Shown piece after piece: positions 1-64,000 of a DNA stretch of 64,000 bases. A program made the position numbers and the translations under genes. This DNA comes from Acutalibacteraceae bacterium (lineage in GTDB: Bacteria > Bacillota > Clostridia > Oscillospirales > Acutalibacteraceae), in NCBI GenBank assembly GCA_045532935.1, contig JAZSGW010000013.1, forward strand, positions 92,380 through 156,379, read 5' to 3'. Positions within the stretch are counted from its first letter, which is position 1. The number at the start of each line of letters is the position of its first letter. Under the pieces are notes generated by a model. It searched no databases. It was not told where the DNA came from and worked only from the letters and a program-made list of their open reading frames with translations.

Positions 1-42
1 TTCGTTTTACCGGTAGGGTAACAACAAAGGGTAAGAAATAAA

Positions 43-1236
43 ATGCGAATTGGTATTTTCGGTGGTACATTCAATCCACCACATCTCGGACACAAACATC
101 TTGCTGAAAGTCTGATGGAACAGGCAAATCTTGATAAAGTGATTGTTATTCCGACGGCAACTTCTCCCCATAAAAAGAGTACTGACCTCGCCACAGAAGA
201 GGAAAGGCTTCATATGTGCCGTCTTATGTTTGATGAAAGCTGCTACGATGTTAGTGATCTTGAGATTGCACGCGGCGGAAAAAGCTATACTGTTGATACT
301 GTAGCTGAACTTAAAAAGCTGTATCCTTATGATAGTCTTTTTCTTATAATAGGCTCTGATATGCTTTTATGCTTTCATAATTGGTACCGTTATGAGGAAA
401 TACTTAATAATGTTACGTTGTGCGTTGCAACAAGAGAAAATGAAGTTTCTGTAGACGAGCTTAGGACATATGCAAAAAATACTCTTAAGCTAAACGGTAA
501 TGAGATTATTTTTTCTTGTGTTGCTCCGTTTGAATGCTCCTCAACACAAGTGAGAAAGCTCATTAAAGAAGGTGACATAGCGGAAAAATATTTGGGTAAA
601 AGTGTGTCAGAATATCTGGCTGAAAAAAAGATTTATACTGATAATTACACACTGTGGAGAAAACTCCTGAAAGCCCGTCTTAAAGAAAAAAGATATATTC
701 ACTCGCTTAATGTTGCTGACAGTGCACTTGTTCTTGCTGAAAAATACGGCGGTGACAGAGAAAAGTCATATTTTGCGGGACTTGTTCATGATATAATGAA
801 AAACGCAACTAAAGAAGAACAGTTGCAAATTATGGAAAAAGGTGGTATAATCTTAAGCCGTACCGAAAAAAACAATCCTAAACTGTGGCATGCTATGGCT
901 GGTGAGGCCTTTCTCAGAACAGAGATGTGCATTACCGATGAGGAGATTCTTTCGGCAGTAAGGTATCACACAACGGGAAAAGCGGGTATGAGTCTGCTTG
1001 ATAAAATAGTTTATATAGCGGACTATATTTCTGCAGAAAGAAATTATCCTGATGTTGATGCGATGCGTGAACTTGCTACAACAAAGGGTCTTGACGAAGC
1101 AGCTTTGTATGCGCTTAAGTATTCTTTTTCGTCACTTTCAAAGCAAGAAAGGCTCATTCATACTGATAGTGTTGAGTATTACAATGAGCTTATCATAAAT
1201 AAAACAGAAAAGGAGATAAAGGATGACCGATCTTGA
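43..1236 (+). CDS. nadD: NadD nicotinate-nucleotide adenylyltransferase fused to a YqeK-type HD phosphohydrolase
   Basis: The N-terminus GIFGGTFNPPHLGH is the nucleotidyltransferase HxGH motif. The C-terminal half has HD-domain signatures (RYIHSLNVA, GLVHDIMK, RYHTTG) typical of YqeK. It is one uninterrupted 397-aa ORF in the conserved nadD-yqeK-rsfS context. Confidence 0.85.
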   Translation: MRIGIFGGTFNPPHLGHKHLAESLMEQANLDKVIVIPTATSPHKKSTDLATEEERLHMCRLMFDESCYDVSDLEIARGGKSYTVDTVAELKKLYPYDSLFLIIGSDMLLCFHNWYRYEEILNNVTLCVATRENEVSVDELRTYAKNTLKLNGNEIIFSCVAPFECSSTQVRKLIKEGDIAEKYLGKSVSEYLAEKKIYTDNYTLWRKLLKARLKEKRYIHSLNVADSALVLAEKYGGDREKSYFAGLVHDIMKNATKEEQLQIMEKGGIILSRTEKNNPKLWHAMAGEAFLRTEMCITDEEILSAVRYHTTGKAGMSLLDKIVYIADYISAERNYPDVDAMRELATTKGLDEAALYALKYSFSSLSKQERLIHTDSVEYYNELIINKTEKEIKDDRS

Positions 1237-1579
1237 AGTTTTAAAGGAAATTGTCAGAGTTCTTGATAAAAAGAAGGCACGTGACATCAAAGCTATTGAA
1301 ATCACCGAGCATTCAATCGTTGCAGATTACTTTATTATATGTTCAGGTACATCAAACACTCACGTCAAATCACTTGCCGATGAGGTTGAGTATGAGCTTA
1401 AGGAAAAGGGAGTAAGCCCTTATCATGTTGAAGGTAAGGCAACAGGTTGGATTCTTCTTGATTACAACAGTATTCTCGTTCACGTTTTCACAGGCGAGAC
1501 AAGAGAGTATTATAATCTTGAAAGACTCTGGCAAGATGCAAGAGAAATTGATATTTCCGATACAATAACGGAAGATTAA
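1223..1579 (+). CDS. rsfS: Ribosome silencing factor RsfS (Iojap family)
   Basis: 118 aa with the ADYFIICSGTSNTHVKSLADEV core. It overlaps the nadD-yqeK stop by 14 nt, the classic gene order. Confidence 0.9.
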   Translation: MTDLEVLKEIVRVLDKKKARDIKAIEITEHSIVADYFIICSGTSNTHVKSLADEVEYELKEKGVSPYHVEGKATGWILLDYNSILVHVFTGETREYYNLERLWQDAREIDISDTITED

Positions 1580-1599
1580 AATGTAATTTATAAAACGGA

Positions 1600-4017
1600 G
1601 TGATAAGTTTGTATTACGATTTTAAAAAAGCAGAAAAAAAGTGGCAGGACAACTGGGAAAAAGCAGGTGTTTTCCACGCACAGGACAATTCCGATAAGAA
1701 AAAATTCTACGCTCTTGTAGAATTCCCTTATCCCAGCGGTGCAGGTATGCACGTTGGTCATATTAAGGCTTATTCAGGTCTTGAGGTCGTTTCACGTAAG
1801 AGAAGAATGGAAGGCTACAATGTGCTTTTCCCCATCGGCTTCGACGCTTACGGTCTTCCTACTGAAAACTATGCAATCAAAACAGGTATCCACCCTAGAA
1901 AGGTTACCGATGCAAACATCGAAAAGTTCACCTCACAGCTTAAGAGAGTAGGCTTCTCCTTCGACTGGAACAGAGTCGTTGATACTACTGAAGAGGGCTA
2001 TTACAAGTGGACGCAGTGGATTTTCCTCAAGATGTTCGAAAACGGTCTTGCCTTCAGAGATAAGACTCTCGTTAACTATTGTCCTTCTTGTAAGGTTGTT
2101 CTTTCGAATGAGGACTCACAGGGCGGTAAGTGTGACATTTGCCACAGTGATATTGTACAGAAGTCAAAGGACGTATGGTATCTTCGCATCACCGAGTACG
2201 CTGACAAGCTCCTTGAAGGCCTTAAAGAGGTAGACTACCTTCCTAATGTAAAGCTTCAGCAGGAAAACTGGATCGGCAAGTCAACGGGTGCTTTCGTAAA
2301 CTTTGATGTTAAGAATACAGACGAAACTCTTCGTATTTACACAACACGTCCTGATACACTTTTCGGTGTAACATTTATGGTTATGGCACCGGAGCATCCT
2401 ATGCTTGATAAGTATAAGGATATGATTACAAACTTTGATGCAGTTGAAAACTACAGAAGTGAGTGTGCAAAGAAGACAGAGTTTGAGCGTACACAGCTTG
2501 TCAAAGATAAGACAGGTGTAAAGCTTGACGGTTTCGTAGCTATTAATCCCGTAAACGGTAAAGAAATCCCCATTTTCATTTCTGACTATGTTATGATGGG
2601 TTACGGTACCGGTGCGATTATGGCTGTTCCCGCACATGACCAGCGTGACTATGATTTCGCTAAAGAATTCGGTATTGACATCATTGAGGTTATCAAGGGT
2701 GGCGACATCTCTGTAGAAGCATATACCGGTGACGGTGAGATGGTTAACTCCGATTATCTTAACGGATATAAGGACAAGAAATCTTCAATCGCAAGAGTTC
2801 TCGAAGAGCTTGAAAAGAAGGGTATCGGTGAGCGTGGCGTTCAGTATAAGATGAAGGATTGGGCATTCAACCGTCAGCGCTATTGGGGTGAACCTATTCC
2901 TATTGTACACTGTGAAAAGTGCGGTATGGTTGCTGTTCCTTATGAGGAGCTTCCTTTAAGACTTCCCGTGGTTGGGAATTTTGAACCCGGTCAGGACGGT
3001 GAAAGCCCTCTCGCAAAGATCGATGATTTCGTAAACTGTACTTGTCCCAAGTGCGGTGCTGCTGCAAAGAGAGAAACAGATACAATGCCCCAGTGGGCAG
3101 GTTCTTCCTGGTACTTCCTTCGTTATATAGATCCTCACAATGATAACGAGCTTGCTAATATGGAAAAGCTTAATTATTGGATGCCTGTTGACTGGTACAA
3201 CGGTGGTATGGAGCACGTTACCCGTCACCTTATTTACTCACGTTTCTGGCATAAGTTCCTTTATGACATTGGTGCTGTTCCTTGCGAAGAGCCATATGCA
3301 AAGAGAACGGCTCAGGGTCTTATCCTCGGTCCTGACGGTGTAAAAATGAGTAAATCACGAGGCAATGTTATTGATCCCAACGAGGTAGTTGATGTTTACG
3401 GTGCCGATGTTCTTCGTACTTATGTACTCTTTATGGGTGACTACGAGCAGGCGGCTCCCTGGTCAGAAAGTTCTGTTAAGGGTTGTAAGCGTTTCGTAGA
3501 CAGAATCTGGAATCTTCAGGAGATTCTTGTTGACGGCGACGAGTTCTCCAAGGAGCTTTCCTCCTCATTCCATAAGACAATAAAGAAGGTAACAGAAGAT
3601 ATTGAAGCTCTTAAATACAATACTGCTATTGCTGCGCTTATGACCTTGCTTAATGCAATTTATGCCAAGGGTTCTATCAATAAGGCAGAGCTTAAGGCAC
3701 TTCTTCTTCTTGTTAATCCTTTCGCTCCTCACGTGACAGAGGAAATTAACGAGCTTGTATTTGCAGGTAGTGAATTGCTTGCTATTACTGAATGGCCTGG
3801 TTTTGATGAAGCAAAATGCATTGATGATGAAATTGAAATTGTTGTACAGCTTAACGGTAAGGTAAGAGCAAAAATGAATGTTCCTGCTGACGTTGAACAG
3901 GCTGATGCGATCGCTATGGCGAAAGCTGATGAAAAGATTTCTGCAGAAATTGCAGGAAAAACTATCGTAAAAGAGCTTTACGTTAAGGGCAGACTTGTAA
4001 ATATTGTCGTAAAATAA
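1600..4017 (+). CDS. leuS: Leucyl-tRNA synthetase
   Basis: 805 aa with a GTG start. It has the class I HIGH-type motif (GMHVGH) and the KMSKS motif (VKMSKSRGN), plus a Zn-type CxxC pair in the editing/CP region. Confidence 0.97.
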   Translation: MISLYYDFKKAEKKWQDNWEKAGVFHAQDNSDKKKFYALVEFPYPSGAGMHVGHIKAYSGLEVVSRKRRMEGYNVLFPIGFDAYGLPTENYAIKTGIHPRKVTDANIEKFTSQLKRVGFSFDWNRVVDTTEEGYYKWTQWIFLKMFENGLAFRDKTLVNYCPSCKVVLSNEDSQGGKCDICHSDIVQKSKDVWYLRITEYADKLLEGLKEVDYLPNVKLQQENWIGKSTGAFVNFDVKNTDETLRIYTTRPDTLFGVTFMVMAPEHPMLDKYKDMITNFDAVENYRSECAKKTEFERTQLVKDKTGVKLDGFVAINPVNGKEIPIFISDYVMMGYGTGAIMAVPAHDQRDYDFAKEFGIDIIEVIKGGDISVEAYTGDGEMVNSDYLNGYKDKKSSIARVLEELEKKGIGERGVQYKMKDWAFNRQRYWGEPIPIVHCEKCGMVAVPYEELPLRLPVVGNFEPGQDGESPLAKIDDFVNCTCPKCGAAAKRETDTMPQWAGSSWYFLRYIDPHNDNELANMEKLNYWMPVDWYNGGMEHVTRHLIYSRFWHKFLYDIGAVPCEEPYAKRTAQGLILGPDGVKMSKSRGNVIDPNEVVDVYGADVLRTYVLFMGDYEQAAPWSESSVKGCKRFVDRIWNLQEILVDGDEFSKELSSSFHKTIKKVTEDIEALKYNTAIAALMTLLNAIYAKGSINKAELKALLLLVNPFAPHVTEEINELVFAGSELLAITEWPGFDEAKCIDDEIEIVVQLNGKVRAKMNVPADVEQADAIAMAKADEKISAEIAGKTIVKELYVKGRLVNIVVK

Positions 4018-4038
4018 GAAAAATACTTATTTTAACTC

Positions 4039-4067
4039 TTGACAAGCGGAGTTTATTGATGTATAAT
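4039..4067 (+). promoter_or_regulatory. Sigma-A type promoter for rpsU
   Basis: TTGACA (4039-4044), 17-nt spacer, TATAAT (4062-4067), about 58 nt upstream of the rpsU ATG. Confidence 0.7.
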
Positions 4068-4125
4068 ATCTCGTGAATCCGTTTGGAAATATACCCCTGC
4101 TAACAGGTAAGGGAGGGAAATATAA

Positions 4126-4302
4126 ATGAGTCAGGTAAAAGTTAAAGAGAACGAGTCACTCGACAGCGCTCTCAGACGTTTTAAGAGACAGACTTCACGT
4201 GATGGCATCATCCAGGAGGTTCGTAAAAGAGAACACTACGAAAAGCCGTCAGTAGCTAGAAAAAAGAAGTCTGAGGCTGCTCGTAAGCGTAAATTCAAGT
4301 AA
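4126..4302 (+). CDS. rpsU: 30S ribosomal protein S21
   Basis: 58-aa ORF, too short for the ORF track: [67 protein letters not shown] 8 nt upstream. Confidence 0.95.
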
Positions 4303-4311
4303 TTTTCAAAA

Positions 4312-4342
4312 ATCACCCAAGGACTTCCATGGGTGATTTTTA
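4312..4342 (+). terminator. Intrinsic terminator after rpsU
   Basis: Stem ATCACCCA/TGGGTGAT followed by TTTTT. Confidence 0.8.
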
Positions 4343-4377
4343 TCTTATACAAGAAAAGCATTAAGGAGTAGAGAATT

Positions 4378-5442
4378 ATGGTTGAACAATTAAAGGGCTT
4401 TTTAAAAAAAGGTGAAGCTGCACTTATAATGAGTGAAGAAAACATTTCTTACTTCACAGCCTTCCATTCTTCAAACGGTTATCTTATAGTAACACAGGAT
4501 AAGTCGTATTTTCTGACCGATTCGAGATATATTGAAGCGGCACAGGAAAAAATTAAAACTGTTGATGTGATTCTGCTTCTTAAGTCAATGAAAGATGATT
4601 TGTATTATCTTATTGATAAGCTTAAAATAAAAAAGCTCCATATTGAAAGCAGCAGAATTTCAGTCGGGAAGTATCAGTCTATCAAGAAATCTACAGTTTC
4701 AAAGCAGGAAATTATTTGCGATGGAAAACTTGATGAGGCCATTGATGCTATCAGAATAAAGAAGAACGAAATGCAGAAGAATAAAATTATAACGGCACAG
4801 AGAATTGCTGAAAAAGCATTCGAATATATTCTTTCTTTCATTTCCACGGAAAAGACAGAAAAAGAAATTGCTCTTGAGCTTGATTATTTTATGCTGAAAA
4901 ACGGCGCTGATGCTTTATCTTTTGAAACTATAGCTGTGAGCGGTAAAAACAGCTCTATGCCTCACGGTGTACCTTCCGATAAAAAGATTGAGTCGGGGGA
5001 TTTTATCACAATGGATTTTGGTGCTGTTGTTGATTTTTATCACAGCGATATGACGAGAACTGTTGCTGTAGGTGAGGTTTCATCTAAACAGATTGAGGTG
5101 TATGAAACCGTACTTGATGCACAGCTTAAGTCTGTTTCTGCAATAAAAGCAGGCGCTGTTTGTAAAGATGTCGATAATATCGCAAGAGGTATTATTGCTT
5201 CAAAAGGATATGCAGAATATTTTGGTCATGGACTCGGTCACGGTGTCGGTGTAGAAATACACGAAGCGCCGTCTTTGAATCCTACGTCAGAATATGTTCT
5301 TCGGGAGGGTAACATTGTTACCGTTGAGCCCGGAATATATCTTCCGGGTGAGTTCGGTGTAAGAATCGAAGATATGGGTGCAGTTACTGAAAGTGGATTC
5401 GATAACTTCACATTAAGCGAAAAAAAGCTTATTGTACTTTAA
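4378..5442 (+). CDS. M24-family Xaa-Pro aminopeptidase
   Basis: 354 aa with a creatinase-like N-domain and the M24 metal-ligand motifs (DFGAVVDFYHSDMTRT, HGLGHGVGVEIHEAP, VEPG, IED). Confidence 0.85.
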   Translation: MVEQLKGFLKKGEAALIMSEENISYFTAFHSSNGYLIVTQDKSYFLTDSRYIEAAQEKIKTVDVILLLKSMKDDLYYLIDKLKIKKLHIESSRISVGKYQSIKKSTVSKQEIICDGKLDEAIDAIRIKKNEMQKNKIITAQRIAEKAFEYILSFISTEKTEKEIALELDYFMLKNGADALSFETIAVSGKNSSMPHGVPSDKKIESGDFITMDFGAVVDFYHSDMTRTVAVGEVSSKQIEVYETVLDAQLKSVSAIKAGAVCKDVDNIARGIIASKGYAEYFGHGLGHGVGVEIHEAPSLNPTSEYVLREGNIVTVEPGIYLPGEFGVRIEDMGAVTESGFDNFTLSEKKLIVL

Positions 5443-5466
5443 TTTTTTTGAAAAGGAAGTGCCTTT

Positions 5467-6714
5467 ATGACACTTTATGAGAATAAACAAGAACAGGAAA
5501 AAGCATTACTTGTTAGCGTTGATACAGGAGATTTTGATGCTGAAGTATCTATAGACGAGCTTGCGGAGCTTGCAGATACAGCAGGTGCTCTTGTGGTAGG
5601 TAAGGTTATACAGAAAAGGGAAGCTCCTGAAAAGGCGACATTCGTAGGTGTAGGAAAGCTTGCAGAAATTATCGCATTCTGCCACAATGAAAAGGTCGAT
5701 CTTATCATAATAGACAGTGAGCTTTCACCTTCACAGCAGCGTAATCTCGAAAAGCTTACAAATGTCAGAGTTATAGACCGCACGATGCTTATTCTTGACA
5801 TATTTGCTATGCGTGCAAGGACGGCTGAAGGTAAGCTTCAGGTTGAGCTTGCACAGCTACGCTATCAGCTTCCGCGGCTTGCAGGGCAGGGTACCGCTCT
5901 TTCCAGATTGGGTGGCGGTATAGGTACAAGAGGTCCCGGTGAGACTAAGCTTGAAAGTGATAAGCGACACATAAGAAGAAGGATTCAGAAGCTGGAAGAA
6001 GAGCTTGAAGCCCTTGAGAAGCGCCGTAGTCAGATGAGAAAACGTCGTGAAAAGGACGGCGTTCAGACTGTTGCTATAGTCGGATATACAAATGCAGGCA
6101 AATCTACACTTATGAATGCGCTTACAGATGCAGGTGTACTTGCACAGAATAAGCTTTTTGCAACCCTTGATCCTACATCCAGAGCTTTGATTCTCCCTGA
6201 CGGAAGACAGGTTATGCTTGTTGACACAGTTGGTTTGATAAGAAGACTTCCTCACAAGCTCGTCGAAGCTTTTAAGTCTACACTTGAAGAGGCAGCTGCA
6301 GCAACTGTTATTCTTAATGTGTGCGATGCTTCAGACGAATATGCTGCCGAGCATCTTGAAGTAACAAAGGGACTTCTTAAGGAGCTTGGTTGCGAAAACA
6401 AGCCGGTTATTTCCGTTATGAACAAGTGCGATCTTGTAGGCGATGTGTATTCAATGCCTACTTTCGGCAAAACTGTTATGATTTCTGCTTTGAATAAGCG
6501 TGGATTTGACGAGCTTCTCGATGCAATCCTTAAGGAACTGCCTCCAACAAGAAAAGAGGCAGAGTTTATGATTCCGTTTTCAGCGGGCGCTTTTGCTGCA
6601 AGAATAAGAAAAGAGGGCGTTGTTCACGAAGAGGAATACCGGGCAGAGGGACTTTATATGAGAGCAACGGTTGACATTATTCTTCTTGAAGAGGGACAGA
6701 GCTTTCTACTGTAA
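5467..6714 (+). CDS. hflX: GTPase HflX
   Basis: 415 aa with the HflX N-domain, G1 GYTNAGKST, DTVG and NKCD motifs. Confidence 0.93.
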   Translation: MTLYENKQEQEKALLVSVDTGDFDAEVSIDELAELADTAGALVVGKVIQKREAPEKATFVGVGKLAEIIAFCHNEKVDLIIIDSELSPSQQRNLEKLTNVRVIDRTMLILDIFAMRARTAEGKLQVELAQLRYQLPRLAGQGTALSRLGGGIGTRGPGETKLESDKRHIRRRIQKLEEELEALEKRRSQMRKRREKDGVQTVAIVGYTNAGKSTLMNALTDAGVLAQNKLFATLDPTSRALILPDGRQVMLVDTVGLIRRLPHKLVEAFKSTLEEAAAATVILNVCDASDEYAAEHLEVTKGLLKELGCENKPVISVMNKCDLVGDVYSMPTFGKTVMISALNKRGFDELLDAILKELPPTRKEAEFMIPFSAGAFAARIRKEGVVHEEEYRAEGLYMRATVDIILLEEGQSFLL

Positions 6715-7207
6715 TATCAAGCTTGATTTCGGGTGAAAATCCGTGCATGAAGCCCCCAAGTTCTATCGAACATATATCACCGCCTATGATTTTTCCGTTG
6801 CAGGTAAGAAGATTACCTCTTATAACACCGTCGGAATTTTCGTAACCGGGATAGTTGAGGATCTCATAGCTCCAGGATTTTACCCGTGTGCCGCAATATT
6901 TTTCAAGATTAAAATTTTGTTTTTTTTGCAGTTCGTTATACTGCTTATAGCTTTCGTTAAATTCTGTCGGAATAACTGTTTCCTTTACTTCAAGCGGATC
7001 TTCTGCGATTTCCCAACCAAAATGATTGAAGAAGGCTTTACGCTCATCGTTAGTTTCAGCATTCAGAGATACGTCAGAAAAGGAACCTACAGAAACGCTT
7101 CTTTCTGACATTACGGAAATGGTTCCGCCTATAATCGCCAAAGCGACTGCAAAGGCTGAAAAAGCGAATTTTTTAATCATAGTTGATTTCACGGAAACAA
7201 TAAACAT
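6677..7207 (-). CDS. DUF4830-like membrane-anchored protein
   Basis: 176 aa with an N-terminal TM/signal anchor. FFNHFGWEI...ESYKQYNELQKKQNFNLEKYCG resembles the DUF4830 family as I remember it. GAGGT SD upstream. Confidence 0.6.
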   Translation of the reverse strand: MFIVSVKSTMIKKFAFSAFAVALAIIGGTISVMSERSVSVGSFSDVSLNAETNDERKAFFNHFGWEIAEDPLEVKETVIPTEFNESYKQYNELQKKQNFNLEKYCGTRVKSWSYEILNYPGYENSDGVIRGNLLTCNGKIIGGDICSIELGGFMHGFSPEIKLDITVESSVPLQEE

Positions 7208-7295
7208 GCTACATACCTCAATTTTGTTTTTTTGTAAAATATATGCCGCATATTAAAAGATAAGAACATTAGATTTCATTACACAGAGGTGAGTT

Positions 7296-9164
7296 ATGGA
7301 TTATATCCCATACAATTCCAGAAATACTATACATAAAAGCAAATTCGGCGCCTTGAAGCAAGGTGAACATATTGTTTTTAAAGTTATTTTGCCCCGCAAT
7401 ATCGGTTGTACAGGGGTTGATTTAGTTATACGAAGCGATAAAGGTGAAAATATATATTATCCTATGTCCTGGCTTTCTATGGAGGGCGAAGATCAGGAAT
7501 GGTGGGCATTGGGATATACTGCGGGAGAGCCTGATATATATTTTTATCATTTCGAATATAATACCCCTTGGGGAAGAACAAAAATTATGCACGACGGAAG
7601 TTGCCTGGGTTCGCTTTCTTCGGGAACAAATTCGTGGCAGTTGACTGTGTATTCGAGAGATTTTATCACCCCTGATTGGCTTAAAGGCGGAATTTTTTAT
7701 CAGATTTTTCCTGACAGGTTTTATAATTCAGGAAAGAAAAAGAAAAATGTTCCTGCCGACAGAGTGTTAAGAAATGATATTTATGGTGAGCCTGAATGGA
7801 GACCTACAAATGAGGGTAAGGTTCTTAATAATGATTATTTTTGCGGTGATCTCAAGGGTATAGAAGAAAAACTTCCTTATATATCAGAGCTTGGCGTTAC
7901 TTGTCTTTATCTTAATCCTATTTTTGAATCGCAGAGTAACCACAGATATGATACGTCGGACTACAGTAAAATAGACCCTCTTCTTGGTGATGAAAAAGAC
8001 TTTTCAAGCCTTTGTAAAAAGGCATCGGAATACGGAATTTCTGTAATTCTTGACGGTGTTTTCAGTCATACGGGTGACGATAGCGTTTACTTCAATAAAT
8101 ATGGAAGATACGGTAATTCAGGCGCATTTCGCTCGAAGGAATCGGAGTATTATGATTGGTACAAATTCGTAAATTATCCCAACGAGTATCGGTCCTGGTG
8201 GGGTATAAGCATTCTTCCTGAAATCAAAGAAGAATGTCCCTCATTTATTGAGTTTATCGCGAGTGAAAAGGGGATTGCTAGAAAGTGGTTGCGTCTTGGT
8301 GCCAGAGGTTGGAGACTTGATGTTGCAGACGAGCTTCCTGATGTTTTTCTCGATGCGTTCAGAAGTGCAGTAAAAGCTGAAAAACCTGATGCACTTGTTC
8401 TCGGTGAGGTTTGGGAAGATGCGTCGAATAAGTTCAGTTACGGAGAAAGACGGCGTTATTTTGGCGGTAAACAGCTTGATAGTGTTATGAATTATCCTTT
8501 CGCAGAGGCTATTATCAGTTTTATCAGAAGCGGTAAGGTTGAAGGCTTCTCTGATAAAATATTGACTATCCTTGAAAATTATCCTAAATGCTGCATTGAT
8601 GTGCTTATGAATCACATAGGAACGCATGATACAATGAGAGCAATAACGCATCTTGCCGGTGAGAGCTGTGAATACCGTGACAGACAGTGGCAAAGTGAGC
8701 ACTTTCTTTCAGATAAACAGTATGCTTTAGGTGTTAAACTTCTCAAGCTTGCTTCCGTAATTCAATTCACACTTCCGGGTGTACCCTGTATTTATTATGG
8801 CGATGAAGCAGGTATGGAAGGATATAAGGATCCATTTAACAGGAAGTTTTATCCATGGGAAAATGAGAACGACGAGCTTCTTGCTCATTATAAGGCTTTG
8901 GGAAAAATGAGGAAAAATTGCAGTTGTCTCAAAGACGGTGAGTATCGCACCGTGTCAGAAATGCTTGGTTGTCTTGCTTTTTGCAGAGAAAATGATGATG
9001 ACGAAATTATGGTAATAGTCAATCGTAATGAGCATCAGATTGATTATTATCTGCCCTGGGAATGGCATAATGCTAAAGCTGTTTTCGGTTCAGATATGCA
9101 GGGACAAAAGGTTTGTATTGATGCACTTGGTGCTATAGTTTTAAAAAAGGAGAAGAAAAAATGA
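7296..9164 (+). CDS. GH13 alpha-amylase-family enzyme (neopullulanase/cyclomaltodextrinase-like)
   Basis: The four GH13 conserved regions are present: DGVFSHT, GWRLDVADE, EVWED, MNHIGTHD. There is no signal peptide, so it is probably intracellular. Confidence 0.88.
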   Translation: MDYIPYNSRNTIHKSKFGALKQGEHIVFKVILPRNIGCTGVDLVIRSDKGENIYYPMSWLSMEGEDQEWWALGYTAGEPDIYFYHFEYNTPWGRTKIMHDGSCLGSLSSGTNSWQLTVYSRDFITPDWLKGGIFYQIFPDRFYNSGKKKKNVPADRVLRNDIYGEPEWRPTNEGKVLNNDYFCGDLKGIEEKLPYISELGVTCLYLNPIFESQSNHRYDTSDYSKIDPLLGDEKDFSSLCKKASEYGISVILDGVFSHTGDDSVYFNKYGRYGNSGAFRSKESEYYDWYKFVNYPNEYRSWWGISILPEIKEECPSFIEFIASEKGIARKWLRLGARGWRLDVADELPDVFLDAFRSAVKAEKPDALVLGEVWEDASNKFSYGERRRYFGGKQLDSVMNYPFAEAIISFIRSGKVEGFSDKILTILENYPKCCIDVLMNHIGTHDTMRAITHLAGESCEYRDRQWQSEHFLSDKQYALGVKLLKLASVIQFTLPGVPCIYYGDEAGMEGYKDPFNRKFYPWENENDELLAHYKALGKMRKNCSCLKDGEYRTVSEMLGCLAFCRENDDDEIMVIVNRNEHQIDYYLPWEWHNAKAVFGSDMQGQKVCIDALGAIVLKKEKKK

Positions 9165-10093
9165 GTAACTGGATTGAAGTGAAAATCAGCGTAAATGCCG
9201 AAGATGTTGACCGAGCAGGGGACATAGCATCTATGGTTGTACCTTACGGTATTTATATTGAAGATTACCGTGATCTTGAAAAAGAAGCCTGGGAGATTGC
9301 TCACATTGATCTTATTGACGAGGATCTCCTCAAAAAAGACAGGACAAAAGCTATTGTACACGTTTATATTTCACCTGAAGAAAATCCGAATGAAGCTGTT
9401 GCCTTCCTGCGTGAAAGATATTCAGCTGAAGGTATCAAGAGTGAAATAATCCTCAATCAATGTAAAAATGAAGATTGGGAGAATAACTGGAAACAGTATT
9501 TTCATCCTATTCCTATTGGTGAAAAGCTTCTTATAAGACCTACCTGGGAAGACGAATTTGAAGCCGGAGACAGAAAAGTGCTCAATATTGAGCCGGGACT
9601 TGCTTTTGGCACCGGTACTCATGAAACCACAAGACTTTGTCTTGAGACTCTTGAAAAACACATTTCTGAAGACAAGTCGGTGCTTGACATCGGTTGTGGC
9701 AGCGGTATTCTTTCTATTGCTTCGCTTCTTCTTGGTGCAGAAAAGGCGGTTGGTGTTGATATAGATGCGCTCGCTGTTAAAACAGCTATAGAAAACGGCG
9801 AGGTCAACAACTTACATCAGCCGGAATACACCGTTTTGCAGGGAAATCTTACTGATAAAGTCAGCGGTAAATTTGATATTGTTGTAGCTAATATTGTAGC
9901 AGATGTAATTATAATGTTCTGTAAAGATGTTGCATCTTTTATGAAAGACGACGCTTTATTTATAACGTCAGGTATTATCGATACCCGCGAGCAGGACGTT
10001 ATTGATGCTTTCAAGAAATATGGCTTTGAAATTAAAGCACGCCACACAAAGAATGGTTGGGTCTGCTTTGAGTGTGTTAAGGGCAACGTGTAG
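9161..10093 (+). CDS. prmA: Ribosomal protein L11 methyltransferase
   Basis: 310 aa with the PrmA N-domain and the SAM motif LDIGCGSGILSI. The start overlaps the GH13 stop (ATGA). Confidence 0.9.
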   Translation: MSNWIEVKISVNAEDVDRAGDIASMVVPYGIYIEDYRDLEKEAWEIAHIDLIDEDLLKKDRTKAIVHVYISPEENPNEAVAFLRERYSAEGIKSEIILNQCKNEDWENNWKQYFHPIPIGEKLLIRPTWEDEFEAGDRKVLNIEPGLAFGTGTHETTRLCLETLEKHISEDKSVLDIGCGSGILSIASLLLGAEKAVGVDIDALAVKTAIENGEVNNLHQPEYTVLQGNLTDKVSGKFDIVVANIVADVIIMFCKDVASFMKDDALFITSGIIDTREQDVIDAFKKYGFEIKARHTKNGWVCFECVKGNV

Positions 10094-10128
10094 TGATAAA
10101 GATTTAATAAATAATTATTCATAAAAAA

Positions 10129-10185
10129 ACAGATTCCTTTTACCGGTTGTAAAAATTCAACGGTGTGAGGAATCTGTTATTATTT
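10129..10185. terminator. Bidirectional terminator between convergent prmA and the hydrolase gene
   Basis: 10-bp stem ACAGATTCCT/AGGAATCTGT with an inner helix, flanked by an A-run upstream and a T-rich tract downstream. Confidence 0.65.
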
Positions 10186-11146
10186 AATTATCGAGGAAAT
10201 CGAAAATCTTTCTCCAGATGCTTTCGTCCTGTTCTGTCATTTTCCACCAATCGAAGGATTCGACAAAAGTTTTTTTGTTCTCGTCTGATGACAGTTCGTG
10301 TTTTTTCAGCTTTTTTGAAAGAGTCTTGAAAAAAGCATCTTTATATTTTACAGCCTCTGCAGTAAAGTTTGGATTATGATTCTTACCGCTGACGAGTAAA
10401 AAGCTGACATTTTTGTTGTCGGAAAGTCCACTTTTAATAACATCAAAGTGTTTTTTGCGGCTTACTGTTTTGTCATCGTCTGAATGTATGATCAGCACTT
10501 TTGTTTTCGTGTTTTTAAGACTGTCGATAGTATTTGTCTTTGAAAAAACAGGATTGTTTTTTTCTTCAATAGCGTAAAAATAACTGTAGAAACCCTTGAT
10601 GCCGTAGAAAATCTGCTTAATCATTTCATAAACGCTGACGAAGCCTGACATAGCGACGATGTGGCTTATTTCGGGATATAAAGCCGGAATATTCATACTC
10701 GAGAAACCGCCCCAACTATGTCCTATAACCGAATAGTCATAATCTTTGAGGCTTTCTTCGCTTTTCAGCGCTTTCATACAACAGTCGAGGTCATTGAGAC
10801 TTTGTGAAAAACCTTTTGTGTTTTCACCTCCGGATTCCATACAACCGGTATGATCATAGGAAAAAACCAGATAACCGTGTTCTGTAAGAGTCTCTATTTC
10901 TCTGAAATATGAACGGTGACCGCCTCCCATGCCGTGCTCAAATATTACAAGACGGTTCTTTATCGGATTATCATAGAAATAGAAGTTGCCACGAAGAATC
11001 TGACCGTCAGAGCCTTTGAATTCATAGGGTTGTTTGTTTAATCCGGGGAAATCTTTTTCGGAAAAGAAGTATACAGTTCCGTAATCCTTAAAGCGCGTAA
11101 GGACTTGTTTTCCGTAGATTTTTTTCACTTTGTTTAAAAAAATCAT
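10184..11146 (-). CDS. Alpha/beta-fold serine hydrolase (esterase/peptidase-like)
   Basis: 320 aa with the nucleophile elbow GHSWGG and a downstream Asp/His region (IIHSDDD ... GKNHN). Confidence 0.7.
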   Translation of the reverse strand: MIFLNKVKKIYGKQVLTRFKDYGTVYFFSEKDFPGLNKQPYEFKGSDGQILRGNFYFYDNPIKNRLVIFEHGMGGGHRSYFREIETLTEHGYLVFSYDHTGCMESGGENTKGFSQSLNDLDCCMKALKSEESLKDYDYSVIGHSWGGFSSMNIPALYPEISHIVAMSGFVSVYEMIKQIFYGIKGFYSYFYAIEEKNNPVFSKTNTIDSLKNTKTKVLIIHSDDDKTVSRKKHFDVIKSGLSDNKNVSFLLVSGKNHNPNFTAEAVKYKDAFFKTLSKKLKKHELSSDENKKTFVESFDWWKMTEQDESIWRKIFDFLDN

Positions 11147-11170
11147 ATTCTCAGAACCTTTCAGACTGTG

Positions 11171-13582
11171 TTATTTCATCATCAGCACTTCGTTGAGCGG
11201 ACCTCTTAATGCTTCATCACAGGAAGGAAGTTTTGTGAGAGTTTTAAGGAAGGGATCGAACTTCGTTTTTTTATAGGTTACAGGAAGTTGATATTTTGTA
11301 ACAAGCTCAATTACCGATTCCTTCTTATCTTTGTTGACGCGGATTTTTGTTTCGTTAAGAGATATTTCAACATTACTTTTAGGAGTTATACCCTTAAGTA
11401 TAAGCTTAACCTTGCCGTAGGTTTTGATTACATCATATTTAGCCTCTTTACCGTTAACGATTACGCAGATGTTGTCCGCATCGGTTATGTCCTCAAAAAC
11501 GATAGTGTAATTTCTTCTTTGAGGAAGTGAGCTGCAGTTGCCTTCAGCTGGGAAAATGTTGAACGAGAGATTTCTGTCTTCTTCTTTTACCAGATATTTA
11601 GTAACAGCAAAATTACCTTTACGGAATTCGTTTGTTTCTCCATCATCTTCGTAGAGATTGAAGCTGTTATTACCGCGGTAAACGCGAAGCGTCATATCCT
11701 TGGGATTGCTACAGTCATTGGATCTATCGTCGGTTGCCATAGGAATGATAGCGCCTTCTTTGGCAAATACAGGGATTGATTCAATACCTCTGTACATTGT
11801 AAGCATTTGCTCACCTTCGTAAATTGCTCCGGTATAAATATCTGTCCATCTGCCCTTGGGAAGCCATACCTTTACTGCTGCAAGATTGGTCTTGGGGTTG
11901 AGCTTTGATGTTATGGGAGCAACCATAAGCTCCGAACCAAAGAGGTACTGGTTTTTCACTTCATATGCTTCCGGTGATTCGGGATATTCATAATACATAG
12001 GTTCACACAGTGCGAGACATTCCTTGTGGGTGCGGTAATTCATTGAATAAAGATAAGGAATGAGAGTGTGTCTTTCACGAAGAGCCTTCGTAGCAAGCGT
12101 TTCAGCTGTAAAAGTATGTTTCCAGGGTTCTTTACCCATAAATTCATTACTCGTTGAATGAAGTCTCATAATAGGGGAGTAGACTCCGTACTGAACCCAA
12201 CGTGTGTAGAGTTCGTCGTCTTTTGAACCCATCATATGACCGCCTATGTCATGGCTCCACCAGGTGTAACCGATGTTGGTTGCTGTAGAGGTGAAGTAGG
12301 GCTGGAAATCAAGTGCTTCCCAACAGATTTTTGTGTCACCTGAAAAACCGAGAGGATAACGGTGCGAGCCAACCTCTGCATAACGAGAAAGAATGAGAGG
12401 ACGCTTTACACCGTCTGTGTTTGCAAGGGTGTGATAGTGGTTGAGAGCCCAGAGAGGGTCAAGGTTTTTCATATTTGTATTTTTTCCTTGCTGCCAGTCA
12501 ATCCACCAGAAGTCAACACCGTCATTCTCATAAGGTTTGTGAAGAACATTAAAATAAGCATCAATGAATTTAGGATCAGTAATATCAAAGTCTATTCTTT
12601 TTTTACTTTCAGGGTCTACATCCATCATTTTGCACATTTCTTCGTACATATCCTCGAAGAAGCGTACACCCTGAGCCGGATGAAGATTTACGGTTACTCT
12701 CAGATTCTGTTCGTGAAGCCACTTGAGGAATCCTTTGTAGTCAGGGAAAAGCTCTGTGTTCCAGCTGTAGCCTGTCCAACCGTCACCCTGGAAAATAAAA
12801 TCAGTTTTACCGGGAATAAGAGTAGGTTTGCCGCCACTTTTTCCAAAGCGTTTTTTTACATCAACCCAATGCCAGTCCATATCGATTGTTGCAACAGTAA
12901 TCGGAATTTCTTTTTCAACAAATTTTTTCATAAGGTCAATGTATTCCTGCTGGGTATATGCTTTATAACGGCTCCACCAGTTGCCGAGACAGAATCTTGG
13001 TACAAGGGGAACTTCACCGCAAAGTGAGAAGAAATCCTTAAGGCATGCTCTGTAATCGTGATTATAAGCAAAATAGTATTCGTCTTTGAGACTGCCTTTT
13101 CTTTCCGAAAGTGTACCATCCGGATTAATGGTAAGAGAAACTGAATCGTCAATAATAGCAACACCGTTTGTGGACATAAGTCCATCACCAAGTGGGATAG
13201 CTCCTTTAGTCATATCAAGAGTTCTGTAGGTGCCTTTCAGATTACCTGTTTTGAATTCAGTAAGATTTTTTCCGTTTTTAAGCGATATACCAATCATTTT
13301 TTCGCTTTTTGTATCATAACGGAAAATAGTTTTTGTTGTCATAATAATAACAACATCGCCGTCTTCTATTGTTCTGATCTGCGGTTTACAGAAATTTCTG
13401 TTGACAACGGTTTGCGTGGGTGCATCAATAAAATCCCGTTGAGGGTCAACCTCAACACGAAGAAGTCTTTCTGTAAGAAGTGAAAGACGGACATTGTTTT
13501 TTGTTATAACAAGGCTTTCATCGGTCTTGCTGTCACAATTCCATGAGAAAGTGTCAGTAAAATATTTGCTTGGCTGTGTCAT
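11171..13582 (-). CDS. GH31 alpha-glucosidase/alpha-xylosidase family enzyme
   Basis: GH31 signatures DGVDFWWIDWQQG and WWSHDIGGH. I prefer the second ATG (13582, MTQPSKY) because AAAGGAAA lies 8 nt upstream. The ORF-track start at 13600 has no SD. Confidence 0.85.
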   Translation of the reverse strand: MTQPSKYFTDTFSWNCDSKTDESLVITKNNVRLSLLTERLLRVEVDPQRDFIDAPTQTVVNRNFCKPQIRTIEDGDVVIIMTTKTIFRYDTKSEKMIGISLKNGKNLTEFKTGNLKGTYRTLDMTKGAIPLGDGLMSTNGVAIIDDSVSLTINPDGTLSERKGSLKDEYYFAYNHDYRACLKDFFSLCGEVPLVPRFCLGNWWSRYKAYTQQEYIDLMKKFVEKEIPITVATIDMDWHWVDVKKRFGKSGGKPTLIPGKTDFIFQGDGWTGYSWNTELFPDYKGFLKWLHEQNLRVTVNLHPAQGVRFFEDMYEEMCKMMDVDPESKKRIDFDITDPKFIDAYFNVLHKPYENDGVDFWWIDWQQGKNTNMKNLDPLWALNHYHTLANTDGVKRPLILSRYAEVGSHRYPLGFSGDTKICWEALDFQPYFTSTATNIGYTWWSHDIGGHMMGSKDDELYTRWVQYGVYSPIMRLHSTSNEFMGKEPWKHTFTAETLATKALRERHTLIPYLYSMNYRTHKECLALCEPMYYEYPESPEAYEVKNQYLFGSELMVAPITSKLNPKTNLAAVKVWLPKGRWTDIYTGAIYEGEQMLTMYRGIESIPVFAKEGAIIPMATDDRSNDCSNPKDMTLRVYRGNNSFNLYEDDGETNEFRKGNFAVTKYLVKEEDRNLSFNIFPAEGNCSSLPQRRNYTIVFEDITDADNICVIVNGKEAKYDVIKTYGKVKLILKGITPKSNVEISLNETKIRVNKDKKESVIELVTKYQLPVTYKKTKFDPFLKTLTKLPSCDEALRGPLNEVLMMK

Positions 13583-13657
13583 ATTAATGTTTCCTTTCAT
13601 TTTTTCATTTCTATAATATACATTAAAATGTTACAATTTCAATAATAAAAGAAACTT

Positions 13658-13686
13658 TTGTCAAAAAGCACAAAAAATGTTATCAT
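13658..13686 (+). promoter_or_regulatory. Sigma-A type promoter for the GPH symporter gene
   Basis: TTGTCA, 17-nt spacer, TGtTATCAT (extended -10). Confidence 0.55.
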
Positions 13687-13789
13687 TTTTCTACTTATAA
13701 AAAGATCTTATTAGATGACAAATGATAGATTTTTTGTTTTATTTGTGTTAAAATTATCTGGATAATTAACAACCATGGAGGTTTGAGTT

Positions 13790-15292
13790 ATGGAAGAAAA
13801 AAAGTATGTGCCCAAAAAAGAGTTGACTGCTTTTTGCGTGGCCGGTCTTGGACAGGGTATGATTTATGCTCTTATGTCAAGTTACATCAGTGACTATTAT
13901 CTTAATATTCTGCAGTTATCACCCATATTTGTACTGCTTTTGATGTTGCTTGCAAGAATCTGGGATGCTATAAATGATCCTATGATGGGTATGATTATTG
14001 ACAGAAGCAACCTTAAAAGCGGAAAAATGAAGCCGTTTATCCGTATTGCTCTTATTCCTATTGCAATAATGACATTTCTTATGTATCTCAGTCCGAATTT
14101 AGGCAAAACAGAGCTTATGATTTATTCTGCTATTGTTTACGTCGGTTGGGGTATGATTTATACCGTCGGTGACGTTGCATTTTGGGGTATTCCCAATGTT
14201 ATTACTCCGTCTTCGACAGAAAGAAGTTCAGTTATTTCAATAAGTAAAATTTTCAATTCTATCGGTTCTGCTGTGCCCGAAGTGCTTTTCCTTGTAATCG
14301 GTCTTATTATTGCTGCTTGGGTAGAAAATTCACCGGAATCTATTGATCCTTTAACTGTACAGAAGAGAAAATATCTTCTTATGGCAATCGTTACGGTTGG
14401 TCTTGGTACAGTTCTTTATATGTTTGCCTTTAAGGTAAAGGAAAGAGTTAAGATTCCTGTGCGCAAACGTGCTGAGGGTGAGCCTTCACAGCTGAGCAGA
14501 ATATTCAAGTGTAAGCCACTTGTACTTGTTCTTCTTATGGGCGTGCTTTCGAGTGGCAGATATATGGTTTCTGCAGCCGCAATTCACGTCGCAAGATACT
14601 CTTTTTACATAGGACCTGACCTTGCAACATTGGCTACTGAAGCTGAAAGAATCGCTGCTGTTGAGGCTAGTATTTCTACAGTTAAGACTGTTTTCCAGAT
14701 CAGTTCAATTATAGGCCTTTTTGGCGCAACACTCTTTATGCCTAAGCTTATGAAGAAAATTGACTTCAAGAAACTTGTAATTGTCAGCTGTCTTGCAGGT
14801 TTTGCAGCAAGTATCATTACAACAGTTGTTGGTTGGTTCACGATGAATCTTTATGCTTGTATCCCATTTATTATTATTTCTTGTATCCCTCTTGGTGTTA
14901 TTAATACAGTTTGTTTCGCTATGATATGTGACTGTCTCGATTATATGGAACTTAAAACCGGATTCAGAGATAATGCACTCGGTGCTGCTTGTCAGGGCTT
15001 CATCAACAAAATAGGTAATGCTTTTGCCACATCGGGTATTGTTATAATGTATATGGTGATTGGACTTAAGCCTGAACAGATGCTTTCTTCAACGGCAGTT
15101 GTTGCTGCTACTGAAATGCCTGATAATCTTCGTTTTGCGATGTTTACACTTGTTTCGATCGTGCCCGGTATCAGTATGTTGCTTTGTGCAATTCCTATGT
15201 TCTTCTATGACCTTACAAAGGATAAGAAGGCAAAAATTGCTGAAGAACTTGCAGTTATCAGAGCGGAACGCGGTATCAGCATTGATGCGTAA
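13790..15292 (+). CDS. Glycoside-pentoside-hexuronide (GPH/MelB-type) cation symporter
   Basis: 500 aa and 12-TM-like. Carries the GPH signature ARIWDAINDPMMGMIIDR. Divergent from the GH31 gene. Confidence 0.85.
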   Translation: MEEKKYVPKKELTAFCVAGLGQGMIYALMSSYISDYYLNILQLSPIFVLLLMLLARIWDAINDPMMGMIIDRSNLKSGKMKPFIRIALIPIAIMTFLMYLSPNLGKTELMIYSAIVYVGWGMIYTVGDVAFWGIPNVITPSSTERSSVISISKIFNSIGSAVPEVLFLVIGLIIAAWVENSPESIDPLTVQKRKYLLMAIVTVGLGTVLYMFAFKVKERVKIPVRKRAEGEPSQLSRIFKCKPLVLVLLMGVLSSGRYMVSAAAIHVARYSFYIGPDLATLATEAERIAAVEASISTVKTVFQISSIIGLFGATLFMPKLMKKIDFKKLVIVSCLAGFAASIITTVVGWFTMNLYACIPFIIISCIPLGVINTVCFAMICDCLDYMELKTGFRDNALGAACQGFINKIGNAFATSGIVIMYMVIGLKPEQMLSSTAVVAATEMPDNLRFAMFTLVSIVPGISMLLCAIPMFFYDLTKDKKAKIAEELAVIRAERGISIDA

Positions 15293-15320
15293 ATACATTC
15301 TTTAATGGAGGGTTATAATT

Positions 15321-16037
15321 ATGACTACATATTTATCATTCGGTATTGGTATGTGTTTTCTTATTGCCTTTATGGTAATGTGTCACAAAAAAAGAAGTGT
15401 TCCAGGTGTGTTTGTCAAGAGTCTTACAAGTGTATTCTTCCTTCTCACCGCAACAACAGGTGCTTTTAACAATACGGAATATCCTGATGTCTGGCGTTAT
15501 GCTATGCTTATTGTAATGGGCGGCGTTCTTGGTCTTATGGGCGATATTTATCTCGATCAGAAGTGGCTCTATCCTGAACATAACGATCAGTATCTTTATC
15601 TCGGTTTTACATCTTTCGGTATCGGACATTTCTTCTATATGGGAGCTATGTGCACTCATGCAAAGCTCGGTGTAAAAGATATGCTTATCGCTTTCGGAAT
15701 TGGTGTTCTCATCACAGTGATTAACCTCATTCTTGAAAAGCCGACAAAGCAGAGATACGGTAAATTCTACGCTATTGTAACAGTTTACTGTCTTATTCTC
15801 GGTACAATGACCGGAACAGCATTGTGGGCATATGTAAAGACCCGTCAGCTTTCTTACCTTGTATACACAATCGGTGCTGCTCTCTTCCTTCTTTCCGATG
15901 TTATTCTCTCACCGATGTATTTCGCGATCAAACAGGACAGAAACACTACGCTTAATTTTGTGCTTAACCATACAACCTATTATTTAGGACAGTATCTCAT
16001 AGCTCTTACACCGTTCCTTCTCGTAGCTAACGGTTGA
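15321..16037 (+). CDS. YhhN-family (lysoplasmalogenase-like) membrane protein
   Basis: 238 aa, polytopic. The C-terminal LFLLSDVILS motif is typical of YhhN/TMEM86. Confidence 0.65.
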   Translation: MTTYLSFGIGMCFLIAFMVMCHKKRSVPGVFVKSLTSVFFLLTATTGAFNNTEYPDVWRYAMLIVMGGVLGLMGDIYLDQKWLYPEHNDQYLYLGFTSFGIGHFFYMGAMCTHAKLGVKDMLIAFGIGVLITVINLILEKPTKQRYGKFYAIVTVYCLILGTMTGTALWAYVKTRQLSYLVYTIGAALFLLSDVILSPMYFAIKQDRNTTLNFVLNHTTYYLGQYLIALTPFLLVANG

Positions 16038-16047
16038 TAAAGAAATC

Positions 16048-16076
16048 GCCCTGAACATCAGATAGATGTTCAGGGC
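16048..16076. terminator. Bidirectional terminator hairpin
   Basis: 12-bp perfect stem GCCCTGAACATC/GATGTTCAGGGC with a 5-nt loop, between convergent genes. Confidence 0.7.
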
Positions 16077-16087
16077 ATAAATTTTAT

Positions 16088-17632
16088 TCAGTTATCTGTT
16101 CTCCAGAACTTTCTGTCAAGGCTTCTGTATTGTACAGCTTCTGTAATATGTTCAAGCTCTATACTTTCGCTTGAATCCAGGTCTGCGATAGTTCTTGCCA
16201 CTCGCAGAATTTTATCGTATGCTCTTGCTGAAAGGTCCATAGCCTCGAAGCATTTTTCGAGCATCTCTTTACATTTTTCGTTAAGTCGGCAGTATTTTCT
16301 TGTGAGTTCCGGAGTCATTTTTGCGTTGCAGGTGACAGTTGTTCCTTTGAATCTTTGATTCTGAATTTCTCTTGCTTTATTGACTCTTTCTTTGATGTCA
16401 GCAGAGGATTCACCTTTTTCATCGCTTGACAACTTTTGAAAATCAACTTGCGGAACTTCGATATGTATATCCATTCTGTCAAGAAGAGGACCGCTTACTT
16501 TTGCGAGATATTTTGCAGGTGCACCTTTTGTACAAGTACATTTTTTTGTGGGATGTCCGTAATAACCGCATGGGCAAGGATTCATAGCACACACAAGCAT
16601 AATTTCACTTGGATATGTAAGTGTACCGGAAACACGCGAGATGGTAATTTTACCGTCTTCTATCGGCTGACGCAGAGTCTCCATGGACATTCTGGAAAAC
16701 TCGGGAAGCTCATCCAGAAAAAGCACTCCGTGATGAGCAAGGCTTATCTCACCGGGACGGGGAATTCTTCCGCCGCCTGAAAGTCCTGCGGTTGATATTG
16801 TGTGATGGGGTGAGCGGAACGGACGAGATTTAATAAGCGAAACATTTTCAGGGAGAATTCCTGCTATTGAGTAAATTTTTGTCACATCAAGGCTTTCCTG
16901 AAATGTCATATCCGGAAGAATGGACGGCAGTCTTTTTGCAAGCATACTTTTGCCTGATCCGGGTGGGCCGATCATAAGCACATTGTGTCCTCCTGCAGCG
17001 GCAATTTCAAGAGCTCTTTTAACCTGAAACTGCCCTTTGACATCTGCAAAGTCCGGCATATATTCCCATATCTGCTTAAGTTCACCGTAGCTGCTTTCAC
17101 TTACTTTTTCAATTTGCTTTTTACCTGAAAGATGAGCGTGGAGCTGTTTTACATTGTCAACTGCATAAATATCAATATCTTTGACTATACAGCATTCGCT
17201 TGCATTTTCTGCAGGAATGTATATTTTTTTGATTCCAAGCTCCTGTGCTTTTATGACCATAGGTAATGCACCGTTTACCCTATTAACCTTGCCATTGAGA
17301 GAAAGTTCGCCGAAAAAAGCCGAATCGTTTACATCACAATTAAGCTGACCGGTTGCAATAAGAATAGATACAAGTATAGGCAGATCGTAAATAGGCCCTT
17401 CTTTTTTTATGTCTGCAGGAGTTAGGTTTACTGTATATCTTGAAGCAGGGAACAAAAATCCGCTGTTTTTTATTGCAGAACGAACTCTGTCCCGTGATTC
17501 ACTTACAGCGGCATCAGGCAGACCTACAAGATCAAAACGAACCATTCCATTGTCGACTGAAGCTTCAACTCCGACGCCGTAACTATTCATTCCGAATAAA
17601 CCGACGCTGTTAATTCTGACAAACATTTGCAA
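16088..17632 (-). CDS. comM: YifB/ComM-family Mg-chelatase-like ATPase
   Basis: 514 aa with a Lon-protease-like N-domain, Walker A GPPGSGKS, Walker B LFLDE and a C-terminal ChlI domain. Confidence 0.9.
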   Translation of the reverse strand: MQMFVRINSVGLFGMNSYGVGVEASVDNGMVRFDLVGLPDAAVSESRDRVRSAIKNSGFLFPASRYTVNLTPADIKKEGPIYDLPILVSILIATGQLNCDVNDSAFFGELSLNGKVNRVNGALPMVIKAQELGIKKIYIPAENASECCIVKDIDIYAVDNVKQLHAHLSGKKQIEKVSESSYGELKQIWEYMPDFADVKGQFQVKRALEIAAAGGHNVLMIGPPGSGKSMLAKRLPSILPDMTFQESLDVTKIYSIAGILPENVSLIKSRPFRSPHHTISTAGLSGGGRIPRPGEISLAHHGVLFLDELPEFSRMSMETLRQPIEDGKITISRVSGTLTYPSEIMLVCAMNPCPCGYYGHPTKKCTCTKGAPAKYLAKVSGPLLDRMDIHIEVPQVDFQKLSSDEKGESSADIKERVNKAREIQNQRFKGTTVTCNAKMTPELTRKYCRLNEKCKEMLEKCFEAMDLSARAYDKILRVARTIADLDSSESIELEHITEAVQYRSLDRKFWRTDN

Positions 17633-17695
17633 CCATCCTTTTTTGTATGCTATCTTACATTATACAGTCAAACATAATTTTTGTAAATATATTTT

Positions 17696-18664
17696 TCAAT
17701 CTTCCATGATAATTGTGCCGGGATAAAAATGCTCAAGAATTTTCTTATAGTCAGCGCCTTGGCGTGCCATATAATCAGCGCTGTACTGACTCATACCTAC
17801 ACCGTGACCTCTGCCGTGAACAGTAAATACATAATTTCCGTCTTCGATTGTTCCTTTGAAAGATGCACCGGGTAAAGCAAGTATATTTCTGACATCGGAA
17901 GAAGAAAAGTTTTCTTTGCAGACTGTAAGCGTTTTAATATAACCGTCGATATCTTTTTCGTATACGGATGCCCAATTTTTGAAATCCTCGTCTTCAAATG
18001 TTAAATCAGCGTTTTCTTCGAAGGCTGATTTAAACTCTTCGGGACTGAAAGTGACTACTGATTCATACTTTTCGGACAGTGTGTCTCCGGGAGCATCTAC
18101 AATACACAGATATGGGAGAGCTTTACCCCAAACCTCCTGTGATGATTTTGTTTTACCTGAAGAAATTGCATGGAATGCGGTGAGAGCAGGCTTACCTTTA
18201 TAGGAAAGATATTGACCTGATACACTTTCAACAGCTTCTTTGATTTTTTTTCTGTTTTCTTCGTAACTGTCGCCCCATTTTTCTTTTTGCTGGGTTGTGT
18301 CAATGTATTTTTGATGTATAGCCGAGGAATCGGAAATGTTTCCATTGGCGGAGTTGTACATAAGGTATTTCATATAAGTATAGCTTGCAACTGCCTGAGC
18401 TTTCAGGGCTTCAGTACAGAAACTTGCGGGCATTTCTCCTGCAACTGTGCCAATAATATATTCAGTTATATTCACATTGTTTATTTCTTCTGATTCCGAA
18501 CGAAATACTTTTACTTCGCTTGTTTGTTGTGATGAAAAGCTTACTGTTTTTTCACTGGTTTCAATATTGTCAAAGCTGCCTCTTTGAGGATGTATTTTTG
18601 CCGCCGCCGGAAGAATGATCATGACAACAACAAGAATTATGCTTAAAATAAAATATGGTTTCAC
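17696..18664 (-). CDS. spoIID: Stage II sporulation protein D (SpoIID lytic transglycosylase)
   Basis: 322 aa with a GTG start and an N-terminal anchor. The SpoIID core is HGRGHGVGMSQYSADYMARQG. Confidence 0.9.
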   Translation of the reverse strand: MKPYFILSIILVVVMIILPAAAKIHPQRGSFDNIETSEKTVSFSSQQTSEVKVFRSESEEINNVNITEYIIGTVAGEMPASFCTEALKAQAVASYTYMKYLMYNSANGNISDSSAIHQKYIDTTQQKEKWGDSYEENRKKIKEAVESVSGQYLSYKGKPALTAFHAISSGKTKSSQEVWGKALPYLCIVDAPGDTLSEKYESVVTFSPEEFKSAFEENADLTFEDEDFKNWASVYEKDIDGYIKTLTVCKENFSSSDVRNILALPGASFKGTIEDGNYVFTVHGRGHGVGMSQYSADYMARQGADYKKILEHFYPGTIIMED

Positions 18665-18718
18665 AGAAAAACATCCTTTCTTTAATCAATTTTCATTAAT
18701 TATGTTTCTTCGTAAATA

Positions 18719-18747
18719 TTGACTTTATAAATTCTATGTTATAAAAT
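18719..18747 (+). promoter_or_regulatory. Sigma-A type promoter for citrate synthase
   Basis: TTGACT, 17-nt spacer, TAAAAT. Confidence 0.55.
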
Positions 18748-18790
18748 ATATAGAAATAACTTTTTATTATCAGTTTCGGGAGGCAAAAGA

Positions 18791-20230
18791 ATGAACGATA
18801 AAATTAACCCGATTTCCAATGAATTGCTTGAAGTAATGAGCGAAAAAATCGAAAAGAAAAGCCGGATTGACCTTGATGCGTTCTGGAAGTATGGCGTAAA
18901 AAGAGGGCTTCGTAATCCGGACGGTACCGGTGTTATGGCGGGACTTACCAATGTTTGTTCCGTTGAAGGTTATTATATAGATGACGGTGAAAGAGTGCCC
19001 AAAAACGGTGTTCTCAAATACAGAGGCATAAATGTCAATGATATAATCAGAGCTTGTGAAGAGGAAGATCGATTCGGGTTCGAAGAGGTTGCTTATCTAC
19101 TGATTTTCGGTTCGTTACCTACGAAAGATCAGGTGAGCTTGTTTAAAGATATTCTTGGCTTATGCCGCTTTTTACCGGATACGTACATTGAAGATGTATT
19201 AATGAAGAATGCTTCAATGAGCATTATGAATAAACTTGCAAGATGTATTTTGATATCCTATTCCTTTGATGAAAATCCTGACGATATTTCTATTGAGAAT
19301 GTGCTTCGTCAGTCGGTTCAGCTTATTGCGCAGATTCCTGTAATGATTTGTTATGCTTATCAGGTTAAGCGTAAGAAGTTTTACGGTAAGAGTATGTATT
19401 TCCACCCTGAAAAGAAGGAACTTTCAACTGCAGAAACCATTCTTCGTTCAATTCGTGCTGACAGAAAATTTACTCACGAGGAAGCACGTCTGCTTGATAT
19501 TTGTCTTATTCTTCATGCGGAACACGGCGGCGGTAATAATTCTACTTTTACAAACAGAGTGCTCACATCGAGCGGAACGGATACTTATTCGGCTTATGCA
19601 GGTGCTGTAGGTTCACTTAAGGGCTCACGTCACGGCGGTGCTAATATTAAGGTTAGCAATATGATAGAGGACATCAAGGCTCATATCGACATTACAAATG
19701 AGGAAGAAATTGCTGCCTATCTTGAAAAAATAATCAGAAAAGAAGCAGGAGACGGTAGTGGTCTTGTTTACGGCATGGGTCATGCAGTTTATACACTTTC
19801 GGATCCGAGGGCAGTTATTCTTAAGCGAAAAGCCCGTGAATTTGCATACAAAAACGGCTTTGAAAAAGATTTCGAGCTTCTTAATTCAATAGAAAGACTT
19901 ACTCCTGAAGTGTTCAGAAAAGTCAAGGGTAAGACTAAAATTATGTGTGCAAATGTCGACTTGTATTCCGGTCTTATTTACAAAATGCTCGGTATTCCTG
20001 AAGATCTTTATACACCGCTTTTTGCTTGTGCAAGAATAGTAGGTTGGTCTGCTCACAGACTCGAGGAGCTTATTTCCGGTGGCAAGATTATAAGACCCGC
20101 ATACAAAAATATCGCTACTCCGAAAAAGTATGTGCCCATTGATGAGAGAATTGATAATTATAGATCGCTCGATAATTACATACCGTCAGATCAGCGCGAT
20201 TATCCGAAGGGGGAAGACAATGAAGCTTAA
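18791..20230 (+). CDS. Citrate (Si)-synthase family enzyme
   Basis: 479 aa. Catalytic-site motifs LILHAEHGGGNNSTF and GMGHAVYTLSDPR. Confidence 0.9.
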   Translation: MNDKINPISNELLEVMSEKIEKKSRIDLDAFWKYGVKRGLRNPDGTGVMAGLTNVCSVEGYYIDDGERVPKNGVLKYRGINVNDIIRACEEEDRFGFEEVAYLLIFGSLPTKDQVSLFKDILGLCRFLPDTYIEDVLMKNASMSIMNKLARCILISYSFDENPDDISIENVLRQSVQLIAQIPVMICYAYQVKRKKFYGKSMYFHPEKKELSTAETILRSIRADRKFTHEEARLLDICLILHAEHGGGNNSTFTNRVLTSSGTDTYSAYAGAVGSLKGSRHGGANIKVSNMIEDIKAHIDITNEEEIAAYLEKIIRKEAGDGSGLVYGMGHAVYTLSDPRAVILKRKAREFAYKNGFEKDFELLNSIERLTPEVFRKVKGKTKIMCANVDLYSGLIYKMLGIPEDLYTPLFACARIVGWSAHRLEELISGGKIIRPAYKNIATPKKYVPIDERIDNYRSLDNYIPSDQRDYPKGEDNEA

Positions 20231-21122
20231 AAATACTAAAGACAACCTGAAACTCTCAAAGCTTATTCCTGTTGCATATGGGGCAATACTGCTTTTTTCT
20301 GTTTTGAGGTGTTTTCAGTTAGTAAAATACATAGATAGTGAAACCGGATTTTTCATTGGAGGAGCCTGGCTTAAGGTGTTGCTTTACGGTGCAATTACTG
20401 TAGTGTGCCTTGGTTTTATAATTGTTTCATATCTGTCGTCAGATGGCAAAAAAGCTGAGCTTATTGCCCTTAAAGACCGTACAGCAGGAATTTCCGGTGT
20501 GGTATTTGTTATAAGTCTTTTTTACGATGCGTTTAGCAGTTTTGGTGAAGCTGTTGTAAAGTTCGACGGATTATCTGTAGGATATTTTGATAAATCATCT
20601 GAAATTTTTAAAGCTCTTATGGCCTCGGGTACTCTTCCGTATGCTTTGCAAGGCTTTTTTGCAGTGCTTTCTGCTGTTTATGTTATTATTCTTGCGAAAA
20701 GCTTTCTTAAGGGTAGCAAAAATGCACATAACCATAAACTGTTTGCTCTTGCACCTATTGCTTGGGCAGCTTTTAAAATGATTACCCGATTTGTTAAGCA
20801 GATAAGCTATATAAAAGTCTCTGATTTGTTCCTTGAGCTTATTATGTTAGCTTTTATGATTACATTTTTTGTGGCTCTTTCGCAGGTCGTTTCAGGTGTT
20901 TATTCCGATGATACCCGTTGGAGAATTACAGCTTTGGGCTTTAGCGGTGCAGTTCTTGCACTCTCTATCAATATTCCGAGACTTGTACTTACTCTTATGG
21001 CGAATAATTTTATCAACACAGAGTATCCCTTCAATCCGGCTGATACGTTTTTCGGTATTTTCGCTTTCTCGGTTGCTGTTGCTGCTATAAAATCCCTTGG
21101 AACAGAAAAAGCAGAAGGTTGA
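20220..21122 (+). CDS. Polytopic membrane protein of unknown function
   Basis: About 300 aa with 7-8 hydrophobic segments. I chose the ATG at 20220 (MKLKNTK), which overlaps the citrate synthase stop. The upstream 30 codons in the ORF track lie inside that gene. Confidence 0.6.
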   Translation: MKLKNTKDNLKLSKLIPVAYGAILLFSVLRCFQLVKYIDSETGFFIGGAWLKVLLYGAITVVCLGFIIVSYLSSDGKKAELIALKDRTAGISGVVFVISLFYDAFSSFGEAVVKFDGLSVGYFDKSSEIFKALMASGTLPYALQGFFAVLSAVYVIILAKSFLKGSKNAHNHKLFALAPIAWAAFKMITRFVKQISYIKVSDLFLELIMLAFMITFFVALSQVVSGVYSDDTRWRITALGFSGAVLALSINIPRLVLTLMANNFINTEYPFNPADTFFGIFAFSVAVAAIKSLGTEKAEG

Positions 21123-21151
21123 AAATTTAATACGGTTAAGGAGGAATTCTT

Positions 21152-22189
21152 ATGGAGGTATTTCAGAATTTACCGGTAACCTTTGGGGGCATTGATAAAG
21201 TCTTTGAGGTTTCAAACTATGTCGATCTCGGTTTTACAACTGTGCGCTGGTACGGTATCATAATTGCTTTCGGATTTACACTTGCAGTTCTTTTTGGCGG
21301 AAGAACTGCTTATGTCTGGAAAATCAATCTCGACAAAATGATTGACGTTCTTCTTTACGGAACGGTTTCTGCTATTATCGGTGCCAGACTTTATTATGTA
21401 ATATTTGCTTGGGATAATTACAAAAACAATCTTTCTGACATCTTTAAGATATGGGAAGGCGGTCTTGCTATTTACGGCGGTATTATAGCGGGTATTCTTG
21501 CTGCTTTTGTTGTCTGCAAGGTTGAAAAGCTTAATTTTTGTAACCTTCTCGATATGGTAGGTATGAGCCTTCTTATAGGTCAGGGAATAGGCCGTTGGGG
21601 TAACTATGCCAATCAGGAGGCATTCGGCGGCTTCACAAATGCTAACTGGGGAATGATGAGTGATAAAGTCATTGAATACATCGCAAGAAATCCTGCACAA
21701 TTTGGTTTGGAAAACATATCCGGAAAAGAAGAAATAGCCGAGTATATTGCACAGAACAATCTGTTTGTGCATCCTACTTTCTTTTATGAATCTGTATGGT
21801 GTATACTTGGATTTTTCATACTTTACATTATTCTCAAAAAATTCAGGAAATTCAGCGGTCAGCTCTTCCTTTGCTATGGCCTTTGGTACGGACTGGAGAG
21901 AATGATAGTAGAAGGAATGAGAACAGACAGCCTTTACGTAGGTAATAGCACTTTAAGGGTATCGCAGCTCATTTCGTTGGTACTTGTTGTTGTTTGCGGA
22001 ACGCTGCTTATCGGTCTTACGATTAAATATACGAAAAATCCTAAACCTATAGAGGGTGTAGATTATTTCCCACCTAAAACCGAAAAGGAGCTTCTTGCCG
22101 AAAAGAACAAACATATGAAAAAGGCGCTTAAGAGAAAAAAGCGCAGAATGAAAATAGAAAATGGTAAGATGGTTATAAAAAAGCAGTGA
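21152..22189 (+). CDS. lgt: Prolipoprotein diacylglyceryl transferase
   Basis: Lgt motifs WEGGLAIYGGIIAG and GRWGNYANQEAFG. AAGGAGG SD. Lys-rich C-terminal tail. Confidence 0.93.
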   Translation: MEVFQNLPVTFGGIDKVFEVSNYVDLGFTTVRWYGIIIAFGFTLAVLFGGRTAYVWKINLDKMIDVLLYGTVSAIIGARLYYVIFAWDNYKNNLSDIFKIWEGGLAIYGGIIAGILAAFVVCKVEKLNFCNLLDMVGMSLLIGQGIGRWGNYANQEAFGGFTNANWGMMSDKVIEYIARNPAQFGLENISGKEEIAEYIAQNNLFVHPTFFYESVWCILGFFILYIILKKFRKFSGQLFLCYGLWYGLERMIVEGMRTDSLYVGNSTLRVSQLISLVLVVVCGTLLIGLTIKYTKNPKPIEGVDYFPPKTEKELLAEKNKHMKKALKRKKRRMKIENGKMVIKKQ

Positions 22190-22229
22190 CAATAGTCATT
22201 GTAATTAAGAATGATGAAAGGGGAAGGTT

Positions 22230-23081
22230 ATGTATAATCTTATAGACGGAAAAGCTGTTTCTGCTTATATTAAGGATACAGTTAAAGAAAAAACTGAAGC
22301 TCTTAAGGCTCTGGGTAAGGAAATCACACTCGCTGTAATTATCGTGGGTAATGATCCCGCATCAAGAGTGTATGTTAATAATAAAAAGAAGGCTTGTGGG
22401 TACGTTGGATTCAGGTCGCTTGAATTTGCTTTACCTGAAGAAACAACGGAAGAGGAGCTTCTTGAACTCATTGACAGACTCAATAACGATGATACTGTAA
22501 ACGGTATACTTTGTCAGCTTCCCGTGCCTGCACATATCGATGATGAAAAGGTTATTGACAAAATTTCTCCTGATAAGGACGTGGATGGATTTTCGAAGAT
22601 AAATGTCGGAAAGCTCTGGCTTGGTGAATATGATCTTGCCGCTTGTACACCTATGGGTGTTATGGAGCTTCTCAGATACTACAATATTGAAGTTGCCGGT
22701 AAAAATTGCGTTATTATTGGCCGAAGCAATATTGTAGGCAAGCCAATGGCTGCGCTTCTTCTTGAACAGAGCGGAACCGTTACAATATGTCATTCACGAA
22801 CAAAAAATCTTTCCGAGATAACTTCAAATGCGGACATACTTGTTGCAGCAGTCGGAAGAGCAGGCTTTGTAACTGCTGATATGGTTAAGGAAGGTGCAGT
22901 TGTAATTGATGTCGGTATTAACCGTAATGCTGACGGTAAGCTCTGCGGAGATGTTGATTTTGATGCTGTAAAAGAAAAAGCATCGTATATCACACCTGTT
23001 CCCGGCGGTTGCGGACCTATGACTATCGCCTTGCTTATGAAAAACACACTTATCGCTGCCGAGAAGCAGAATAAAACATAA
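22230..23081 (+). CDS. folD: Bifunctional methylene-THF dehydrogenase/methenyl-THF cyclohydrolase
   Basis: 283 aa. Motifs GRSNIVGKPMAALL and VPGGCGPMT. Confidence 0.95.
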   Translation: MYNLIDGKAVSAYIKDTVKEKTEALKALGKEITLAVIIVGNDPASRVYVNNKKKACGYVGFRSLEFALPEETTEEELLELIDRLNNDDTVNGILCQLPVPAHIDDEKVIDKISPDKDVDGFSKINVGKLWLGEYDLAACTPMGVMELLRYYNIEVAGKNCVIIGRSNIVGKPMAALLLEQSGTVTICHSRTKNLSEITSNADILVAAVGRAGFVTADMVKEGAVVIDVGINRNADGKLCGDVDFDAVKEKASYITPVPGGCGPMTIALLMKNTLIAAEKQNKT

Positions 23082-23720
23082 ATGCTTATATATTCACTTA
23101 TATCTGTTTCGGATATGTCCGAAAGCGATGTTGATTTTCTTCGAAAAAACATCTCACCGAACTTCAGTATGAATTCTAATATGCAGCGAAAGGAATCTGT
23201 TTCAGGCAAAGCACTCCTTACGTATATTCTTAAAGAAAAGTTCGGGATTACTGATTTTTTTGTGGAGTGTACTGAAAGCGGTAAACCTTATTTAAGCACA
23301 GCTGCCGTACATTTTAATATAAGTCATTGTGATGATTATGTTTTGTGTGTTTGCGGCGATAAAGCTGTGGGGTGTGATATAGAGAAAATCAAACCTTATA
23401 ATGAAAAAGTTGCACGAAGATTCTATACAGACAGCGAGTGTAAAATTCTTACTGATAGTCAGAATCCCGACGTTGATTTTATGAGGATGTGGACACTTAA
23501 GGAAAGCGCACTTAAATACAGTGGTGTAGGTCTTTCAGGGGGACTTGACCGATGGGATTTTTCGGAGTATTATAATCGTGAAAAATTTTGTTTTAAAGGA
23601 CTTGATTTCACTTGTTGGCAGCAGGGCGATCTGATTATCAGTATTTGTTCTGTGAATAATAGTGGAATGGAAGAATTTAAGACAGATGTGAAAAAAATAT
23701 CAGCTTTGAAAGGTGAATAA
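23082..23720 (+). CDS. Sfp-type 4'-phosphopantetheinyl transferase
   Basis: 212 aa. Motifs GKPYL, FNISHC, GCDIE and WTLKESALKYSGVGL. Confidence 0.8.
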   Translation: MLIYSLISVSDMSESDVDFLRKNISPNFSMNSNMQRKESVSGKALLTYILKEKFGITDFFVECTESGKPYLSTAAVHFNISHCDDYVLCVCGDKAVGCDIEKIKPYNEKVARRFYTDSECKILTDSQNPDVDFMRMWTLKESALKYSGVGLSGGLDRWDFSEYYNREKFCFKGLDFTCWQQGDLIISICSVNNSGMEEFKTDVKKISALKGE

Positions 23721-23721
23721 A

Positions 23722-25134
23722 ATGAATACAATCAAATTTTTAAAGAGTAAACTTGGATACGGTGTCGGAGCTATCGGTCTCGATTTGAGCTACGGTATGT
23801 TTTATTCATTTCTTGCTCAGTATCTGACTAATGTTCTTAAATTAAAGCATGGTTTTCTTCTTGTACTCACACCTATTGCAAGACTTTGGGACGGTATCAA
23901 TGACCCTATGATGGGTACAATCGTTGATAATACAAACACAAAGATGGGTAAATACAGACCATGGATTCTTCGCGGTTCTATTCTCAATGCAATCGTTCTT
24001 GTTTTTCTTTTTTCAAATCCCTTTAAGCTCGAAGGTGTTGCCCTTTGTGCATATATAGCAATTATGTATGTCGGTTGGGGTATGTCTAACACACTTGCAG
24101 ACATTCCGTATTGGTCAATGGTTCCTTCTTTTACAAGCGATCCTAACGAAAGAAGTCTCATTTCAACTCTCGCAAGAACATTCTCGGGCCTTGGACAGGG
24201 TATTGTTTCTCTCGGAGCTCCGCTTCTTATGTCTGCTGTCAGCCGCACTCCATCTATTGACCCTGAAACCGGTGAAGTGGTAATGGTTTTCGATGAACGC
24301 AGTTTCTTTATCTGTGCTATTGTTTGCGCAGCAAGCCTTATCTTCTTCTCAAGCCTTTCTGTTGCAACTACTAAAGAAACACAGACAACGAAGGCCGCTG
24401 AAAAGTTCTCATTTAAAAAAGCTTTGCAGATTATCAGAACAAACGATCAGCTTCTTGTATTTATGCTCTTTGCTATGATCTCTAATGCAGGTTGGTACCT
24501 TACATCAGGTGTTGCAGCTTACTACTTTGATGTTGTTGTTGGTGATCCAAAGAAGCAGTCAATGTTCTCGACATTCCAGGCTGTTGGTTCCGTAGTCGGT
24601 CTTTTACTTCTTCCCTTCCTTCAAAAGTATATGTCAAAAAGAAGAGCTTATCAGGTCTCATTGTTACTTGCAGCTCTTGGCTATGCAGGCATTTCCGTCG
24701 GTGCATTTACAAACCAGCTTATGATTATGAATATCAGCTACCTGCTTTGTTCTATTGGTATGGCCGCAATGTTTATTGCTCAGACAGTATTTCTTGCCGA
24801 TGTTGTTGACTACGGTGAGTATAAAATGGGCTTCAGAGCCGAGTCTATTACCTTCTCTATGAAAGGCTTCCTTCAGAAGATGGCATATACTCTTCAGACA
24901 ATTATCCTCTTTGCTTCACTCGGCATTTCAAAGTATGACGGTGATCTTCACGCACAGAACCCTGAATCAGCAAAACTTGCAATTACACTTATGCTTTGTG
25001 TTATTCCGACAGTTCTCTTTGCAATTTCACTTGTTATATTTTCGAAGAAGTTCAAGCTTCACGGTGATTTTATGGACGAAGTTACAGCTATTGTTACAGA
25101 AAATAAGAAAAAGAGAGAGCTTGAAGCACAGTAA
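23722..25134 (+). CDS. GPH/MelB-type cation symporter (second copy)
   Basis: GPH signature ARLWDGINDPMMGTIVDN. I prefer the ATG at 23722, which has GAAAGGTG 6 nt upstream. The ORF-track GTG at 23713 is an alternative. Confidence 0.85.
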   Translation: MNTIKFLKSKLGYGVGAIGLDLSYGMFYSFLAQYLTNVLKLKHGFLLVLTPIARLWDGINDPMMGTIVDNTNTKMGKYRPWILRGSILNAIVLVFLFSNPFKLEGVALCAYIAIMYVGWGMSNTLADIPYWSMVPSFTSDPNERSLISTLARTFSGLGQGIVSLGAPLLMSAVSRTPSIDPETGEVVMVFDERSFFICAIVCAASLIFFSSLSVATTKETQTTKAAEKFSFKKALQIIRTNDQLLVFMLFAMISNAGWYLTSGVAAYYFDVVVGDPKKQSMFSTFQAVGSVVGLLLLPFLQKYMSKRRAYQVSLLLAALGYAGISVGAFTNQLMIMNISYLLCSIGMAAMFIAQTVFLADVVDYGEYKMGFRAESITFSMKGFLQKMAYTLQTIILFASLGISKYDGDLHAQNPESAKLAITLMLCVIPTVLFAISLVIFSKKFKLHGDFMDEVTAIVTENKKKRELEAQ

Positions 25135-25140
25135 AAGTTT

Positions 25141-25176
25141 ATTGGTCACAGTTTAAGACTGTGACCAATATTTTTT
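25141..25176 (+). terminator. Intrinsic terminator
   Basis: 12-bp perfect stem ATTGGTCACAGT/ACTGTGACCAAT followed by ATTTTTT. Confidence 0.85.
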
Positions 25177-25208
25177 CGCTTTAAACAGGTAAAATTTTCT
25201 TATAATTG

Positions 25209-25237
25209 TTGACATGTATTTTGCGTTGTGATATAAT
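25209..25237 (+). promoter_or_regulatory. Sigma-A type promoter for the ilv operon
   Basis: TTGACA, 17-nt spacer, TGaTATAAT (extended -10). Only about 45 nt of leader precede ilvB. Confidence 0.75.
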
Positions 25238-25286
25238 ATTTGCTAATTAGTTTAAGTGGATTTCCCTTTTTGAAAGGATTTTTAAA

Positions 25287-26987
25287 ATGAAGTTAACCGG
25301 TTCACAAATTGTAATTGAAACCTTGATTGAACAAGGAGTAACTGATGTTTTCGGTTACCCCGGAGGACAGGTTCTTAATATATATGATGCTTTGTATCAG
25401 GCGAGTGACAGAATTAATCACATTCTCACGGCACACGAGCAGGGTGCTGCTCATGCTGCTGATGGTTATGCGAGAGCAAAAGGCACCGTAGGTGTTGTTA
25501 TTGCAACATCTGGTCCCGGTGCAACAAATCTTGTTACCGGAATAGCAAACGCAATGCTCGATTCTGTGCCTATGGTTGCAATCACAGGAAATGTGCCTAC
25601 CTCGCTTGTGGGTAAGGATAGCTTTCAGGAAATTGATATTACAGGTGTAACTCTTCCGATAACAAAGCATAATTATTTCGTTAAAGATGTAAACGAATTA
25701 GCTGACAGTATCCGTGAAGCGTTCCGTATTGCAAAATCGGGCAGACCGGGTCCTGTGCTTGTCGATATTCCCAAGGACGTGCAAATTGCTGTTACGGATT
25801 TTGAAAAACGCGATGTTGTTGATAAATTCCCTGAAAAGAAGGTAAAAGACAGCAAAATATTTGAAGCAGTAAAGCTTATCAATGAATCCGAAAGACCTTA
25901 CATATATGTCGGCGGTGGCGTTATGAGCCGTGACCTTGGCGAAATGGTAATGTCCCTCTGTGAAAAAATCGACGGTTGCATCGGTTGCACATTTATGGGA
26001 CTTTCTTCAGTTCCTGACTCTTATGAAAAGTTTCTGGGAATGCAGGGAATGCACGGGCACTACGCCTCATCTATGGCTAATAAAAATGCCGATTTAATTA
26101 TCGGTATCGGTGTGCGTTTCAGTGACAGAGCTACGGGCAATACCCAAAAATACTGTAAGGGTGCTAAAATAATCCACCTCGATGTAGACAGAGCTGAAAT
26201 CAATAAAAACATTATTGTTGATATAGGTCTTGTAGGTGACATCAGAGACAGTCTTGAAAGAATTATCAAAGCTGTCGATGAAAAGAAAAGACCGGAATGG
26301 CAAGAGGAAATCAGGTCACTTGTTATCGAAGAAAAAGAAATAGATGTTTTTAATGATAAGAATACAAAGGCGGTTCTTCCGCCAAAACGTATTTTTGAAA
26401 TAATCAATAAGTACAAATCAGCAGGTACGGTAATCGCTACAGACGTAGGTCAGCATCAGATGTGGGCGGCACAGTACACAACATTTGAAAAGACCAGAAA
26501 GTTCATTTCTTCGGGCGGTCTCGGTACAATGGGTTATGGACTCGGAGCTGCAATCGGTGCGCAGGTTGCTACGGGAGAAAAAACTGTTCTTGTAACGGGT
26601 GATGGTTCGTTCGGTATGAACCTCAACGAAGTTGCTACAGCGGTTACGTATAATCTACCGGTTGTCATTGTTTTGCTTAATAATGGCGTACTCGGAATGG
26701 TCAGACAGTGGCAGACACTCTTCTTTGATAAGAGATATTCAAATACCGTTCTCGGAAGGAAAACGGACTTTATCAGACTTGCAGAAGCATTCGGTGCTAT
26801 AGCATTCAGAGCCGAAAATGCAGAAGATTTTGATAAAGCAATGAATGAGGCGATGAAGATTGATTCACCTGTTCTGATTGAAGTCGTAATTGACAAGGAC
26901 GAGTTTGTTTTACCTATGTTACCTCCGGGCGGTTCAATAGATGACATTATTGTTTCGATTGATAAGGAGGGTAACGGTAATGAGTAA
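25287..26987 (+). CDS. ilvB: Acetolactate synthase large subunit
   Basis: 566 aa, a ThDP enzyme. ThDP-binding motif GDGSFGMNLNE...NN. Confidence 0.95.
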   Translation: MKLTGSQIVIETLIEQGVTDVFGYPGGQVLNIYDALYQASDRINHILTAHEQGAAHAADGYARAKGTVGVVIATSGPGATNLVTGIANAMLDSVPMVAITGNVPTSLVGKDSFQEIDITGVTLPITKHNYFVKDVNELADSIREAFRIAKSGRPGPVLVDIPKDVQIAVTDFEKRDVVDKFPEKKVKDSKIFEAVKLINESERPYIYVGGGVMSRDLGEMVMSLCEKIDGCIGCTFMGLSSVPDSYEKFLGMQGMHGHYASSMANKNADLIIGIGVRFSDRATGNTQKYCKGAKIIHLDVDRAEINKNIIVDIGLVGDIRDSLERIIKAVDEKKRPEWQEEIRSLVIEEKEIDVFNDKNTKAVLPPKRIFEIINKYKSAGTVIATDVGQHQMWAAQYTTFEKTRKFISSGGLGTMGYGLGAAIGAQVATGEKTVLVTGDGSFGMNLNEVATAVTYNLPVVIVLLNNGVLGMVRQWQTLFFDKRYSNTVLGRKTDFIRLAEAFGAIAFRAENAEDFDKAMNEAMKIDSPVLIEVVIDKDEFVLPMLPPGGSIDDIIVSIDKEGNGNE

Positions 26988-27480
26988 ATATGTTATTGCT
27001 GTTTATGTTGATAATAAACCGGGTGTTCTTACAAGAGTTTCTAGTATGTTTACCCGAAGAGCTTTCAACATTGATACACTTACCGTTGGTGAAATTGAAA
27101 ATCCGGCATATTCCCGAATTACGATTTCTCTTTCAGGTGATGAGTACACTAAAAATCAGATTGTTGCACAGTTACATAAGCTCCATAATGTGCAGAAAGT
27201 AAAAGTTCTAAGCGATGAGAGCACTCTTAAAAGAGAGCTTATGATAATTAAAATGAAAAACAATCCCCATAACAGAGCGGAAATAATGGCTGCAGCCGAT
27301 GTCTACAAAGGTAAAATAATCGACTATTCAGTAAGCACTATAAGCGTTGAAGTTACGGGCGAACCTGTTAAAATTGATGCTTTTATTGAGCTTATGAAGC
27401 CATTAGGCATACTTGAAATGTGCCGTACAGGTATCGTTGCTATTGAACGCGGTGCCGAAACAATGTTTTCTCAGGAATAA
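26980..27480 (+). CDS. ilvN: Acetolactate synthase small (regulatory) subunit
   Basis: ACT domain VYVDNKPGVLTRVSSMFTRRAFNIDTLTVG. The ATG at 26980 overlaps the ilvB stop by 8 nt, so the ORF-track start at 26941 is probably too far upstream. Confidence 0.92.
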   Translation: MSKYVIAVYVDNKPGVLTRVSSMFTRRAFNIDTLTVGEIENPAYSRITISLSGDEYTKNQIVAQLHKLHNVQKVKVLSDESTLKRELMIIKMKNNPHNRAEIMAAADVYKGKIIDYSVSTISVEVTGEPVKIDAFIELMKPLGILEMCRTGIVAIERGAETMFSQE

Positions 27481-27516
27481 ATAAAATAAAAATAAATTCT
27501 CAAAAATAAGGAGTAA

Positions 27517-28539
<1,023 letters not shown>

Positions 28540-28557
28540 AAATTGACATTAGGTCTG

Positions 28558-28585
28558 TTGAGCCACGGCACAGCAGACCTATAAT
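28558..28585 (+). promoter_or_regulatory. Possible internal promoter for ilvD
   Basis: TTGAGC, 16-nt spacer, TATAAT. It is embedded in or next to a 10-bp hairpin (28551-28580). Confidence 0.35.
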
Positions 28586-28630
28586 GACTTTAATTGCAAA
28601 TATTAAAATGCAAATGAAAGGATTTTCACA

Positions 28631-30295
28631 ATGATTAAAGATACAATAGTTGATGGCTTCAACAATGCACCTCACCGTTCTCTTTATCACGCAATAGGAC
28701 TTACTAAAGAGGAGCAGTCAAGACCCCTTATTGGTATTGTTTCATCTTTTAATGAAATAGTTCCCGGTCACGTTAATCTTGATAAAATTGCAGATGCTGT
28801 AAAGCTCGGTGTGGCAATGGCGGGCGGTACTCCGATCGTTTTTCCTGCGATTACTGTTTGTGACGGTATCGCTATGGGCCATGTAGGCATGAAGTATTCA
28901 CTTATAACAAGAGATCTTATCGCCGATTCAACAGAAGCAATGGTAATGGCTCACGGTTTTGATGGTCTTGTTATGATACCTAACTGTGATAAGAATGTTC
29001 CGGGACTTCTTATGGCAGCAGCAAGACTCAATATACCTACTATTTTTGTTTCAGGCGGACCTATGCTTGCAGGTCGTATTGACGGCAAAAAAACAAGCCT
29101 CTCAAGTATGTTTGAGGCTGTCGGTGCTTATACAGCGGGTAAAATCGACGAGGAAAGACTTACGCTCTGTGAGGAAAAGACTTGTCCGACCTGTGGTTCC
29201 TGCTCGGGTATGTATACCGCCAATTCAATGAACTGTCTTACAGAAGTGCTTGGTATGGGTCTTGAGGGCAACGGAACAATTCCTGCAGTTTATTCCAAGA
29301 GAATTGAGCTTGCAAAGCACGCGGGTATGCAGATAATGGAGCTTGTTAAAAAGGATATTCGTCCGAGAGACATTATGACTAAAGCTGCTTTTAATAATGC
29401 ACTTACTGCAGATATGGCATTAGGTTGTTCAACAAACAGTATGCTTCATCTTCCTGCTATTGCTAACGAATGCGGTATTGAAATTAATCTCGATGATGCA
29501 AACAGAATAAGCGAAAAGACTCCTAATCTTTGTCATCTTGCCCCTGCGGGACATACATATATGGAAGACCTTAATGAAGCCGGCGGTGTTTATGCTGTTC
29601 TCAAGGAGCTTACAAAAAAGAACCTTCTTGATACAAGTGTTATGACTTGCACAGGAAGAACCATGGCTGAAAACATTGAAAACGCTGTCAATCTTGATAA
29701 TGAGACAATCAGAGATATCGGCAATCCTTATTCACAGACAGGTGGCATAGCTGTTCTGAGAGGTAATCTTGCTCCTGACGGTTGTGTTGTAAAACGCAGC
29801 GCTGTTGCACAGGAAATGCTTGTTCACAGCGGACCCGCAAAGGTTTTTGACAGCGAAGAGGAAGCAATTTCTGCTATCTATAAAGGTGAAATAGTCAAGG
29901 GTGATGTTGTCGTAATCCGTTACGAAGGTCCTTCAGGTGGTCCTGGTATGCGTGAAATGCTTTCACCGACATCTGCAATCGCAGGTATGGGCCTTGATAA
30001 GGATGTTGCACTTATTACTGACGGTAGATTCTCCGGTGCTACAAGAGGTGCTGCTATCGGCCACGTTTCACCTGAAGCAGTAAGAGGCGGAATGATTGCA
30101 TATGTACGCAACGGTGATATTATCAGCGTCAATATACCCGAATATAAAATTGAACTTCTTGTCGATGAAGATGAGCTTGAAAAGAGAAAAGCAGAAACTG
30201 TAATTAAGATAAAAACCGATATAAAAGGTTGTCTTAAGCGTTATGCAGATATGGTAAGCTCCGCTGACAAGGGTGCTGTTATTAATAAATTCTGA
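28631..30295 (+). CDS. ilvD: Dihydroxy-acid dehydratase
   Basis: 554 aa. Fe-S ligand motifs CDKNVPG and PTCGSCSGM. Confidence 0.96.
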
Positions 30296-30313
30296 TAGAA
30301 AAGCGGTATTTAA

Positions 30314-31504
30314 ATGACTAATCTTAACGAGTTAAAGTATGAGCTTTCCTCACTTACAATATTCAGAAACTTACTTTCGGACAGAGAATTAGCGCTGTTT
30401 TATAAATTGTTGTGCTGTGAAGGCGATGCTTTGGATAAGCTATCCGTTTATTCCGAGTTCGTTTCATCTCTTTTTAAACATTCGGCGTGTTTTTCTGCTT
30501 ATTTGAAAAAGGCTGTTTTTGAAGACGAGAACGCTTTTATAGTCCTCAAGGCAAAAAACAAGGCTATTCCTGAAAGTATATCCGAAAATCTAAAATATGA
30601 GCTTGAAATATTTACAAAGCTTTCCGAAGTTACTGTAGATGATATTAGAGCCTTCATTTCGTATGACGGCTATCTTCCTTCGTTTAATAATGAGTATACC
30701 GATTTTAAGACCTGCTATTTTGACAGGGCTGAAAACATATCGACTCTTGGATATGGAATTTTTGCATCATCACCTATGTTTAAGGTGGTTGACGGAATTA
30801 TTGTTCCTGTAGAATCCAACGATACGATAACGGTAGACAGCTTTGTCGGTTACGATAACGAAAGACAAGCGGTTATTGAAAATACAATCGCCCTAGTGGA
30901 GGGTCGCCCGGCTGCAAATGTTCTTTTATACGGTGATGCCGGCACGGGTAAATCCTCTACAGTTAAAGCGGTTGCTAATCTTCTGTTCGACGAAGGCGTA
31001 AGGCTTATTGAAGTCAGGAAGGATCAGCTTTTATCCTTGAGTGACATTATGAGCAAAATTGCGGAGAATCCATTAAAGTTCATTATTTTTATTGACGATT
31101 TGTCATTTAATAAAAATGACGATCAGTTTTCTATGCTTAAAGCCGCTCTTGAAGGTTCAGCTAGCGTAAAATCGGCGAACTCTGTTATTTATGCAACAAG
31201 CAACCGACGCCATATTGTCAAAGAAACCTTTTCTGACAGAGCATCAGCAGGCGATGATATACACCGTAATGATACTGTTCAGGAACTGCTTTCTCTTTCG
31301 GACAGATTCGGTCTTACCGTATATTTCTCAAGACCAGGTAAGAATCTATATCTTGATATTGTTCGTCAGCTTGCAGACAGGTATGAAGTTGAATACGATG
31401 AAAACGAATTAACCGTCAAGGCAGAAGCCTTTGCATTGAGTCGCGGCAGCAGATCACCTAGAGCAGCAGAACAATTTGTAAAAAATCTAATAAAACAAAA
31501 GTGA
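30314..31504 (+). CDS. DUF815-type P-loop ATPase
   Basis: 396 aa. Walker A LLYGDAGTGKSS and Walker B IIFIDDLSF. The overall layout matches DUF815 as I remember it. Confidence 0.7.
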   Translation: MTNLNELKYELSSLTIFRNLLSDRELALFYKLLCCEGDALDKLSVYSEFVSSLFKHSACFSAYLKKAVFEDENAFIVLKAKNKAIPESISENLKYELEIFTKLSEVTVDDIRAFISYDGYLPSFNNEYTDFKTCYFDRAENISTLGYGIFASSPMFKVVDGIIVPVESNDTITVDSFVGYDNERQAVIENTIALVEGRPAANVLLYGDAGTGKSSTVKAVANLLFDEGVRLIEVRKDQLLSLSDIMSKIAENPLKFIIFIDDLSFNKNDDQFSMLKAALEGSASVKSANSVIYATSNRRHIVKETFSDRASAGDDIHRNDTVQELLSLSDRFGLTVYFSRPGKNLYLDIVRQLADRYEVEYDENELTVKAEAFALSRGSRSPRAAEQFVKNLIKQK

Positions 31505-31519
31505 AAGGAAGTAAATATT

Positions 31520-31897
31520 ATGATTACTAAAGTTTCCACAACCAAAGCTCCTGCAGCAATCGGTCCTTATTCACAGGCTATTTCAACAGGTACAATGCTT
31601 TACACTTCAGGACAGTTAGGTATCAATCCCGAAAATGGAGAGCTTGAGGGTAATGATATTACTGCTCAGGCTGAACAGGTAATGAAAAATCTCGGTGCTG
31701 TACTTGAAGAAGGCGGCACAAGCTTTGACAACATTGTAAAAACAACCTGTTTCCTTGCTGATATGGCAGACTTTGCGGCGTTCAACGAAGTTTATTCCAA
31801 GTATATTACATCAGCTCCTGCAAGAAGCTGTGTTGCAGTAAAGACACTTCCCAAGAATGCTCTTGTTGAAGTAGAAGCTGTTGCAGTAATCGGGTAA
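31520..31897 (+). CDS. ridA: RidA (YjgF/YER057c) reactive enamine/imine deaminase
   Basis: 125 aa. APAAIGPYSQA...PARSCVAVKTLPKNALVEVE. Confidence 0.93.
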   Translation: MITKVSTTKAPAAIGPYSQAISTGTMLYTSGQLGINPENGELEGNDITAQAEQVMKNLGAVLEEGGTSFDNIVKTTCFLADMADFAAFNEVYSKYITSAPARSCVAVKTLPKNALVEVEAVAVIG

Positions 31898-31903
31898 CAG
31901 GAT

Positions 31904-33979
31904 ATGAAGAGGTATATTAAAAGCGATTTCTTTTCGCTACTTATCCTCTTGCTTTCTTTTGGAATTTGTTTATCATTTGAATCGTTGGCCTTGAATGATG
32001 ATGTGCTTTCTTATAGTATGTCAGGAAATCAATGTTATGTTGAATCCTGCAGAGCTGACGCTACAGGTGTAATAGTTATTCCCGATACAGTAAACGGTAA
32101 CGTTGTTACTGCAATTAAAAGCGGTGCGTTCAAGGATTGTTTAGGTGTTTCAGGTGTAGTTTTACCTGAAACTATTGAAAGTATCGGCGACAATGCGTTT
32201 TCTGGCTGTTCCAATCTCGTTTCGGTCAATATTCCTGATAGTGTTGTTGAGATGGGAAATTCAGTGTTCTATAAGTGCAGCAATCTTACCGATGTTACTC
32301 TTTCGGAAAGTCTTACAGAAATTCCCGGGAGCACATTTTATTATTGTAAGAAATTGGAAAATATTGAAATTCCCTCCGATGTAATAGAAATTGAACAAAG
32401 CGCATTTTACGGTTGTAACCTTCTTAAAAAAGTCATATTACCCGAAAGCGCGGTGGCAGTTATGGACTTGTCTTTTAAGGGTTGTAGCTCTCTTGAGAGT
32501 GTATATCTTCCGTACAGTGTTCTCCGCATCGGAGCCGATGCTTTTGCTGAGTGCGGAAATTTAAACAAAGTCTATTATTCGGGAAAAACTGATTTGCCTG
32601 AAAATTTTGAGATTTTCTCAGGTAATGAGCGTCTGACAAGTGCAAAATGGGTTTTTGAACACGTGCATTCTGTTGTTGGTGAAACTAATTACGTTGAGGC
32701 AACGTGTACGAGCGAAGGCTATACTGAAATTATTTGTGAATGCGGTTTTTATAACAGAAGTGCGTATACGCCTATGACAGGTCATAATCTTACGGTTTTC
32801 ACAACACTAAAAATGCCGGACTGTAAAACTGAAGGCATAATAAAGGTATCGTGTTCGGACTGTTATTATAGCGAGAAGATGACCTTACCTACTGTTTCAC
32901 ACAAAATTGTAATTGACGAAGAAATAGAAGCTACATGTTTTGAAACAGGAAAATCTAAAGGAAGTCATTGTAGCGTTTGCGAAGAGGTCATAGAAAGACA
33001 GGAAACAATACCTGCACTTGGTCACGATTATTCTGAAAAAATTTATGATAAAGCGCATCTTGTTTCTGCACCTACGTATACAAAAGAGGCAGTATACAGA
33101 TATTCCTGTGTAAGATGTAGTGCGGTAGGTGAAAATACCCATAAAGGAAATAAACTTATTCTTGGCAGACCGACAAAAATCGTTTCAGCTTCGAATACCA
33201 ATGCGATTGCATTGTCGTGGTCCGAAGTCAGAGATGCAAGCGGGTATGGTATATTTTACAGGAACGCTCAGAATAAATGGATCCTTTATAAAAAAATTAC
33301 AACACAATCAATTAAGTTCACGTCCTTGCCTTCAGGCAGAGTGTATACATTTGCAGTTAAGGCTTTTGTTGTCGAGAACGGGAAAACAGTTGCCTCTCCG
33401 TATCATCAGATTATAATCGAAGCAACCAAGCCCGAAAAGCCTGCACATATAGCTGCAAAGAAAAATGAAACGTCCATAAAAATTGCGTGGAGCGAAGTTA
33501 ACGGCGCTACAGGTTACCGAGTTTATGGATACAATACGAGAATCGGTAATTGGGTTGTATTAAAAACTGCAACTAAATCCTGTAGTCACATTACTCGCAA
33601 TCTTAAAAGCGGAACTTACTACAAATTTGCTGTAAGACCTTATATTGATCTTGGAACAAAGATCGTGTGGTGTGAAAGCTATACAGAAATAATATCAGCA
33701 ACAAAACCTCTTGCGCCGGTATTAAAGGCTACATCTCTTGCCGGAGGTGTCAAGCTACAATGGGACAGGGTGAATGGGGCTGACGGATATGTGGTATACG
33801 GTTCAACACGACCTGATAGTGGTTATGTACGGCTTAAGGTTACAACAGCACTTGATTTTACTATGAGCGGTCTTTCGAGAGGAGAGTATTATTATTTCAG
33901 AGCTTATTCCGTTAAAAGAATTAGTGGCAGTTACATTTTTAGTTACGCAAGTGATATTAAGGTTGTGAAAACAAGATAA
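31904..33979 (+). CDS. Secreted BspA-type leucine-rich-repeat protein with Cys-rich modules and three Fn3-like repeats
   Basis: Signal peptide, then about eight roughly 23-aa LRRs (IPDSV..IG..AF..C..L). Next come three CxxEG...C.C modules and three C-terminal 88-92-aa repeats (W[SD]xVxGAxGY). There is no LPXTG motif or C-terminal TM. Confidence 0.8.
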   Translation: MKRYIKSDFFSLLILLLSFGICLSFESLALNDDVLSYSMSGNQCYVESCRADATGVIVIPDTVNGNVVTAIKSGAFKDCLGVSGVVLPETIESIGDNAFSGCSNLVSVNIPDSVVEMGNSVFYKCSNLTDVTLSESLTEIPGSTFYYCKKLENIEIPSDVIEIEQSAFYGCNLLKKVILPESAVAVMDLSFKGCSSLESVYLPYSVLRIGADAFAECGNLNKVYYSGKTDLPENFEIFSGNERLTSAKWVFEHVHSVVGETNYVEATCTSEGYTEIICECGFYNRSAYTPMTGHNLTVFTTLKMPDCKTEGIIKVSCSDCYYSEKMTLPTVSHKIVIDEEIEATCFETGKSKGSHCSVCEEVIERQETIPALGHDYSEKIYDKAHLVSAPTYTKEAVYRYSCVRCSAVGENTHKGNKLILGRPTKIVSASNTNAIALSWSEVRDASGYGIFYRNAQNKWILYKKITTQSIKFTSLPSGRVYTFAVKAFVVENGKTVASPYHQIIIEATKPEKPAHIAAKKNETSIKIAWSEVNGATGYRVYGYNTRIGNWVVLKTATKSCSHITRNLKSGTYYKFAVRPYIDLGTKIVWCESYTEIISATKPLAPVLKATSLAGGVKLQWDRVNGADGYVVYGSTRPDSGYVRLKVTTALDFTMSGLSRGEYYYFRAYSVKRISGSYIFSYASDIKVVKTR
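33164..33976 (+). repeat. Three tandem Fn3-like coding repeats inside the LRR protein gene
   Basis: Repeat starts fall at 33164, 33428 and 33704 (aa 421, 509, 601). Shared elements are LSWSEVRDASGYGIFY, IAWSEVNGATGYRVYG and LQWDRVNGADGYVVYG. Confidence 0.7.
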
Positions 33980-34019
33980 AAGCAGGTATTCAGATGTTTG
34001 TCTGAACGCCTGCTTTTTT
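33978..34019. terminator. Bidirectional terminator between the LRR gene and ligA
   Basis: AAAAGCAGG..TTCAGA / TCTGAA..CCTGCTTTTTT, with an A-run and a T-run on opposite sides. Confidence 0.75.
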
Positions 34020-34023
34020 GGCT

Positions 34024-36985
<2,962 letters not shown>

Positions 36986-37020
36986 TTAAAACATCCTTTG
37001 TATACAGTTATATTAAAAAA

Positions 37021-37049
37021 ATTATAACACAGAAATCTTTTTTTGTGAA
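37021..37049 (-). promoter_or_regulatory. Sigma-A type promoter for the rlu-ligA operon
   Basis: On the minus strand: TTCACA, 17-nt spacer, TGtTATAAT (extended -10). Confidence 0.6.
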
Positions 37050-37214
37050 GATGTTTTGATTACGTATTTAGTTTTACTTCCTTCAAATTTAAAATTAGTT
37101 AAAAACATTTTATAAACCTCTTGTAATTTTTTCTAAAAATAAATTCCCTTGCATTTCTGTTTTTGTAAAATATAAAAAAATAACATCAAGGCAAAATATT
37201 CTTCTGAATTTTAC

Positions 37215-37243
37215 TTGATTTATTGTTGGTGTAGTGATAAAAT
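37215..37243 (+). promoter_or_regulatory. Sigma-A type promoter for the CofE-like gene
   Basis: TTGATT, 17-nt spacer, TGaTAAAAT (extended -10). Confidence 0.55.
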
Positions 37244-37301
37244 AATATAGTATTTTTATCGGGGGACCGATATGGATTACCAATTCTATTTTTAAGGGGT
37301 A

Positions 37302-38504
37302 ATGATTAAGATGGAAAGAAAAGTAGGTACAGTCTCAAGAGGTATTCGTTGTCCGATTATCCGTCAGGGAGACGACCTTGCACAGATAGTTTGCGACAGT
37401 GTTATTGATGCTGCAAAGAGCGAAGGCTTTGAGCTTCGTGATAAAGACGTTGTAGCTGTTACCGAATCAATTCTTGCAAGAAGTCAGGGCAATTACGCTT
37501 CAGTTGAAGCAATAGCCAAAGACGTAAAAGAGAAATTTGGCGGAGAGACTATTGGTGTTATTTTTCCGATTCTTTCAAGAAACCGTTTTGCTATCTGCCT
37601 TCGCGGTATCGCTATGGGTTGTAAAAAGATTGTTCTTATGCTCAGCTATCCCAGCGACGAAGTGGGTAATCATCTTCTTACCTATGATCAGCTTGATGCA
37701 GCAGGTGTAAATCCCTACAGTGATGTACTTTCACTTGGAAAATACCGTGAGCTTTTCGGTGAAAACAAGCATGAATTTACCGGTGTTGATTATGTAGAAT
37801 ATTATTCAGAGCTAATAAAAGAATGCGGTGCTGAATGTGAGGTTGTTTTTGCTAACCAGGCAAAGAGCATTCTTGATTATACAGATTGCGTTCTCACTTG
37901 CGATATTCATACACGAGCACGTACAAAACGCCTTCTTAAGGCTGCAGGTGCAAGAATTGTTCTCGGCCTTGATGATATTCTTACAGAATCCGTTGACGGT
38001 AGCGGATTCAATGCCGATTTCGGTCTTCTTGGCTCAAACAAGTCAACCGAAGATACTATCAAGCTTTTCCCGGGAAATTGCAACGAATTTGTATACAAAA
38101 CCCAGTCGCTTCTTAAGGAGGCAACCGGGAAGAATATTGAAGTAATGGTTTATGGCGATGGTGCTTTTAAAGATCCCCAGGGAAAAATCTGGGAACTTGC
38201 CGATCCTTGTGTTTCACCCGGTTACACAGCAGGTCTTGAAGGTACTCCTAATGAGCTCAAGCTTAAGTATCTTGCTGATAATGATTTCAAGGGCCTTTCA
38301 GGCGATGAGCTTAAGGCTGCAATTTCAAAGCGTATTTCTGACAAGGGTGAAGAAAGTCTTGTAGGTAATATGGCATCTCAGGGTACAACTCCCAGAAAAT
38401 TTACAGACCTTATCGGTTCACTTTGCGACCTTACAAGCGGTTCAGGCGATAAGGGTACTCCTGTTGTGCTTGTTCAGGGATATTTCGATAATTTTACAAA
38501 CTGA
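37302..38504 (+). CDS. CofE-like (F420-0:gamma-glutamyl ligase family) protein, long form
   Basis: The N-terminal RGIRCPIIRQGDDLAQIV resembles the CofE substrate-binding start. The AAGGGG SD spacing favours the in-frame ATG at 37311 over 37302. About 400 aa, against about 250 for canonical CofE. Confidence 0.55.
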   Translation: MIKMERKVGTVSRGIRCPIIRQGDDLAQIVCDSVIDAAKSEGFELRDKDVVAVTESILARSQGNYASVEAIAKDVKEKFGGETIGVIFPILSRNRFAICLRGIAMGCKKIVLMLSYPSDEVGNHLLTYDQLDAAGVNPYSDVLSLGKYRELFGENKHEFTGVDYVEYYSELIKECGAECEVVFANQAKSILDYTDCVLTCDIHTRARTKRLLKAAGARIVLGLDDILTESVDGSGFNADFGLLGSNKSTEDTIKLFPGNCNEFVYKTQSLLKEATGKNIEVMVYGDGAFKDPQGKIWELADPCVSPGYTAGLEGTPNELKLKYLADNDFKGLSGDELKAAISKRISDKGEESLVGNMASQGTTPRKFTDLIGSLCDLTSGSGDKGTPVVLVQGYFDNFTN

Positions 38505-38511
38505 TTTTTAA

Positions 38512-38534
38512 GGCGACCCTTATTTGGGGTCGCC
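38512..38534 (+). terminator. GC-rich hairpin after the CofE-like gene (non-canonical terminator)
   Basis: GGCGACCC/GGGTCGCC stem. No T-run follows it. Confidence 0.35.
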
Positions 38535-38582
38535 GACTCTGGATGTTTATAATTTATATTAATATATTGGGAGGAATTCAAA

Positions 38583-39584
38583 ATGCAATTAAACAAAAGA
38601 CCGGACGATATGGCTCGCATCTCAACAAAAGAGCTTGCCGAAGCTTTTATCGAGGAGCAGGTAGCTGCTGTTCGTGAGCAAATCGGTGATAAAAAGGTTC
38701 TTCTTGCACTTTCCGGTGGTGTAGACTCATCAGTTGTTGCTGCGCTTCTTATCAAAGCTATTGGCAAACAGCTTGTTTGTGTTCACGTTAATCACGGCCT
38801 TATGCGTAAAGGCGAAAGTGAAAATGTAATTGAGGTTTTCAGAAACCAGCTTGATGCGAATCTCATTTACGTTGATGCTACAGACCGTTTCCTCAATCTC
38901 CTTGCAGGCGAAAGCGATCCCGAGAAAAAGAGAAAGATTATCGGCGAAGAATTCATTAATGTTTTTGCTGATGAGGCTAGAAAACTTAACGGTGTATCCT
39001 ACCTTGCACAGGGCACAATCTATCCCGATATTCTCGAAAGCATCAAGCAGGCTGAAGGAAAGAAAGCTGTTAAGTCACATCACAATGTAGGTGGACTTCC
39101 TGAGGTTCTTAAATTTGAACTTGTTGAGCCTATCAAGCTTCTCTACAAAGATGAAGTAAGAGTAGTTGGTGAAGCTCTCGGACTTTCACACGAGATGGTT
39201 TACCGTCAGCCGTTCCCAGGTCCCGGTCTTGGAGTAAGATGCCTTGGTGCAATCACTCGCGATCGTCTTGAAGCCCTCAGAGAAGCTGATGCTATTCTTC
39301 GTGAAGAATTTGACAAAAACGGCCTTGCTGAAAAAGTTTGGCAGTATTTTATCGCAATTCCTGACATTAAAAGTGTAGGTGTTAAAGATGAAAGCCGTTA
39401 CGAAGGCTGGCCTGCAATTATACGTGCCATAAACACAAAGGATGCTATGACAGCGCAAATCGAAGAGATCCCTTATGCAATTCTTCACCACATCACAAAC
39501 CGCATTACAAGTGAAGTCGAAGGCATAAACCGCGTTCTCTACGACCTTACTCCGAAGCCGACAGGCACAATCGAGTGGGAATAA
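38583..39584 (+). CDS. guaA: GMP synthase ATP-pyrophosphatase/dimerisation module only (no glutamine amidotransferase domain)
   Basis: 333 aa. PP-loop LALSGGVDSSV about 40 aa from the N-terminus and the canonical GuaA C-terminus PKPTGTIEWE. It has its own strong SD (GGGAGG). Confidence 0.85.
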   Translation: MQLNKRPDDMARISTKELAEAFIEEQVAAVREQIGDKKVLLALSGGVDSSVVAALLIKAIGKQLVCVHVNHGLMRKGESENVIEVFRNQLDANLIYVDATDRFLNLLAGESDPEKKRKIIGEEFINVFADEARKLNGVSYLAQGTIYPDILESIKQAEGKKAVKSHHNVGGLPEVLKFELVEPIKLLYKDEVRVVGEALGLSHEMVYRQPFPGPGLGVRCLGAITRDRLEALREADAILREEFDKNGLAEKVWQYFIAIPDIKSVGVKDESRYEGWPAIIRAINTKDAMTAQIEEIPYAILHHITNRITSEVEGINRVLYDLTPKPTGTIEWE

Positions 39585-39699
39585 GAAACGAAAAGTCCAC
39601 AAAGCCTTATATATCAAGGGTTTCGGGACTTTCAGAAAGCCTCGTGATACAAAAATGATACTGTATACGGCTTTCCCACCTTAATTTCATACAAGAGAA

Positions 39700-39745
39700 A
39701 ACCTCTCTCGTTTGAACACTTAGTTCATTCGAGAGAGGTTTTATA
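39700..39745. terminator. Bidirectional terminator
   Basis: 11-bp perfect stem AACCTCTCTCG/CGAGAGAGGTT with an inner TGAAC/GTTCA helix. T-rich on both sides. Confidence 0.75.
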
Positions 39746-39771
39746 TTACAACATTGAAGTTCGCCGAAGAA

Positions 39772-40310
39772 TTACACTGCTGTTGCTTCTTCTATTTGTG
39801 CGGTCGCTCTCTTTTCCTTAAGAAGACGCTCAACTTCAGCCACATGTTTTTTATCGTCTTTGAGGAAGAGAATAACTATGAGATAAAGAGCTGAACCGAT
39901 AGCGGGACCGAGAATAAATAAATGCCAACGGTATTTGAGAAAGCGCAGAGCTGTCTGAACGCCGATTTTGGTCATTCCGTCGGGAACAAAGGCTTTTTCG
40001 TCAAAACCGAGGAACTTAAGCACATATTCCTGAATAAACTTCGGAACGGCACTTATCAGCTTTGAAACGAATTTCTACATAGAGAAAACAATACCTTCTG
40101 TTCGTTTGCCGGTTTTAAGTTCGGTTTCATCGATAGAGTTTGACAGAAGCGCACGGTGTGCAATATCCTTCATACTCGTAAATATCTGTGTTATACTGAA
40201 AAGGAGTATTACAGCACTAATCGCTCCGGTGTTAAGGAAACGGTTATTGTGCCTATGAAAAAGGCGATTATACGTGCAACGAGAGTTATTGCTTCAGAGA
40301 ATACAGGGAG
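39772..40310 (-). pseudogene. Remnant of a GPH/MelB-type symporter (C-terminal third only, disrupted)
   Basis: My minus-strand translation gives ...LPVFSEAITLVARIIAFFIGTITVSL.. followed by a frameshift. Then comes MKDIAHRALLSNSIDETELKTGKRTEGIVFSM, an in-frame TAG (40075-40077), and KFVSKLISAVPKFIQEYV continuing into the 83-aa ORF. The segment DxxExKTGKRxEG...FxxK is typical of GPH TM7-12. About 290 N-terminal codons are missing. Confidence 0.7.
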
Positions 40311-40379
40311 ATTTTTGTTTCCTTATATTTTCAATCCTTTCCAATTTTATTATTAAAATATCTTACTGCAGTTAACTTG

Positions 40380-41891
40380 TCACCATTCATATCTGACTTC
40401 TTTTCCGTCGATATACCAGATTGAAGGTGTTTTTGTTGTGAAAATATCAATAGGTTTAATGTCGTGCTCAAAATTAAAATTAATATATGCTTTTCTTAAA
40501 TCCTCTTTTTGTTCTGCGGTGATTTTATCAGTACATGATACAAAAAGGGGAGTATTACTGTATGAAAGTAAGTGTAACCACTGTCTGTTTTTATCCCATG
40601 GTATTTTATCCTTAAGTATGCCTACACAGTCGGCGTCACACATATAAAAAGCTTCATTTTGTGCCAAACGGAAAGCGAGAGTATTTACGCCCATCTTTTT
40701 TGTTCTTTCCCACTCTCTACCGCTTGTATCATCGCCTGTTCTGTATATGTGTACCATACCTGCAGAAAGATGGGAAACAGTATTGCAACCGATGATAAGC
40801 ATATTGCCTGCTGAATCTTTAATCAGCTTATACAGGTCGAGAACAATTTCAGCGTTTGTTTTAGTCTTGTCATAGAAGTGCCAGTTTTCTGTGTTGGTTA
40901 TTGTTTCATTTAAATCTTTTCCGTAACTGCCAAAGAGATCCGCTGTTGTAAAATCATGCTTGATAAGCTCATAACCCCAGGATTTTATTCTTTCTATATC
41001 TGCCTTTATATATGCCTGAACTTTTGGGTGCGTAGGATCAAGATAAGTTATTCTTTTGTCTCTGTTGATTCTCATATCCTTTGAAATGGATCTGTCTTTA
41101 TTGCGCAATAATCTGACCCAGATTCCGGGCCTTGCACCTACTGCTTTTATTTCGTCAGCAAGTTTTTTCATATCCTTAAATTTTCTGTTAGGATACCAGG
41201 GGCCTGCGCAGGAGTGGATTTGCCAGCAATCATCAATAACCTGAAAAGGTTTGTTTCCGATGCCTTCTGAAAGTTCAACCTGAAGTTTTGCGTCAGAAAT
41301 TATCTGTTTGTAATTACTTTTACCGTAGGCATAATACCAGTTGTTTCCGCCGTAAATACGCTCATTCGGCAAAATAGGTTTGTCGCATAGTTTTCTGCAG
41401 TAGTCTTTTAAGTTTTCGAAAACATTTCCGTTTTGATATTCTGTATAAATAAAAGTGGCAAGGTGAACTTTTCTGCCGTTAAGATGAACACCGTTTCCGC
41501 CATTTCTGCAGTCAACAAGAGCGGTGATACCATTGTTGTCGTATCTGAAGCTTACAAAGGAATTACAGCCTGTTTTAACGCCGAAACAGAAACACGACTT
41601 CTTGTCTGTTGCTATAAAATACCACGGCATACTACGGTTGTTTTCGGACAGTTTAAGAAATTCAAGGTTGCCGTAGCTTCTTTCCCAGGCATCACCGATA
41701 ACAAGAATATCACTCTTGTTATCGGCTTTCCAATGCAACCTGACAAATCTCGGTCGGTCCTTCACTGCGCTTATGTAGAGCTTAATTTCATTTACACTTA
41801 ATTCAGTTTCTATGTGAGTATCTGAAACATCAGAATCGCAAATAATTTCCGTATTAAAATCTGAAAGATTAAAATTCATATAAATCCTCAC
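40380..41891 (-). CDS. Alpha-galactosidase-like glycoside hydrolase (clan GH-D, GH27/GH36-like)
   Basis: 503 aa. GGNNWYYAYG, VIDDCWQ, GARPGIW, LIKHDF and CDADCVG resemble the GH-D motifs (NSWN, DDGW, GIW, KxD, DPD). Confidence 0.55.
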   Translation of the reverse strand: MRIYMNFNLSDFNTEIICDSDVSDTHIETELSVNEIKLYISAVKDRPRFVRLHWKADNKSDILVIGDAWERSYGNLEFLKLSENNRSMPWYFIATDKKSCFCFGVKTGCNSFVSFRYDNNGITALVDCRNGGNGVHLNGRKVHLATFIYTEYQNGNVFENLKDYCRKLCDKPILPNERIYGGNNWYYAYGKSNYKQIISDAKLQVELSEGIGNKPFQVIDDCWQIHSCAGPWYPNRKFKDMKKLADEIKAVGARPGIWVRLLRNKDRSISKDMRINRDKRITYLDPTHPKVQAYIKADIERIKSWGYELIKHDFTTADLFGSYGKDLNETITNTENWHFYDKTKTNAEIVLDLYKLIKDSAGNMLIIGCNTVSHLSAGMVHIYRTGDDTSGREWERTKKMGVNTLAFRLAQNEAFYMCDADCVGILKDKIPWDKNRQWLHLLSYSNTPLFVSCTDKITAEQKEDLRKAYINFNFEHDIKPIDIFTTKTPSIWYIDGKEVRYEW

Positions 41892-42748
41892 TTTTCGTAA
41901 GTATCAAATATATCCCAACCAACAACTGTTATGTTTTTTTCCTTTGCTCTTTGCAGAAGATCACCACTTTTTAACAGTTGATATTCAAACTCTCTTTTCA
42001 GCCATTCTTTTCCGTATATATCATTTGGTAAGGCAGGGTGTAAAAAAATTTCCGTTACACCCTCGAGACAGTTATCAACAGCGTCGAGATAGTATTTTCG
42101 TAAATTATCGTAATTCTTGATTCTTTCAATAGACCAAGGATTTGATACAAGGTCCGTAAGAAGCTTCACCCCACGCTTTTCTCCGGAAGAAACTATCATT
42201 TGCTGAATTTTGACTATTGGGACAGGTATTTTCATACCGATTTGTCTTTCGAGAAATCCAACGGTTTTCGGAAAACGAAACGGCAGGTTGTGTTCCCTAC
42301 AGAAGTCAAAAGCATCAAGGTAAAATCTTCTGCCGTTTATGCCGTATACTGTTCCACAGTGACTGTCTGCGTGGTCAACAGATGCTCCATTGGTCAATAA
42401 ATACTGATACTGTGCTTCAAGCTCAGCTCTGACATCTTTTCTTTTTGCTTTAAAGGTGAGCTTCATTCCTTCGTGCCACAGGCCCTCCTTGCCGAGTGAT
42501 GCTGCGCCTGTAATACTTGGGTAAAGCTCAGTTTTGTCGTCGGAGTTAAGTGTAATATGCAAACCGACAGAGAAAGAAACATCTTTTGCAAAATTTGCAG
42601 CATCTTCTGCTTCGGGCGCTACAGACATAAGCGAGGTAGATGTTATGAGACCTTTTTGAAGCAAGCTTTTTATTGCTTGATTCTGTTCTTTGTTGAGACC
42701 AAAATCATCAGCGTTTATTATAAGATATTTATCCATTTTCTTTTTCAT
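41888..42748 (-). CDS. ChbG/YdjC-family carbohydrate deacetylase
   Basis: 286 aa. The N-terminal LIINADDFGLNKEQNQAI, LHITLN and DSHCG are YdjC signatures. It overlaps the next gene by 4 nt. Confidence 0.75.
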   Translation of the reverse strand: MKKKMDKYLIINADDFGLNKEQNQAIKSLLQKGLITSTSLMSVAPEAEDAANFAKDVSFSVGLHITLNSDDKTELYPSITGAASLGKEGLWHEGMKLTFKAKRKDVRAELEAQYQYLLTNGASVDHADSHCGTVYGINGRRFYLDAFDFCREHNLPFRFPKTVGFLERQIGMKIPVPIVKIQQMIVSSGEKRGVKLLTDLVSNPWSIERIKNYDNLRKYYLDAVDNCLEGVTEIFLHPALPNDIYGKEWLKREFEYQLLKSGDLLQRAKEKNITVVGWDIFDTYEK

Positions 42749-43080
42749 CTTTTGGGAATTTAAGGAAGAATGTTATAACGGAAGCTACAATCATTGCAGC
42801 AGCAGGGAAAAGGCAAAGGAGCACTCTTGCCGCAAGGGTGGGATTATCTCCGGGCTCGTCACCGCTTATGAATCCAAAATATTTTGACGCTACATAGAAC
42901 GCGAGCGAAGTGTACAGACCATTCAGACGGTTCATAACACCCATCAAACCTTTAGTTGGTTTGTAGTAGTCATAGCTGACCGTGATTTTTATGACATTTT
43001 CTGGTACGTAAAAGGGAAAGGTGTAATACAGTCCTTCTTTATCTTTGGAAATGAAATGTTTGTATATCGTAAAATCACAT
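42729..43080 (-). pseudogene. Chimeric/decayed ORF with an unknown N-terminal fragment joined to a GPH symporter C-terminal fragment
   Basis: The C-terminal roughly 65 aa (GLYTSLAFYVASKYFGFISGDEPGDNPTLAARVLLCLFPAAAMIVASVITFFLKFP) look like the last two TMs of a GPH carrier. The SD-linked ATG (43080) is followed at once by TGA and is 1 nt out of frame with the long ORF. The ORF-track start (43127) lies inside the -35 box. Confidence 0.5.
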
Positions 43081-43097
43081 CCTGACTCCTTTTTTTC

Positions 43098-43127
43098 ATT
43101 ATAGCATTTGTGAAATATACTTGTCAA
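43098..43127 (-). promoter_or_regulatory. Consensus sigma-A promoter of the decayed sugar operon
   Basis: On the minus strand: TTGACA (43127-43122), 18-nt spacer, TATAAT (43103-43098), then an AAGGAG SD (43091-43086). Confidence 0.7.
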
Positions 43128-43228
43128 TGAAAAGGCTTAATGCTAAACAAGCAAAAAATATATCTTTTTATATGCTGTAGTGCAATTTCTGAATTAATGT
43201 GTTATTATATAAAAAAGGGGGAAATAAT

Positions 43229-44206
43229 ATGGAAAAATTCAGATGGTGTTTCATAGGTACAGGTAGCCTCGCAAGACAAGTTGCAGGGCAGCTTAATAAA
43301 AGCGGACGGCACGAAATAGTGTCTTGCTTTACAAGAAAATATGAAAATGCAGTTGCGTTTGCTGAAAAGTGCGGTGGAAAAGCATATGAACATGCCGAAG
43401 ATGCAATAAATGCTGACGGTGTAGAGGGTGTATATATTGTTACACCTCATAATGCTCATTACAGATATGCAAAACTAGCTTTGGAAAACGGTAAGCCTGT
43501 ATTTTGTGAAAAAGCATTTACAGTAACAGCCGAAGAAACAGATTCTCTTATAGAGCTTGCACAAAAGAAAAACTTGTATCTCTGTGAAGCTATGTGGACC
43601 TGGTTTTCGCCGGCGGCAAACCGTACAAGAAAATGGCTTGAAGAAAATGCTATCGGAAAGGTTAGCGAAGCTCATTTTTCTTACCACATAAAAACAACAG
43701 GATACGAGGGCAGACATACCGATGCCAAAAGAGCCGGAGGGGCACTGCTTGATATAACTATTTATCCTGTAACATACGCTTATCGGCTATGGGGAATCCC
43801 CGAAAAAATCGAAAGTAAGGCTGTAATACAAAATGGAATAGATTTAAGCGATGAAATCGTGTTTACATATTCTGACGGATTAAAGGTTACTATTACTGCA
43901 TCAATAGATGACTATAAAGGCTTGGAATGTATGACTATTAAAGGTGATAAGGGTTTAATAAAAGCACCGTTTTTCCACGCGTTTAATATGGTTTGTTATA
44001 AAAAAAGCATTTTAAAACGTAAAATCTTTATAGGTAAAGGTCCTCTTATTAATTCTTATCTTGATGAGTTTGATGCGGTTGCTGAAGATATACGTTCGGG
44101 AAAAACGGAAAGTGAAATGGTGCCTTTGAAAGCTACGTCTGATGTTATGCACATTCTTGATACTGTAAGAAGTCAGATTGAACTTGTATATGATTCGTTA
44201 GAATAA
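43229..44206 (+). CDS. Gfo/Idh/MocA-family NAD(P)-dependent oxidoreductase
   Basis: Rossmann start FIGTGSLARQ and the EKAF motif. The start at 43229 (MEKFRW) has AAGGGGG upstream, and the ORF-track start is 10 codons earlier. Confidence 0.8.
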   Translation: MEKFRWCFIGTGSLARQVAGQLNKSGRHEIVSCFTRKYENAVAFAEKCGGKAYEHAEDAINADGVEGVYIVTPHNAHYRYAKLALENGKPVFCEKAFTVTAEETDSLIELAQKKNLYLCEAMWTWFSPAANRTRKWLEENAIGKVSEAHFSYHIKTTGYEGRHTDAKRAGGALLDITIYPVTYAYRLWGIPEKIESKAVIQNGIDLSDEIVFTYSDGLKVTITASIDDYKGLECMTIKGDKGLIKAPFFHAFNMVCYKKSILKRKIFIGKGPLINSYLDEFDAVAEDIRSGKTESEMVPLKATSDVMHILDTVRSQIELVYDSLE

Positions 44207-44224
44207 TTTTTTGTGAAGCAATTC

Positions 44225-44253
44225 TTGACATATTAGAAATATGGTGATATACT
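44225..44253 (+). promoter_or_regulatory. Sigma-A promoter of the glycine-riboswitch leader
   Basis: TTGACA, 17-nt spacer, TGaTATACT (extended -10). Confidence 0.7.
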
Positions 44254-44255
44254 TT

Positions 44256-44463
44256 CTATCGTTAACCCTATGAAGCTGTCGGAATCAAACAGAAACCGAT
44301 AGTGGAGGAGGCTCTGGAGAAGTCCATTAAGTTGGGTGCCCAAGGTGCAAGGTGAAACATTTCACTGAATCTCTCAGGCAAAAGGACAGAGCAGAAGATA
44401 TAACTGTATTTTCTAGCTTTTCTTTGTTTTCAGACCGCCTCTTTTCAGGGGCGGATTTTTTTG
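44256..44463 (+). promoter_or_regulatory. Glycine riboswitch (single aptamer plus 5' accessory stem-loop) with terminator expression platform
   Basis: The aptamer at 44312-44391 is CUCUGGAGAAG...GCCCAAGGUGCAAGG...AAUCUCUCAGGCAAAAGGACAGAG. It matches the glycine aptamer consensus (CUCUGGAGAG / GCCGAAGGAGCAA / CUCAGGCAAAAGGAC). An upstream stem-loop CUAUCG...CGAUAG lies at 44256-44305. A terminator CCGCCUC/GGGGCGG plus U7 lies at 44434-44463. Confidence 0.85.
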
Positions 44464-44480
44464 TTTTGGAGGAATTTTCA

Positions 44481-45875
44481 ATGGACGCTATTTTAAAAAT
44501 AGTACAAACAATCAATCTGTACCTTTCCGACTATATTCTTATTGCTTTGCTTATCGGAATAGGCTTATTTTACACTATCCGCACTCGTTTTGTGCAGGTT
44601 CGCTGCTTCAGGGAAGCTATGAAAAAAGCTTTTGCAGGGATTTCTCTTCGTGGCGGTAAACAAGAAGGCGGTCTCAGCTCCTTTCAGGCTCTCGCAACTG
44701 CTATTGCTGCTCAGGTTGGTACCGGTAATATAGTAGGTGCTTGCGGTGCAATTCTTATCGGTGGTCCCGGTGCAATATTCTGGATGTGGGTTATTGCTTT
44801 CTTCGGTATGGCTACAATCTATGCGGAAGCAGTACTTGCACAGGAGACGAGAATTGTAAATGAAGACGGTTCCGTTGACGGTGGCCCTGTTTATTATATA
44901 AGAAAGGCATTTAAAGGCGGTTTCGGTAAATTTCTTGCAGCATTCTTTGCGATTGCCTCAATTCTTGCATTAGGATTTATGGGTAGCATGGTTCAATCGA
45001 ACTCAATAGCAGAAACCTGCAGCAAAGCTTTTGGTGTTCCCGGTTGGGTTATCGGACTTGTTGTAGCCGCTGTTGCCGGATTTATATTTATCGGTGGAGC
45101 AACCAGAATTGCCTCTGTCACGGAAAAAATAGTACCTATTATGGCTTTCCTTTATATTGGTGGGGGCATCATACTTCTTGTGCTCAACATAAAGAATGTT
45201 CCTGAAGCTTTTTCTATGATATTCAAATATGCTTTTATGCCTCAAGCTCTGATTGGTGGTGGTGCAGGTGCAGCACTTAAGCAGGCAATCAGCCAGGGTG
45301 CAAAAAGAGGTCTTTTCTCCAATGAAGCAGGTATGGGTTCAACTCCTCACGCACACGCTCTTGCAAAGGTAGAAAAACCTCATGATCAAGGTGTTCTTGC
45401 AATGGCTGGTGTCTTTATCGATACATTTGTTGTGCTTACAATGACTGCTCTTGTTGTTATTTCAACTCTTTACACCAAAGGTGGTGTTCTCGAATCAGGT
45501 TCAGCCGAAGGTGTTACAAAAGCTAATATGGCACAGCTTGCGTTTGGCGGTATTTTCGGAGAGACCGGTGGTAATATTTTTGTTGCAATTTGTCTTCTTT
45601 TCTTCGCATTCTCAACAATTATCGGTTGGAATCTTTTTGGTAAGGTGAATATGGTTTATCTTTTCGGTAAAAAATCCGAGAAAATTTATGCCTTTATAGC
45701 TGTAGCGTTCACTTTCCTTGGATCTTGTCTTTCAAATGATCTTGTCTGGGAGCTTACCGATATGTTTAATCAGCTTATGGTAATTCCTAATGTGCTTGCT
45801 CTTGCGGTTCTTTCCGGAATAGTAGCAAAAAGCGCAAATAAGTCAATGAAAAACAAGTCAACCAAAACTAAATAA
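44481..45875 (+). CDS. agcS: Sodium:alanine (glycine) symporter family protein
   Basis: AGCS signatures GTGNIVG and FSNEAGMGSTPHAHA. The start at 44481 has a GGAGG SD, and the ORF-track start at 44352 runs through the riboswitch. Confidence 0.9.
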   Translation: MDAILKIVQTINLYLSDYILIALLIGIGLFYTIRTRFVQVRCFREAMKKAFAGISLRGGKQEGGLSSFQALATAIAAQVGTGNIVGACGAILIGGPGAIFWMWVIAFFGMATIYAEAVLAQETRIVNEDGSVDGGPVYYIRKAFKGGFGKFLAAFFAIASILALGFMGSMVQSNSIAETCSKAFGVPGWVIGLVVAAVAGFIFIGGATRIASVTEKIVPIMAFLYIGGGIILLVLNIKNVPEAFSMIFKYAFMPQALIGGGAGAALKQAISQGAKRGLFSNEAGMGSTPHAHALAKVEKPHDQGVLAMAGVFIDTFVVLTMTALVVISTLYTKGGVLESGSAEGVTKANMAQLAFGGIFGETGGNIFVAICLLFFAFSTIIGWNLFGKVNMVYLFGKKSEKIYAFIAVAFTFLGSCLSNDLVWELTDMFNQLMVIPNVLALAVLSGIVAKSANKSMKNKSTKTK

Positions 45876-45886
45876 CATATAAATTT

Positions 45887-45925
45887 AAAGCAGTTGCTTC
45901 AACCATCACGTGAAGTAACTGCTTT
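45887..45925. terminator. Bidirectional terminator
   Basis: 15-bp stem AAAGCAGTTGCTTCA/TGAAGTAACTGCTTT with one G.U pair. Confidence 0.7.
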
Positions 45926-45935
45926 ATAAATTATT

Positions 45936-46613
45936 TTAACCTTCGCCGCAAACTTTGCAAACTCTTCTTCCTTCGGGGATAGGGCCTGTTTTAACATTAC
46001 TTGAGCTTGCTATAGAACGACAATTTCTGTTGATATGATAAACTTCTCCGCTTTCTACATAATAAACTATAAGAGTATCCGTGTTTTGTACACTCGTTGT
46101 GACTTGGACTTTTGATGTTGTCAACGGTACAGTCGTATTTTCATACGGGAAGGTTACTGCAGAAGTGCTTTCGGAAGGTATAGATGTAAAAGCTGTAGTC
46201 GGTATGTTGTTTTCTTGCGCCGGTATAGAACTGCTTTTATATAGCTTCAGGACATCGTGGTAATAGTTGTTATAAAAATAGTTTACATTTATATCGCTGA
46301 AACCTTTGTAGCTGTCGAGTAAAGAAATTACTCTGTTGTAATCATTTATATTTGTTTGATCAAAGTTTTTTACTGTGTGAATAAGACTTTTGATTTTTTC
46401 GACATCTTTATAACGTGGAGACATTGAACCAAGATACTGCTCCGCACGATTGTAATTGTTTTCAGTAAAGCATATACCGATTTTACGGTATGAATATTCG
46501 TTATAACCGACATATGTTGTTATGGTTATGGTCACGATTAAAAGTAAAGACAGAAAATAAATTAGAAATTTTTCATTTTTTATAATTGCTTTAAGGTTGA
46601 ATTTCGGGTACAT
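45936..46613 (-). CDS. Membrane-anchored hypothetical protein with a C-terminal Cys motif
   Basis: 225 aa. N-terminal TM, a Thr/Ser-rich linker, and the C-terminus VYHINRNCRSI...RRVCKVCG (YHxxxxC...CxxC). Confidence 0.5.
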   Translation of the reverse strand: MYPKFNLKAIIKNEKFLIYFLSLLLIVTITITTYVGYNEYSYRKIGICFTENNYNRAEQYLGSMSPRYKDVEKIKSLIHTVKNFDQTNINDYNRVISLLDSYKGFSDINVNYFYNNYYHDVLKLYKSSSIPAQENNIPTTAFTSIPSESTSAVTFPYENTTVPLTTSKVQVTTSVQNTDTLIVYYVESGEVYHINRNCRSIASSSNVKTGPIPEGRRVCKVCGEG

Positions 46614-46756
46614 AACTTACTCCTTTTGACTGTTTAGATTAATTATACCATTATATTTCACACGATTCAACAGATTTTTTGTTTTTAACGTATATTTTAC
46701 TCGACGTATCAAATTATTGCTCGAAAAAAGTTTTTTAAAAATCTTTCGGAAAACTA

Positions 46757-46784
46757 TTGACATTTATTGTCTTTGTGTTATAAT
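46757..46784 (+). promoter_or_regulatory. Sigma-A promoter for tRNA-Pro
   Basis: TTGACA, 16-nt spacer, TGtTATAAT (extended -10), about 18 nt before the tRNA 5' end. Confidence 0.75.
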
Positions 46785-46802
46785 ATCAAAGTCGTCAGAA
46801 AT

Positions 46803-46879
46803 CCGGGTGTGGCGCAGCTTGGTAGCGCGCTTGACTGGGGGTCAAGAGGCCGCAGGTTCAAGTCCTGTCACTCGGACCA
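46803..46879 (+). tRNA. tRNA-Pro (anticodon GGG), CCA encoded
   Basis: I folded the cloverleaf by hand. Acceptor CCGGGTG/CACTCGG (one G.U), D arm GCGC-AGCTTGGTA-GCGC, anticodon arm CTTGA-CTGGGGG-TCAAG (U33, GGG, G37), T arm GCAGG-TTCAAGT-CCTGT, and 3' ACCA. Confidence 0.9.
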
Positions 46880-46886
46880 GTCGAAA

Positions 46887-46931
46887 ACCGTAACCTTAGA
46901 GAAATCAAGGGTTGCGGTCTTTTTATTTTTT
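46887..46931 (+). terminator. Intrinsic terminator after tRNA-Pro
   Basis: ACCGTAACCTT/AAGGGTTGCGGT (two G.U pairs) followed by CTTTTTATTTTTT. Confidence 0.75.
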
Positions 46932-46988
46932 AAATGCGTCATATTATCTCACTTTATCTTTTTCGACTGCATACGGAGGAGTTGCATT

Positions 46989-48296
46989 ATGACCACTGCT
47001 GACTGGGTAAAAAAATTTGGAAATAATTTTTTGATTACCCTAACGAATGAAGAGCGAAGATATTTAGGTCTCTCTGACCTGTCTCATGATTGGGATAGTT
47101 TAGTATTTTACAGCAAAACAAATCTGTGGTATACAAGAGTGACCGCTTTTTTTGAAGGTAACACTATTGTTAAAGTGATAAGTGAAACCAAGCGAGTTCT
47201 GGATAATGGTACTGCAAATTATGAAGGTTACGTAGAATACGATACAAAACTGGACACTAACGAGAGAAAACAACTACTCCCGCTTACCACCCGTGGAAAG
47301 CTTAAGCCTCTGTCCGTCTCCAACATCAATGCCGTTACACCTTTTGGTTGCAGATTTTCTATTGGCTACGAATCCGGAAAAGATACAAGCTTGCGGCTAA
47401 ACAATCCTCGCGTCAATAAAGAGTTCCCCATCGGTGAATGGGACGCAATAGCAGCAATCAAATCCGAACACGATTTCCATGCTTTTATGAACACCTACAT
47501 TTCCACCTGCCGGAACGATTATTTTGACAAGCTCCAAGTCTTCAAAGATGCTAAGAAGGTTACCGTTAAATATAAGCCCGGCGATATTTTTCGCATGGAA
47601 TTTGATCGGACACGTTACTGTTATGGAATCATCACCGGAATAATCGAAAAACTGAAAACTATGCCGGAGCTACCTGAAAAACACAGCTTGCGGCAGTTGA
47701 TGATGGTCCCCATTATGGTGCGCCCTTATCAGCTGATCACACACGATCCTGACCTAAAGTCAGATGAACTGTCCCATGTTCCTCTGGGGCGTGTGCAAAT
47801 CGTAGGTGATAACGACATCATCTGGGGGACGCACACAATCGTTGATCACAAGCCTCTCGTCCCTGATGATTTAGAGTTTAATTTTGTCTGCACCAAAATC
47901 GTATCCCACAATCAGCATAACACGCTGTTTACGCAAGATATGTTTATGCACGATGGTCTGATTCCACAGCAGGAGTACATGCTCTACATTGAGTGGGGCT
48001 TCACGCGGACAAGTCTGCGCTATGAGCAATTGTCGGACAAATTAAAAACTTTTTTAGCTGACTATAGTTCTCCTCATGGTGGAGTTTCTATGGCTATCGA
48101 TCCGCGCTCAGCTGTTCCTGACGAAAAATATCGTCAACATTATTCCTATCAGAAGAATCTTTTGAATCCCGAAAACCACGAGATACTGAGCGAAATATTT
48201 ACTTGTCTGGGTCTGAATGCAGATACCACATTCGATCAGTTCGCAGAGAAGTTTTGCGGCCTAACCCGTAAGAAGATCATTTCCTGTATGAAATAA
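46989..48296 (+). CDS. Hypothetical protein, compositionally atypical (possibly an immunity-protein-like fold)
   Basis: 435 aa starting at MTTADW with a GGAGGA SD. The ORF-track extension back to 46767 reads through the tRNA. I recognise no catalytic motif. KPGDIFRMEFDRTRYCYGII vaguely resembles polymorphic-toxin immunity families. Confidence 0.6.
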   Translation: MTTADWVKKFGNNFLITLTNEERRYLGLSDLSHDWDSLVFYSKTNLWYTRVTAFFEGNTIVKVISETKRVLDNGTANYEGYVEYDTKLDTNERKQLLPLTTRGKLKPLSVSNINAVTPFGCRFSIGYESGKDTSLRLNNPRVNKEFPIGEWDAIAAIKSEHDFHAFMNTYISTCRNDYFDKLQVFKDAKKVTVKYKPGDIFRMEFDRTRYCYGIITGIIEKLKTMPELPEKHSLRQLMMVPIMVRPYQLITHDPDLKSDELSHVPLGRVQIVGDNDIIWGTHTIVDHKPLVPDDLEFNFVCTKIVSHNQHNTLFTQDMFMHDGLIPQQEYMLYIEWGFTRTSLRYEQLSDKLKTFLADYSSPHGGVSMAIDPRSAVPDEKYRQHYSYQKNLLNPENHEILSEIFTCLGLNADTTFDQFAEKFCGLTRKKIISCMK

Positions 48297-48390
48297 TACA
48301 TACTTCCCGGTGAATCCTGTATTATTAAGGGTTGTTTTTTTGTGTTGAATGTGATATTATAATTTTATCAAACAGAAAGAAGGAATAAAT

Positions 48391-49191
48391 ATGAGTTTTT
48401 TAAAAGGTAAAACAGCTATAATCACCGGCGCAGGATTCGCTGCGCTTTCAGACGGTAGATGCGGTTCTATCGGTTATGGTATAGCGACTGCTTATGCAAA
48501 AGAGGGGGCTAACCTCGTAATAACCGGTCGAAACGTATCAAAACTTGAAAAAGCAAAGGAAGAGCTCGAAAAGCTTTACGGCATCAAGGTTCTTGCTCTT
48601 CAGGCTGACATCTCCGAAGGAGCTGACAACGAAGCAATCGCAAAGGGTGTTGCTGAAAAAGCTGTGGCAGAATTTGGCAGAATTGACGTTCTTATTAATA
48701 ATGCACAGGCTTCAGCTTCAGGCGTTACCATTCAGGATCATACAACAGAGCAGTTCAATCTTGCGATGTATTCAGGTCTTTATGCAACCTTCTATTATAT
48801 GAAAGCTTGTTATCCTTATCTTAAGGAAACACAGGGCAGTATCATCAACTTTGCTTCAGGTGCAGGTCTTTTCGGCAATTACGGTCAGTGCTCTTATGCT
48901 GCTGCAAAAGAGGCTATCCGCGGACTTTCAAGAGTTGCAGCAACCGAGTGGGCAAAAGACGGCATCAACACAAACGTTGTTTGTCCTCTTGCCTGGACAG
49001 CACAGCTTGAGCAGTTCCAGATGGCTTATCCCGATGCTTTCAAGGCAAACGTTAAGATGCCTCCTGCAGGTCATTACGGTGATTCAGAGCTTGAAATCGG
49101 TCGTGTATGCGTTCAGCTTGCTTCACCTGATTTCAAGTATATGAACGGTGAAACACTTACACTTGAAGGTGGTATGGGCCTTCGTCCGTAA
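48391..49191 (+). CDS. Short-chain dehydrogenase/reductase (SDR) family oxidoreductase
   Basis: 266 aa. The TGAG...G cofactor motif carries an insertion. NNAQ, and the catalytic S...YAAAK. Confidence 0.8.
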   Translation: MSFLKGKTAIITGAGFAALSDGRCGSIGYGIATAYAKEGANLVITGRNVSKLEKAKEELEKLYGIKVLALQADISEGADNEAIAKGVAEKAVAEFGRIDVLINNAQASASGVTIQDHTTEQFNLAMYSGLYATFYYMKACYPYLKETQGSIINFASGAGLFGNYGQCSYAAAKEAIRGLSRVAATEWAKDGINTNVVCPLAWTAQLEQFQMAYPDAFKANVKMPPAGHYGDSELEIGRVCVQLASPDFKYMNGETLTLEGGMGLRP

Positions 49192-49209
49192 AAGTCAATA
49201 TAAACTGTC

Positions 49210-49245
49210 TGAAAGGTTGTCAGTTACGGCAACCTTTCATTTTTC
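49210..49245 (+). terminator. Intrinsic terminator after the SDR gene, overlapping the 3' end of the convergent methyltransferase ORF
   Basis: 10-bp perfect stem TGAAAGGTTG/CAACCTTTCA followed by TTTTT. Confidence 0.75.
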
Positions 49246-50056
49246 TGAACACATCAAGCATATGAATAGACATACCTACACAATCCTCACGTTCGCAAAG
49301 AACGGAAAGAAATTTCATATACTCCTCAAATTCACGGTCACTTAAATCATTGAATTTGTCATCAAATATGTAAGACAGCATATCGACACCGACAAAGTGA
49401 AGTCTTGTAACATTGTGACTTTCCATAAGCCTATCAATATCAGCTTTACGGTACAGCTCAAATATTTCCTCGGGTGCAGAAACTGTATGATAATCTTCTT
49501 TGATAAGACCTTTTTCTAAATAATCAAGTACGATGTTTTTATAAAAAAACTTATAAATTGAGGTATCATTATTACAGTAAGAAGCGTAAATTACACCATC
49601 TGTTTTTGCTAATCTTATTGCTTCGTCAAGAGCCTTATGCTTATCTTCATCAGTAAAAAGATGATACATGGGACCTAACAGTAATACAATGTCATAAGTA
49701 TCACTTTCAAATTCAGACATATCGCAGGCATTGCCTTCATAAATCTTGATATTGTGATTGGGTTTGACTTTTTTCTCCATAATTTCAATGTTATGGGGAA
49801 CAAGCTCAACCGCAGTAACATCATAACCCATTTCAGCAAGTGCGAGGGAATATCTGCCCGTTCCTGCACCTATTTCAATTATTTTTGCACCGGGTGTGAG
49901 ATACTTTTCAACATATTTCATTGTTGTAAGATACTCCGGCATTCGGCTTTTACGCATCAGTCTGCCTTCTTCATCGTAGTTATTGTAAAAATCAATAACA
50001 CTGTTTCCTGTTGTTACAGGTTCGGATTTCTTTTTGAACAGTTCTGAAAGTTTCAT
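49220..50056 (-). CDS. Class I SAM-dependent methyltransferase
   Basis: 278 aa. Motif I IIEIGAGTGRYS, an acidic post-I residue (VELV), and the motif II region DIVLLLGP. The AGGAGG SD directly follows a terminator-like hairpin. Confidence 0.8.
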   Translation of the reverse strand: MKLSELFKKKSEPVTTGNSVIDFYNNYDEEGRLMRKSRMPEYLTTMKYVEKYLTPGAKIIEIGAGTGRYSLALAEMGYDVTAVELVPHNIEIMEKKVKPNHNIKIYEGNACDMSEFESDTYDIVLLLGPMYHLFTDEDKHKALDEAIRLAKTDGVIYASYCNNDTSIYKFFYKNIVLDYLEKGLIKEDYHTVSAPEEIFELYRKADIDRLMESHNVTRLHFVGVDMLSYIFDDKFNDLSDREFEEYMKFLSVLCEREDCVGMSIHMLDVFRKMKGCRN

Positions 50057-50067
50057 AAAAACTCCTC

Positions 50068-50116
50068 CTAAATAAAAAATTAACGGTGTAAGCTTATCTG
50101 AAAAGCCTACACCGTT
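50068..50116 (-). terminator. Strong hairpin plus U-tract between the glycosylase gene and the methyltransferase SD (attenuator 2 / operon terminator)
   Basis: In the minus-strand RNA: a 15-bp stem UAACGGUGUAGGCUU/AAGCUUACACCGUUA (one G.U), loop UUCAGAU, then A-UUUUUU-A-UUU running straight into AGGAGG. Confidence 0.75.
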
Positions 50117-50141
50117 ATAATCATATCGTTATAAAAATACA

Positions 50142-50243
50142 GTTACGTATCCGAAAATGAATATATAGGTATAGACCTGCAGCCATAATATGGTGCAAGC
50201 CAAAGCATATACATTTCTGTTTTGTTTGAAAGATATGCGTTCA
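50142..50243 (-). promoter_or_regulatory. Candidate leader ORF 2 (33 codons, TTG start; or 23 codons from the internal ATG at 50213)
   Basis: GAGAGG SD (50258-50253) 9 nt before the TTG. Peptide MNAYLSNKTEMYMLWLAPYYGCRSIPIYSFSDT. Its codons 15-18 contain GGCUUGCACC (50200-50191), which is complementary to the terminator 5' arm. Confidence 0.4.
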
Positions 50244-50286
50244 AATCAGTTTACCTCTCTACTGTACTTTTCGTAAATATATCACA

Positions 50287-50778
50287 TCATTGTTCTGTTG
50301 TCAAGTTTTTAATTAATCCCCACGCCACAACAAGCCTATCAACACTCCAACCCGCATTGGCAGGTGAGGTTGAGGGCAGACAAACAGCCTCTCTGCCGAT
50401 TTTGTCACGGATATACTTGTTGTAATACTTTTCGGCGGTTTTGCCGTTGACGAAAATCTGCCTGATGTCAGCGTTTTCAAGTATCTCTGTAAGGTCATTT
50501 GCGACCACATTTTTTATTGAACTGTCAGAGCTGCCCGTTATATCACAAGAGGCGATTACGTCCCACAATGCAATATGATTTGCGTGCAGAAAGTCACTTT
50601 TCTCCTCAATGGTTACAGGTGTATCAGCACCCATAACGGCAGAAACAACTTTCCAGAATCTGTTCTGTGGATGGCCGTAGAAAAACATCTGCTCACGGGA
50701 TTTCACCGACGGAAAACTACCAAGAATAAGTACTTTTGAGTTTTTGTCATATAGGGGCGGGATAGGGTGTTTAGGCAT
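50287..50778 (-). CDS. UDG-superfamily DNA-deoxyinosine (hypoxanthine) glycosylase-like protein
   Basis: 163 aa. LILGSFPSVKSREQMFFYGHPQNRFW and LPSTSPAN match the family-6 HDG-type pattern as I remember it. Confidence 0.7.
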   Translation of the reverse strand: MPKHPIPPLYDKNSKVLILGSFPSVKSREQMFFYGHPQNRFWKVVSAVMGADTPVTIEEKSDFLHANHIALWDVIASCDITGSSDSSIKNVVANDLTEILENADIRQIFVNGKTAEKYYNKYIRDKIGREAVCLPSTSPANAGWSVDRLVVAWGLIKNLTTEQ

Positions 50779-50779
50779 A

Positions 50780-51271
50780 TTATATACTCCTCATAAATTC
50801 TTTAACCTGCCGTTTTGTTTTTAAAACAACAGTTTTATCTTGGTACTTATCTGCAATTTCAGCATAATAGTCCCGTCTTTCCTTGTTTCTGCAACCGAAA
50901 AGAGTAAACTTTACAAACCACCAATTCATATCGTTGGCGTAACCGTCTTGTCTGCGGCTCTTTGTTCGTTTAACCGCACGAAAAAAGCAGGTCATTCTCG
51001 GAAGCTGAAGCAAGATTATTTTATCTGCCTTTTGCAGTCGCTCATCTATCATCAGGTATGTATAGTAGCCGTCAATAATCCAATCTTCTTGCGCCATAAA
51101 GTCTGCAACTATGGGCAGTACGACAGAATCGTCAATCGGCTTCCATTCCTTGTCCCACTTGACATCATCAAGGTGAAGGACGGGGATATTTTTCTTTTCA
51201 GCTATGTAGTCAGACAGATATGTTTTACCGCTTCCGGCATAGCCTAAAACTGCGATTTTCATTTCCTTCAC
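50780..51271 (-). CDS. Adenylate-kinase-like P-loop NTPase ('topology modulation protein' family)
   Basis: 163 aa. Walker A GYAGSGKT near the N-terminus. Same fold family as the 52944-53450 gene. Confidence 0.7.
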   Translation of the reverse strand: MKEMKIAVLGYAGSGKTYLSDYIAEKKNIPVLHLDDVKWDKEWKPIDDSVVLPIVADFMAQEDWIIDGYYTYLMIDERLQKADKIILLQLPRMTCFFRAVKRTKSRRQDGYANDMNWWFVKFTLFGCRNKERRDYYAEIADKYQDKTVVLKTKRQVKEFMRSI

Positions 51272-51291
51272 CTCTTTCAGATATCAGTTTA

Positions 51292-51843
51292 TTATAAATA
51301 CTTCTGCATATAAAACAAATCCTGATAAGTTTCGTCTTTCAACTTGCATATCTTTGGCTTAACTGCAACAGTTTTAAAACCGAATTTCTCATACAGAGCC
51401 TTCCCTCTCTCATTGCCTTCAAGATATTCGAGTTCAAGGATTTTAGTGCCTTTGTGTTCTTTAGCAATTTTAATAAGCTCACTGAACATTGCAGAACCGA
51501 TACCTATGTTCCAATAATCTTTCAGAATAGCAATTCCGATACCTGCTCTGTGAGAAGTTTTCATATCATTAAAAAATGTAATATCGCAGGACCCGACAGC
51601 TTTACCGTCAATATAACAGGCTATTATAAGATTGTGTTCTGATTCTCGGTTACCGGAAATCCATTTTTTCTCGTCTTCAACGGTAAAACCTTCCCAATCC
51701 TCAGTGCAACGTGAAAGAAACGCTGTTTCTCCACTAGCGGTTATGATGTTGTTAAGAAACATTTCTGCATCTTCGATTTCGGGTGTTTTTAATATTGCGT
51801 GTATGCCGTTTTTCAGTGTAATTTCCTTTGCTTTAAATATCAT
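51292..51843 (-). CDS. GNAT-family N-acetyltransferase
   Basis: 183 aa. Acetyl-CoA motif WNIGIGSAMFSELIKIAK and C-terminal YEKFGF. Confidence 0.8.
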   Translation of the reverse strand: MIFKAKEITLKNGIHAILKTPEIEDAEMFLNNIITASGETAFLSRCTEDWEGFTVEDEKKWISGNRESEHNLIIACYIDGKAVGSCDITFFNDMKTSHRAGIGIAILKDYWNIGIGSAMFSELIKIAKEHKGTKILELEYLEGNERGKALYEKFGFKTVAVKPKICKLKDETYQDLFYMQKYL

Positions 51844-51844
51844 A

Positions 51845-52951
51845 TCATTTCACCTCGATAGCAATAAAAGGAACTGTCATTTCTTCTTTAACAAGGCCTG
51901 CATGACCTCCGATAGGTTCAAAATCCGAATGCTCATAATTTAGTATCACATTACTTGTAGCAACAGCTAAATAGTCGCCTATAAAATCTTTAGTTTTTGG
52001 GTGTGCAGTGCCATAACCCAAAAGATTTTCTGCAAAAACCTCTTCTTTTGTCATAAGTCTGAATGAATCACCGAACACCTTGTTGAATTCCTCTTTAAAT
52101 GCTTCGGCTTTTCCGTCTTTAATGAAAAGGCTCAAGGCTCTCGGTTCAACAGAAGGTGGCATTTTAAGCATATCCTTAAGCACGGGATAATCCTCTAAAT
52201 ATTCATTTACACAATCAATTTGTCCATGGTCAGCTGTAATAATGATACGAGAGTTTTTCAGCTTTTTACATAGCTTTTCAACCTCTCTGTTTATCATCTC
52301 AACTTCGTTCTTTGCTTCTACACTGTGTACGCCGTGTATGTGCATTATATTATCGGGTTGATGCCAATAGGTGTATATGTACTTCTGCTTTCTTCTTTTT
52401 GACAGTCTGCAAACTGTTTTACAAATGTGATGAACACTTTTTGAACGGTATTTTGAAAAAGCAGATACACAATAAGCTGTCTTTCTGCCCCTGACCTCTT
52501 CTATTCTTTGGAAAATCTTTTTATACGGTATGTATTTAAACGGAACATTATATCCTGCAGCAGGCTCACCGTTTCGTTGCAAAGCATTTTTAAAGACAGT
52601 GACATTTTCTCCTATTTCATCAAAATATAAGTCCCAACCAATCCAGCCGGTTTCAATAGGAGAATAACCGCTTTCGATTGCAGTCAGGGCAGCAACAGTC
52701 GTTGACGGATATACGGATGATATGTCTGTTAAATGATGCTGTCTGAGGAAATCAGTTTCAGAAAGATGTTCCTTGATCACAGAAGCACCCATACCGTCAA
52801 AGAGCATCATTATTACGTTTTTATAGTTTTTATTTAATAGTTCATCAAACTCAGGTAAGCTCTTATGCTCGCAATCAGTAACACCGAAATACTTAAGCAC
52901 AGATGAAGCAAGAGACAATATGCTTCTGTCATAATCGGGATATTTAACCAT
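51845..52951 (-). CDS. Alkaline-phosphatase-superfamily protein (type I phosphodiesterase/nucleotide pyrophosphatase-like)
   Basis: Metal/nucleophile motifs LFDGMG, YPSTT and ITADHGQ. The start at 52951 (MVKYP) has AAGGAG 8 nt upstream and overlaps the preceding gene by 8 nt. Confidence 0.7.
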   Translation of the reverse strand: MVKYPDYDRSILSLASSVLKYFGVTDCEHKSLPEFDELLNKNYKNVIMMLFDGMGASVIKEHLSETDFLRQHHLTDISSVYPSTTVAALTAIESGYSPIETGWIGWDLYFDEIGENVTVFKNALQRNGEPAAGYNVPFKYIPYKKIFQRIEEVRGRKTAYCVSAFSKYRSKSVHHICKTVCRLSKRRKQKYIYTYWHQPDNIMHIHGVHSVEAKNEVEMINREVEKLCKKLKNSRIIITADHGQIDCVNEYLEDYPVLKDMLKMPPSVEPRALSLFIKDGKAEAFKEEFNKVFGDSFRLMTKEEVFAENLLGYGTAHPKTKDFIGDYLAVATSNVILNYEHSDFEPIGGHAGLVKEEMTVPFIAIEVK

Positions 52952-53450
52952 GAAGATTTCTCCTTGCATTTTCTATGTATTTATCTGCATCTTCTCTTGA
53001 TTTGAAAACTATCACTTGCTTTTCACTTTTGTATTTATCAATCAGTTCATAAATGTACGGCAATGTTTTTTCAGAAAATTCCTCGATAAACTTTCTGAAT
53101 TCGGGGTCTAATTCTGTCTCTATCCAGGGGAGATCATAACGACCTTTTCCGATTCGTTCAGTTGCACCCTGTAAACAGATTTCTGTAGGCAAATCAAAGA
53201 GGAAAACAGCATCACATTCCTTAAGTCGCATTTCTATTGTTCTTTTATAATTCCCATCAATAATCCATTTTGAAGTAGAAAAGATTTCTGTTATTCTTTC
53301 GTCAAATTTTTCTCTGGATATGTGAGTCTTATCGGGTTTATGCCATATTGCATCAAGATAATACAAAGGCAATCCGGTAAGTTTATTTAATTTTTCTGCA
53401 AATGTTGTTTTCCCTGAACCGGGACAACCAATTATAATGACTTTGTTCAT
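52944..53450 (-). CDS. Adenylate-kinase-like P-loop NTPase ('topology modulation protein' family)
   Basis: Walker A GCPGSGKTT. I prefer the start at 53450 (MNKVIIIG), which has AAAGG 7 nt upstream. The ORF-track start at 53465 has no SD. Confidence 0.7.
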   Translation of the reverse strand: MNKVIIIGCPGSGKTTFAEKLNKLTGLPLYYLDAIWHKPDKTHISREKFDERITEIFSTSKWIIDGNYKRTIEMRLKECDAVFLFDLPTEICLQGATERIGKGRYDLPWIETELDPEFRKFIEEFSEKTLPYIYELIDKYKSEKQVIVFKSREDADKYIENARRNLHG

Positions 53451-53483
53451 TTTACTGCCTTTCATATTGATAAGAAAATTTTG

Positions 53484-54128
53484 TTATTTTTCAGTGCTTT
53501 TGAGTATCATAAGCTGACTGGGCGGATAAGATAGCCACGTTATAAGATAAAGAACTCCAGCAATTTCTTCGGTGATAAAAGACATATGTCTCAGACCGAC
53601 ACAAATATCTCCGATAACAAATACTATAAAGCCAATCATCAGAATAAGATGTTTACGTGAAGGCTTTTGTATCTGCAGCTCAACTGCGTGTGCAATATTA
53701 ATGCCTATACACACTGCATAGGCAGCCGGAAGAATAATATTACCCTGAAAGCCAAGAATGGTAGTAATAAGACTCGCAGCAACGGCAGGTATTATTCTTT
53801 TAAGAAGCTCGGTGGAAATCTTTTTGTCACTAATATGTGCCAGATAAACAGTATAACATAATTGCACAACTATAAATACAGCGACACCGTATAGATATTT
53901 GTTAAGAAGGACGAGGAAAATGTCAGCAAGTAAAGTAAACATAAGACCGATACTGACAAACCGACTTTCTTTTTTATTAAAAACTGTAACGCCCGATAGC
54001 GTTACAAGTGCGCTTGCGGCGAATTTTAGAGGTCTTGAATCCCAAAGCGAAAAAATATCGCAGGTAAGATAGATGAGCATGAAAATACCGATTAATCCAT
54101 ACACAATATATTTAAAAGATTTTTTCAT
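53484..54128 (-). CDS. YhhN-family membrane protein (second paralogue in the window)
   Basis: 214 aa, about 7 TM. The C-terminal FIVFVIGDICVG motif is YhhN-like. GGAGG SD. Confidence 0.6.
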   Translation of the reverse strand: MKKSFKYIVYGLIGIFMLIYLTCDIFSLWDSRPLKFAASALVTLSGVTVFNKKESRFVSIGLMFTLLADIFLVLLNKYLYGVAVFIVVQLCYTVYLAHISDKKISTELLKRIIPAVAASLITTILGFQGNIILPAAYAVCIGINIAHAVELQIQKPSRKHLILMIGFIVFVIGDICVGLRHMSFITEEIAGVLYLITWLSYPPSQLMILKSTEK

Positions 54129-54164
54129 TTTAATCCTCCAGATTTTTATTGTGATAATCCTTTG

Positions 54165-54203
54165 AAAAAAGAAACGCGTCTCTGACCATGAAATCAGAAA
54201 CGC
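54165..54203 (-). terminator. Leader terminator (attenuator 1) upstream of the yhhN-led operon
   Basis: In the minus-strand RNA: a 10-bp stem GCGUUUCUGA/UCAGAGACGC (one G.U that would be an A-C mismatch in a plus-strand RNA), an 8-nt loop, then GUUUCUUUUUU. It lies about 25 nt before the GGAGG SD. Confidence 0.7.
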
Positions 54204-54225
54204 ATAAATCCGAATTAAAGAAGTA

Positions 54226-54282
54226 TCATTTGCAAACGGACAAAACAGTATCTGATTTCACAAAGCTGCTTTTCATCATCAT
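54226..54282 (-). promoter_or_regulatory. Candidate leader peptide ORF 1 (18 codons: MMMKSSFVKSDTVLSVCK)
   Basis: AGGTGG SD (54293-54288) 5 nt before a triple ATG. The ORF contains the antiterminator strand UGAAAUCAGA (54260-54251). Confidence 0.5.
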
Positions 54283-54313
54283 TTTGTCCACCTGCCTTTC
54301 AGTGATTTTTATC

Positions 54314-54342
54314 ATTATATCAATACTTTACGGTATTGTCAA
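54314..54342 (-). promoter_or_regulatory. Consensus sigma-A promoter of the attenuated operon
   Basis: On the minus strand: TTGACA (54342-54337), 17-nt spacer, TATAAT (54319-54314). It abuts the pyk stop codon. Confidence 0.8.
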
Positions 54343-55755
54343 TTATATATTTTCAATCTTAATAAGATTCGTGTTTCCTGACTGTCCTGTAGTTACACCG
54401 CCGGTGATGATAATTTTATCACCTTTTTCAAGGTTAAGAGCTGTTTTTGTCAGCTTCTTTGCTGTATAGAAAAGAACGTCTGCAGAGGGAAGTTCCTCAC
54501 ACATTACAGGTTTTACACCCCATGAAAGAGCAAGTTTCTGCCAGGTTTTTTCGTTGGTGGTAAGACCTACAATATCAACAGGGGAACGGAACCGTGAAAT
54601 CATACGGACCGTCTTGCCGGAAAGTGAGCAGACTGTTATCGCTTTGGCACCGACATCTATCGACATACCGCACGTAGCGTGCGAGATGGCATCAACGGTA
54701 TTTTGTATAACGAAATCTGTTTCTCTGAATCGTTTTATAAAGTTTATGTTTTTTTCAGTCTGATATGCTATTCTGGACATTGTTTCTACAGCAAGAACAG
54801 GATGTTTTCCAACCGCAGTTTCGCCTGAAAGCATTACTGCACTTGTGCCGTCATAAACGGCGTTTGCAACATCAGATATTTCTGCCCTTGTAGGACGGGG
54901 ATTTGTAATCATTGATTCGAGCATTTCTGTAGCGGTGATAACACGTCTGCCAAACAGGCGGCACTTTGTGATAAGATGCTTCTGTATTGCAGGCAGCTCT
55001 TCAAATGGGATTTCAACCCCCATATCACCTCTTCCTATCATAACGCCTTCACAGTGCTCCAATATCGAGTCGATATTATCAATGCCTGACTGGTTCTCAA
55101 TTTTTGCGAGAATACCGATGCCGGTAATGTTGTTTTCTACGAGAAAATTCTTTACATCGATAAGATCCTGAGCGCAGGAAACAAAGGAACAGGCAATGTA
55201 GTCAACATCATTTTTTGCACCAAAGATTATGTCGCTTTTATCCTGTTCGCTTAAATAAACCTGTTTGAGGACTTTTCCCGGGAAACTCATTGATTTTCTG
55301 TCGGAAAGTGTGCCTCCGTCAACAACAGTGCATACCGCTTCTGTATCAGTTACTTTCTCAACGGTAAATCTCATAAGACCGTTGTTTAGTAGAATTGTGT
55401 CGCCTTTTTCTAGATCCTTCATCATACCTTTGTAGTTTACAGAAACTCTCTCGCTATTGCCTATGATTTCATCGGTCGTAAAAGTAAAACGATCACCTGC
55501 AATAAGCTTTACGGAGTCTCTTTCGAAGGTTTTGATTCTGTATTCGGGTCCTTTGGTGTCGAGCATAATCGCAACAGGAAGACCAAGCTCTTTGCGTACT
55601 GATTTTATCATATTTATTTTCTCGAGATGTTCTTTGTGAGTTCCGTGGGATAGGTTAAGTCTTGCAACATTTAGCCCGGCAAGACACATTTTTCTGAATG
55701 TTGTTGTATCACTACAAGACGGACCTATTGTTGCAACGATTTTAGTCTTTCGCAT
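54343..55755 (-). CDS. pyk: Pyruvate kinase
   Basis: Motifs IVATIGPS, MLDTKGPE and MIGRGDMGVEIP. I prefer the start at 55755 (MRKTKIV) over the ORF-track start 10 codons upstream. Confidence 0.95.
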   Translation of the reverse strand: MRKTKIVATIGPSCSDTTTFRKMCLAGLNVARLNLSHGTHKEHLEKINMIKSVRKELGLPVAIMLDTKGPEYRIKTFERDSVKLIAGDRFTFTTDEIIGNSERVSVNYKGMMKDLEKGDTILLNNGLMRFTVEKVTDTEAVCTVVDGGTLSDRKSMSFPGKVLKQVYLSEQDKSDIIFGAKNDVDYIACSFVSCAQDLIDVKNFLVENNITGIGILAKIENQSGIDNIDSILEHCEGVMIGRGDMGVEIPFEELPAIQKHLITKCRLFGRRVITATEMLESMITNPRPTRAEISDVANAVYDGTSAVMLSGETAVGKHPVLAVETMSRIAYQTEKNINFIKRFRETDFVIQNTVDAISHATCGMSIDVGAKAITVCSLSGKTVRMISRFRSPVDIVGLTTNEKTWQKLALSWGVKPVMCEELPSADVLFYTAKKLTKTALNLEKGDKIIITGGVTTGQSGNTNLIKIENI

Positions 55756-55878
55756 AATCGAGTACCTTTCTATAAAACTATACAACCTTTCAATACATCT
55801 ATTTATATTATTATTTATTCTTTTACAAGATAATATTTATTATATATCCGATTTTTTGATTTTTATTTCTTTTAATTA

Positions 55879-55907
55879 TTGCATAGACGTTATTAAATTG
55901 GTATAAT
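55879..55907 (+). promoter_or_regulatory. Sigma-A promoter for the GH43-like gene
   Basis: TTGCAT, 17-nt spacer, TGgTATAAT (extended -10). Confidence 0.65.
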
Positions 55908-55935
55908 TTATTAAAACTATTAAGGAGATAATACA

Positions 55936-56865
55936 ATGCCATATCTTTTTACGCATTTCAAAGAAAAGCTTACTGTTGACGGTGAACAGGTTTATTTTTC
56001 TGTTAGTCGTGACGGATTTAACTGGGAACAAATAAATGGCGGGAATCCTATACTTGTAAGTAAAATGGGTTCCGGAGGCTGCCGCGATATAGAGATTGCC
56101 CGACTCAAGGACAACAGCTTTGTAATTCTGACAACTGATGAGTGTATAGTCAACCGCTTTGATGAAAACTATAATGTCAACTGGCAGGTAGTAAACCGCA
56201 CCGGCAGTAAAGGCCTATGTATGTGGAAAAGCAAGGATTTAATAAGCTTTTCCGAGCAACGGATAATCCCGATAGGAAGAGAGGATTTCGGATGTCTATG
56301 GGCACCTGAAATCATTTATGACGAAATAAACGACGAGTACGTGATTCATTGGGGCTCAACAGTTGCGCAGGATGACTATAGTCATATGTCAATTTATTAC
56401 AGTACCACAAAGGATTTTGAAACATTTACCAGACCGAAGCTCTTTTTCACGAAAGTTAACGAAATTCTTGACACTCATATTCGTAAAATCGACGGAAAAT
56501 ATCATATGTTTTATAAAAACGCAAACAATCCCGGTATGAATATGCACGCTGTTTCCGATGATTTATATGGCCCTTATCTGCACGATGAGGCTTTTGAGAA
56601 GTATATGGAAACCGTTGATAAAGCTAATTGCTTCGAAGCTCCTACGACTATGATTTTGCCCGACGGAAGATGGTGCCTTATGATCGACTTTTTCGGTTGT
56701 CCCAAACCTGAAATGGGATATGTACCGTTTATAAGCGAAAAGCCGGGGGACAGCAATTTCAAAAGAAGCGATGAAGCCTTTTCGTTCCCTTACGGCTTTA
56801 AGCATGGAGGTATCCTCGAAATAACCGATGAGGAATACGAGAGAATCAAAAAGTATTACAAATGA
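55936..56865 (+). CDS. GH43-like glycoside hydrolase (five-bladed propeller family)
   Basis: 309 aa. CRDIEI (like the catalytic RDP), LWAPEI and CFEAPT (like ExP) are spaced as in GH43. No signal peptide. Confidence 0.6.
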   Translation: MPYLFTHFKEKLTVDGEQVYFSVSRDGFNWEQINGGNPILVSKMGSGGCRDIEIARLKDNSFVILTTDECIVNRFDENYNVNWQVVNRTGSKGLCMWKSKDLISFSEQRIIPIGREDFGCLWAPEIIYDEINDEYVIHWGSTVAQDDYSHMSIYYSTTKDFETFTRPKLFFTKVNEILDTHIRKIDGKYHMFYKNANNPGMNMHAVSDDLYGPYLHDEAFEKYMETVDKANCFEAPTTMILPDGRWCLMIDFFGCPKPEMGYVPFISEKPGDSNFKRSDEAFSFPYGFKHGGILEITDEEYERIKKYYK

Positions 56866-57452
56866 GACAAATGTTAATTAAATGTTTTAAAACCCGGAAG
56901 TTACGAAGAAATAAAAACAAATATTCGGTACCTCTTTTTACACTTGTTTTTCTTTTGTTTTCAATGTGGTGCTTTTCTATAGCAACAGAAAGTTTGATGA
57001 TATTGAAATCTCCGGATAGCATTATAGTTGAACGAGAAAGCGAATTTGAGTTTAGCGTGATAAAAGGATATAGGAATACCGGATATGTAATCACTCTGGA
57101 TGATGGAAATAAACTTTCATTAGATCCCGGAATTGTAGATGATAATAAATTTGTAAATTTAAACAAGTGTGAGTTTAGATATTCAAAATGGATTAACATT
57201 CACGGACGACATAAATGTGTAAGCATTTCTGCTGATGGGATTGAGTTTTTAAACGAAAGAGCCATCAATAAAGAATTAAAGTTAGGCATATTTGGATTTT
57301 ATCTGATTGCTTTAATTTATTTTGTTGTATTTTTGTTTTTTAATTTTGTAGCTAATGCTGATATAATAATTTTCGGGATTAAAAAGCATAAAAAAATGAA
57401 GGAACTTAAAAGAAAAAAGAAGCTTAAAGAGATGCAAGCGCAAAATCAATAA
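56862..57452 (+). CDS. Hypothetical two-TM membrane protein
   Basis: 196 aa, very AT-rich, with a Lys-rich C-terminal tail. It overlaps the GH43 stop (ATGA). Confidence 0.5.
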   Translation: MRQMLIKCFKTRKLRRNKNKYSVPLFTLVFLLFSMWCFSIATESLMILKSPDSIIVERESEFEFSVIKGYRNTGYVITLDDGNKLSLDPGIVDDNKFVNLNKCEFRYSKWINIHGRHKCVSISADGIEFLNERAINKELKLGIFGFYLIALIYFVVFLFFNFVANADIIIFGIKKHKKMKELKRKKKLKEMQAQNQ

Positions 57453-57496
57453 TAAATTTCGAATAAAAAAAGAATAAAAATTCATACTTATAACAA

Positions 57497-57530
57497 ACCA
57501 CCGGGAATAAAAGTTCCCGGTGGTAATTTT
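57497..57530. terminator. Bidirectional terminator
   Basis: 10-bp perfect stem ACCACCGGGA/TCCCGGTGGT, followed by AATTTT on the plus strand and TTTGTTAT on the minus strand. Confidence 0.75.
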
Positions 57531-57541
57531 AGCTTGATTAG

Positions 57542-57736
57542 AAAAAAATAAATCCCGCCGTGCCGTTCGTGATGTGTATAACCTGCCTCAATAGCAGGGT
57601 GGTGATAGCGAGACGGGTTCGCGCTCCCTTCGTCCGCAGAAGCGGGAGGTCTGCAATCCGCCGTCAAAGCATCTCTCCGTTTTATAACGTGTTGGGTTAT
57701 AACGATCACAGTTGTCGCACACAGCAGGAGTTATAA
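57542..57736 (-). ncRNA. Candidate structured sRNA, rod-like (6S RNA-like?)
   Basis: A segment at about 56% GC (98 of 175 nt counted over 57554-57728) sits in an AT-rich spacer. The 5' and 3' ends pair over about 30 bp in four helices, with G.U pairs that work only on the minus strand. An apical CCGC-UUCU-GCGG hairpin sits exactly at the midpoint. A 3' U-tract follows. Confidence 0.5.
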
Positions 57737-57753
57737 ATTTTTTAATATGATTA

Positions 57754-58065
57754 TTATTCTTCTTCGCTATGTTTTTCGTAAAGCTCAATGAGTCTGTCCT
57801 CGAAGATGTTACCGATTTCGTTGAATTCCTTCTCGTCTTCAATCTGAACAAGATAGGTTTCTCCGTTTTCTTCTATTACCTTGAGAATAAATACGTCTCC
57901 GTCGTCATCAAGAATTTCAGCTGCATCATCATAAATAGGAAGCAGAGCTACATAGCGTTTTCCATCTTCTGTTTCAATTCTGTCAATTTCTTCAAAAAGA
58001 TGTTCTGTTCCGTCATCATCAACAACTGAAACTATATCAGAGGTTTCATAGTTAAGTTCGTCCAT
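57754..58065 (-). CDS. DUF1292-family small acidic protein
   Basis: 103 aa. DDDGTEHLFEEIDRIE..GKRYVALLP...FILKV is the DUF1292 pattern. Confidence 0.75.
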   Translation of the reverse strand: MDELNYETSDIVSVVDDDGTEHLFEEIDRIETEDGKRYVALLPIYDDAAEILDDDGDVFILKVIEENGETYLVQIEDEKEFNEIGNIFEDRLIELYEKHSEEE

Positions 58066-58302
58066 CGAATTTCACCAAAGGTAAAATAATTTACCTTCCC
58101 TTTCATTTTATTACATTACTATTTTAATATTTCTACCCACTTATGTCAATATTAATGTAAATAATAAAATGTAAAAAAATCTAAAAAACATATAGCAAAC
58201 AATTATAAGATATGCTATAATAAAACTAATTATATATATTATTGTTTTTTACGTTTATTTAATACATGTCTGATAAGAATAAATATAAGGAAGTGAAACA
58301 AG

Positions 58303-59661
58303 ATGTCTAATTCTTTGAATCCGGTTTTCGGTGAATGGTATGTAGGAAGGCAGATAGGAAACGGAACTGACGGTAAGGTTTTTTCTATATATAAAGAGAA
58401 ATACGACGGTACAAGAGAGACTGCCGTTATGAAAATTCTTCGCCTCGGTGAAAACAGAAGCGAAAGAAAGACCTTTAATATTAATAATTATGATGAAGAA
58501 TCACAGCAGGGGTTTGATAAAATAATCAGGAAGATTCGCCAAAGCATCGAAACTGTACGAAAAGCTGATAACGGTAAATTTTTCATCAGATATGAAGATA
58601 TCGAGCTTCGTAATGCAAGTGACGGAAAAGGAAAGCTTATTCTTATTAAGCTTGAAGAAGGCAAGAGTCTTACTCAGGTGCTTAAAGGGTTTTCATTTAC
58701 ACTTGAGGAAACATACCGTTTAGGTATAAATATATGTCAGGCTCTGAATAAGTGCCGAAGCTTTGATTATGTTTATCCTAACCTCAAGCCTGAAAATATT
58801 ATTTTTGATAAAGAAGGAAGATGTAAGATAGGTGATTTCGGTTCTTTTAGTTGTCTTGAACCGGCTAAAACCTCTATTTCGTACAAACGCACTCAATATT
58901 ATATGGCACCTGAATTTATCAGAACAGGCAACATAAACTGTACTTGTGATACCTATTCCTTGGGTTTGATTTTATATATGCTTACCAATCGCGGACGTTT
59001 ACCTTTTACCGAGCCGTACCCGAATGATGTTACAGTTAATTCGCTTAATGAATCGACTGAACGTAGAATGAATGGCGAGGAGCTTCCTAAGCCTGCATTG
59101 GCGAGTGAGCAGATGTGGAAAATCATAAAAAAAGCTTGTGCCTATAAGCCGAATGAGCGCTATTTCACACCGGAACAAATGCTTTCGGACTTAAAGAATG
59201 CCCTCAACAATCAACCTTTTGACAGTACAAGGTATGATGATGTGTATTCTGAAAGCAATTCTGATTTTCAGGGTGATGAGTCGGTTCTTATTCCTGATGT
59301 TGAACAGGTTAAGGTCAACAAAGAAGAAAAAACAAAGGTTGTATCAATTAAAGAAGAAATACAGATTCCATATGTATCGGGAACCCCTGAATATACAGGT
59401 GCAAACGGTGCCTCTTCAAAAGGTGTTCGAAATGAAAGTAAAATGGAAAAAATTGTTGATACAAAGCCTGTGTCAAAGTTTAACTTTTATAATTTAGGTA
59501 AACTTTTGTTTTCGGCGCTTACAGCGATTATATTTGTTCTTATGTTTATCGGAACAGTAATGCTAAATGTCAATGCTGTTTCCGAAGAGATGTATTTTAA
59601 TTATTTTGATAATAACTATACTGTATTTAACTGTCAAGGAGTGATGCTATATGGCAGCTGA
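58303..59661 (+). CDS. Hanks-type Ser/Thr kinase homologue lacking the HRD Asp, C-terminally membrane anchored
   Basis: Present: Gly-loop IGNGTDGKVF, VAIK-type AVMK, DFG, APE and DTYSLG. The catalytic loop reads YPNLKPEN instead of HRDLKPEN. One TM lies near the C-terminus. Confidence 0.75.
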   Translation: MSNSLNPVFGEWYVGRQIGNGTDGKVFSIYKEKYDGTRETAVMKILRLGENRSERKTFNINNYDEESQQGFDKIIRKIRQSIETVRKADNGKFFIRYEDIELRNASDGKGKLILIKLEEGKSLTQVLKGFSFTLEETYRLGINICQALNKCRSFDYVYPNLKPENIIFDKEGRCKIGDFGSFSCLEPAKTSISYKRTQYYMAPEFIRTGNINCTCDTYSLGLILYMLTNRGRLPFTEPYPNDVTVNSLNESTERRMNGEELPKPALASEQMWKIIKKACAYKPNERYFTPEQMLSDLKNALNNQPFDSTRYDDVYSESNSDFQGDESVLIPDVEQVKVNKEEKTKVVSIKEEIQIPYVSGTPEYTGANGASSKGVRNESKMEKIVDTKPVSKFNFYNLGKLLFSALTAIIFVLMFIGTVMLNVNAVSEEMYFNYFDNNYTVFNCQGVMLYGS

Positions 59662-59962
59662 AATGATTAAAGCCATACTTGATACTGAAGCCAAGGCCAG
59701 AGAAGATGAGGCTAAAGCGAAAAAGATGGCTGAAAAAATTGTTCAGAATGCCAAAATGCAGGCGGATATAATTATAAAAACGTCTGTTGATCAGGCAAAT
59801 AATGAGGCTAACATTATTTTAAGTGACGCAGAGTATTCAGCGTCAGGAGTTCTTAAACAAGCCACAAAACTGGCTGCCTTGAGAGAAAAAAAGTCAATAG
59901 CGAATACTGAAAAGCAATATCAGGAGGCAATCACATCCGTTTTTGATGAGATACTTAAATAA
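59651..59962 (+). CDS. V-type ATPase small coiled-coil stalk subunit (G/H-like)
   Basis: 103 aa, Ala/Lys/Glu-rich helix (EAKAREDEAKAKKMAEKIV). First gene of the ntp-like cluster. The ATG overlaps the kinase-homologue stop by 11 nt. Confidence 0.65.
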   Translation: MAAEMIKAILDTEAKAREDEAKAKKMAEKIVQNAKMQADIIIKTSVDQANNEANIILSDAEYSASGVLKQATKLAALREKKSIANTEKQYQEAITSVFDEILK

Positions 59963-59994
59963 TAATTCAGCAAATTTATCAAGGAGGTGTACAG

Positions 59995-62453
<2,459 letters not shown>

Positions 62454-62491
62454 TGAAATAAGATTAAAGAATATCAAAAGGAGATGATGCA

Positions 62492-63082
62492 ATGACAGGG
62501 CTTGAGAAAATTCAGGAAAAAATTCTGGCTCAGTCTAAGATTAACTGTGAGCTTATAATTGCTGAAGCCAATGAGGAGGCAAAAGCTATTCTCATTGAAG
62601 CGAGAAAACAGGCACAAGAGGCTTACAGCGAGATAATAAGAAATGCTGAAGAGGCATCGAAAAAGAAAAACATCCTGGCAAAAAGCGGCGCAGAATCAAT
62701 AACACGAAACCGTTATCTTGAGGTCAGGAACGCTATCATCAACGATATAATTTCTGCTGCATATGAAGAAATTGAAAAAATGACTGATGATGAGTATTTT
62801 GATATGCTCAGAAGGCTTTGCATAAAGTACATTTCACCCGGTGAATATGTTATGTATCTTAATAGCCGTGACCTCAGCAGACTTCCGGAAGGGTTTGAAG
62901 ACAGTGTGAATGCAGTTGTTTATGAGACGGCTACGGTTTATATTAAAAAAGACCCTATAGATATTGCAAATGGTTTTATTCTTAAAGGTGACGGTGTTGA
63001 AATTAACTGCACCTTAAGGGCAGTTTTTGATGAGAATATGGATAACCTTAAAGATATGTTAAATGTAAGGCTTTTTGGTTAA
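62492..63082 (+). CDS. ntpE: V-type ATPase subunit E
   Basis: 196 aa. N-terminal coiled coil (EANEEAKAILIEARKQAQEA) plus a globular C-domain, in the expected position. Confidence 0.85.
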   Translation: MTGLEKIQEKILAQSKINCELIIAEANEEAKAILIEARKQAQEAYSEIIRNAEEASKKKNILAKSGAESITRNRYLEVRNAIINDIISAAYEEIEKMTDDEYFDMLRRLCIKYISPGEYVMYLNSRDLSRLPEGFEDSVNAVVYETATVYIKKDPIDIANGFILKGDGVEINCTLRAVFDENMDNLKDMLNVRLFG

Positions 63083-63094
63083 GACGGAGGTAAC

Positions 63095-64000
63095 ATGAAA
63101 GACACTAACTATGCTTTTTGCGTTGCCAGAATCAGAGCACTTGAAAATAAGCTTTTGACAAAACAAGATATTTCAACTTTACTCGGTCAGAAGGATTTTC
63201 CTTCTGCGCTCGATTATCTTTCTACTAAAGGTTATTACTGCGAAGACGGCGATATTGAATCGATTGTACGAGCCGAGGAAGACAGGCTTTCGGTAATTCT
63301 TAATGAAAGCGTACCTGATAAAAATGAGTTAAAATCGCTTTATATCATTAACGATTTCTTTAATATCAAGGCATTGGTCAAATGTATCATCGAATCAAAA
63401 AATCCTCTTGAGAGTTTTGTTTATCCTACTACCGTTATTTATAATGAAAACCAATCGTCGTTACCCGAAGAAATTTTCGAATCTCTGGGAGAATTACATC
63501 GTAAAACAGCTTTTGAAGCCTACAGCTATGCCATTAAAAGCGGAAACGGTAGATATTGTGATATAATGATAGATAAAGCTGCAATCAGTAGTCTTGTCGC
63601 ATTATACCAAAAGAGGAAAAGCGGGCTATGCGGAGATATAGCCGCTTTGCTTGCCGATACTGCTAATATAAAAACTGCATTCAGATGTATTTTTACTGAT
63701 CAGAAAGCGGATTTTATATCAGAAGCGATAGGTGAATGCTGCAAACTTGACAGAAAAAAGCTTATAGATGCTGCTGTTACAGGCGTCGACGGCCTCTGTT
63801 CTTATCTTGCAACTACAAATTACAGTAAAGGTGCAGAGATATACAAAACAAAACCATCCGATTTTGAAAAATGGTGTGATAATGAAATAATATCAAAGCT
63901 GAAAAGTTCTATTTATACAAGCTTTGGTTTCGATCCGGTGGTCAGCTATTACTATAGGAAGAATCTTGAGATAAAAACAGTCAGAATGATTCTTACAGCT
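63095..64000 (+). CDS. ntpC: V-type ATPase subunit C (d-subunit), 3' end outside the window
   Basis: Open frame from the ATG at 63095 (GGAGG SD) to the window edge (302 codons). It is absent from the ORF track because no stop is reached. The N-terminus YAFCVARIRALENKLL and ...YYYRKNLEIKTVRMIL are typical. Confidence 0.85.
   Translation, partial: MKDTNYAFCVARIRALENKLLTKQDISTLLGQKDFPSALDYLSTKGYYCEDGDIESIVRAEEDRLSVILNESVPDKNELKSLYIINDFFNIKALVKCIIESKNPLESFVYPTTVIYNENQSSLPEEIFESLGELHRKTAFEAYSYAIKSGNGRYCDIMIDKAAISSLVALYQKRKSGLCGDIAALLADTANIKTAFRCIFTDQKADFISEAIGECCKLDRKKLIDAAVTGVDGLCSYLATTNYSKGAEIYKTKPSDFEKWCDNEIISKLKSSIYTSFGFDPVVSYYYRKNLEIKTVRMILTA

Follow-up and report, generated by a model that had tools for sequence, protein, structure and literature searches.

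Two candidate leader-ORF transcription attenuators precede a shuffled set of small modifying enzymes in an Acutalibacteraceae bacterium

The window, a stretch of 64,000 nucleotides of an Acutalibacteraceae contig, harbors seven genes on the minus strand and two short ORF-containing leaders, leader 1 ahead of the first gene and leader 2 ahead of the last (Table 1). The gene families and ORF positions proposed in a sequence-only reading of the window were recovered by an ORF check and by Pfam and NCBIfam searches; the start of the NPP-type phosphodiesterase gene was moved from 52969 to 52951, because its homologues are 368 aa long. The tight packing described in the same reading holds for the first six genes, which are separated by -8 to 20 nt, while the methyltransferase gene is set apart from them by leader 2.

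The two P-loop NTPases share 26% identity, and the top NCBIfam match of the first one, under its cut-off, is a ‘DNA topology modulation protein’. In the NPP, the metal-ligand and nucleophile motifs DG, PSTT, ADHG and GxHAG are invariant, and the top fold matches are ENPP6, ENPP5, ENPP7, a Xanthomonas NPP and PhnA (E = 1e-13 to 1e-10, with a mediocre model of pLDDT 64). Named acetyltransferases match the GNAT only weakly and below threshold, and the UDG-family protein scores 144 bits against the DNA-deoxyinosine glycosylase model, above its 80-bit cut-off. Homologues of the methyltransferase are 270-273 aa long, and its top fold matches, CmoM/SmtA and small-molecule methyltransferases at 13-22% identity, are not diagnostic.

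Table 1. Genes and leader elements of the locus (positions in the window)
Feature	Position	Strand	Remarks
Leader 1, intergenic region	54342-54129		
Leader-1 promoter, TTGACA-17-TATAAT, TG-extended	54314..54342	-	Consensus match 12/12; kept in leader-1 homologues
Leader-1 Shine-Dalgarno, AGGTGG	54293-54288		
Leader-1 hairpin A:A'	54232..54295	-	Arms 54295-54281 and 54246-54232; MFE and centroid structures
Leader-1 ORF, 18 codons and stop, MMMKSSFVKSDTVLSVCK	54226..54282	-	Frame kept in homologues
Leader-1 antiterminator strand B, UGAAAUCAGA	54251..54260	-	Codons 8-11; pairs with 54198-54189 (terminator 5' arm and loop)
Leader-1 intrinsic terminator, 14-bp stem and U run	54164..54205	-	35 nt upstream of YhhN start codon
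YhhN-family membrane protein, 214 aa	53484..54128	-	PF07947, E = 5e-15
P-loop NTPase 1, 173 aa, adenylate-kinase-like	52944..53465	-	NCBIfam PRK08118, 137 bits, under 215-bit cut-off
NPP-type (alkaline-phosphatase superfamily) phosphodiesterase, 368 aa	51845..52951	-	PF01663
GNAT acetyltransferase, 183 aa	51292..51843	-	PF00583, E = 6e-16
P-loop NTPase 2, 163 aa	50780..51271	-	NCBIfam PRK07261, 138 bits, under 224-bit cut-off
UDG-superfamily protein, hypoxanthine-DNA-glycosylase type, 163 aa	50287..50778	-	TIGR04274
Leader 2, intergenic region	50286-50057		
Leader-2 promoter, TTGACA-17-TATATT, TG-extended	50276..50304	-	Consensus match 11/12; overlaps UDG gene 3' end
Leader-2 Shine-Dalgarno, GAGAGG	50259-50254		
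Leader-2 ORF, TTG start, 33 codons and stop, MNAYLSNKTEMYMLWLAPYYGCRSIPIYSFSDT	50143..50244	-	Conserved Shine-Dalgarno, frame and stop
Leader-2 hairpin P1, GGCUUGC with GCAGGUC, inside ORF	50174..50201	-	99% paired, 57 sequences
Leader-2 antiterminator	50106..50175	-	Left arm 50175-50157, right arm 50124-50106; comparative pairing
Leader-2 intrinsic terminator, 15-bp stem and U run	50071..50117	-	15 nt upstream of methyltransferase start
Class I SAM-dependent methyltransferase, 278 aa	49220..50056	-	Pfam Methyltransf_25, Methyltransf_11, related models

In both leaders, a short ORF with a Shine-Dalgarno precedes a strong intrinsic terminator, which lies just ahead of the downstream gene, YhhN for leader 1 and the methyltransferase for leader 2. 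The comparison covered 79 related Acutalibacteraceae loci; leader 2 was found in 59 loci (57 copies aligned) and leader 1 about 20 times (18 aligned). Each copy has a promoter, a Shine-Dalgarno, a short ORF, a terminator and a co-varying antiterminator.

The leader-1 ORF (16-19 codons) is retained in all 18 homologues with indels of 3 nt, and encodes a peptide of consensus M[MTI]M[NK]...[VIL]LSVC[DKNR] followed by the stop. Hairpin A:A' is paired in 98% of cells across the 18 sequences versus 38-48% in slid controls, and does not show covariation because its sequence is invariant. According to the predicted structures, it would be an anti-antiterminator that occludes both the Shine-Dalgarno and the start codon of the leader and surrounds most of the ORF. 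The antiterminator occurs as two sequence subtypes that co-vary: cognate B:C duplexes have a mean of -12.7 kcal/mol, against -5.9 ± 2.6 for shuffled B and -3.9 for subtype-1 B with subtype-2 C. A terminator hairpin of -13.5 to -20.8 kcal/mol, then a U run, is present in 18/18 homologues. The leader-1 promoter lies immediately 3' of the stop codon of the pyruvate kinase gene.

Leader 2 has an ORF of 33-38 codons downstream of a conserved Shine-Dalgarno in all 57 homologues, starting with ATG in 53 and TTG in four. It contains no in-frame stop in any of the 57 sequences, whereas the alternative frames have 1.8 and 2.5 stops per sequence, and a shuffled ORF has a probability of only about 0.08 of remaining open; the position of the stop codon is conserved and indels are multiples of three. 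The coding signature is weak (summed entropies of 23.5, 15.1 and 21.7 at codon positions 1, 2 and 3) and at many codons not even the synonymous sites vary, constraint at the RNA level being dominant. Hairpin P1, in which GC and GU pairs are swapped between two classes, is a partial anti-antiterminator. The left arm of the antiterminator corresponds to ORF codons 24-30 and the right arm overlaps the terminator 5' arm. This helix cannot coexist with P1 or with the terminator. Its cells are paired at 90%, versus 22-52% in slid controls, with one compensatory change (U-A to C-G) dividing the sequences 34 versus 22. The terminator itself is 99% paired, with both-sided changes in three pairs.

Conservation of the Shine-Dalgarno, start, reading frame and stop, together with co-varying antiterminator and terminator, thus supports leader-ORF attenuation at both sites, as had been suggested before. 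The further proposal of a single co-regulated, doubly attenuated seven-gene unit stands for the two attenuators and fails for the unit: a near-consensus promoter, kept in 57/57 aligned homologues, belongs to leader 2 itself, and the methyltransferase gene is therefore a separate transcription unit. Leader 1 controls a six-gene operon from YhhN to the hypoxanthine-DNA-glycosylase-like gene, and leader 2 only the methyltransferase gene in the window, with possible read-through from upstream because no terminator is present 3' of the UDG gene.

The architecture is nearest to the classical ribosome-dependent transcription attenuation of Bacillus subtilis vmlR and yxjB. In the vmlR leader, the uORF lies within an anti-antiterminator hairpin and antibiotic-stalled ribosomes let the antiterminator form (PMC9226507); the methyltransferase gene yxjB is induced when ribosomes stall on a leader peptide in a tylosin-dependent manner (PMC6851288). 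We consider it reasonably probable that the region harbors two independent ribosome-dependent attenuators that are ON when leader translation is impaired, with cargo drawn from a shuffled enzyme pool. From the anatomy established for both leaders, we infer the following switching logic. In leader 1, the hairpin would close over its own Shine-Dalgarno and start codon with the ORF enclosed, and the terminator would form; a ribosome on codons 1-4 would keep the hairpin open and allow the in-ORF segment to pair with the terminator 5' arm, leading to read-through, as would a ribosome at the stop codon. In leader 2, a ribosome translating to the end would mask the antiterminator left arm and favor the terminator, and one stalled between about codons 12 and 20, or falling behind RNA polymerase, would leave the antiterminator intact and longer. 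The ON and OFF windows of both leaders come from ribosome-mask folding: the leader-1 antiterminator is obtained with the P-site at codons 1-4, and in truncated leader-2 transcripts the antiterminator helix forms unless the ribosome is on codons 24-36. The basal state of leader 1 is uncertain, because the MFE structure of the window's copy already contains the antiterminator in the absence of a ribosome. In full-length RNA folds the terminator is always thermodynamically favored, and the model depends on co-transcriptional kinetics.

The same leader-1 masks would also fit an attenuator of amino-acid supply sensing methionyl-tRNA, where hungry Met codons 2-3 of leader 1 would hold the ribosome in the ON window and the invariant Met11 of leader 2 would act likewise. 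An elongator AUG is present at codon 2 or 3 in 18/18 leader-1 ORFs (MMM, MTM, MIM or MM-), many with another at codon 8; Met11 is found in 50/50 and Met13 in 27/50 leader-2 sequences, and SAM-dependent methyltransferases make up much of the cargo. However, the regulated genes include none for methionine or SAM biosynthesis or uptake, and inducing SAM consumers during methionine shortage makes little sense. Moreover, the repeated AUGs may be alternative start codons, Met11 sits in a conserved helix P0 (GAUAUG) that can account for it, and leader 2 lacks a run of regulatory codons as in the trp, his and leu leaders. This explanation is unlikely.

The invariance at nucleotide level, third codon positions included, and the very conserved hairpin sequence shared by leader-1 copies could instead reflect ligand- or protein-binding RNA switches (riboswitch-like elements or targets of RNA-binding antiterminators) with incidental ORFs, and a LytTR-domain regulator gene is the last gene in several leader-controlled operons. 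We regard this as very unlikely given the correctly spaced Shine-Dalgarno, the ATG-to-TTG swaps of the start and the open frames described above; neither leader shows a multi-helix junction or a conserved unpaired core typical of aptamers, and neither matches any RNA family described in Rfam.

The chance that leader 2 encodes a TnaC/SpeFL-like regulatory arrest peptide that responds to a small molecule within the ribosomal exit tunnel appears slighter again. Its product of about 35 residues is long enough for the tunnel and has many conserved positions in 57 loci (MNTYL..K.DM...WLAQ.DY....R.IPLYSF), but these residues fall on helices P0, P1 and the antiterminator, and many codons are without synonymous variation. 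In four variants a +1 frameshift keeps the nucleotides of ‘RLIPLYSF’ in another frame, with the stop at the same place. Furthermore, a stall at the end of the ORF would mask the antiterminator arm and favor termination instead of relieving it.

Ribosome-dependent attenuation of variable cargo agrees with the gene content of related loci. In 59 loci, leader 2 shows 70-75% identity across 200-250 nt and lies without exception directly 5' of a methyltransferase or NPP gene; in relatives the methyltransferase is the first gene past it, with the NPP gene next in line. Leader 1 or leader 2 is present on 61 of 62 evaluable NPP operons, and NPP is the gene family tied most tightly to both. The ancestral, conserved cassette is leader 2, methyltransferase, NPP and GNAT, in this order. 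Elsewhere, leader 1 precedes very different operons coding for GNATs, methyltransferases, P-loop kinases, HAD, NUDIX and NPP proteins, as well as an N-terminal ORF fragment judged by eye to be APH/choline-kinase-like. Parts of the window's operon recur separately: a close GNAT homologue is the first gene past leader 1 in L083, a 78% P-loop NTPase 2 homologue lies within a leader-1 operon in L018, the P-loop-then-NPP adjacency is also found in L002-L005 and L021, and the UDG-family protein in leader-controlled operons of L001 and L081, all of these being among the closest relatives. APH-family kinase genes (PF01636) occur near the cassette in four loci, and a TnpV transposon gene adjoins it in eight.

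A dedicated seven-gene system that sanitizes nucleotides or DNA, or serves anti-phage modification, as envisaged in the sequence-only reading, is hardly credible: in spite of the tight packing on a single strand, the nucleotide-related folds (NPP, NUDIX in relatives, P-loop NTPases, hypoxanthine-DNA-glycosylase type) and a sub-block of P-loop 2, UDG, leader 2 and methyltransferase that appears repeated in the closest relative L081 (with a 160-aa ORF without Pfam match in place of P-loop 2), the gene order is found in 0/79 related loci with orthologues scattered and reshuffled, the 92% identical L001 has a different set (NPP, GNAT-NUDIX fusion, NUDIX, UDG), YhhN is absent from all related leader-controlled operons and confined to the window, PADLOC gave no system match (only a generic methyltransferase-domain match), and no phage or plasmid relatives were found. 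The seven genes would rather represent a local assortment.

If ribosome-dependent attenuation is correct, disturbed translation probably switches on the enzyme genes behind both leaders. With less certainty, the inducer may be a translation inhibitor (a compound targeting the ribosome or an aminoacyl-tRNA synthetase) or a shortage of aminoacyl-tRNA, and the cargo enzymes may modify or detoxify such compounds or their targets. The likeness of the cargo to drug-modifying families, suggested in the sequence-only reading, is plausible; RimL/MccE-type GNATs, for example, detoxify aminoacyl-nucleotide antibiotics (PMC8323819). In a profile search of the window's cargo proteins, none reached the cut-offs of curated resistance families. 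YhhN and the DNA glycosylase fit poorly with a drug-modification theme.

Leader 1 and leader 2 would represent two previously undescribed sequence families in Acutalibacteraceae and other Oscillospirales gut bacteria. The regulatory kind is already known, and what is unusual is the mosaic cargo behind the leaders. As judged from the compared loci, what is conserved would be two ribosome-sensing switches placed before shuffled small modifying enzymes, rather than a system of seven genes, and this lineage appears to habitually wire behind them a pool of NPP phosphodiesterases, class I methyltransferases, GNATs, P-loop and APH kinases, NUDIX, HAD and UDG-like proteins.

Pfam and NCBIfam agree with the sequence-only reading on the seven minus-strand ORFs, which code in order for a YhhN protein (PF07947), P-loop NTPase 1, an alkaline-phosphatase-superfamily phosphodiesterase (NPP), a GNAT, P-loop NTPase 2, a hypoxanthine-DNA-glycosylase-type protein (UDG) and a class I SAM methyltransferase. 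Both P-loop NTPases are adenylate-kinase-like and share 26% identity, and the best NCBIfam models of both are 'DNA topology modulation protein', with scores below the cut-off. The NPP start was placed according to the length of the homologues (368 aa). The attenuator-like character of the two intergenic regions was seen again, together with two promoters that had previously been missed. Since each of these regions begins with a promoter and ends with a terminator, the methyltransferase has its own promoter and leader, and the layout deduced from the sequence is a six-gene operon plus a monocistronic methyltransferase unit, not the single doubly attenuated unit of seven genes initially proposed. 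No terminator was found between the UDG gene and leader 2, so that read-through from upstream would also meet the second attenuator. The flanking genes are housekeeping ones: a pyruvate kinase gene lies upstream and, on the downstream side, a convergently oriented SDR gene.

Elsewhere in the window, a glycine riboswitch aptamer (Rfam RF00504, 55.6 bits) directly precedes an ORF of the sodium:alanine symporter family, whose real start probably lies later than the called one. A 6S RNA gene (Rfam RF00013, 54 bits) and a tRNA-Pro(GGG) gene with a downstream ORF that carries an Imm26 immunity-protein domain are also present; a 509-aa ORF listed mechanically overlaps the tRNA gene and is over-called.

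Positions of the features in the window and, in locus-internal coordinates, in related genomic loci (L handles)
Feature	Sequence	Position	Strand	Remarks
Seven ORFs, YhhN to methyltransferase	window	54128-49220	-	
Promoter of leader 1	window	54342-54314	-	TG-extended sigma-70, 12/12 consensus matches
Leader 1 with peptide MMMKSSFVKSD	window	54129-54308	-	
Terminator of leader 1	window	54205-54174	-	strong; folding z-score -3.5
NPP start	window	52951	-	
Promoter of leader 2	window	50304-50276	-	TG-extended sigma-70, near-consensus, 11/12 matches
GAGGUA:UACCUC pairing of leader 2	window	approx. 50259-50254 with 50171-50166		alignment A2 columns 27-32 with 134-139
Terminator of leader 2	window	50117-50081	-	strong; folding z-score -4.6
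Glycine riboswitch aptamer	window	44304-44399	+	
Sodium:alanine symporter family ORF, as called	window	44352-45875		
Over-called 509-aa ORF	window	from 46767		
tRNA-Pro(GGG) gene	window	46803-46879	+	
ORF with Imm26 domain	window	46980-48296	+	
6S RNA gene	window	57548-57733	-	
Leader 2 with one extra nucleotide	L041	2563-2778		
Leader 2 with N-terminus MMNTYLFVKSDM	L069	8398-8595		
Leader 1 followed by leader 2	L056	8559-9141		
Paralogous cassettes	L033	416-2574 and 8924-11104		
TnpV transposon gene	L039	8144-8521		ORF cluster c8
LytTR-domain protein gene	L011	3701-4225		
LytTR-domain protein gene	L056	12629-13153		
LytTR-domain protein gene	L081	4547-5212		

The gene set is not conserved as a whole. 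A tblastn comparison using every window protein covered 79 genomic loci collected from aligned NPP homologues, nearly all in MAGs of Acutalibacteraceae or other Oscillospirales from the guts of ruminants and other animals. None of them repeats the order of the seven genes, and the orthologues are scattered and reshuffled, contrary to the dedicated seven-gene system envisaged at first. The order that does recur is methyltransferase then NPP, usually followed by a RimJ/RimL-type GNAT (50 loci); a second class I methyltransferase often follows (20 loci), and sometimes a LytTR-domain protein. Gene sets are reshuffled even among close relatives. For example, the locus with 92% NPP identity (L001) harbors NPP, a GNAT-NUDIX fusion, NUDIX and UDG, and two others (L002 and L003) GNAT, P-loop and NPP. 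The locus with 93% methyltransferase identity (L081) has a methyltransferase, GNAT, two ORFs with no Pfam match, UDG, leader 2, a methyltransferase, a 122-aa ORF and LytTR, and in L080 leader 2 precedes a methyltransferase alone. YhhN is unique to the window among the related loci. Tight packing behind an attenuator does not here amount to a functional system: the observation made from the sequence was largely real, and its interpretation as a seven-gene system is not supported.

What is conserved is the association with the leaders. An upstream walk from every NPP gene found one or other leader in 61 of the 62 NPP operons that start on the contig, the exception being L009. Several genomes harbor two or three paralogous cassettes of leader 2, methyltransferase, NPP and GNAT, and a TnpV transposon gene (PF14198, E = 7.5e-46) lies immediately 5' of leader 2, methyltransferase and NPP in eight loci (L039 and seven others). 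Paralogous cassettes occur within L033 and also between L024 and L037 and between L057 and L072, each pair from the same MAG; their methyltransferases share about 75% identity with that of the window in some cases and about 45% in others. APH-family kinase genes (PF01636) were identified near the cassette in four loci. A gene for a LytTR-domain DNA-binding protein closes several leader-controlled operons, and these proteins may add a second, transcriptional layer of control.

Leader 2 was found by BLASTN and nhmmer in 59 loci, with 70-75% identity across 200-250 nt. It is present once per cassette, always immediately 5' of the methyltransferase gene or, in six loci, directly 5' of NPP. In an alignment of 57 sequences (A2), it keeps the promoter, the Shine-Dalgarno (GAGGTA), an ATG start (TTG in the window and three relatives) and an ORF of 33-38 codons with the consensus MNTYLfsKxDMdmnWLAQyDYqss(g/c)R(L/S)(I/M)PLYSFwdr*. 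This frame is open in 57/57 sequences, with 1.8 and 2.5 stops per sequence in the other two frames, and shuffled ORFs remain open in only 8% of cases; indels come in multiples of three and the position of the stop codon is fixed. The helices P0 and P1 and the terminator are 99% paired. An antiterminator, formed by ORF codons 24-30 with the 5' flank and 5' arm of the terminator and mutually exclusive with the latter, is 90% paired, against 22-52% in slid controls, and includes a compensatory pair (U-A to C-G, split 34 to 22). The coding signature of the peptide is weak, many codons lacking even synonymous variation. Four copies (L041, L064, L013 and L079) have one extra nucleotide (+1 shift), and in these the nucleotides for 'RLIPLYSF' are kept but read in another frame, the ORF ending at most 4 nt from the usual stop, which suggests that selection acts on where the ORF stops and on RNA pairing, not on the peptide. 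We conclude from these patterns that the leader-2 ORF is probably translated and selected mainly for the position of the ribosome with respect to the RNA helices, not for its peptide sequence. RNAalifold also pairs the Shine-Dalgarno with a UACCUC inside the left arm of the antiterminator, an anti-Shine-Dalgarno-like element present in most sequences that could further limit re-initiation on this ORF.

Leader 1 is present in nine genomic loci, as a weaker copy in L069, and in 10 more loci from a metagenome pattern scan, which returned 12 loci of which two (L091 and L093) were chance matches. In 18 aligned sequences (A3), its ORF has 16-19 codons, follows M[MTI]M[NK]…[VIL]LSVC[DKNR]*, is open in 18/18 and shows 3-nt indels. 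A 15-bp hairpin, 98% paired and sequence-invariant, encloses the ORF by pairing its own Shine-Dalgarno and AUG with codons 13-17. A segment within the ORF pairs with the 5' arm of the terminator, in two co-evolving subtypes: GAAAUCAG with CUGAUUUC in the window, L002, L003 and L088, and GGAGAGCC with GGCAUCUCC in the remaining sequences. A single dot-bracket is unusable for this antiterminator and terminator, the subtypes aligning in different registers, and we used duplex energies and per-sequence folds. The pairing is supported by the energies, with means of -12.7 kcal/mol for cognate duplexes, -5.9 for shuffled ones and -3.9 for the subtype-1 strand with the subtype-2 arm. The leader-1 terminator was identified in 18/18 sequences, and terminator stems of 13-15 bp followed by U runs occur in every homologue of both leaders.

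The cargo of leader 1 varies widely by locus: NPP alone, P-loop then NPP, GNAT then methyltransferase and more genes, or methyltransferase-led operons. The operon of L018 reaches 12 genes (GNATs, methyltransferases, P-loop kinases and a TIM-barrel protein), and one other cargo comprises a HAD-like ORF, a P-loop, another ORF and then an N-terminal ORF fragment, putatively APH/choline-kinase-like as judged by eye. In L056, a complete leader 2 lies within about 150 nt downstream of leader 1, which has its promoter, ORF and terminator; the tandem attenuators of the two families precede a methyltransferase-NPP-GNAT-methyltransferase-LytTR operon. The leader-1 peptide of the window also resembles the N-terminus MMNTYLFVKSDM of the L069/L012/L017-type leader 2. 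The two families may share ancestry, although we do not claim homology and leader 1 escapes detection by the leader-2 nhmmer profile at E ≤ 1.

Terminators that win thermodynamically at full length are expected for a kinetic switch. This is the case in constrained folding of the full-length RNA, where the terminator always wins, and since such folding is uninformative for a kinetic switch, we folded transcripts cut before the 3' arm of the terminator with an imposed 30-nt ribosome footprint. In these folds, leader 2 forms the antiterminator with no ribosome; a ribosome on codons 12-20 opens P1 and lengthens the antiterminator, and one on codons 24-36 destroys it. For leader 1 (L001 and L083), the hairpin sequestering the Shine-Dalgarno forms with no ribosome and the antiterminator does not; the latter forms with the P-site at codons 1-4 or at the last codon, and not at codons 6-16. 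The folds of both leaders predict read-through when leader translation is impaired, that is, when the leader ribosome is held early or is too slow, and smooth translation would lead to termination.

Leader-ORF transcription attenuators are a long-known class, and its defining sequence features are present in both leaders: a conserved ORF with a Shine-Dalgarno, a terminator, and a mutually exclusive antiterminator within reach of the ribosome, their function being predicted from folding models. Neither leader matches an Rfam 15 family at gathering thresholds, and relaxing the limit to E ≤ 10 yields chance matches alone (for example a snoRNA model at 20 bits); we found no description of either family in the literature on attenuators and leader peptides. 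The attenuators are real, conserved, undescribed and of a known kind, and we are confident, if short of certain, that both function in a ribosome-dependent manner. Three features are new: two lineage-specific leader families absent from Rfam, the almost invariable association of these families with an uncharacterised NPP-type enzyme of the cytoplasm, and the reuse of leader 1 before many different enzyme sets.

The closest counterpart of leader 1 in topology is that of the ABCF resistance gene vmlR of B. subtilis. There, the uORF is enclosed by an anti-antiterminator hairpin, and experiments showed that ribosomes stalled by lincomycin enable antiterminator formation (PMC9226507). Leader 1 too has a short ORF in a 5'-proximal anti-antiterminator hairpin, with an antiterminator and an intrinsic terminator downstream, and in the folds a ribosome stalled at the ORF start would likewise open the base of the hairpin. 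However, there is no sequence relation, the vmlR uORF has 3 codons (MIN) against 16-19, the Shine-Dalgarno of leader 1 is itself within the hairpin, and it governs variable sets of NPP, GNAT, methyltransferase and kinase genes in place of an ABCF gene. For both leaders studied here, we infer corresponding stalling steps. Leader 2 resembles the leader of B. subtilis yxjB (RlmA-II), where stalling on the leader peptide is tylosin-dependent and the position of the ribosome decides read-through (PMC6851288), as well as erm/cat-type leaders, with a leader peptide and terminator before a SAM-dependent methyltransferase gene. Unlike these, its ORF is much longer, and the window methyltransferase cannot be recognised as an rRNA methyltransferase (its RrnaAD and Erm matches cover SAM-binding motifs only) and is co-transcribed with NPP and GNAT in relatives. 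Leader 2 also shares with trp/his/leu attenuators the alternative-helix logic (1:2, 2:3, 3:4), with helices overlapped by the leader ORF, and a stop just past segment 2, but it has no regulatory codon run, the regulated genes are not biosynthetic, and its 1:2 helix overlaps the antiterminator by a few bases only, so that an untranslated leader 2 is predicted to read through rather than super-attenuate.

As already proposed from the sequence, the regulated genes are not amino-acid biosynthetic: Pfam and NCBIfam identified no biosynthesis or transport genes for an amino acid among the window proteins and the cargo of relatives, and on this ground we do not classify the leaders as amino-acid biosynthetic attenuators. 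Nor can they be filed yet as antibiotic-resistance attenuators: none of the genes is a recognised resistance determinant, and every protein stays below the curated NCBIfam resistance cut-offs (for example Erm 31 bits vs 212, AAC(6') 22 vs 400, Sat4 21 vs 380, ArsN1 36 vs 170).

The families under leader control, GNATs (including the RimL/MccE type), class I methyltransferases, P-loop/APH kinases, NUDIX, HAD and NPP phosphodiesterases, are nevertheless those that supply many drug-modifying enzymes, and their mosaic, multi-copy and occasionally transposon-adjacent organisation looks like that of accessory detoxification genes. MccE-type GNATs detoxify aminoacyl-nucleotide antibiotics (PMC8323819). 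We tentatively propose a translation-targeting xenobiotic as inducer and a detoxifying cargo, a reading that we still consider doubtful; the attenuators and this inducer and cargo, judged together, are rather probable. Besides the resistance models, YhhN and the DNA glycosylase do not fit the theme, and the models of the NPP and the methyltransferase each match several enzymes. The NPP has the PF01663 domain (E = 3e-18) and the features of its clade, namely the fold, the metal-binding Asp and His and the Thr nucleophile (D52, T84/T85, D241-H242 and H350 invariant among homologues). It has only 13-17% identity to any solved NPP/ENPP or PhnA member, no sequence-level PDB match, and no record in an exact-protein look-up. 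Foldseek with a mediocre model (pLDDT 64) returned ENPP6, ENPP5 and NPP at E about 1e-13, and these, ENPP7 and PhnA are indistinguishable as best fold matches, which assign no substrate. No signal peptide is visible, suggesting a cytoplasmic enzyme. The methyltransferase model (pLDDT 72) resembles CmoM and many small-molecule methyltransferases about equally, again with no substrate assigned. The UDG scores 144 bits with TIGR04274, the model for DNA-deoxyinosine glycosylase (80-bit cut-off; residues 6-153 on model positions 2-150 of 150), and is thereby a predicted hypoxanthine-DNA glycosylase of UDG family 6. Searching the PDB with the sequences of the P-loop, GNAT and UDG-like proteins was uninformative.

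A competing explanation is that the leaders sense methionyl-tRNA supply: an elongator AUG occurs at codon 2 or 3 in 18/18 leader-1 ORFs, inside the predicted ON window. Nothing in the cargo points to a role connected with methionine, and leader 2 has no codon run. A wider extension of the detoxifying reading, which we regard as improbable, would make the leader families a lineage-specific 'translation-stress regulon', with a portable stalling sensor ahead of freely exchanged NPP, methyltransferase, RimL-like GNAT, NUDIX and kinase genes. These would form an inducible mosaic resistome against natural products targeting the ribosome or aminoacyl-tRNA synthetases, such as aminoacyl-nucleotide 'Trojan horse' antibiotics, and NPP would be a new antibiotic-inactivating class. 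A phosphocholine/plasmalogen theme, combining a YhhN lysoplasmalogenase, an ENPP6-like and a phosphoethanolamine-methyltransferase-like enzyme, was set aside because YhhN is unique to the window and the fold matches are not specific. That NPP is a BREX PglZ is ruled out by its score (NF033449, 16 bits vs a 250-bit cut-off) and by a Pfam PglZ match limited to residues 187-253. The anti-phage function once considered found no support, PADLOC giving no defence-system match (its matches were limited to mad2, through a generic methyltransferase domain, and to Walker A motifs) and the plasmid and phage collections yielding only distant actinobacterial NPPs (22-25% identity), with nothing similar at the DNA level.

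Should the attenuator reading hold, two well-populated families from uncultured gut Clostridia would join a class known mostly from Bacilli and Proteobacteria. They would give a regulatory handle on a large set of enzymes whose present annotation goes no further than "alkaline phosphatase family protein", "class I SAM-dependent methyltransferase" or "GNAT". Such enzymes would be switched on when translation falters, which would open their function to inducer screens and MIC panels, and they may constitute an inducible reservoir of drug-modifying genes in the ruminant and human gut microbiota.

What the first reader, a model, noticed from the sequence alone, without database searches (positions are those of the whole stretch)
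50068..50258. Second leader-ORF/antiterminator/terminator module between the glycosylase gene and the methyltransferase gene
No terminator follows the glycosylase stop (50287). Instead, GAGAGG and a TTG-initiated 33-codon ORF (50243-50142, with an internal ATG at 50213) come first.

About 25 nt later lies a very strong 15-bp hairpin (50116-50080). It is followed by A-U6-A-U3, which merges directly into the AGGAGG SD of the methyltransferase. No room is left for a promoter between the hairpin and the gene, so methyltransferase expression must depend on read-through.

The segment GGCUUGCACC inside the small ORF (50200-50191) can pair with GGUGUAGGCU of the terminator 5' arm (50112-50103). That duplex has 10 bp, three of them G.U.

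The geometry matches attenuator 1: SD, then an ORF containing the anti-strand, then about 22-25 nt, then the terminator, then the next SD. The antiterminator pairing and the TTG start are weaker evidence than in attenuator 1.
Basis: seen in the sequence. Interest (0 to 1): 0.65.

Follow-up and report, generated by a model that had tools for sequence, protein, structure and literature searches.

The report
Leader-peptide attenuator controlling a methyltransferase gene
A short translated leader followed by a terminator hairpin sits, with its own promoter, in front of a methyltransferase gene and is conserved in dozens of related gut bacteria, so the gene is probably switched on only when ribosomes stall on the leader: a familiar kind of switch, but an example I found described nowhere.

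Summary
On the minus strand lie a near-consensus promoter (50304-50276) overlapping the glycosylase stop, a GAGAGG Shine-Dalgarno, a TTG-initiated 33-codon ORF (50244-50143), a 15-bp terminator (50117-50081, -21.4 kcal/mol), a U-tract, and then the AGGAGG/ATG of a class I SAM methyltransferase.

Leaders of this type precede the orthologous methyltransferase in 34 related gut Clostridia genomes and 4 metagenome contigs. In the 29 aligned, the promoter is conserved although the upstream DNA is unrelated. The ORF is open in 29/29 (no stops in frame, 39 and 41 in the other frames), has an SD 6-10 nt upstream, and starts with ATG outside the closest clade. Indels within the ORF are 3n.

Covariation supports a four-segment attenuator:
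- GGCUUGCAC pairs with GUGCAGGUC (anti-antiterminator).
- AGGUCUAUACC pairs with the terminator 5' arm (antiterminator, 99.7% of cells paired).
- The terminator itself.

Most likely this is a ribosome-stalling transcription attenuator. The signal and the methyltransferase's substrate are unknown. It is a new member of a known kind, of moderate interest.

The parts
50276..50304 (-). Promoter of the leader-methyltransferase unit. It consists of -35 TTGACA (50304-50299), a 17-nt spacer with extended -10 TG (50284-50283), and -10 TATATT (50281-50276). It overlaps the glycosylase stop codon (50289-50287). The predicted start of transcription is near 50270.
   Evidence: 11 of 12 consensus match with TG. 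TTGACA is conserved in 31 of 32 orthologous leaders, with a TGn-TAnnnT -10 region in most, although sequence upstream of -35 is unrelated. RNA contigs from three gut metatranscriptomes end at 50250, 50255 and 50275, with a coverage gap up to about 50317. This RNA evidence is weak.
50254..50259 (-). Shine-Dalgarno (GAGAGG) of the leader ORF, 9 nt before the TTG start.
   Evidence: An SD-like 4-mer lies 6-10 nt upstream of the aligned start codon in 29 of 29 leaders.
50143..50244 (-). Leader ORF: 33 codons plus TAA, with a TTG start. The peptide is MNAYLSNKTEMYMLWLAPYYGCRSIPIYSFSDT.
   Evidence: Listed. It is conserved as a 31-36 codon ORF in 32 of 32 group-1 leaders, with ATG in all but the closest clade. 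There are 0 stops in frame against 39 and 41 in the other two frames. Indels between the start and the last conserved codons are 3, 6 or 9 nt.
50212..50237 (-). Hairpin H0 inside the ORF: CAUAUC (50237-50232) paired with GAAAUG/GAUAUG (50217-50212). It is imperfect in this window's clade, which uses a shifted register, GCAUAU:AUAUGC.
   Evidence: 83.9% of cells are paired in the alignment. The window's own MFE shows the shifted register. Its role is unknown.
50192..50201 (-). Segment 1 (A), GGCUUGCACC, covering codons 15-18 (W L A P). It is the 5' arm of the anti-antiterminator hairpin.
   Evidence: A:B is 93.9% paired with 3 pairs changed on both sides and is predicted by RNAalifold. The hairpin energy is -13.3 kcal/mol.
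50168..50181 (-). Segment 2. B (UGCAGGUC, 50181-50174) pairs with segment 1. B' (AGGUCUAUACC, 50178-50168), which overlaps B, pairs with the terminator 5' arm as the antiterminator. It covers codons 22-26 (C R S I P).
   Evidence: B':C is paired in 318 of 319 cells. There are compensatory A-U to G-C and C-G to U-A changes. Duplex energy is -8.8 to -13.5 kcal/mol in all 29 leaders.
50116..50165 (-). Helper hairpin H2: UAUAUUCAU (50165-50157, the last ORF codons) paired with AUGAUUAUA (50124-50116). The ORF stop codon (50145-50143) lies in its loop. H2 abuts the terminator 5' arm and stacks under the B':C helix.
   Evidence: 7 of its 8 pairs are paired in about 90-100% of sequences, 3 of them with changes on both sides, and there is one constant U.U mismatch. 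RNAalifold predicts it. H2 plus B':C folds as one hairpin of -22.3 kcal/mol.
50081..50117 (-). Intrinsic terminator hairpin, formed by segments 3 and 4. The 5' arm is 50117-50103, the loop 50102-50096 and the 3' arm 50095-50081.
   Evidence: 15 bp, 6 of them G-C, at -21.4 kcal/mol. It is 97.5% paired, with 6 pairs changed on both sides.
50070..50080 (-). U-tract AUUUUUUAUUU, running directly into the SD of the methyltransferase.
   Evidence: A T-rich tract between hairpin and SD is present in the aligned leaders.
49220..50069 (-). Regulated gene. SD AGGAGG is at 50069-50064 and the ATG at 50056. It encodes a 278-aa class I SAM-dependent methyltransferase of unknown substrate.
   Evidence: Pfam Methyltransf_25/11/31/23. 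No NCBIfam model reaches its cut-off. The Foldseek best hits are generic small-molecule and tRNA methyltransferases.

Best explanation
This is a self-contained, ribosome-mediated (leader-peptide) transcription attenuator that gates a monocistronic methyltransferase gene.

Transcription starts near 50270 from a strong promoter. The roughly 190-nt leader encodes a 33-codon peptide and can fold in two ways.

OFF state:
- Segment 1 (GGCUUGCAC) pairs with segment 2 (UGCAGGUC).
- Helper hairpin H2 forms.
- The loop-proximal part of the terminator 5' arm (GGCUU) stays free, so the 15-bp terminator nucleates and RNA polymerase stops at the U-tract, 11 nt before the methyltransferase SD.

ON state:
- A ribosome sits over segment 1 (P-site roughly at codons 11-18, M-Y-M-L-W-L-A-P) while the polymerase transcribes the terminator region.
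- Segment 2 is then free, and AGGUCUAUACC pairs with the whole terminator 5' arm (GGUGUAGGCUU), stacked on H2.
- The terminator cannot form, and the methyltransferase mRNA is made.

In this window and most relatives, a ribosome held further on (codons 22-26) would instead free segment 1 to capture the same arm. A ribosome that reaches the last codons or is released, or no translation at all, gives termination.

Shown here: the parts, their conservation and covariation, and the coding character of the ORF.

Inferred: the dependence on ribosome position, and that stalling is the signal.

Not known: what causes the stall. My best guess (about 0.35) is a ribosome-targeting antibiotic or another translation stress. 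The methyltransferase would then modify a component of the translation apparatus or the compound itself.
For: - **Promoter.** An 11/12 consensus match with extended -10. It is conserved in 31 of 32 leaders while the upstream DNA differs.
- **ORF.** Conserved in 32/32 leaders with GAGG and ATG/TTG. There are 0 stops in frame against 39 and 41 out of frame. An SD is present in 29/29. Indels within the ORF are 3n, while those downstream of the stop are of any length.
- **Terminator.** 97.5% paired, with 6 doubly changed pairs.
- **A:B hairpin.** 93.9% paired, with 3 doubly changed pairs.
- **B':C antiterminator.** 99.7% paired, against 27-50% for slid controls, with compensatory changes in L014, L044 and L027.
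- **Independent prediction.** RNAalifold recovers A:B, H2 and the terminator.
- **Energies.** The antiterminator hairpin is -22.3 kcal/mol against -21.4 for the terminator.
- **Ribosome-mask scan.** With the P-site at codons 11-18 the full 11-bp B':C forms. At codons 22-26 A:C forms. At codons 27-31 neither forms.
- **Linkage.** All four leaders found by a leader-first scan of metagenomes are followed by the same methyltransferase.
- **Divergent relatives.** More distant orthologues carry a different leader peptide (MNKHFAKLNAQPQQPRQYVWAFWCCVHLR) with the same promoter, ORF, antiterminator and terminator layout.
- **RNA.** Contigs from gut metatranscriptomes cover the leader, and some run through the terminator into the gene.
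- **No other RNA family.** Nothing in Rfam matches.
Against: - There is no experimental evidence of conditional read-through. The RNA data are assembled contigs of related organisms and map no transcript ends.
- Substitutions in the ORF show no three-base periodicity: entropy is 0.70, 0.66 and 0.74 at codon positions 1-3, p = 0.31. The peptide sequence itself may therefore not be under selection, and the conservation is largely RNA-level.
- At equilibrium, with segment 1 masked, the terminator fold (-29.3 kcal/mol) still beats the antiterminator (-25.2). The switch must therefore be kinetic.
- As an isolated duplex, A:C is as strong as or stronger than B':C in 18 of 29 leaders, this window included. 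Which helix acts here is not settled.
- No known arrest motif and no run of regulatory codons is conserved.
- The methyltransferase is not a member of any known resistance family.
Confidence: 0.72

Rival explanations
1. The antiterminator is GGCUUGCACC (50201-50192) paired with GGUGUAGGCU of the terminator arm. It forms when a ribosome stalled over codons 22-26 keeps UGCAGGUC from sequestering segment 1.
For: The duplex is 10 bp at -14.8 kcal/mol in this window, slightly stronger than B':C. Nine of its ten pairs are largely conserved. In the mask scan it forms when the P-site is at codons 22-26.
Against: - It collapses to between -3.5 and -8.2 kcal/mol in L007, L014, L025, L026, L032, L039 and L091. 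In those same leaders A:B and B':C stay intact.
- It is 90.7% paired against 99.7% for B':C.
- It needs a helix bridging a stalled ribosome, whereas B':C stacks directly on H2.
Confidence: 0.12
2. The leader is a non-translated structured RNA, such as a riboswitch or a protein- or tRNA-binding leader. It controls the terminator, and the ORF is incidental.
For: Nucleotide conservation is very high, including at third codon positions, and substitutions show no codon periodicity. The region folds well (z = -4.06).
Against: - The frame is open in 29/29 leaders, against 39-41 stops in the other frames. The SD and start codon sit at the right spacing in all, and indels within the ORF are 3n.
- No Rfam family matches, even at E up to 10.
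- No conserved multi-helix junction or ligand-pocket-like core is seen, only alternative hairpins.
Confidence: 0.07
3. The hairpin is a plain, unregulated, leaky terminator. It ends the glycosylase operon and simply sets a low constitutive level of methyltransferase. The alternative pairings have no function.
For: No terminator follows the glycosylase gene, so the hairpin does end those transcripts. Read-through RNA contigs exist without any known inducer.
Against: A dedicated strong promoter, a conserved ORF and two conserved competing helices with compensatory changes travel with the methyltransferase into unrelated genomic contexts. A fixed leaky terminator does not explain this.
Confidence: 0.06
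4. The 33-aa product is itself a functional small protein, for example a membrane peptide or a partner of the methyltransferase, rather than (or as well as) a regulatory leader.
For: The peptide has conserved residues: W15, L16, A17, R23, S24, L27, Y28, S29, F30.
Against: The conserved residues coincide with the RNA pairing segments. There is no excess of third-position change. Distant orthologues have an unrelated-looking peptide with the same RNA logic.
Confidence: 0.03

Closest known systems
Bacillus subtilis tlrB (yxjB) leader: tylosin-dependent ribosome stalling plus transcription attenuation upstream of a 23S rRNA methyltransferase (PMC6851288)
   Same: - A promoter-proximal leader peptide is followed by an intrinsic terminator directly upstream of a SAM-dependent methyltransferase gene.
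- Expression needs read-through that depends on a ribosome held on the leader.
- It is a conserved chromosomal unit rather than a mobile cassette.
   Different: - The tlrB peptide is 9 aa (MIIQFIRYR) with an R-X-R arrest motif, and the stalled ribosome physically covers the base of the terminator. Here the peptide is 31-36 aa with no conserved R/K-X-R/K. The stop codon lies 25 nt before the hairpin, and control runs through competing helices (A:B, B':C).
- The tlrB leader also has an SD-sequestering hairpin and NusG-dependent pausing. Neither was seen or tested here.
- The enzyme here is not RlmA(II).
Enterobacterial trp operon leader (trpL) and other amino-acid biosynthetic attenuators. This comparison rests on textbook knowledge, not on tests here.
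   Same: - It has the same four-segment logic: 1:2 and 3:4 in the off state, 2:3 in the on state.
- Segment 1 lies inside the leader ORF.
- Termination is expected both without translation and with complete translation.
   Different: - There are no tandem regulatory codons.
- The downstream gene is not biosynthetic.
- An extra helper hairpin (H2) carries the stop codon in its loop.
- In most lineages segment 1 can also capture segment 3.
Antibiotic-responsive ribosome-mediated attenuators of Firmicutes found by term-seq (B. subtilis vmlR and bmrB-bmrCD, Listeria lmo0919 and hflXr; PMC6310831, review PMC5418344), and the ermK leader. Details are from my own knowledge.
   Same: A short upstream ORF, an alternative antiterminator and a terminator sit upstream of a gene that protects or modifies the translation apparatus. 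The whole is a single transcription unit with a strong promoter.
   Different: - There is no sequence similarity of peptide or RNA.
- Many of those sensors respond to stalling at or near the start codon. Here the critical window is codons 11-26.
- The regulated gene here has no demonstrated link to resistance.

Membership tests
Ribosome-mediated (leader-peptide) transcription attenuator | A short ORF with a ribosome-binding site lies in the 5' leader, downstream of a promoter. | tested here: met
   The promoter is at 50304-50276. GAGAGG, TTG and a 33-codon ORF follow. The ORF, SD and start are conserved in 29/29 aligned leaders, with 0 in-frame stops.
Ribosome-mediated (leader-peptide) transcription attenuator | An intrinsic terminator lies between the leader ORF and the structural gene, with no promoter after it. 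| tested here: met
   A 15-bp hairpin plus U-tract occupies 50117-50070 and runs into the SD. The hairpin is 97.5% paired with 6 covarying pairs. No promoter-like site lies in 50117-50057.
Ribosome-mediated (leader-peptide) transcription attenuator | A mutually exclusive antiterminator has its 5' strand inside the ORF, and an anti-antiterminator sequesters that strand. | tested here: met
   B':C is 99.7% paired with compensatory changes. A:B is 93.9% paired with 3 covarying pairs. B and B' overlap at AGGUC (50178-50174).
Ribosome-mediated (leader-peptide) transcription attenuator | Read-through changes with the position or stalling of the ribosome on the leader. | not testable with these tools
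   Only an in-silico mask scan and metatranscriptome contigs without end mapping were available.
Macrolide/MLS-inducible erm or tlrB-type leaders | A known arrest motif in the leader peptide (R/K-X-R/K, IFVI, IAVV, VDK). | tested here: not met
   None is conserved in the peptide alignment. An R-X-K/R at the C-terminus occurs in only some orthologues (L010, L011, L025, L074) and not in this window.
Macrolide/MLS-inducible erm or tlrB-type leaders | The regulated gene is an Erm or RlmA(II) rRNA methyltransferase. | tested here: not met
   The Erm and KsgA models match only the SAM-binding motif (residues 54-123), at 27-31 bits against cut-offs of 171-475. PDB sequence and fold searches give generic class I methyltransferases.
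Amino-acid biosynthetic attenuators (trp, his, leu, phe, thr, ilv) | A run of codons for the regulatory amino acid in the leader, and a biosynthetic operon downstream. | tested here: not met
   There is no run of any one codon. Single W15 and M11 are conserved in most leaders but not all. The downstream gene is a lone methyltransferase.
Riboswitch, T-box or other curated cis-regulatory RNA (Rfam 15) | A match to a curated covariance model. | tested here: not met
   No match reaches gathering score anywhere in 50000-50330. At E up to 10 there are only scattered miRNA/sRNA chance hits, the best at E = 0.19.

The most novel reading that the evidence does not exclude
The conserved 31-36 aa leader peptide (M-N-x-Y-L-x-x-K-x-D-M-Y-x-x-W-L-A ... 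C-R-S-I-P-L-Y-S-F) is a nascent-chain sensor. It arrests the ribosome in response to a particular ribosome-targeting compound or metabolite. The methyltransferase it controls is a so-far unrecognised inducible modifier of the translation apparatus, or of that compound. This would be an intrinsic, inducible tolerance system shared by many uncultured gut Acutalibacteraceae of people and livestock.
Probability: 0.25. Interest if true: 0.7.

Novelty: new member of a known kind. Interest (0 to 1): 0.45.

Why it matters
The finding adds a well-supported, previously unannotated regulatory unit to a gene that automated annotation calls only 'class I SAM-dependent methyltransferase'.

An enzyme kept off by a ribosome-sensing attenuator, across many species and with at least three different leader peptides, is probably needed only under translation stress. 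That makes this methyltransferase family a sensible candidate to test for rRNA, tRNA or drug methylation in gut commensals exposed to veterinary and human antibiotics.

The leader is also a compact natural example of a four-segment attenuator with a helper hairpin, and possibly two alternative antiterminators. It could serve as a model or as a reporter of ribosome stalling in Clostridia.

The mechanism class itself is textbook, so the value lies in the new instance and in what it says about the gene. It does not establish a new principle.

Tried and rejected
- **Rfam.** Nothing matched at gathering or permissive thresholds.
- **RNA-seq.** No run of the organism itself was found. Only metatranscriptome contigs of relatives were available. 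They show that the leader is transcribed and that some molecules read through. They cannot show ends or conditionality.
- **Codon periodicity.** The test for peptide-level selection was negative.
- **X1:X2 extension.** A longer anti-antiterminator (AUGUAUAU with AUAUUCAU) is only 74.6% paired, so I dropped it from the core model.
- **Leader-first metagenome scan.** Of 79 pattern hits, 75 were chance matches. The 4 true leaders all precede the same methyltransferase, so no other regulated gene was found.
- **Function of the methyltransferase.** Pfam, NCBIfam, PDB sequence search, an AlphaFold model (pLDDT 67.8) and Foldseek all gave only generic class I methyltransferases.
- **Cultured homologues.** Clostridium butyricum and Subdoligranulum carry homologues at 39-46% identity, but these lack the leader, so they are of no use as a model.
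- **Exact-protein look-up.** Not on record.
- **Mini-ORF.** I considered the 5-codon mini-ORF AUG AUU AUA ACG GUG UAG over the terminator arm as a second sensor. I rejected it because it has no SD and its frame is not kept in L008 and L016.
Full report
**What is there**

All features lie on the minus strand.

- The deoxyinosine-glycosylase gene (TIGR04274) ends with TGA at 50289-50287, and no terminator follows it.
- A near-consensus promoter overlaps that stop codon: TTGACA (50304-50299), a 17-nt spacer with an extended -10 TG, and TATATT (50281-50276). This is an 11/12 match and the only strong minus-strand site nearby. It puts the start of transcription near 50270.
- Next come GAGAGG (50259-50254) and, 9 nt later, a TTG-initiated ORF of 33 codons (50244-50143). 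It encodes MNAYLSNKTEMYMLWLAPYYGCRSIPIYSFSDT.
- Twenty-five nt after the stop lies a 15-bp hairpin (50117-50081, -21.4 kcal/mol).
- After the hairpin come AUUUUUUAUUU, AGGAGG (50069-50064) and the ATG (50056) of a 278-aa class I SAM-dependent methyltransferase.

The region folds better than all 200 shuffles (z = -4.06). No Rfam family matches it.

**Relatives**

The methyltransferase has many orthologues (74-93% identity among the 120 listed) in uncultured gut Clostridia. A scan of one genome per species returned 80 loci, mostly Acutalibacteraceae, Candidatus Fimenecus and Eubacterium-like genomes assembled from metagenomes of human and livestock guts. I extracted the 330 nt upstream of each gene.

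- **Group 1.** Thirty-one loci plus the window share this leader. L019 and L024 carry the same leader further upstream of the gene. L032 and L039 carry a diverged form and were added to the alignment.
- **Group 2.** About twenty more distant loci carry a different leader with the same layout.
- **No leader.** In the rest the gene follows a GNAT acetyltransferase or another methyltransferase directly.

A leader-first pattern scan of metagenome contigs gave 79 hits. Four of them are true leaders, and all four precede the same methyltransferase. The leader and the gene thus travel together.

**Own promoter**

In the alignment of 32 leaders, TTGACA and the TGn-TAnnnT -10 region are conserved in 31. 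Sequence upstream of -35 can be aligned only among the closest relatives, which also have the glycosylase gene there.

The unit is therefore promoter, leader, methyltransferase and terminator. A hairpin shared with the convergent SDR gene lies at 49210-49239.

Transcripts of the glycosylase operon would also run into the attenuator, since nothing stops them earlier.

RNA contigs from three gut metatranscriptomes of related organisms end at 50250, 50255 and 50275, and leave a gap up to about 50317. That fits a start near 50270. One further run has a contig continuous with the glycosylase gene. This evidence is weak, because the data are assembled contigs rather than mapped ends.

**The ORF is translated (inferred from conservation)**

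- The ORF is open in all 32 leaders at 31-36 codons. It starts with ATG everywhere except the window's own clade, where TTG is conserved across WIN, L001-L007.
- Over the first 31 codons of 29 distinct leaders there are no stops in frame, against 39 and 41 in the other two frames.
- An SD-like 4-mer lies 6-10 nt upstream of the start in all 29.
- Length differences within the ORF are 3, 6 or 9 nt, while those downstream of the stop are of any length.

Against a role for the peptide sequence as such, substitutions show no three-base periodicity. The conserved residues (W15-L16-A17 and C22-R-S-I-P-L-Y-S-F30) coincide with the RNA pairing segments.

**The RNA switch**

RNAalifold on the 29 leaders predicts three hairpins:

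- A:B, in which GGCUUGCAC (50201-50193) pairs with (G/C)UGCAGGUC (50182-50174).
- H2, in which UAUAUUCAU (50165-50157) pairs with AUGAUUAUA (50124-50116), with the stop codon in its loop.
- The terminator.

Counting pairs on the alignment gives:

| Helix | Cells paired | Pairs changed on both sides |
|---|---|---|
| Terminator | 97.5% | 6 |
| A:B | 93.9% | 3 |
| H2 | 84.5% (one constant U.U) | 3 |

The terminator 5' arm GGUGUAGGCUU (50113-50103) is G/U-rich and has two possible upstream partners.

*B':C.* AGGUCUAUACC (50178-50168) overlaps B by five bases and lies two bases from H2. This helix is paired in 318 of 319 cells, against 27-50% when the partner is slid by 1-3 columns. It shows A-U to G-C changes in L014 and L044 and a C-G to U-A change in L027.

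Per-sequence duplex energies make the difference plain:

| Helix | Range in 29 leaders (kcal/mol) |
|---|---|
| B':C | -8.8 to -13.5 in every leader |
| A:B | -6.0 to -12.4 |
| A:C | falls to between -3.5 and -8.2 in L007, L014, L025, L026, L032, L039 and in the metagenome leader L091 |

In those seven leaders the other two helices stay intact. It is just not the conserved core.

**How it most likely works (inferred)**

H2 plus B':C folds as one long hairpin of -22.3 kcal/mol, as stable as the terminator at -21.4. A:B and B':C compete for AGGUC.

- When A:B holds AGGUC, the loop-proximal GGCUU of the terminator arm stays free. The terminator can then nucleate and displace the remaining 7-bp CUAUACC:GGUGUAG.
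- When a ribosome covers segment A, the full 11-bp B':C forms before the 3' arm of the terminator is transcribed.

I masked a ribosome footprint codon by codon on the nascent RNA:

| P-site codons | Predicted pairing of the terminator arm |
|---|---|
| 11-18 | full 11-bp B':C |
| 22-26 | A:C |
| 27-31 | neither |

The unmasked full-length RNA folds into A:B, H2 and the terminator (-41.5 kcal/mol).

At equilibrium with A masked, the terminator fold still wins by about 4 kcal/mol. The decision must therefore be kinetic, as in other attenuators.

The logic is that of the trp leader: termination without translation or after complete translation, and read-through when the ribosome lags in the middle of the ORF. 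Group 2 leaders show the same logic with different sequences. There, UGUGUUCAU at the end of the ORF pairs either with an upstream CUGAAUGCACAG or with AUGAACACA in the terminator.

**What is not known**

*The signal.* No run of regulatory codons and no known macrolide arrest motif is conserved. One lead rests on my recollection of published context rules for phenicols and oxazolidinones and was not tested here. A conserved Ala followed by Q/R-P (WLAQP in group 1, LNAQP in group 2) lies in the critical window.

*The enzyme.* The substrate is unknown.
- No NCBIfam model reaches its cut-off. The only hit spanning most of the protein is to the tRNA methyltransferase CmoM, at E = 1e-5.
- PDB sequence hits are generic.
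- The AlphaFold model is mediocre (pLDDT 67.8), and its Foldseek neighbours are small-molecule and tRNA methyltransferases.
- It is not an Erm or RlmA(II) enzyme.
- Homologues at 39-46% identity in Clostridium butyricum and Subdoligranulum lack the leader.

**Comparison with what is known**

The closest described system is the B. subtilis tlrB (yxjB) leader. There, tylosin-dependent stalling on a 9-aa peptide prevents termination upstream of a 23S rRNA methyltransferase (PMC6851288). The architecture of promoter, leader peptide, terminator and methyltransferase is the same. The peptide, the way the ribosome acts (competing helices rather than steric cover of the terminator base) and the enzyme family all differ.

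The four-segment logic is that of trpL. Two literature searches turned up no description of this leader.

**Verdict**

- It is a new member of a known class of regulators and of moderate interest.
- The interest would rise if the leader proves to sense a specific compound and the methyltransferase proves to act on the translation apparatus.

Noticed in passing
It has a perfect 12/12 promoter (54342-54314) and a leader ORF MMMKSSFVKSDTVLSVCK (54282-54226). A 14-bp terminator (54205-54174) plus U-tract follows, then a YhhN-family gene and a six-gene operon: two FlaR-like P-loop kinases, an alkaline-phosphatase-family phosphodiesterase, a GNAT and the glycosylase. In the MFE, the SD and start of its leader ORF pair with codons 13-17, a layout different from the module studied here. 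GUGAAAUCAGA in the ORF is complementary to the terminator 5' arm.
   Followed up: partly
loci L037, L040, L049, L050, L052, L056, L061, L063-L067, L069, L071, L078 (upstream of the methyltransferase): Orthologues at 65-71% identity carry a second leader family. The peptide consensus is MNKHFAKLNAQPQQPRQYVWAFWCCVHLR, with a sub-type MFIFSVNSHNAQQ..AYLSCVH. The layout of promoter, SD, ORF, antiterminator and terminator is the same, but the sequences differ. L032 and L039 carry a third variant, MKPVLSIHFYMDSQWPVYDAYHASDRSVLLCFIS. One gene family has therefore kept ribosome-sensing control through several turnovers of the leader.
   Followed up: partly
loci L019 and L024: The same leader and terminator are present but lie about 190 nt upstream of the methyltransferase start. 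An extra stretch of unknown nature sits between the U-tract and the SD.
   Followed up: no
window 50076-50078, seen in run X25: Two RNA contigs of a related organism diverge from the window exactly at the U-tract. One carries the glycosylase, leader and terminator, then unrelated sequence. The other carries the methyltransferase preceded by a different hairpin (AACCACTAGT..ACTAGTGGTT). Leader and gene may be shuffled at the terminator in some relatives, or the assemblies may be chimeric.
   Followed up: no
window 50107-50124 (minus strand): A five-codon mini-ORF, AUG AUU AUA ACG GUG UAG, overlaps the 3' arm of H2 and the terminator 5' arm. It has no SD, and its frame is not kept in L008 and L016. 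It is probably not translated.
   Followed up: yes
window 44304-44399 (+), 46803-46876 (+), 57548-57733 (-): Rfam gathering-score matches elsewhere in the window: a glycine riboswitch aptamer, a tRNA and a 6S RNA. A strong bidirectional-looking hairpin (57497-57524) lies just downstream of the 6S RNA.
   Followed up: no
loci L030, L036, L038, L041, L047, L054, L057, L062 and L031, L033, L043, L046, L059, L068: Where the methyltransferase lacks a leader, it follows a GNAT acetyltransferase or a second class I methyltransferase directly in the same orientation. This suggests it belongs to variable arrays of small modifying enzymes.
   Followed up: partly

Follow-up and report, generated by a model that had tools for sequence, protein, structure and literature searches.

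In the E. coli trp, his, leu and thr leaders, a promoter is followed by a leader ORF, by the 1:2, 2:3 and 3:4 helices and by an intrinsic terminator. Leader-peptide attenuators that respond to antibiotics, in which a drug-stalled ribosome exposes the antiterminator, include those of ermK, tet(M) (orf12 of Tn916), vmlR, lmo0919 and msrD; the cat-86 leader encodes MVKTDKISS and its mechanism consists of hiding the cat Shine-Dalgarno (SD) sequence in a hairpin. We know of essentially no gene regulation that has been characterised in uncultured Acutalibacteraceae and other Oscillospirales. The bmrCD exporter genes of B. subtilis respond to antibiotics that target the ribosome, through ribosome-mediated attenuation (PMC4191407). 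The BmrB leader has 53 codons, with the terminator within the ORF; its efficient translation leads to termination, and slowed ribosomes lead to formation of the antiterminator (PMC4191407).

We analysed a leader on the minus strand of a 64,000-nt stretch of Acutalibacteraceae DNA (the window), for which ribosome-mediated attenuation had originally been predicted. From its sequence and that of its homologs, we lean towards regarding this leader as a candidate transcription attenuator of the leader-peptide (ribosome-mediated) type, one of a small mobile family that had not been catalogued before. All features of the window are on the minus strand, and coordinates are given in the direction of transcription.

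Architecture of the leader and its operon

The pyk gene (PK and PK_C domains) ends in a TAA codon at 54345-54343. Directly after it, as the original prediction stated, the sequence contains a promoter with the -35 hexamer TTGACA (54342-54337), a 17-nt spacer ending in TG, and the -10 hexamer TATAAT (54319-54314), so that the TG-extended -10 element reads TGATATAAT (54322-54314). This was the only 12/12 promoter match between 49000 and 56000, and transcription is predicted to start near 54307. Near this promoter, and upstream of the structural genes, lies a short ORF with its own SD sequence and start, which were found where they had been described: AGGUGG (54293-54288), inside GAAAGGCAGGUGGAC, stands 5 nt before the consecutive codons AUG AUG AUG, and the 18-codon ORF reads MMMKSSFVKSDTVLSVCK followed by UGA (54282-54226). 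The 15-nt ribosome-binding site and ATG of this ORF are identical to those that start a real 107-aa HTH_3 repressor gene on five viral contigs (L040-L044).

An 8-bp helix had been proposed to bury this SD sequence and start codon. In the minimum-free-energy fold and its pair counts the helix, here called P1, was real but comprised 15 bp (54295-54281 with 54246-54232), and the segment GGACAAAA, formerly placed at 54290-54283, belongs at 54289-54282. The 5' arm of P1, GCAGGUGGACAAAAU (54295-54281), holds the SD sequence together with the A and U of the first AUG, and the 3' arm, GUUUUGUCCGUUUGC (54246-54232), begins at G54246, the third base of codon 12, extends to the end of codon 17 and specifies V-L-S-V-C. 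Read from the sequence, many of the P1 pairs are A-U or G-U.

The loop of P1 contains the 5' strand of the putative antiterminator, GUGAAAUCAGAUAC (54261-54248, codons 8-12). Within it, UGAAAUCAGA (54260-54251) exactly complements UCUGAUUUCA (54198-54189), and the flanking pairs that had been expected out to 54201 were also present, giving a duplex of 11 bp plus 2 bp (54261-54248 with 54201-54188) whose target is ten bases of the terminator 5' arm (54201-54192) and the terminator loop. The energy of this duplex was -15.5 kcal/mol, compared with -8.3 +/- 2.2 kcal/mol in dinucleotide shuffles of the ORF interior (p = 0.005). No bases are shared between P1 and the antiterminator, and it is possible that the two could form a pseudoknot and so permit read-through without any ribosome.

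An intrinsic terminator separates the leader ORF from the first structural gene. The hairpin and U tract that had been reported are there, but the stem has 14 pairs, G-U included, rather than 10 (54205-54192 with 54187-54174, loop UCAU, the whole hairpin occupying 54205-54174), and the distance from the leader stop codon to this stem is 20 nt instead of 22. The U tract, UUCUUUUUUC (54173-54164), is the predicted site of premature 3' ends.

The fold of the whole leader was better than that of shuffled sequences (z = -2.9; 1 in 200 as good). When the transcript was cut before the terminator 3' arm, it folded as the antiterminator (-24.7 kcal/mol), whether or not the start region was masked. When the complete terminator was present, it won at equilibrium for any masked ribosome position, and the switch must therefore be kinetic. 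Models could therefore not be told apart by masking ribosome positions in equilibrium folds. In the truncated folds, the freed 3' arm of P1 paired through its GUCCG (54241-54237) with the linker CGGAU (54212-54208); that this pairing might belong to the antiterminated fold is weakly suggested by these models and by an equivalent ACGGAU in the leaders L034 and L037.

Twenty-five nucleotides past the U tract, and outside the folded leader, is the SD sequence GGAGG (54139-54135) of the first structural gene, for which no covering hairpin was predicted. This gene, which encodes a YhhN-family membrane protein, occupies 54139-53484 with its SD sequence. In agreement with the six-gene operon that had been proposed, six closely spaced ORFs, with -26 to +20 nt between neighbours, occupy 54128-50287, the remaining five (53465-50287) encoding a P-loop NTPase, an alkaline-phosphatase-superfamily phosphodiesterase, a GNAT acetyltransferase, a second P-loop NTPase and a deoxyinosine DNA glycosylase. 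The first P-loop NTPase gave sub-cut-off matches to 'DNA topology modulation protein' models. Relatives have only the YhhN gene and the first NTPase gene, with or without the glycosylase gene.

Distribution of homologous leaders

Six other sequence types of homologous leader were found besides that of the window (nhmmer E-values of 1e-18 to 1e-54). Two of them, L002 and L003, stand upstream of a YhhN-family gene in two Acutalibacteraceae MAGs; L034, L037, L038 and L039 adjoin or lie near tnpV, with the leader following the tnpV gene. The original prediction had proposed looking for orthologous leaders and for covariation in them, and the same architecture does recur elsewhere, with compensatory changes in P1. 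The promoter, leader and terminator move as one block, and the module recurs at sites that have no pyk gene. The -35 element is retained as TTGAC(T/A) in L002, L003, L034, L037 and L039, and the extended -10 element of the homologs is TGATATACT or TGCTATACT.

An SD sequence and ATG follow within 15-25 nt of the terminator in four of the six variant types. In the window, L002, L003 and L039, the SD sequence of a co-oriented gene lies 15-25 nt past the terminator with no intervening promoter. In L034 and L037 there is a second promoter between the leader and the next gene, which is about 340 nt away. Genes for multidrug-type ABC exporters are found downstream of the leader in two of the tnpV elements: in L039 these are heterodimeric exporters like MsbA, BmrCD and Tet(46), directly after a 162-aa gene, and in L037 the exporter gene starts about 340 nt past the terminator, beyond the second promoter. 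In the L125 type, the leader is the very end of the shared sequence, and no gene remains there, as the ATG after the terminator runs at once into TAA.

The closest pyk-YhhN relatives have no leader and a pyk-YhhN gap of only 12-52 nt; as they have lost the leader, it is dispensable. The YhhN orthologs P0003, P0008, P0009, P0014, P0016 and P0018 showed no leader or only a remnant (L021, with TTGACT after the pyk stop codon), and the contigs of P0011 and P0012 break off within the leader or immediately past it. Plasmids in PLSDB gave no blastn match to the window and L034 leaders. A metagenome pattern scan gave one true match (L034) and one chance match (L033), and viral pattern scans gave chance matches (L035, L036), nothing, or the phage repressor ribosome-binding site already mentioned (L040-L044). 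No leader was detected by nhmmer in 80 viral loci with a distant TnpV (<=51% identity), or by a covariance model of the P1 region (R1) in the distant-TnpV viral loci L045-L104 and L110-L124, and this model found no further copies in the window, L001-L032, L034, L037-L104 and L110-L134. A match of R1 in L078 (E = 0.03) falls within the tnpV coding region and was rejected as chance.

Conservation of the leader elements

P1 was the best conserved feature of the leader. It was retained in all homologous leaders and was paired in 95% of alignment cells, compared with about 40% in slid controls, with some compensatory changes; two pairs were changed on both sides, from GC to UA in L125 and from AU to GC in L003. 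The terminator was conserved, or swapped for another terminator, in all homologs, and its stem in L003 carries a compensatory change from U-A to C-G. The leader interior was the least conserved part.

The SD sequence and ATGA were invariant across the leader alignment. Exactly 18 codons and the same stop position were found in five copies (the window, L034, L037, L039 and L002), which are all of the copies with an intact promoter and SD sequence, and one of the five stop codons has changed from TGA to TAA. The interiors of these ORFs were identical at just 8-24 of 36 bases, and none of the four divergent interiors contained an in-frame stop codon (joint chance of about 0.03), so that maintenance of the ORF across copies is only modestly significant. 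In L003, a +1 shift in an A run lets reading continue through the terminator. The C-terminal LSVC(K/R/D) of the leader peptide was conserved, but the P1 arm complementary to the SD sequence encodes exactly those residues, and this peptide end is therefore uninformative about peptide function. No leader-peptide family in NCBIfam or Pfam matched at E-values up to 10 when four of the peptides were searched, each extended by two in-frame upstream residues to reach the 20-aa minimum.

Within the ORF, the antiterminator segment UGAAAUCAG was retained in L034 and L037. The terminator of L039, AGGCAUCUCCG / CGGAGGUGCUU, is unrelated to that of the window, and at the same ORF location L039 has the antiterminator UGGAGG-GCC (codons 10-12 and the last base of codon 9), which pairs with the 5' arm of its own terminator (-13.1 kcal/mol, p about 0.05). 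When the loops were exchanged between terminator types, those of the window and L037 gave -12.6 to -16.6 kcal/mol with the type native to them and -4 to -7 kcal/mol with the L039 type, and the L039 loop gave -13.1 kcal/mol on its own terminator and about -6 kcal/mol on the other; each loop thus fits solely its own terminator type in the window, L037 and L039. The antiterminator was present and significant in the window, in L034/L037 and in L039, within a sample of about five independent variants and two terminator types.

No antiterminator was detected in L002 or L003 (-5.4 and -5.3 kcal/mol; p = 0.84 and 0.82), which still carry P1, the ORF or its remains, and a terminator of the window type; an alternative sought in these two leaders was only a weak 7-bp pairing, UGCAGA / UUUGCG (-7.5 to -9 kcal/mol). 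The L125-type copy combines a loop of the window type with a terminator of the L039 type, a mismatch (-4.5 kcal/mol), and has a 14-codon ORF. As its -35 box and SD sequence are degenerate, this copy may be dead.

Known RNA families and ligand-binding structures

As had been anticipated from the lack of resemblance to any known riboswitch class, a check against Rfam returned no family: the window leader had no match at the gathering score and only sub-threshold C/D snoRNA-like noise at E-values below 10, and the leaders of L034, L037 and L039 had no match. The snoRNA-like matches arise from UGAUGA...CUGA and were discarded. A kink-turn was also rejected, since both boxes are absent in L039. The leader alignment contained no conserved loop or bulge that might bind a protein or ligand. 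Loop sequences varied freely, which together with the absence of an Rfam match argued against a ligand-binding aptamer, and a riboswitch was rejected.

Proposed mechanism and its alternatives

In the mechanism that we propose, the consensus promoter would fire into a leader of about 143 nt with two alternative folds. The first would combine P1 with the terminator, the SD sequence and start of the 18-codon ORF being paired with codons 13-17; the second would be the antiterminator, with codons 8-12 on the terminator 5' arm and loop and the freed P1 3' arm on the linker. On a leader without a ribosome, P1 would close, the terminator would form and transcription would end at 54173-54164. During undelayed translation of all 18 codons, the P1 3' arm and the antiterminator strand would both be covered by the ribosome as the terminator is synthesised; on reaching UGA, the ribosome would extend to about 54213, before the terminator begins, and transcription would again terminate. 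Were a ribosome instead arrested at the start codon or on the first 2-3 codons, it would sit on the P1 5' arm and leave codons 8-12 bare, and the antiterminator would then capture the emerging terminator 5' arm, so that RNA polymerase would read into the YhhN operon. Geometry spoke against a signal given by a ribosome that pauses at the stop codon, and this was rejected: the antiterminator strand and its target would lie on either side of such a ribosome, with linkers of 0-1 and about 8 nt.

We infer from these sequences that the switch depends on a translating ribosome. Because read-through would need a ribosome held at the start, the likely input would be any agent or condition by which ribosomes are trapped during initiation or the early steps of elongation. 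Ribosome-targeting antibiotics are most plausibly the signal, by analogy with known systems and because ABC exporter genes lie downstream in other elements, and this is the least certain step of the proposal. A broader version is possible, and we put it forward tentatively: the leader may be a portable cassette that senses a start-codon-stalled ribosome, has spread on tnpV-type mobilisable elements among gut and rumen Clostridia, was also placed upstream of the chromosomal YhhN operon, and represents a new family of antibiotic-responsive attenuators reporting initiation-trapping drugs.

The architecture from which attenuation was originally predicted is real and recurs in homologs. That reading is nevertheless weakened by L002 and L003, which lack the antiterminator, by the frameshift in L003, and by the closest relatives, which are leaderless. 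Some of the same observations suit a genuine switch that responds to some factor other than a translating ribosome, for example temperature, an sRNA, a pausing polymerase or an RNA-binding protein, with an ORF that arises incidentally from an SD-like arm and the sequence complementary to it. P1 is conserved best, the conserved codons are exactly its arms, the frameshift is tolerated in L003, burial of the SD sequence and start by P1 would limit translation, and the A-U- and G-U-rich helix is like those of RNA thermometers. We nevertheless consider such an RNA-only switch unlikely, as five copies keep the 18-codon length and stop position despite very different interiors (the TGA to TAA change included), the SD sequence and ATGA are invariant, and the ribosome-binding site is the same as that of a real gene; nor is there a conserved loop or bulge for a protein or ligand, or an Rfam match.

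Less probable still is a stand-alone small gene, whose transcript of about 140 nt would act as a trans-acting sRNA or as the mRNA of an 18-aa peptide, travelling with tnpV elements and reaching downstream genes by leak-through only. This would be in keeping with the mobility of the block, with the further promoter and 340-nt distance in L034 and L037, and with the position of the L125-type copy at the end of the shared sequence; the interior, which would be the sRNA seed or the peptide, is however the least conserved part, the terminator-matched antiterminator would have no role, and a co-oriented SD sequence follows closely, without a promoter between, in the window, L002, L003 and L039.

That there is no regulated switch, the hairpin being the pyk terminator, the promoter a leaky, constitutive driver of the operon and the 10-nt complementarity fortuitous, seems similarly improbable even though pyk has no other terminator before 54174, relatives co-transcribe pyk and YhhN without a leader, and L002 and L003 lack the antiterminator, because the promoter lies upstream of the terminator, which its own transcripts must cross, the whole module recurs where pyk is absent, and the antiterminator, significant in three copies, changes together with the type of terminator.

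If the attenuator that we favour is real, the ribosome-sensing attenuators would gain a new family of leaders, found in uncultured Acutalibacteraceae and other Oscillospirales, and a stress-induced role would be suggested for the YhhN and P-loop NTPase genes, a pair that is poorly understood. As the cassette is portable, follows tnpV and has exporter genes downstream in two elements, the leader could serve in gut and livestock metagenomes as a marker of loci for inducible efflux or resistance. Its compact layout, in which the 3' codons of the ORF pair with its own SD sequence and start and the antiterminator occupies the loop, would make a tidy model for control of transcription by the first ribosome. 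The kind of mechanism is textbook, and the gain would therefore be incremental rather than conceptual.

Comparison with described systems

The leader differs from those of cat-86 and cmlA, which have a conserved N-terminal inhibitory pentapeptide and a hairpin that sequesters the SD sequence. Residues 8-11 of the window peptide, V-K-S-D, resemble the V-K-T-D of cat-86, a likeness that had been offered as speculation; they are internal rather than at residues 2-5, and homologs have MKSA, MTWR or AKNT instead. The SD sequence of the structural gene is free here, not in a hairpin, and an intrinsic terminator is used. With the leaders of ermK, tet(M), vmlR, lmo0919 and msrD it shares a short leader ORF and a terminator before a gene on a mobile element; unlike them, its peptide matches no NCBIfam or Pfam leader model, and the window has no recognised resistance gene directly downstream.

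The E. coli trp, his, leu and thr attenuators have the same layout, and in them, as here, the terminator is more stable than the antiterminator and the choice is kinetic. In contrast to those systems, the leader ORF has no run of regulatory codons for any one amino acid, none of the six operon products was assigned to an amino-acid biosynthesis family, and a ribosome stalled at the start fits the geometry better than one stalled late in the ORF.

The bmrBCD leader (PMC4191407), compared by description, has a short translated ORF upstream of the structural genes and terminator, antiterminator and anti-antiterminator folds, as the present leader would in the proposed mechanism, and two homologs of the present leader have BmrCD/MsbA-type heterodimeric ABC exporter genes downstream. 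The differences are that the window genes form a YhhN/NTPase/phosphodiesterase/GNAT/glycosylase operon with no exporter, and that the ORF, instead of enclosing the terminator in about 53 codons, has 18 codons and ends 20 nt before it. In addition, the anti-antiterminator of the present leader, P1, includes the leader's own SD sequence and start codon.

The leader and its operon

On the minus strand, the TAA stop codon of pyk (pyruvate kinase; PK and PK_C domains) at 54345-54343 is followed directly by the promoter of the original prediction, comprising a -35 box TTGACA (54342-54337), a 17-nt spacer ending in TG and a -10 box TATAAT (54319-54314), the sole 12/12 promoter match in 49000-56000. 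Also as predicted, the SD AGGUGG (54293-54288) lies 5 nt before AUGAUGAUG, where the triple-ATG leader ORF MMMKSSFVKSDTVLSVCK-UGA (54282-54226) begins. The minimum-free-energy fold (-39.3 kcal/mol, z = -2.9) contained a helix, P1 (54295-54281 with 54246-54232), that buries this SD and start, and a terminator (54205-54174) followed by UUCUUUUUUC. Both had been foreseen, but at 8 and 10 bp they were too short, as P1 has 15 bp and the terminator stem 14 pairs; GGACAAAA had been placed one nucleotide off, and the leader stop lies 20 nt from the terminator instead of 22 nt. Within the P1 loop, the antiterminator core UGAAAUCAGA (54260-54251) is, as claimed, the exact complement of 54198-54189, and flanking pairs extend the duplex to 11+2 bp (54261-54248 with 54201-54188). 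A search of Rfam gave no match at the gathering score, and at E < 10 nothing beyond sub-threshold hits to eukaryotic snoRNA, lncRNA and miRNA models plus a weak hit to one bacterial sRNA model, in agreement with the view that the leader lies outside the known riboswitch classes.

The six closely packed genes downstream (54128-50287, minus strand) encode, in order, a YhhN-family membrane protein, a P-loop NTPase matching 'DNA topology modulation protein' models below their cut-offs, an alkaline-phosphatase-superfamily phosphodiesterase, a GNAT acetyltransferase, a second P-loop NTPase of the same kind and a deoxyinosine DNA glycosylase. The phosphodiesterase, GNAT and second NTPase genes (50780-52969) were not detected in the related locus L018 (4642-5475), where the first NTPase gene and the glycosylase gene are just ~200 nt apart; from this comparison, the operon in the window seems to have acquired an insert of three genes.

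A second promoter-leader-terminator unit, not homologous to the first, was observed at 50081-50304 (minus strand). Its promoter (TTGACA-17-TATATT, an 11/12 match that includes the TG) falls within the final codons of the glycosylase gene. The ~199-nt leader, which had no match in Rfam, is far more stable than its shuffles (-55 kcal/mol, z = -5.4); it includes a possible 33-codon ORF starting with TTG and ends in a 15-bp terminator and U tract 25 nt ahead of a class-I SAM methyltransferase gene (50056-49220). The window also contains a glycine riboswitch aptamer (44304-44399, plus strand), a tRNA (46803-46876, plus strand) with an overlapping mechanical ORF (46767-48296) whose start is probably wrong, and a 6S RNA (57548-57733, minus strand).

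Distribution of the leader

Only 33 relatives of the YhhN protein were found in a large protein collection, and the ten orthologous loci that a genome scan yielded all belong to MAGs with the label Acutalibacteraceae, Oscillospiraceae or Clostridia. The leader is absent from the closest loci retaining pyk-YhhN synteny (L001, L015-L017 and L018-L020), where the gap between these genes is 12-52 nt. A remnant between pyk and YhhN in L021 (610-705) retains the -35 box, as TTGACT behind the stop codon of pyk, and a GCGUUUCUG/CAGAGACGC hairpin that is shortened and lacks a U tract, but has lost P1 and the ORF, suggesting that the leader was probably ancestral at this junction and has since been deleted in relatives. 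Clearly homologous leaders directly precede YhhN in L002 and L003, in a different upstream context. Two metagenome contigs with YhhN of this type break off within the leader terminator or shortly beyond it (L030 1-25, L031 1-48), and these breaks could mean that the leader occurs in several contexts in those samples.

A metagenome pattern scan identified L034, in which the leader comes after the mobile-element gene tnpV (PF14198). Looking up relatives of TnpV gave L037 and L038, with nearly the same leader as L034; L039, with the same P1 and ORF frame and a different interior and terminator; and eight contigs (L125, L127-L132, L134) with one common decayed copy. Full leader copies scored E = 1e-42 to 1e-54 in nhmmer, and the whole promoter-leader unit is portable between loci. 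No copies were found in PLSDB plasmids, in viral pattern scans or in 80 viral loci with distant TnpV, and a search with R1, a covariance model of the P1 region, which took in L045-L104 and L110-L124 of those 80 loci, returned none beyond those already known.

The eight contigs with the decayed copy share smpB, an SDH-protease/NfeD gene, tnpV and the leader (e.g. L125 5300-5620), and are identical as far as compared, to ~80 nt before this point. Among four compared further, L128 and L129 diverge from L125 and L134 right after GGAGGGGAGATATGTAATACGAA; the position resembles an element boundary or a recombination hot spot shortly beyond the downstream SD/ATG.

Conservation of P1 and the leader ORF

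Related leaders were checked for covariation in the predicted helices. In a seven-sequence alignment, 95% of P1 cells form standard pairs vs 38-44% with partners slid; in eight pairs the variation is confined to one side, and in two both partners differ (GC to UA in L125, AU to GC in L003). The terminator showed one clean compensation (U-A to C-G, in L003).

Wherever promoter and SD are intact, the ORF has exactly 18 codons and a constant stop position, as in the peptides of the window (MMMKSSFVKSDTVLSVCK, stop TGA), L034 (MMNKLYLMKSATVLSVCK, TAA), L037 (MMNKLYLMKSAAVLSVCK, TAA), L039 (MTMNLNLMTWRAVLSVCD, TGA) and L002 (MMWRVMAKNTNITLSVCR, TGA), while the 36-nt interiors agree at only 8-24/36 bases between copies; the joint chance of no in-frame stop in four such interiors is ~0.03. 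L125, with a degenerate -35 box and SD, has a 14-codon ORF. In L003 (5860-5900) the ORF is +1 out of frame in an A-rich run, AAAAGAAAAAAACC, which may reflect a miscounted homopolymer in the assembly or a genuine frameshift; removing one A gives a 19-codon ORF, MMWRVMKRKNHIALSVCRH. In five viral contigs (L040-L044), the leader's GAAAGGCAGGTGGAC-NNN-ATG also serves a real gene, for an HTH_3 repressor of 107 aa, as its ribosome-binding site, indicating that related hosts start translation at this sequence. That gene (e.g. L042 3023-3364) adjoins a Peptidase_M78 (IrrE/ImmA-like) gene.

A pseudoknot of P1 plus antiterminator might allow read-through without any ribosome. An RNA-only switch would draw on the conserved P1; set beside the constant ORF and its translation start, we regard such a switch as unlikely. 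That the unit is simply a stand-alone small gene is improbable, its interior being the part conserved least. The leader peptides matched no family in NCBIfam or Pfam. The conserved LSVC corresponds exactly to the coding content of the P1 arm that complements the SD, and so is no evidence for a functional peptide.

Pairing of the antiterminator with its terminator

The window duplex reaches -15.5 kcal/mol vs -8.3 +/- 2.2 in dinucleotide shuffles of the ORF interior (p = 0.005; ~0.01 for L037 on its own terminator). On the window-type terminator arm, the loops of the window and L037 score -12.6 to -16.6 kcal/mol, against just -4 to -7 kcal/mol on the arm of the L039 type. L039 has a different terminator (AGGCAUCUCCG-UAUUCU-CGGAGGUGCUU) and carries UGGAGG-GCC at the equivalent ORF position; its loop reaches -13.1 kcal/mol on its own arm (p ~0.05) and only ~-6 on the window type. 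This joint change is covariation of a whole helix. No antiterminator was seen in L002 or L003 (p = 0.84 and 0.82), and the L125 loop is mismatched to its terminator. The lack of an antiterminator in L002 and L003 would suit a leader that is no regulated switch at all, which the matched pairing in the window, L037 and L039 makes improbable.

Transcripts cut before the terminator 3' arm folded into the antiterminator in the window and L034/L037, and in L039 once P1 was masked. When the complete terminator was present it always won at equilibrium, so the choice between the two must be kinetic, as it is in the trp leader.

A model for ribosome-mediated attenuation

We favor, with some reserve, the predicted ribosome-mediated transcription attenuation: its elements were confirmed and recur in homologous leaders, but the antiterminator is missing in L002 and L003. 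With the ribosome absent, P1 would close and the terminator would form. A freely translating ribosome would cover codons 8-17 during terminator synthesis, and at the leader stop its front edge would be near 54213, short of the terminator, so that termination would follow. A stall at the stop codon was rejected as the trigger, since its geometry makes formation of the antiterminator unlikely. If the P site of a stalled ribosome were instead at codons 1-3, the ribosome would cover the P1 5' arm and leave 54261-54248 bare to capture the terminator arm, resulting in read-through, while the freed P1 3' arm would pair with the linker (GUCCG/CGGAU).

Such a switch would respond to agents that catch ribosomes during initiation or early in elongation. 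By analogy, ribosome-targeting antibiotics would be the leading candidate, given that L039 and L037 carry exporter genes and that BmrB offers a precedent (PMC4191407). In L039, the leader is followed by a 162-aa protein weakly similar to DinB_2 and a heterodimeric ABC exporter (595 + 607 aa) resembling MsbA, BmrCD and Tet(46); in L037, by a second promoter, a ~340 nt structured RNA and the start of an ABC exporter gene. This L037 region (3125-3470; promoter TTGCAC-17-TATAAT, long inverted repeats, terminator-like hairpin) had no match in Rfam and may be a second regulatory leader in tandem.

Comparison with known systems

The leader is proposed to work like the leader-peptide attenuators, among them trp-type leaders, BmrB-bmrCD, ermK, tet(M) orf12, vmlR and lmo0919. 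It is not of the cat-86 type, which is a translation attenuator. BmrB has 53 codons with the terminator inside the ORF (PMC4191407), whereas this ORF has 18 and stops 20 nt before the terminator, and BmrB is thus no homolog in layout. Three features set it apart from the attenuators listed: its anti-antiterminator holds the leader's own SD and start, its antiterminator lies within the enclosed loop, and its promoter-leader unit is portable as a whole.
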